Part shown: positions 1 to 21,824 of the stretch, piece after piece
Numbering within the stretch: the first letter of the stretch is position 1
How the letters are laid out: the number at the start of each line of letters is the position of its first letter
Assembly: GCF_006345805.1 (NCBI RefSeq)
Contig: NW_021823583.1
Span: forward strand, 1 to 21,824
Reading direction: 5' to 3'
DNA length: 21,824 bases
Source of the DNA: Octopus sinensis
Lineage: Eukaryota
Program-made: the position numbers and the translations under genes
The notes under the pieces: generated by a model
Told to the model about the DNA's origin: nothing
Databases searched by the model: none
Seen by the model: only the letters and a program-made list of their open reading frames with translations

Positions 1-60
1 CGATTGGCCTTTTCCCCTAAAATTCTGGCCTTGTGCCTAGAGTAGAAAAGTACATTATTA
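1..60 (+). mobile_element. 3' tail of a SINE (same family as 904-1303), cut by the window edge
   Basis: ggccttgtgcctagagtagaaaag..attatt matches the tail at about 1275-1303. Confidence 0.75.
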
Positions 61-68
61 TTGCGTAT

Positions 69-280
69 AAGGCGTTGAAGAGTCAGAGCCGTTAGCACGC
101 CGTACAAAATGCTTGGAGGTATTTAGTCTGCTGCGCGTTGTGGGTTCAAATTCCGCCGAGGTCGACTTTGCCTTTCATCCTACGGAGAGCGATAAAATAA
201 GTACCAGTTAAACACTGGGGTCGATGTAATCGAGTAGCAAATTTCTCGGCCTTGTGCCAAAATTTGAAATCCATATTATT
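69..280 (+). mobile_element. tRNA-derived SINE, monomeric copy
   Basis: Head aaggcg..gttagcacgccg, B-box ggttcaaattcc and core gaggtcgactttgcctttcatcc..gataaaataagtaccag; homologous to the copies at 904 and 1316. Confidence 0.85.
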
Positions 281-903
281 ATCGTGTGTTGCTATTATCT
301 TACACAGGACGTGACTAATGTAACTTATAAAGGCGCAATATATATATAGTTATCTGTATTCGCGTTTTTTTGCATTCATTTATTTTATTTTCCTTGCGGT
401 TAATATCCGTGTGTCAGTTGGGTATTTATATTTTTCAGAGCTTTTTTGTTATGATGATTTTGTATTTGTATTCGTTTTTCAAGATTTTTTGATGTTGGCG
501 TATCTTGGGCGGCTCATTTTGTGAATAAAACACACTAATGCATCTATTTCACTTCTTTATAGTTATATTATCGATCATCTAGTTAACTTTTTAACCGGTC
601 TGTGTATTGCATGATTAATCGTTCAGTCAAACAAAGAATCTCTGTGTAGTTACAATGTGACAGACTCAATGCAATGAAGGCACATTATTGATGAGGTTGC
701 GAAAGACGTAGGAAGGACTCAAATAAATCAGCTGTCTGATTCATTTATCAGACAATTAATGAAACAGTCAATTAACTGATTGATTAATTCGTTAACTAGT
801 GCACTAATAATTACAATAACAAAAGCAAAGTATAATAATTATATACAATTATAGACTAAACGACCCTACCAACGTTTAGTGGAAGTATTATGACATCTGT
901 CAT

Positions 904-1303
904 AAGGCGGCGAGCTGGCAGAAACGTTAGCACGCCGGGCGAAATGCTTAGAGGTATTTCGTCTGCCGTTACATTCTGAGTTCAAATTCCGCCGAGGTCG
1001 ACTTTGTTTTTTATCCTTTCGGGGTCGATTAAATAAGTACTAGTTACGCACTGAGTTCGATATGATCGACTTAATACGTTTGTCTGTCCTTGTTTGTCCC
1101 CTCTGTTTAGCCCCTTGTGGGTAGTAAAGAAATAGGTATTTTGACTGTCTTTCCTTCTGAGTTCAAATTCCGCCGAGGTCCAACTTGCTTTTCATCCTTT
1201 TGGAGTCGATAAATTAAGTACTAGATGCGTAATGAGGTCGATCAAATCGACTGCTCCCTCCCCCAAAATTTCGCGCCTTGTGCCTAGAGTAGAAAAGAAT
1301 ATT
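904..1303 (+). mobile_element. tRNA-derived SINE with duplicated B-box/core module (dimeric)
   Basis: Head aaggcggcgagctggcagaa; gagttcaaattccgccgaggtc occurs at about 978 and 1159. The core resembles the Meta/MESC-type conserved SINE domain (recalled, not searched). Confidence 0.85.
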
Positions 1304-1315
1304 TATATTGAGAAA

Positions 1316-1524
1316 AACGGCGAACTATCAGAATCGTTAGCATGCCGTGAAATGCTTAGCGGTATTTCGTCTGCCGTTACGTTCTGAGTTCAAATTCCGC
1401 CGAGGTCGACTTTGTCTTTCATTCTTTCGGGGTCGATTAAATAAGTACCAGTTACGCACTGGAGTCGATATAATCGACTTAATCCGTTTCTCTGTCCTTG
1501 TTTGTCCCCTCTGTGTTTAGCCCC
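1316..1524 (+). mobile_element. tRNA-derived SINE, 3'-truncated at a fold-back hairpin
   Basis: Colinear with 904-1114, then stops at tgtgtttagcccc. Confidence 0.85.
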
Positions 1525-1540
1525 TTTCGGGGCTAAACAC

Positions 1541-1920
1541 ATTGAAAAATATAAGCCTGAACTTAACCATTCTAATATTCTTATACAGAGAAACTCATCT
1601 CATTGAAAAACAGAAAAAAATATAAAGCGATTATCTCCCTTATACCGGACGAAATCCCTGATTACCTCCTCCTGCCTGGAACTCTCCTTTGCATTTCATA
1701 ACGAAGACATGACACGATGTAGGTAAAGAGATTTGAGAAATTTGAAAAGTTTAACACGAAACCGGTTATTTCTCAAAAAACTTCGTTACTATACACAACA
1801 TTTTATAACATTTTTTTAACATAACGACTTCGTTAACCTTATAAAACAAGCCTTCTCTAGTTTTTTCATTCTTTTCTATTTTTTATGCATCAAACGACGT
1901 ACTTTCATACACCAACTTTC
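1541..1920 (+). mobile_element. 3' remnant of a Penelope-like element (end of GIY-YIG domain plus HHR-bearing 3' region)
   Basis: 1541-1567 translates IEKYKPELN, like the I..KP.LN end of PLE GIY-YIG domains. An HHR motif follows at 1732-1777 and the segment ends at a (TG)/(TA)n tract. The right end is approximate. Confidence 0.55.
1732..1777 (+). ncRNA. Minimal type I hammerhead ribozyme motif, U3-A8 core variant
   Basis: Stem I tttgagaaat/atttctcaaa (10 bp); core TTGAAAA; short stem II gt-ttaac-ac; GAAA; palindromic ccgg; GTT triplet. Confidence 0.65.
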
Positions 1921-1923
1921 TCA

Positions 1924-1971
<48 letters not shown>

Positions 1972-1976
1972 TATAT

Positions 1977-2053
<77 letters not shown>

Positions 2054-2305
2054 TGCATATATATATATACACACATATGTGTATATGTCTGAATATATGT
2101 ATAGTATGTATTATATGTATATGACTACACAAACATATATATATATATACTGACGTATGTATATGTGTATGTAAATGAATGTATGTGTGTGTAAGCGTGC
2201 ATGTGTGTGTATGTTTGTGTGTCGTTATGTGTGTATGTATGCATGTATGTATGTATGTATGTATGTATGTATGTATGTATGTATGTATGTATGTATGTAT
2301 GCGTA
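1924..2305. repeat. Compound microsatellite (TG)n/(TA)n/(TAGA)n/(TATG)n
   Basis: Directly visible. Confidence 0.95.
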
Positions 2306-2805
2306 TACATAGAAATGGTCGTGCACTATTTGAAATAGCAACCAACAATGAATATCATATGAAAATATAGCACAGGGAAACAGAATGGGAGAGAGATAGG
2401 GAGTGAGAGATAGAGAGAGAGAAAGGAAGGGATGAGGCAGAGGGGGAGTGAAAGAGAGAGAGCGGGGAATTTATAAAGTTAATATATGCATGAATTGAGC
2501 AGCGCGTGCAACAGATGTCGAACGTCGATGCATGTCAGCAGCTGCCTCATATCTTTTATTCAATATCAGTGGAATATATCGATATCCTGATCTATCGATG
2601 AACGTTTGCGCACAGTGCTGCAATATATGCAACACGTGTTCAATATGCATTTCAAAATGGCCGAAGTATTAAAGTGAAACCTGAAATTCGTGCGCGTCTA
2701 CAGTTCGGAAAACTCGTGATTAGTAGACCAGAGACAAAAAAGGTGACGCCCTGATGCAAGTTTTTATGCAAAACATGCCCCCCCCCCACACACGCATGTA
2801 TATTC

Positions 2806-2837
<32 letters not shown>

Positions 2838-3000
2838 GCTCACACAATAACACAGGATGACGTACACCAGCATATGGAGGCGGAGTTACACGAAGACATC
2901 CGCACATATCCCCGCAGTAACCGCTTGGACATTTTGTTTTTTATTTTGTGTGATTATGTATATCTCTGTTCGTTATCTGTATGAGTGTATATATATATGC

Positions 3001-3061
<61 letters not shown>

Positions 3062-3092
3062 TATTATATATATATACATACATACATATATA

Positions 3093-3303
3093 TTCTTTTA
3101 TTCTTTTACTTGTTTCAATCATTTCACTGCGGCGATGCACGGCCTTTAGTCGAGCAAAATGGCCCCAGGACTTATTCTTGAAACCTTGATCTATCGGTCC
3201 CTATTACCGAACTGCTGTGTTACGGGGACGTAAAAACATCACCATCGGTTGTCAAGCGACGTTAGGGGAACAGACAGACAGACAGACAGACACACACACA
3301 CAC

Positions 3304-3349
<46 letters not shown>

Positions 3350-3830
3350 ATTTATTTATGCGACCTTTTCAAGCCTAACCAGGCTCATGGGCCCGGGTTC
3401 CCGGTTTCTGTGGCGTGTGTGTTCTCCCCAGCTGTACGGGACGCCAGTCCATCGCAGCGTTACTCGAGAAACAGGAAGGAAGAGTGAGAGAAATTTGGGG
3501 CGAAAGAGTACAACAGGAGTCGCCACCACCGCCTGCCGGAGACTCGTTGAACTTGAGATGATTCCGCTCAATAAATACACACAACGCCCGGTCTGGAAAT
3601 CGAAACTGCGATTCTCCGACCACTGGGTCATTGCGCCTCAATATATATATATATAATATATATATATGATATATATATATATATATATACATTTATAGAC
3701 AGCGGGGTCTTTTCCGTTTCCGTCTACCAAATCTACTCACAAGGATTTGTCTGCCCGAGGCTAGAGTAGAAGACGCTTCACAAGGTGCCACGCAGTGGGA
3801 CTGATCAAAGTAAGGAAGCTACTTACCACA
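3093..3830 (-). mobile_element. tRNA-derived SINE with internal microsatellite, interrupted by a second SINE
   Basis: Head side at 3700-3830 (gctacttaccaca, caaggtgccacgcagtgggactga) and tail side at 3093-3290 (ttcttttacttgtttcaatcattt..cggttgtcaagcga). Other fragments of the family lie at 5958, 7910, 10010 and 13181. Confidence 0.8.
3350..3639 (-). mobile_element. tRNA-derived SINE nested in the microsatellite of the host SINE
   Basis: The reverse complement starts gaggcgcaatgacccagtggt..tttcgatttcca. Its 5' part is homologous to 8129-8325; the tail is different and ends cataaataaa. Confidence 0.8.
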
Positions 3831-4032
3831 TAAATCCAAAGCGTTGTATTTTCAGAAAACAAGAAAATAGTATCCCCATTCCATATGAAAACCATTTGGC
3901 AATTTTTGATATCTTCGCATCTGAAGCAACTGGATATACGATAGTTTGACCGAAAATAAATATTGAAAAATCCACATTTGGCCAAATTTGGATGAACGAC
4001 ACAGTTTATCATAATACCAACGATATGTGTAT

Positions 4033-4077
<45 letters not shown>

Positions 4078-4102
4078 TATATATATATATATTATATATA
4101 TA

Positions 4103-4133
<31 letters not shown>

Positions 4134-4214
4134 GTATGTATGTATGTATATATATATATGTATGTATGTAGGTAGGTAGGTATGTATTCTCAGTGTGTTT
4201 ATTTTCTCGTGTTC

Positions 4215-4250
4215 CTTTCTGTTGAAGAGCGTAGGCTCGAAACGTAAATG
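4215..4250 (+). ncRNA. Atypical, degenerate hammerhead-like motif in a short element (about 4185-4315) between microsatellites
   Basis: cttt CTGTTGA a gagc-gtag-gctc GAAA cgta aatg: good stem II and GAAAC, but an A6U change, an extra A and a weak stem I. Confidence 0.3.
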
Positions 4251-4311
4251 ACCTTCGCACCTTTCCGCTATTCAAACACCTGTCCTCGTCTTTTGTTTTT
4301 CTGCAAATTTC

Positions 4312-4354
<43 letters not shown>

Positions 4355-4640
4355 TATATACATTCATATATATATGTATGTATATATGTATGTGTATATA
4401 TATTATGAATTATATATGTTCGTGTATGCATTCATACGAATACGTGTGAATTCTTGCTTTCATGTCGATTTATAAAAAGTTCTAAACTGAAGAATTACTT
4501 AATGCATCTGTAGTGTGCATACCTTTTGTACTTTACGAGAATATTGATTACAATAACTTCGATGTGTCGGCATGCTAGCCGTGTGTGTATGTACTTGTGT
4601 GTATGTATGCGTGTGAATATGTATATGTGCATATGGTTGT

Positions 4641-4697
<57 letters not shown>

Positions 4698-4812
4698 TTA
4701 TATATATATAAAAACTTAAAAAACTTAGATATGTTTCGACCAGAGATTGGTCCAGGCCATGTCTAACTTAATAGCACCACCTGATAGGATTATTCGAATC
4801 CTGTTTAAGTCA

Positions 4813-4898
4813 AGTTTTGTTCAAGTAGTGAGTTCTTGTTGGGTGAGTTGTATCCAGTTTTGTTCAAGTAGTGAGTTCTTGTTGGGTGAGTTGTATCC
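4813..4898. repeat. Perfect 43-bp tandem duplication at the LINE ORF end
   Basis: agttttgttcaagtagtgagttcttgttgggtgagttgtatcc starts at 4813 and again at 4856. Confidence 0.95.
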
Positions 4899-5870
4899 AA
4901 TTATGGGTGGCTTATCTGGTATTCTTTGAAGGAATCTATCCAGATTCTGTTTGAAGTTGATGGGATCCTTTTCCTCTTTGATCTCCCTCGGGACAATGTT
5001 AAATAGGGCAGGGCCTGTTGAGGAAAAGAAATTATGTTGCAGTGTACATGTATGTTGTGATCTTGAATTTGGCAGGGAACGTATAGCCCGTGGTCCAAGT
5101 CTCGGATGAACCTTGAAGCTAATGTTTAGGTCGTTTGGGCAAAGTTGGCGGTATATTTTCCACATCGTACAAATGATGTACCGCTCACGGCGACGCTGGA
5201 GGGAGTAAAGTTCAAGGCTTTAAGGCGATCCCAATAATCGAGAGCAGCCATGCCTTCAATTTGTTTAGTGAGAGCCTCTGGGGTGACTCAATTCTGGAGA
5301 TGTTTTGTCTTGTGTGGAGACCACAGTGGGCAGCAGTATCAAGGTGTGGCCGTACAAAGGATGAAAAAAGTGGTATGATGACACCTTGTTCTCTGGACCG
5401 GAAAGTTCTTAAGATCCAGGAACTCATCCTACGAGCTGTATCGACCTTCTTGTTGATGTGTGCACTCCAACTGAGATCGTCATCAACAATTACACCCAGG
5501 TCTCTGATATTGTTAGAGGCTGTGAGCGGTTCCCCTGAAGGAAGAGAGTATGGTTGTTTTAGTGAGGAATTTCTTCCAAAATGCATCAGCTCAAATTTTC
5601 CCTCATTCAGTTGCATTTTGTTTCTGTCTGCCCATTGACTCACAGCATATAGGTCAGACTGGAGTTGAGTTCGGTCTGCTTCTTCATTGACGATTTGCTG
5701 GAGCTTAGTGTCATCAGCGAATATTTTCACTTTGCAGTGATGTACGACACTGGAAAGGTCGTTTACATAAATTATGAAGAGTAGCGGACCCAAAACAGTT
5801 CCCTGGGGAACACCGCTGGTGACTTTTGCTGGGTTTGAGTGGACTCCATCAACTACAACATGTTGTGTTC
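4821..5870 (-). pseudogene. Frameshifted reverse transcriptase ORF2 fragment
   Basis: Real portions of ORFs 5212-6054 and 4821-5165; frameshifts lie between about 5240 and 5345. The N-terminus of the 280-aa ORF is SINE/microsatellite read-through. Confidence 0.9.
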
Positions 5871-5957
5871 TATATATATTCATATGTATATATATATATT
5901 GTGTGTGTGTGTGCGTGTGTGTTTGTGTGTGTTTGTATGTGTGTATGTGTTTATATA

Positions 5958-6060
5958 GTCCGAGGCTATAGTAGAAGACACTTACCCAAGGTGCCGGGAT
6001 TGAACTCGGAACCATGTGGTTGGGAAGCATGCTTCTTACCACACAGCCACACATGCACCT
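5958..6060 (-). mobile_element. SINE head fragment (family of 3093-3830)
   Basis: cgaggctatagtagaagacacttacccaaggtgcc..gaactcggaaccatgtggttgggaagc..ttaccacacagccac. Confidence 0.8.
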
Positions 6061-6251
6061 TTATATATAGAGAGAGAATCGGGTGGATTCGTTATTTTTC
6101 TCTTTTTACCCGCGAAAGTTGAGAGTATTGCTGTCTGGGAAATATCTTATGGTAGTGGAAGAGTATTTCTAAATTACTGTGTGGTAAAGCAATTTTTGCT
6201 GACACCTAATTATAATTATGCTTATAATTATAGATGTATATATATATATAC

Positions 6252-6331
<80 letters not shown>

Positions 6332-6557
6332 GAAATATTAAAATTACTAAGTCTCTCTAAAAGAGAACAGCGGCAGCGTTCCCGGAAAATAATAGTTATC
6401 GCCATACTAATATGGCATTCTTATAAAAATAAGAATAAAGCTGTCCGCTTATTAGCTCCATGAGGCCATCGCCTTAAGTTAGCTATTTGATACACAAACT
6501 GTATCCATATAACCTTCGAACAACGGAGGTCAGTCGCTCCACACTACTTGACCGGCA

Positions 6558-6598
6558 GCTACAGACGCGTTTCGGGGTATTGCCCCTTTTCATGCAGC
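6558..6598 (-). ncRNA. Hammerhead ribozyme copy (one core T missing)
   Basis: Reverse complement of the 7356-7397 motif with a 1-nt deletion, possibly a sequencing error. Confidence 0.7.
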
Positions 6599-6914
6599 GT
6601 AGCCAGCCAGTAGGTGTCGCTTCCGACCATCTCTGTTCGATGGTTTTATTTACCTAGTTTCGGTGGAATACATCCACTTGTTTTCAATAATAGAAATATT
6701 AAAATTACTAAGTCTCTCTAAAAGAGAACAGCGGCAGCGTTCCCGGAAAATAATAGTTATCGCCATACCAATATGGCATTCTTATAAAAATAGATAAAGC
6801 TGTCCGCTTATTAGCTCCATGAGGCCATCGCCTTAAGTTAGCTATTTGATACACAAACTGTATCCATATAACCTTCGAACAACGGAGTCAGTCGCTCCAC
6901 ACTACTTGACCGCA

Positions 6915-6956
6915 GCTACAGACGCGTTTCGGGGTATTGCCCCTTTTCAATGCAGC
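6915..6956 (-). ncRNA. Type I hammerhead ribozyme, U3-A8 variant
   Basis: Exact reverse complement of 7356-7397. Confidence 0.85.
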
Positions 6957-7355
6957 GTAGCCAGCCAGTAGGTGTCGTTTCCGACAATCTCTGTTCGATG
7001 GTTTTTTTACCTAGTTTCGGTGGAATACATCCACTTGTTTCACAATAATAGAAATATTAAAATTACTAAGTCTCTCTAAAAGAGAACAGCGGCAGCGTTC
7101 CCGAAAAATAATAGTTATCGCCATACTAATATGGCATTCTTATAAAAATAAGAATAAAGCTGTCCGCTTATTAGCTCCATGAGGCCATCGCCTTAAGTTA
7201 GCTATTTGATACACAAACTGTATCCATATAACCTTCGAACAAGGGAGGTCAGTCGCTCCACACTACTTGACCGGCAGCTACAGACGCGTTACGAAACTAG
7301 GTAAATAAAACCATCGAACGGAGATTGTCGGAAGCGACACCTACTGGCTGGCTAC

Positions 7356-7397
7356 GCTGCATTGAAAAGGGGCAATACCCCGAAACGCGTCTGTAGC
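7356..7397 (+). ncRNA. Type I hammerhead ribozyme, U3-A8 variant; predicted cleavage after GUC at 7391
   Basis: gctgca TTGAAAA gggg-caata-cccc GAAA cgcg TC tgtagc. Stem I extends through a tac bulge to tggctggc/gccggtca and ctac/gtag. Confidence 0.85.
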
Positions 7398-7563
7398 TGC
7401 CGGTCAAGTAGTGTGGAGCGACTTACCTCCGTTGTTCGAAGGTTATATGGATACAGTTTGTGTATCAAATAGCTAACTTAAGGCGATGGCCTCATGGAGC
7501 TAATAAGCGGACAGCTTTATTCTTATTTTTATAAGAATGCCATATTAGTATGGCGATAACTAT

Positions 7564-7608
<45 letters not shown>

Positions 7609-7618
7609 GCACACACAC

Positions 7619-7890
7619 ACAGGCACGACAGAAGTGAATGGACTCCATATAAAACGTTGAGTTATGTTTATTTTAACTTGAAAAGGTTTATATTGTTTAT
7701 TAATGGACATTTTTATGTTTCAGGTTCTATATGTGACTGTTTAATCATGCTACGTACTACAGAAACCTGGGGAATGTTCAAATTTTACATACTCCGTATT
7801 GTGGGTCAATCTGAAGGTGAAAACCTTGGGATCCCGCTTTCTACATTTAATAGGGTCATTGTGTAGTTCACCAGTGAAGGGGAAAGTGTC
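7619..7890 (+). mobile_element. 5' fragment of a Tc1-like transposon (degraded N-terminal HTH)
   Basis: [34 protein letters not shown] resembles a Tc1 first HTH with an internal deletion; TIR-like start caggcacgacagaagtgaatggac. Confidence 0.5.
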
Positions 7891-7907
7891 CACTTTACGT
7901 TGACAAC

Positions 7908-7952
7908 TACTATCGTTTGACAACCGATGTTCGTGTGTTCACGTCCCCGTAA
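7908..7952 (+). mobile_element. Small SINE body fragment
   Basis: atcgtttgacaaccgatgttcgtgtgttcacgtccccgtaa is the reverse-complement homologue of about 3220-3260. Confidence 0.7.
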
Positions 7953-9987
7953 AAGAGAATCGTCGAAGAAGGCCATGTGTTTCAAAAAACATGGGAATTA
8001 CAGAATTGTTGCACAACGATGAACGGAAAGATACGTTGTTTAATTTGCAACAACTGCATTGCCACGCCGAAAGAGTACAACTTAAAAAGATATGAAATGA
8101 ACCATCGATCTAACTGTATATATGAAGGCGTGGAGACGCAATGGCCCGGTGGTTGGGGTAGCGGACTCACGGTCGTAGGTTCCCGGTTTCGATTCTCAGG
8201 TCGGGCGTTGTCAGTGTTTATTGAACGAAAAACACCTAAAGCTCCACAAGGCTCCAGCAGGGAGTGGTAGTGAACCTTGCTGTGCTCTTTCACCACAAAT
8301 TTCTCTCACTCTTTCTTCCTGTTTCTGTTGTACCCGTATTTCAAAGGGCCAAACTTGTCACACTTTGTGTCACGCTGAATCTCTCCGAGAACTACATTAA
8401 GGGTACACGTGTCTGTGGAGTGCTCAGCCACTTGCACGCTAATTTCACGAACAGGCTGTTCCGTTGATCGGATCAACTGGGACCCTCGTCATCGTACCCG
8501 ACGGAGTGCCATGATATATATCAAGGTCCAATGCGTGTTTCAAGTCTCAAGGAGCAGAATGCTAACTTGACACAGCAACAGACCTGTTTAACGCAAAATC
8601 AGAAAGGTAATTTCGCTTGGGTTACTGCAATTGATGAACTCAGCTGAATGATCACCACGAATGGGAAATGTTACGTTGAAGGAGACTTCGTAAAGACTTC
8701 GGATTCATCATTTGCACATTTTCACTGTATTATTTGTGTTGAAAGATTTTAAAATTGGGTCATGCGCTTAATTTGGTCACAAAGACAGTGAATTACAACA
8801 AAGGCCATGCTCTCAACGATGATCAATTCAGACAGTTCTTGGAAGATAGTCAGTTCACTGTTGTTCTATTCTACACAAAAGTCCGCTGTTTGTCATGCTA
8901 CAATGTGCTTAAAAGATTTTATTTGTTCAGACAAGAAATAATTATACTTTTCGAGATGAATGGTTAAAACACAGATGAAATATAAGATGATAGTTGACTC
9001 CAGGATCTGACATTTGCTGTGGACATTACTGCACTACTAACTGATCTTAGTTTGAAATTACAAGGTAAAAACAAACTCACCACTTAGCTACATGATGACA
9101 TCATTTGCTTCATTAGAAAATTAAGCTTATGGAAGTCACAGTTGTCAAATGAAAATTTAGTTCATTTTCCTAAGCGCAAAAAGTAAAAAAAAAAAAAAGT
9201 GCAAATACTGTGTCTGTACTTAACTTTGCCAAGTATGACAGTAACCTGGAATTCTTGTCAAAGGAATTTCAGGAAAGGTTTCGTGATTTCTCAACTTTTG
9301 AACATCCGTTTGCCTTATTCGCAGCACCATTCACCTTTGATGTTGCTAAGGCAGAAGAAAGCCTGGAACTATTAGAAATGCAGTCGAATCTTTCACAAAG
9401 ATCAAAGTATTTTCAAGTGGGGATACCAGGTTCCTTTTCATACCTTCTTGAAAACTTTAAAAGCTTAAGAAAGTTTACCTCAGGGATTATTGCAATGTTT
9501 GGTTCTACCTGTGAATTTGGATATTTATTTTCATTCATGAAATCAACAAAATTTCTCAGAGAACAAGATTGACTAATGAAGATTGACTTGTTATCTCTGA
9601 TCAGACCCAGAGCTGCACAGACATTTCAGCCAGACATACCAAAGATTGTCAGCAAAAGAGGTGTCAAGCCTCAGGACAAAACACTAAGAATGTCTGAATA
9701 GTCGTAAATAAATGATCATTTTAAACTATTGTAGTTTTTGTACAATGCATTTGTTGCTATTGCATTCAAATCTATGTTGCCGTTTAAAATTTCGTTTTTG
9801 TTTCCTTTTCTCAAACTACTTCATTACTTTGCATTCTTGAATGTGGCAAAACCATTTGATGCTTCTAAGCTTTATTAAAGAAAATATTCTGCAATAATGT
9901 CTATTATAATTGAAGTGAGTGCGGCCCTCATGACAACATAAATGCACACCATATGGCCCTCGCGGGACCCTACGTTTGTCATGCATG
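7953..9987 (+). mobile_element. Decayed hAT transposon, Buster/Charlie/SPIN type (GTF2IRD2-like transposase), 5' end lost
   Basis: BED finger FQKTW..CLICNNCIATPKEYNLKR; GKCYVEGDFVK; FHCII; VTKTVNY..YTKVRCLS..VLKRFY; dimerisation region IAMFGST..LFSFMK. 3' TIR-like gtttgtcatgcatg (9974-9987) is followed by ttcTActa, matching the nnnTAnnn Buster target. Confidence 0.88.
8129..8514 (+). mobile_element. tRNA-derived SINE inserted into the hAT transposase, with 12-bp TSD
   Basis: A/B-box-like head tggcccggtggttgg..gtttcgattctc; TSD tatatatgaagg (8117-8128) and tatatatcaagg (8515-8526). Confidence 0.85.
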
Positions 9988-10075
9988 TTCTACTACATCA
10001 ACTACATCATCGGGTCAACCAAAACGTTTTGAGTAGAATTGTTAGACAGAAACTAAAAGAAGTTCATCGTGTGTG
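9988..10075 (+). mobile_element. SINE fragment (family of 3093-3830), probable target of the hAT insertion
   Basis: ttctacta..tcgggtcaaccaaaacgttttgagtagaattgttagacagaaactaaaagaag is the reverse-complement homologue of 3700-3770. Confidence 0.65.
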
Positions 10076-10084
10076 TGGGTGATT

Positions 10085-10127
<43 letters not shown>

Positions 10128-10159
10128 CGCACAAACATACATTGAAAGGGTGAATAGTC

Positions 10160-10201
10160 ACTACAGATGAGTTTGTAATTTTCGAACGAAAATAGTCTAG
10201 T
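10160..10201 (+). ncRNA. Degenerate hammerhead motif
   Basis: acta CAGATGA gtttg-taatttt-cgaac GAAA ata GTC tagt; U4 is mutated and stem III lacks its C. Confidence 0.5.
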
Positions 10202-10917
10202 AAACTGATCTAGTTTCGCTGTGGGTCGTTTATCTCCCCTATTAGTATATGAAACTGTGCTTCTTTGCCGTTGTGCTTTTAACTCTTATTTCTAGCAATA
10301 CAGGTTCTCCACGGCACCTTCGGTCACAGTTGGTTTTATAATGCGTTTTTAATAGCATAACTTAGTTATTTCTTTAAATTTATATTCGCTAATTATTCCC
10401 ATTGATAATTATATTTATAGTATTTATAGTATTTATTCGATACTATATTACTACGAATTGATTATTTCTAAAAGTATTTTACATAAGATTTCCGAAAGTT
10501 CGTTTAAGTTTGTTTATTTGTATTTTGAAATTAGCTATTTCATCTTTAAATATGAAAAATTAAATTTATAAGGTTTTTATTATATGAGCATATACATTTA
10601 TTTATAGAGATTATTTTAGATCTTAATTTTAATATTTATATACATTTATTTATTTTCATTGATAATTTATATATATTAGTCATTTTTAAATATTTATGTA
10701 ATTAGATATAGACTAATACCGATAATAGATTATGGGTGGGTTTCCTACCTTATAAATTAAAATTAATACTTAACATTATAGTCGATTTTGATATAATCAT
10801 AATTGTTAAGTTCTATGTTTCTAGTTTGATAATAGAGTTTATTATAAGTAAAATTATTATATTATTTATATCTTAAAAATATTGTTTAAATATTTCTGAT
10901 TATATTTTAGATATTTC

Positions 10918-10992
10918 AATCACCTGAAGATTGACTGTAACCATAACTCGAATTATTACGAATTGGACAGCCATGAAACGATCGTAGTGCTT
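10918..10992 (+). ncRNA. Type I hammerhead ribozyme with canonical core and long loop II
   Basis: aatcac CTGAAGA ttgactgt..acagccat GAAAC gatc GTA gtgctt; palindromic loop III; a few stem mismatches. Confidence 0.75.
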
Positions 10993-11134
10993 TACTCATT
11001 ATCTTTTATTAAACTTTTAATATTTTTGATATATATTTAAAATAATTTAAATCAATTAATTTTATGTATTGGCTTAAGTTTTTCATTGTTTGATTTGCCT
11101 AATAGTGGTTTTATCTCTAATTTAATATAATATA

Positions 11135-11230
<96 letters not shown>

Positions 11231-11263
11231 TGTATGTATAGTTTAGGACAATCAGTAGGTTGT

Positions 11264-11323
11264 CATAATAGAACTCAGAGTTACAAATACCGGATCTACG
11301 ATGCATTCTCATCGGCTATTATG
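11264..11323 (-). ncRNA. Degenerate type I hammerhead at the 3' end of the PLE remnant
   Basis: Reverse complement reads cataatag CCGATGA gaatgc..gtattt GTAA ctc-t-gag TT ctattatg: three helices retained, two core substitutions. Confidence 0.6.
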
Positions 11324-11658
11324 GAAATAGATGCTATAAAAACCGTTGAATAAAAGGGAGGTCACTCTAATAGGTACGAAAAATACAAGATGAAAAAATA
11401 CACGCAACCATATTCTCACAATACATAGACATTATACTTCTTGCGTTCATAACGTCTCCATACGAACACACGCAAACATGTATATGTGCATGCTCATACA
11501 CACACAAGCATATATGTGTACATGTACACGCAACCTCATTCTCATATACACATAGGTGTATGCCTGCATACATATATATTATCTAGGCATTCATATATAT
11601 ATATAGTTTACTAAAAAAACAAAAGACGAAGACATGTGGTGTAAAAAGAAACAGATGT

Positions 11659-11701
<43 letters not shown>

Positions 11702-12104
11702 GCATACATTTACACTCACCGCATATACAAATATACATATATATACATATGCGCACAGATATATATATAATATTATATATACATATACACCCTCCTATCA
11801 TACACATACAACCACAGATATGCGAGCATATACATGTCCGCATAATGAAAGGTACGTATGCATGAAAGTCACAATTATGCACTGGGCACAGTCCTACACA
11901 CATATACATATATACAAGCGTAGACATATATACACTCGCACACACATACACATCTAATATATACGTATATATACATATACTCCCACACGTGCACAATCAC
12001 ACAATTAAATAGGAATAAAAATGAAAATATTATATAAAACAATAAAACATGTGAAGACATGGAAAGCTTCAGATTCTATCCGTGATCTTGGGGGACCCAA
12101 AACC

Positions 12105-12478
12105 GTAAAAGGTATTTTGTTATATATGGACATCATCTAAAAAATTCAGTTCTTGAATTTAGACATGCATTGGGGTCCAACGAACTTTTTCGGATAAGCC
12201 ATCTTTCCATATCACAAAGACCGCACTTGCCGCTACTCTTCGCATAATGTTTATACTTGGCCAAGATCTTCCACTAAATCTTATAGCTGACACCTTGTTC
12301 TTTTAAGAACCATATAAGACTGGATAATTTGGTAGTTTTTCGTTTATCCCAGTGTCTGAAGCTTAGGGTGTGATTATTGAAGCTTTAAAATTTCCCTCTA
12401 TGAGACCCACATATCTGTTTGACGAATCTGTTTTATTAGCACTCGTAGAATTTAAGGTGGCTTCATAAACAATGACCT
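12105..12478 (-). pseudogene. PLE GIY-YIG endonuclease remnant (Neptune-like C-terminus)
   Basis: IVYEATL..YVGLIEGNFK /fs/ NNHTLSFRH..TKLSSLIWFLKE..WKIL..CGLCDMERWLI /fs/ LNSRTEFFR*CPYITKYLL. Confidence 0.85.
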
Positions 12479-12574
12479 CGGTCATACATATATATACATA
12501 TATATATACATATATATATACACACAAATATACATACATACACACACACATACATACATACATACATACATACA

Positions 12575-12606
<32 letters not shown>

Positions 12607-12962
12607 CGAGGGAATTACCAATATGTGGAAACCCTAATACTACAAGTAGATCAGCGATGGTCACTACCACTAAGAATTGTTCTCTAGAAAATTTAGCAAA
12701 CACCAGAAACGTAAGCGAGCAAGACAAATGAAAAGCAACAAAAATACATATCAATCATAAACAATGTGTTTCACTTTCAACAAATTACGTAATTTTACTT
12801 ACGCAATTTATCTGTAGATCTTCAGTATGATCGTCCATACAAATATAATTTGCAGAACGTTTCTGGTGTTTGCTAAATTTTCTAGAGAACAATTCTTAGT
12901 GGTAATGACCATAGCGGATCTACTTCTACCATTAGGGTTTCCACATAGTGGAAATTCCATCT
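12607..12962. mobile_element. MITE with about 106-bp terminal inverted repeats and TA flanks (Tc1/mariner type)
   Basis: 12607-12712 is the imperfect reverse complement of 12857-12962; TA at 12605-12606 and 12963-12964. Confidence 0.85.
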
Positions 12963-13070
12963 TACATGTTTGTAATACTATTTACTGAACCTCAGTTTTT
13001 TAATATGCTAGACCACTAGTGTTAAATTGATGTTATCAAATTAATATCCAATTTTTCACCCTCATTTTAA

Positions 13071-13076
<6 letters not shown>

Positions 13077-13160
<84 letters not shown>
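13077..13160. repeat. Long pure (TA)n tract
   Basis: Directly visible; one of many such tracts in the window. Confidence 0.95.
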
Positions 13161-13164
<4 letters not shown>

Positions 13165-13180
13165 ATATACATACATAGAC

Positions 13181-13240
13181 ACAAGGTGGTGCCCCAGCAT
13201 GGCTGCAGTCTAAGATGATTGAAATAATTAAAAGCAATGA
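13181..13240 (+). mobile_element. SINE 3' tail fragment (family of 3093-3830)
   Basis: aaggtggtgccccagcatggctgcagtc..tgattgaaataattaaaag is homologous to the reverse complement of 3100-3145. Confidence 0.65.
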
Positions 13241-13764
13241 GGTACACGCACACACGCGCACACACTCACACACACAAACACACCGATATGGATTGCAAAA
13301 TCTACCGACAAATCCCGGGAGCTCTGAAAATAATTCTTCATTTGGAACACATTGTATAATGAAATGGTAATATTTGGCACTATTAAACGTTCTCTAGAGA
13401 AATTTTCGTTACCTTTAAAAAATCTCCTCGGCTCAATAAATCTATGTCTTCCAGAAGTTGTATCCAGGACACTTAGAAATTGTGTTCTCAATTTAAAAGT
13501 ACATAGCTACGTGAATATTTTCACACGCACGCACATACTCACGACGTATATACACTTGCACAAACATATATATATATATATATACGTACATACACACATT
13601 TTTTATACATATACGCATGCCTAAACATATACTTGCTCCCACATACATACTCAGGCATTCACACAGAAGCACCCTTACTCACGAATACACACTACACACT
13701 CGCACAAACGCAAGCAAACACTTGCACACACACACGCGCACAGTCACACACACATATATATATA

Positions 13765-14651
13765 TAGGGTCATTCAATAAATAATACGTTTTTTCGTACT
13801 TTTATTTTTCCAAATTAAGATAAACAGAATGTTTTTAATCTAAAATATACTCTCCTTCATTTTCTATAATGTTCTTCCATCTATCTGGTTGACTTGCAAG
13901 GCCCCTCTCCCAAAATTCACTTGTTCATTATAAAAAATACTCCTCCAAGACTGTTCTGACCTCCTCTACAGAATTCATATTTTATTCCGTCCAAATGATT
14001 TTGAAGACTGCGGAATAAATGATAATCAAATGGGGCAATATCCGGCGAATATGGTGGGTGTGGCATCGTTTCCCATTTAAACTGCTCCAACCTTGGGAAT
14101 GTCATCCTCGCTGTATGTGGCCGAGCATTATCCTGATGGAAGAATGGTCATTTTTCTTCTAGCGCTGACTTGAATGACGGGTTGAATGACCAAGCCAAGC
14201 TTCTCTATTAGTTCCTCAGCAGTAACAATGTGATTTTATCCCACCGGGTTTTGTAGGTCGTCATCGTCGAGTTCTAAAGATCTTCGAGGTCTAAGCTGTC
14301 ATTTCCGGCTCGGAATTTCTTGAACTACCCTTGACACTAGCTCACGCTTATGGTCCGATCGCCACATACTGCATTAATATTCCTAGCACTCTCCGTTGCG
14401 TTGTTGCCTTTATTGAACTCATAAAGCAAAATATGCCGAATATGCTCCTTTGTCACTTCCATTAATCTTTGAAAAATATAACTGTTAAAATCGAATTGCA
14501 CTCTTCCAAACTTGCACTAAGAATAAAGTCAAGGTAAAATTACTACCTGCTTTTACAGCAAATCGATGCAATACAGGCAGTTTATCCCGACCCCATTCCA
14601 ACTTTTTGTTTATGTAATTGAAAAAAACGCATTATTTATGGGATGACCAAA
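13765..14651 (-). mobile_element. Internally deleted mariner transposon with both TIRs
   Basis: TIRs tagggtcattcaataaataatacgttttt and aaaaacgcattatttatgggatgaccaaa with TA flanks. MEVTKEHIRHILLYEFNKG from the ATG at 14462; HQDNARPH and HPPYSPDIAPFDYHLF motifs; central part missing, stops present. Confidence 0.92.
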
Positions 14652-14674
14652 TACGCACACATACACACAGACAA

Positions 14675-14754
<80 letters not shown>

Positions 14755-15045
14755 GCGCGTGTATGAGTGTGTGTGATGTATGTAATGATACGTGTCATAC
14801 CTTAATAGGAATGTTACAATACAGCACACCTGGTCGACACGAAAATAATTAAATAATGCCTGCTGTTGCAAATTTGCAAATAGGTAACATTTGATGGGCG
14901 TGGCCCCATACGACACTATTGACGTTTGGAATCGATCACCTAATCACACACTCAAACACACACACACGCATACTTGTATATATACATATGTATGCACGTA
15001 AATATGTGTATATGTTTATATATATATATATATATATATATAAAT

Positions 15046-15105
<60 letters not shown>

Positions 15106-15237
15106 AGTTATGCCCGTCAACAGTATATATATATATCTAGGTATATTTGGCATCCATCTATCCATCCATACATACACAGATAATACATATATGTGTGTGC
15201 ATGTATATATATATATATACAAATTCATTTATATATA

Positions 15238-15280
<43 letters not shown>

Positions 15281-15587
15281 TATATATATATATATATATA
15301 TACATATAATTTCAACAATTGAGGGTAAAATTAATTAATTAATTAATCAATTTCACCAAGTATTCAGTATGCAAAGGGACCATTTAAGGCAAATTCAAAT
15401 TATTACATTATATAAAAGGGCTTAGTAAAATAAATTACTTTGCCGCATACTGAACTCGTTAGAAATAGCAGCTAAAAAAAAAAAAAACTATTTCTAACAC
15501 TTAAAGAAAACCTCTCTCATATAGTGCTTGTCAATTCAACCCAAGAAAGTATGAGGGTAGGACATTAAAAAATCAAATGCAAAGGTT

Positions 15588-15647
15588 ATTTGAGTACGTA
15601 CGTTTCAAGATTAGCCAAATTCGACCCTTCTCTCATCAGCTCAGAAT
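15588..15647 (-). ncRNA. Type I hammerhead ribozyme
   Basis: Reverse complement of the 18084-18143 motif. Confidence 0.85.
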
Positions 15648-16147
15648 GCCCTTGTTTGAGTTTGAAAACACTGAAAATGGGAGCATACCCTTTCGGCTTG
15701 TTATCGCTTCTGAAGATCTGCTCCCAACTAACAGTGCTAGCTAACTCAAATATGCAAGAGAAAGATTTCTGTTCTCCCCTTTCCACCAGCGTGGGTTAAA
15801 ATCAGCAAACACTACGCTTTTTTTCGGTAAAATCCAGACAATTAAGTAGAGAGAGATGAATTATAATTTCAACAATTGAGGGTAAAATAATTAATTAATT
15901 AATCAATTTCACCAAGTATTCAGTATGCAAAGGACCATTTAAGGCAAATTCAAATTATACATTATATAAAAGGGCTTAGTAAAATAAATTACTTTGCCGC
16001 ATACTGAACTCGTTAGAAATAGCAGCTAAAAAAAAAAAAAACTATTTCTAACACTTAAAGAAAACCTCTCTCATATAGTGCTTGCTCAATTCAACCAAGA
16101 AAGTATGAGGGTGAGAGGTAAGACATTAAAAAATCAATGCAAAGGTT

Positions 16148-16207
16148 ATTTGAGTACGTACGTTTCAAGATTAGCCAAATTCGACACTTCTCTCATCAGC
16201 TCAGAAT
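16148..16207 (-). ncRNA. Type I hammerhead ribozyme
   Basis: Same motif with one loop II substitution. Confidence 0.85.
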
Positions 16208-16698
16208 GCCCTGTTTGAGTTTGAAAAAACTGAAAATGGGAGCAACCCTTTCGGCTTTTATCGCTTCTGAAGATGCTCCCAACTAACAGTGCTAGCTAAC
16301 TCAAATATGCAAGAGAAAGATTTCTGTTCTCCCCTTTCCACCAGCGTGGGTTAAAATCAGCAAACACTACGCTTTTTTTCGGTAAAATCCAAGACAATTA
16401 AGTAGAGAGAGATGAATTATAATTTCAACAATTGAGGGTAAAATTAATTAATTAATTAATCAATTTCACCAAGTATTCAGTATGCAAAGGGACCATTTAA
16501 GGCAAATTCAAATTATTACATTATATAAAAGGGCTTAGTAAAATAAATTACTTTGCCGCATACTGAACTCGTTAGAAATAGCAGCTAAAAAAAAAACTAT
16601 TTCTAACACTTAAAGAAAACCTCTCTCATATAGTGCTTGCTCAATTCAACCCAAGAAAGTATGAGGGTAGAGACATTAAAAAATCAAATGCAAAGGTT

Positions 16699-16758
16699 AT
16701 TTGAGTACGTACGTTTCAAGATTAGCCAAATTCGACCCTTCTCTCATCAGCTCAGAAT
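16699..16758 (-). ncRNA. Type I hammerhead ribozyme
   Basis: Same motif. Confidence 0.85.
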
Positions 16759-17537
16759 GCCCTTGTTTGAGTTTGAAAACACTGAAAATGGGAGCATACC
16801 CTTTCGGCTTGTTATCGCTTCTGAAGATCTGCTCCCAACTAACAGTGCTAGCTAACTCAAATATGCAAGAGAAAGATTTCTGTTCTCCCCTTCCACCAGC
16901 GTGGGTTAAAATCAGCAACACTACGCTTTTTTTCGGTAAAATCCAAGACAATTAAGTAGAGAGAGATGAATTATAATTTCAACAATTGAGGGTAAAATTA
17001 ATTAATTAATTAATCAATTTCACCAAGTATTCAGTATGTAAAGGGACCATTTAAGGCAAATTCAAATTATTACATTATATAAAAGGGCTTAGTAAAATAA
17101 ATTTCTTTGCCGCATACTGAACTCGTTAGAAATAGCGCTAAAAAAAACTATTTTTTTAGCTGCTATTTCTAACGAGTCAGTATGCGGCAAAGTAATTTAT
17201 TTTACTAAGCCTTTTATATAATGTAATAATTTGAATTTGCCTTAAATGGTCCCTTTGCATACTGAATACTTGGTGAAATTGATTAATTAATTAATTAATT
17301 TTACCCTCAATTGTTGAAATTATAATTCATCTCTCTCTACTTAATTGTCTTGGATTTTACCGAAAAAAAGCGTAGTGTTTGCTGATTTTAACCACGCTGG
17401 TGGAAAGGGGAGACAGAAATCTTTCTCTTGCATATTTGAGTTAGCTAGCACTGTTAGTTGGGAGCAGATCTTCAGAAGCGATAACAAGCCGAAAGGGTAT
17501 GCTCCCATTTTCAGTGTTTTCAAACTCAAACAAGGGC

Positions 17538-17596
17538 ATTCTGAGCTGATGAGAGAAGGGTCGAATTTGGCTAATCTTGAAACGTAGTACTCAAAT
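17538..17596 (+). ncRNA. Type I hammerhead ribozyme (1-nt deletion in loop III)
   Basis: Reads gaaacgtagtactca here. Confidence 0.75.
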
Positions 17597-18083
17597 AACC
17601 TTTGCATTTGATTTTTTAATGTCTCTACCCTCATACTTTCTTGGGTTGAATTGAGCAAGCACTATATGAGAGAGGTTTTCTTAAGTGTTAGAAATAGTTT
17701 TTTTTAGCTGCTATTTCTAACGAGTTCAGTATGCGGCAAAGTAATTTATTTTACTAAGCCCTTTTATATAATGTAATAATTTGAATTTGCCTTAATGGTC
17801 CCTTTGCATACTGAATACTTGGTGAAATTGATTAATTAATTAATTAATTTTACCCTCAATTGTTGAAATTATAATTCATCTCTCTCTACTTATTGTCTTG
17901 GATTTTACCGAAAAAAAGCGTAGTGTTTGCTGATTTTAACCCACGCTGGTGAAAGGGAGAACAGAAATCTTTCTCTTGCATATTTGAGTTAGCTAGCACT
18001 GTTAGTTGGAGCAGATCTTCAGAAGCGATAACAAGCCGAAGGGTATGCTCCCATTTTCAGTGTTTTCAAACTCAAACAAGGGC

Positions 18084-18143
18084 ATTCTGAGCTGATGAGA
18101 GAAGGGTCGAATTTGGCTAATCTTGAAACGTACGTACTCAAAT
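18084..18143 (+). ncRNA. Type I hammerhead ribozyme, predicted cleavage after GUA
   Basis: attctgag CTGATGA gaga-agggtcgaatttggctaa-tctt GAAAC gtac GTA ctcaaat; stem I extended by caaggg/cctttg. Confidence 0.87.
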
Positions 18144-18635
18144 AACCTTTGCATTTGATTTTTAATGTCTCTACCCTCATACTTTCTTGGGTTGAATTGA
18201 GCAAGCACTATATGAGAGAGGTTTTCTTTAAGTGTTAGAAATAGTTTTTTTTAGCTGCTATTTCTAACGAGTTCAGTATGCGGCAAAGTAATTTATTTTA
18301 CTAAGCCCTTTTATATAATGTAATAATTTGAATTTGCCTTAAATGGTCCCTTTGCATACTGAATACTTGGTGAAATTGATTAATTAATTAATTAATTTTA
18401 CCCTCAATTGTTGAAATTATAATTCATCTCTCTCTACTTAATTGTCTTGGATTTTACCGAAAAAAAGGCGTAGTGTTTGCTGATTTTACCCACGCTGGTG
18501 GAAAGGGGAGAACAGAAATCTTTCTCTTGCATATTTGAGTTAGCTAGCACTGTTAGTTGGGAGCAGATCTTCAGAAGCGATAACAAGCCGAAAGGGTATG
18601 CTCCCATTTTCATGTTTTCAAACTCAAACAAGGGC

Positions 18636-18694
18636 ATTCTGAGCTGATGAGAGAAGGGTCGAATTTGGCTAATCTTGAACGTACGTACTCAAAT
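18636..18694 (+). ncRNA. Hammerhead copy with GAAA reduced to GAA
   Basis: 1-nt deletion, possibly a homopolymer sequencing error. Confidence 0.7.
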
Positions 18695-19181
18695 AACCTT
18701 TGCATTTGATTTTTTAATGTCTCTACCCTCATACTTTCTTGGGTTGAATTGAGAAGCACTATATGAGAGAGGTTTTCTTTAAGTGTTAGAATAGTTTTTT
18801 TTAGCTGCTATTTCTAACGAGTTCAGTATGCGGCAAAGTAATTTATTTTACTAGCCCTTTTATTAATGTAATAATTTGAATTTGCCTAAATGGTCCCTTT
18901 GCATACTGAATACTTGGTGAAATTGATTATTAAATTAATTAATTTTACCCTCAATTGTTGAATTATAATTCATCTCTCTCTACTTATTGTCTTGGATTTT
19001 ACCGAAAAAAAGCGTAGTGTTTGCTGATTTTAACCCACGCTGGTGGAAAGGGGAGAACAGAAATCTTTCTCTTGCATATTTGAGTTAGCTAGCACTGTTA
19101 GTTGGGAGCAGATCTTCAGAAGCGATAACAAGCCGAAAGGGTATGCTCCCATTTTCAGTGTTTTCAAACTCAAACAAGGGC

Positions 19182-19241
19182 ATTCTGAGCTGATGAGAGA
19201 AGGGTCGAATTTGGCTAATCTTGAAACGTACGTACTCAAAT
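19182..19241 (+). ncRNA. Type I hammerhead ribozyme
   Basis: Same motif, intact. Confidence 0.87.
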
Positions 19242-20166
19242 AACCTTTGCATTTGATTTTTTAATGTCTCTACCCTCATACTTTCTTGGGTTGAATTGAG
19301 CAAGCACTATATGAGAGAGGTTTTCTTTAAGTGTTAGAAATAGTTTTTTTTAGCTGCTATTTCTAACGAGTTCAGTATGCGGCAAAGTAATTTATTTTAC
19401 TAAGCCCTTTTATATAATATATATACATATATATATACATGTATACATACATATATGTACCTGTTTTAGAACACAAAGAAACAAATGGTATTTGTACGTT
19501 GCCAAAAATTTTAATTGACTATATAGTTAATTTAATTTAATCTAATTTAATTAACCCAACTTAAATCAAATAAATTGCTAATACTTCCTAATTCTATTAT
19601 AAGTTTAATAAGTAATGCTACTCCCTTAATAATAATATAAGGAATTTTCACTATGATTTTCACTATATTTTGAATAAAAAAATACTCTCACACCTTTTAC
19701 TATAGAAATTAATTGACCTCTAGGTATAGACCTAAAGTCTGTCTTAAAATGTATAAATATTTGTATAAATAGTAACAATAATAAATAAATAAATAACCTC
19801 CTGTTCTAGTATTGCACTTAAATCTCTTAATGTATTTTCCTCTTTGACCCCTTTGATACTTTTTTTGTTCTCTTTATATTCTTTTACCTGCTTTAAACTC
19901 TGTAGGAGTGGTAGTTAACAGTTGTATGATGGTCAAAAGTAATGTTCTCTTCTATAAATCTCAGATTCCTGCAACTCTGACCTAAATTTTCTGTCACCAC
20001 ACAAATAAACTAATCTTTGTAAGTTGTGTACTTACACCCCTCCCTCCCTTTTGTCCCATAATGCCCTTATTTGGTTGGTTTCTGCTTCACTGACTCCTTT
20101 TAGCCAATATAGTCAATCTCTTCTTCCAACATAGTAGTTTTGTGAAATGAACAGAAGTGTGATCAG

Positions 20167-20288
20167 TATCTTCTCATATATCAGGAAATTACATCTACAT
20201 TATTATGGATAAATTCATCGTCTCTGAGTATGAAATATCTCCTCATATCTCCGGAAAGTACACCTGCATTATTATGGATAGATTTACC
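20167..20288. repeat. Diverged 69-bp-period direct duplication
   Basis: tatcttctcatatatcaggaaattacatctacattattatggata versus tatctcctcatatctccggaaagtacacctgcattattatggata. Confidence 0.8.
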
Positions 20289-20943
20289 TTTTCTGTGAAG
20301 CTAACAAACTTTTTTTAAAACCTTTTATAAAACTGTGCATCATTAGAGAACTTTTGAAGTCTGCTTACAATCTAACTTTGCTTTTTATAGAACTCTCTTC
20401 GATACTTCATGAGTGTAGCCTCACCCCCTAGGATGTTTGGAAAACTCATATGTGTTTTGGCTGATGAATACGGGACACTTATATTTGCAGTTTTTAATAA
20501 AGCTGTTCTTCGTATGAAACAATTGTCCTGAACAACTAATCCATTCTTGTTGCTTTTTTCTTGTTTATAATCACCCCACATTATTTTATGGTTAATACCA
20601 TATAGATTTCTGGTGCATCTAAGTTAAGTACCGCATTCATGTAATTCATTGGAACTCACTTGAATCTTAATTGTTTTTTACTGAAAATATATATACATAT
20701 ATATATAATATATATATATATATTATTATATATATATATATATATAATATATATATATATACAATATATATAGCATGTGTGATGGATGTATGTACGTATG
20801 TATGTATGCATGTATATATGGATAGATGGATGGATGGATGGATGAGTGGATGGATGCCTAAATATACACAGATATATATACTGTTGACGTGATAAGACTA
20901 TAAACTTCCAGGAAGGCGTAAAATAATTCCTTTTTGTAAGAAT

Positions 20944-21082
20944 GCATTTCGAAGCATATAACGCTATAAATAACAGTATGGAAATTTGATTTCAAAGACT
21001 GTCCTCTTTACGCCGAAATGGATTATATAAAAAAATCAATACAAGCATTCTGTTATTTATAGCATTATGTGCTTCGAGATCC
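20944..21082. repeat. Imperfect 37-bp inverted repeat with about 65-bp spacer (MITE-like or hairpin)
   Basis: gcatttcgaagcatataacgctataaataacagtatg and cattctgttatttatagcattatgtgcttcgagatcc. Confidence 0.75.
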
Positions 21083-21642
21083 AATTGAATTTGGATGTAG
21101 GGGATTCATAGGAAACAGTGCGATTTCAATGGTTGCCGTCGCTAGCTCTAACTCACCGCAAAACAAATGCCATCCTGTGTGATATCCAGGCTAGAGTGGA
21201 GACGGCAAGCCACTAGATTTTGTTAAAAACAAACGATGAGCAATGGCGAGAAGAATATTGAGTGAATTCTTGAAACCAGTCGATCTAGCAAGCGGGACCT
21301 CATCTCATTTAAGGGCTGGAGAATGAGTAATAATGTCATCGAGAGGAAGGCCCTGAAACTGCGCGCATTCTTTGTTTCTCTCTAGATGACTCCACAAGCT
21401 TGCTAGTGTCCGGTAGGCGGAGCTTTCAAATGATAACACTTACATTTACTGTATAGACATACACACAACTGCAATGGTCTCCAATCCCTTACATGAATGG
21501 AAAGGTTCGGACGGAAACGTTCACAGACTTAAGGAATTGTAGCCTACTGTGCACTAAGGCAGAACAGATAACCTTTGAGTTTAGGCTTAGTTTTTCGTCC
21601 CCCTTTTGAGTTTAAATTGTCAGCTGTCACCCGATTGCATCA

Positions 21643-21764
21643 CTTCTCTTCTTCTTCTTCTTCTTCTCTTCTTCTTCTTCTTCTTCTTCTTCTTCTTCTT
21701 CTTCTTCTTCTTCTTTCTTCTCTTCTCTTCTTCTCTCCTCGTCCTCTTTCTTTTCCTTCTTCTT
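21643..21764. repeat. (CTT)n microsatellite / polypyrimidine tract
   Basis: Directly visible. Confidence 0.95.
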
Positions 21765-21824
21765 GTACTATAATCAAAGACATTCAAGCTACTGCCAGCC
21801 TTCGAGACAGTAACTTTAAGGACT

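What the first reader, a model, noticed from the sequence alone, without database searches (positions are those of the whole stretch)
1732..19241. Hammerhead hotspot: six or seven unrelated HHR families within 18 kb
Seen: motifs at 1732, 4215 (atypical), 6558/6915/7356, 10160, 10918, 11264 and seven in the 550-bp array. Helices I and II differ among families, while helix III is mostly a tiny palindrome (ccgg, acgt, cgcg, cgatcg, ctc-t-gag, cgtacg). Each lies in a segment ending at a microsatellite. Inference: (TA)n tracts act as repeated landing sites, so HHR copy number in this genome may be very high and under-annotated. If this is an intron, active copies could cut the host pre-mRNA on either strand.
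Basis: partly seen in the sequence, partly recalled or inferred. Interest (0 to 1): 0.72.

Follow-up and report, generated by a model that had tools for sequence, protein, structure and literature searches.

The report
Penelope-retroelement hammerhead cluster in TA repeats
This 22-kb piece of a likely octopus genome holds nine different jumping-gene insertions that each carry a small predicted self-cutting RNA motif, four of them traced to the ends of Penelope-type retrotransposons and the rest likely their non-coding passengers, so it is a crowded sample of a known and very common kind of element rather than a new system.

Summary
The motifs are real: 9 strict minimal type I hammerhead hits against 0.07 in shuffles. 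All 15 motifs listed are present, 9 with a full core and palindrome, and two more were missed (12752, 20456), giving nine repeat families. Four are 3' ends of Penelope-like elements (PLEs): 1732 is Neptune-type; 20456, 10918 and 11264 are Hydra-type. 10160 probably is too. The 551-bp and 362-bp arrays are young non-coding, retrozyme-like units inserted as two back-to-back arms. One arm ends at each of two fixed sites in 17 of 17 and 15 of 15 loci, the PLE 'tail' mark. A 600-kb systematic sample gives about 90,000 such motifs genome-wide (55,000-140,000). The window is about 9-fold denser than average, an upper tail that chance alone gives in about 40 windows. The intron idea is untestable, because the window is a whole unplaced contig; cutting of host RNA is unlikely. 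Minimal PLE hammerheads and (TA)n targeting are published, including an octopus Hydra element. This scan found the same pattern on other DNA (26 notes). Cleavage and RNA circles are untested.

The parts
1541..1925 (+). 3' end of a Neptune-type PLE: last codons of the GIY-YIG endonuclease, 3' UTR, ends at (TA)n
   Evidence: 9 of 9 other loci carry PLE protein upstream on the same strand; linker CX4CxxC and CCHH in L057/L059; 1917 first-look candidates
1732..1777 (+). minimal type I hammerhead, U3-A8 core, helix III CCGG, predicted cut after 1767
4188..4314 (+). short old SINE-like element ending in (AT)n; hammerhead 4215-4250 with family-wide A6U, 2-nt helix III
   Evidence: A6U in 9 of 10 other copies; canonical-core version found 32 times, reversed control 0; no PLE ORF near
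6326..7566 (.). 362-bp non-coding unit, two back-to-back arms (minus 6326-7290, plus 7292-7566), 3' ends outward at unit positions 238 and 175, both into (TA)n
   Evidence: 1215 candidates, best copies 97-99% identical
6556..6605 (-). hammerhead of the 362-bp unit, one core base missing
6915..6956 (-). intact hammerhead, U3-A8 core, helix III CGCG
7356..7397 (+). intact hammerhead, U3-A8 core, helix III CGCG, predicted cut after 7391
10150..10347 (+). old PLE-like 3' fragment with decayed hammerhead 10160-10201, cut short by the next element
   Evidence: relatives have a canonical core in 5 of 8 and CUAG in 8 of 8; Hydra-type endonuclease remnant upstream in 1 of 9 loci
10348..11127 (+). 5'-truncated 3' UTR of a Hydra-type PLE; hammerhead 10921-10989 (CGAUCG)
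   Evidence: continuous with RT and endonuclease in L136/L135, 2 of 6 extended loci; 2209 candidates
11240..12480 (-). 5'-truncated Hydra-type PLE: broken endonuclease remnant (match 12193-12375), microsatellite-rich UTR, decayed hammerhead 11264-11323
   Evidence: tblastn E=3.6e-7; 831 bp shared with L084 at 74%; U4C in 9 of 10 relatives, GAAA in 10 of 10
   Evidence: 2638 candidates; no sense-strand PLE ORF near
15305..19418 (.). 551-bp non-coding unit, back-to-back arms joined near 17145, 3' ends outward at unit positions 285 and 183, both into (TA)n
   Evidence: 1572 candidates, full units 93-98% identical
15591..16754 (-). three intact hammerheads (15591-15643, 16151-16203, 16702-16754), helix III CGUACG
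17542..19238 (+). four hammerheads: 18088-18140 and 19186-19238 intact; 17542-17593 and 18640-18691 with one-base deletions
19460..20686 (+).
   Evidence: endonuclease upstream in 6 of 11 other loci; 4.1-kb copies L142/L143 with RT, endonuclease and inverted 5' copy; 2920 candidates

Best explanation
The window is a pile of nine independent insertions of repeat families that carry minimal type I hammerhead motifs near their 3' ends; four are the truncated ends of Penelope-like retrotransposons, and the others are likely non-coding passengers of the same enzymes. Likely mechanism: the PLE GIY-YIG endonuclease cuts (TA)n DNA, and the reverse transcriptase starts inside the RNA at fixed sites 36-293 nt downstream of the hammerhead, so short copies keep the hammerhead. 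When both sides of the break are primed, two arms form with 3' ends outward, one from each of two start sites. In tandem transcripts two hammerheads would pair through the palindromic helix III and cut out unit-length RNA; for the 551- and 362-bp units this likely gives circles that template the arrays. Shown: motifs, families, PLE links, end geometry, array homogeneity, density. Inferred: cleavage, circles, priming, and which PLE moves the passengers.
For: Shuffles give 0.07 against 9. PLE reading frames run into four families. Autonomous PLE L126 (780 aa, RVT_1 plus GIY-YIG) has the same kind of U3-A8 hammerhead about 570 nt after its ORF and ends in (AT)n; 7 of 30 GIY-YIG loci have one downstream on the sense strand. 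With helix III unconstrained, 16 of 29 distinct hits in 1.0 Mb are palindromic, against 0 of 12 in shuffles. Relatives of the 362-bp motif keep the palindrome by double changes: CGCG, CAUG, CUAG. One arm ends at each of two fixed sites in 17 of 17 and 15 of 15 inverted loci, like the tail and the two start sites in PMC8557442 and PMC11167929. In the 551-bp family 42 variants are fixed within a locus, 35 of them seen on both arms, and only 3 are shared by a subset. The units fold strongly as circles, z -5.3 and -4.6.
Against: No PLE ORF was linked to the 551-bp, 362-bp, 4215 or 12752 families, and only 1 of 9 loci links 10160. No mobilising partner was found. Some arrays mix unit variants (L152, L175, L176, L177; 10 subset-shared against 17 fixed variants in the 362-bp family), so a single monomer template is not the rule. 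Family-wide A6U (4215) and U4C (11264) cores suggest that some families spread with weak ribozymes, and in vitro PLE insertion did not need hammerhead cleavage (PMC11167929). Clades were assigned by motif, with no tree.
Confidence: 0.9

Rival explanations
1. A true local hotspot: something about this locus, beyond its TA content, attracts or keeps PLE-type insertions.
For: 5 distinct families against 0.58 expected; still P=0.005 after scaling for TA density. 20 similar unplaced contigs hold at most 2.
Against: The window was picked for this feature; about 43 windows would reach it by chance. TA tracts are 1.8 times denser than average. The families differ widely in age, 72-99% identity.
Confidence: 0.2
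2. The cluster lies in an intron and active copies cut the host pre-mRNA, with a regulatory effect.
For: Ten motifs have intact cores; three tandem intact copies on the minus strand could dimerise.
Against: No host exon was recognised: the ORFs are repeats or transposon remnants. Single minimal hammerheads are inactive in vitro (PMC4209133). By anatomy, a read-through transcript meets the antisense arm first, which would pair with the hammerhead arm (inference). Retrozymes are depleted from Xenopus introns (bioRxiv 10.64898/2026.07.22.740005).
Confidence: 0.05
3. The 551- and 362-bp arrays are ordinary satellites that grew by DNA-level expansion.
For: Units within an array are more alike than units between arrays, 0.004 against 0.012 substitutions per site.
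Against: They are dispersed, young and short arrays with fixed ends, a central inversion and (TA)n flanks at 37 of 38 3' ends of the 551-bp family; opposite arms share private variants.
Confidence: 0.05
4. The motifs are chance matches in AT-rich DNA.
For: A very loose descriptor gives 11.9 hits in shuffles.
Against: Strict and tolerant descriptors give about 0 in shuffles; families conserve or restore the core.
Confidence: 0.01

Closest known systems
Minimal hammerheads of metazoan Penelope-like elements (Cervera and De la Pena 2014, PMC4209133; read parts 1-2 of 4)
   Same: Type I, short palindromic helix III, U3-A8 variant, many unrelated families per genome, mostly in truncated PLEs, opposite-strand pairs 100-700 bp apart.
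   Different: Estimated count here is about 90,000, against 2,000-9,000 reported for schistosome, coelacanth and frog (different descriptors, so not strictly comparable). Family-wide U4C and A6U cores occur here.
Hydra-clade PLEs, including Hydra-1_Obim of Octopus bimaculoides (Craig et al. 2021, PMC8557442; passages, section 11, supplement rows)
   Same: RWK, DKT, CxCX5C linker, no CCHH, hammerhead with palindromic helix III near the 3' end, (TA)n targets, inverted 5' copy.
   Different: Other families: longer (about 4 kb or more against 2.5 kb), with different hammerhead sequences. No alignment to Hydra-1_Obim was run.
Neptune-type PLEs (PMC8557442)
   Same: DKG, CX4CxxC linker, CCHH endonuclease, hammerhead in the 3' UTR, microsatellite target (1732 family, L126).
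   Different: Neptune was not separated from Nematis by a tree.
Metazoan non-LTR retrozymes (PMC7229834, passages; bioRxiv 10.64898/2026.07.22.740005, parts 1-2 of 5, supplements not seen)
   Same: Non-coding tandem units with one type I hammerhead each, size in the reported 51-972 bp range, proposed PLE origin.
   Different: The hammerheads are the minimal palindromic kind, not the canonical loop-loop kind. Two-armed insertions with two fixed ends were not described in the parts read. Circles are untested here.
PAc (Poseidon of Anolis) insertion mechanism (Frangieh et al. 2024, PMC11167929; read parts 1-2 of 4)
   Same: Two internal start sites define a tail; AT-rich targets; predicted protein dimer; protein-assisted hammerhead.
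   Different: Tails here are about 63 and 100 nt against 30-40, are used one per arm, and end in UA-rich words that resemble the target, whereas PAc starts were not homologous to the target.

Membership tests
Minimal type I hammerhead (PLE type) | Core CUGANGA / GAAA / UH, or the U3-A8 variant | tested here: met
   11 of 17 motifs in the window have it, 10 of them with a palindromic helix III; of the other six, 4215 and 11264 carry family-wide core changes
Minimal type I hammerhead (PLE type) | Helices I and II can form; helix III is a short palindrome | tested here: met
   16 of 29 against 0 of 12 when unconstrained
Minimal type I hammerhead (PLE type) | Self-cleavage as a dimer or with PLE protein | not testable with these tools
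   needs an in vitro assay
Neptune-type PLE (1732 family) | RT followed by C-terminal GIY-YIG with CX2-5CxxC linker and CCHH | tested here: met
   Pfam on the related L126
Neptune-type PLE (1732 family) | Placement in the clade by RT phylogeny | not tested
Hydra-clade PLE (20456, 10918, 11264) | RWK, DKT, CxCX5C linker, no CCHH, CxxC/CxH | tested here: met
   all in L142/L143; DKT and CxCX5C in L136; only the CxxC region in the 11264 remnant; Pfam hits are below cut-off
Hydra-clade PLE (20456, 10918, 11264) | Insertion in (TA)n, 5' truncation, inverted 5' copy | tested here: met
Non-LTR retrozyme (551- and 362-bp units) | Dispersed non-coding tandem units with one type I hammerhead per unit | tested here: met
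Non-LTR retrozyme (551- and 362-bp units) | Canonical hammerhead with loop 1-loop 2 tertiary contact | tested here: inconclusive
   by eye they look minimal, with no clear loop 1; no structural test was run
Non-LTR retrozyme (551- and 362-bp units) | Expressed as unit-length circular RNA | not testable with these tools
   only assembled contigs of runs guessed to be RNA were available
PLE-mobilised element (551- and 362-bp units) | Tandem plus inverted structure with a tail at one end only | tested here: met
   17 of 17 and 15 of 15 inverted loci

The most novel reading that the evidence does not exclude
The 551- and 362-bp units are circular-RNA parasites that a PLE enzyme dimer copies into both sides of one (TA)n break, each subunit starting at a different fixed UA-rich site of the same template. 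The strict one-end-per-arm rule would be the genomic footprint of the unsolved PLE insertion step, in a genome that holds about 90,000 hammerheads.
Probability: 0.45. Interest if true: 0.62.

Novelty: new member of a known kind. Interest (0 to 1): 0.38.

Why it matters
It replaces a 'hotspot' with a census: about one hammerhead motif per 30 kb, invisible to Rfam here, in a likely octopus genome. I found no such census in print (searches of an open-access library), although one octopus Hydra PLE with its hammerhead is published. The young two-armed arrays give ready templates to test how PLEs start reverse transcription at two sites and whether animal retrozymes ride on PLE enzymes. Their long inverted arms would also form double-stranded RNA if read through.

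Tried and rejected
Rfam scan: no hammerhead model matched; the 61 hits are microsatellite noise.

Very loose descriptor: not separable from shuffles, dropped.

Search for an autonomous partner of the 551-bp, 362-bp, 4215 and 12752 families: 40 PLE peptides against 9-11 other loci each (1.5-kb flanks) found no sense-strand ORF. Hits in L053, L080, L290 and L291 were not shown to be continuous with the family and were not counted. Matches of these families inside PLE loci lay beyond the (TA)n end, so they are separate insertions.

Expression: no RNA holder is on record. Contigs of three runs guessed to be RNA and one unlabelled run cover parts of the unit at lower identity; this is no evidence either way, and no silent-stretch control was laid.

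Placing the contig: the unique stretch matches only itself.

'Always one monomer template' was rejected as a rule: four arrays are mixed.

Rows dropped from the end counts: L181 (duplicate of L180) and L168 (one arm runs off the fetched stretch). Four non-inverted loci per family were counted apart.

Look-ups of earlier findings by place and by sequence returned nothing.
Full report
Setting. The window is the whole unplaced contig G000:C54 of a 2.72-Gb animal genome, rich in TA-type microsatellites. I call it likely octopus from recalled repeat style and from this scan's notes on the same genome; this was not tested. Twenty neighbouring contigs are 21.6-35.8 kb long, which suggests single long reads, so one-base deletions here may be errors (inference).

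Observation. Rfam finds no hammerhead among 61 matches at E<=1. A strict type I descriptor that allows the U3-A8 core finds 9 motifs, against a mean of 0.07 in 40 shuffles. A tolerant one finds 10 motifs in 5 families, against 0 in 10 shuffles at score >=8. All 15 listed motifs are present: 9 are intact and 6 damaged. Two more lie at 12752 and 20456. The nine families share no DNA similarity beyond an 18-nt hit. Each is dispersed, with 84 to 2920 first-look candidates, of which only 32-40 were scored per search.

Damaged copies. Relatives of 10160 have a canonical core in 5 of 8 and the palindrome CUAG in 8 of 8. Relatives of 11264 have GAAA in 10 of 10 but U4C in 9 of 10. Relatives of 4215 share A6U in 9 of 10; these relatives were chosen by likeness to the window copy. 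A canonical-core version of the 4215 motif occurs 32 times, with 0 for the reversed control. PMC3088659 (passages) reports U3-A8 as active, low activity for an A6 change, and U4C as weak in vitro but tolerated in a viroid.

What carries them. The 1732 family is the end of a PLE: 9 of 9 other loci have PLE protein upstream on the same strand, and the window keeps the last codons of the endonuclease. Its CX4CxxC linker and CCHH motif are Neptune-type. The 20456 family has the endonuclease upstream in 6 of 11 loci. Two 4.1-kb copies carry RWK, DKT, CxCX5C and an inverted copy of the 3' end, the Hydra-clade signature of PMC8557442 section 11; Pfam hits for them are below cut-off. The 10918 family continues into a Hydra-type RT and endonuclease in 2 of 6 extended loci. 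The 11264 element keeps a broken endonuclease in the window itself. 10160 has one upstream in 1 of 9 loci. Independently, 7 of 30 GIY-YIG loci carry a U3-A8 hammerhead downstream on the sense strand, including the 780-aa element L126. No ORF was linked to the 551-bp, 362-bp, 4215 or 12752 families.

The arrays. Of 21 loci of the 551-bp unit, 17 are two back-to-back arms with hammerhead-sense 3' ends outward. In 17 of 17, one arm ends at unit position 181-191 and the other at 281-285, while the inner joints are variable. Of 21 loci of the 362-bp unit, two were dropped (a duplicate and a cut-off locus) and four are not inverted; 15 of 15 inverted ones end at 174-179 and 234-239. The loci were the best matches to queries that begin near the long end, so only the opposite arm is an unselected test. 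The ends fall in UA-rich words and run into (TA)n. The 12752 element has the same shape. This is the tandem, inverted and tail pattern of PMC8557442 (passages) and fits the two internal start sites of PMC11167929.

Array homogeneity. Opposite arms are about as alike as units of one arm (0.005 and 0.004 substitutions per site, against 0.012 between loci). 42 variants are fixed within a locus and 3 are shared by a subset, which favours repeated copying of one unit. Against a strict rule, the 362-bp family has 17 fixed and 10 subset-shared variants, and four arrays are mixed. Both units fold well as circles, z -5.3 and -4.6, and better in the hammerhead sense.

Density. Sixty evenly spaced 10-kb stretches of chromosomes C1-C20 hold 20 motifs (16 distinct) at score >=10, against 0 in 300 kb of shuffle; 400 kb of unplaced contigs hold 8 (6 distinct). 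That extrapolates to about 90,700 motifs (55,400-140,100, Poisson limits only; clustering would widen them). The window's 5 distinct families compare with 0.58 expected: P=3.4e-4, about 43 windows genome-wide, and P=0.005 after TA scaling. In the sample, 5 of 9 strict hits have a TA tract within 300 nt downstream and 0 of 9 upstream, against a 16% background; about 2 of the 9 are expected by chance. With helix III left free, 16 of 29 distinct hits are palindromic, against 0 of 12 in shuffles.

Mechanism. Likely, PLE endonuclease cuts (TA)n and reverse transcription starts at fixed sites just downstream of the hammerhead (36-293 nt to the outer tract for eight families), so truncated copies keep the motif. 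Priming at both sides of the break gives two arms. Tandem transcripts would cleave as dimers through the palindrome and may circularise. Cleavage, circles, priming and the partner enzyme are inferred.

Intron idea. The contig cannot be placed and shows no recognised host exon (only three window ORFs were scanned against Pfam). Single minimal hammerheads did not cleave in vitro (PMC4209133), and the PAc hammerhead needed protein. A read-through transcript would meet the antisense arm first (inference). RNA data gave no verdict.

Novelty. Minimal PLE hammerheads, the U3-A8 core, palindromic helix III, (TA)n targeting and an octopus Hydra element with its hammerhead (supplement rows) are all published. 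A 2026 preprint derives retrozymes from PLEs (its supplements were not seen and may bear on this). A 2026 octopus repeat annotation lists active PLEs and does not mention ribozymes in its main text (PMC13282606, passages). Searches found no octopus hammerhead census. This scan has 26 similar notes in at least 3 genomes. Verdict: real, new members of a known kind, interest 0.38.

Noticed in passing
L195, L213, L224, L245; contigs C57, C59, C62, C63; window 11264: U4C (CCGANGA) is the commonest core variant and recurs in several unrelated families: 4 of 16 distinct palindromic hits in 1 Mb. It may be a tolerated natural variant, or linked to CpG decay.
   Followed up: partly
window 4740-5870 (-): LINE reverse-transcriptase fragment (PF00078, E=3.6e-12); the resemblance to CR1-type elements is recalled.
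   Followed up: partly
window 7640-9960 (+) and 13917-14147 (-): Decayed DNA-transposon remnants, hAT/SPIN-like and mariner-like by recalled motifs; no Pfam hit at E<=0.001 for the two ORFs scanned.
   Followed up: no
window 117-233, 953-1069, 1134-1250, 1361-1477: Four copies of a SINE-like repeat; the 1732 PLE end abuts the last one.
   Followed up: no
window 15320-15353; L130, L203, L245, L292: The tail of the 551-bp unit holds a 34-nt AATT palindrome, and 73-85% similar segments occur in other families, including a roughly 590-bp tandem family with its own hammerhead. It is a candidate shared binding site for the enzyme.
   Followed up: partly
L176 (G000:C20:21557300-21561400): Two unit variants alternate over four units of one arm, a possible dimer template.
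   Followed up: no
L180 and L181: The same insertion with the same flanks on contigs C12617 and C4, likely an assembly duplicate.
   Followed up: yes
L126:1941-2831, L127:1674-3110, L128:5979-6818: Neptune-type elements have an overlapping upstream frame before the RT frame, perhaps a frameshifted ORF1.
   Followed up: no
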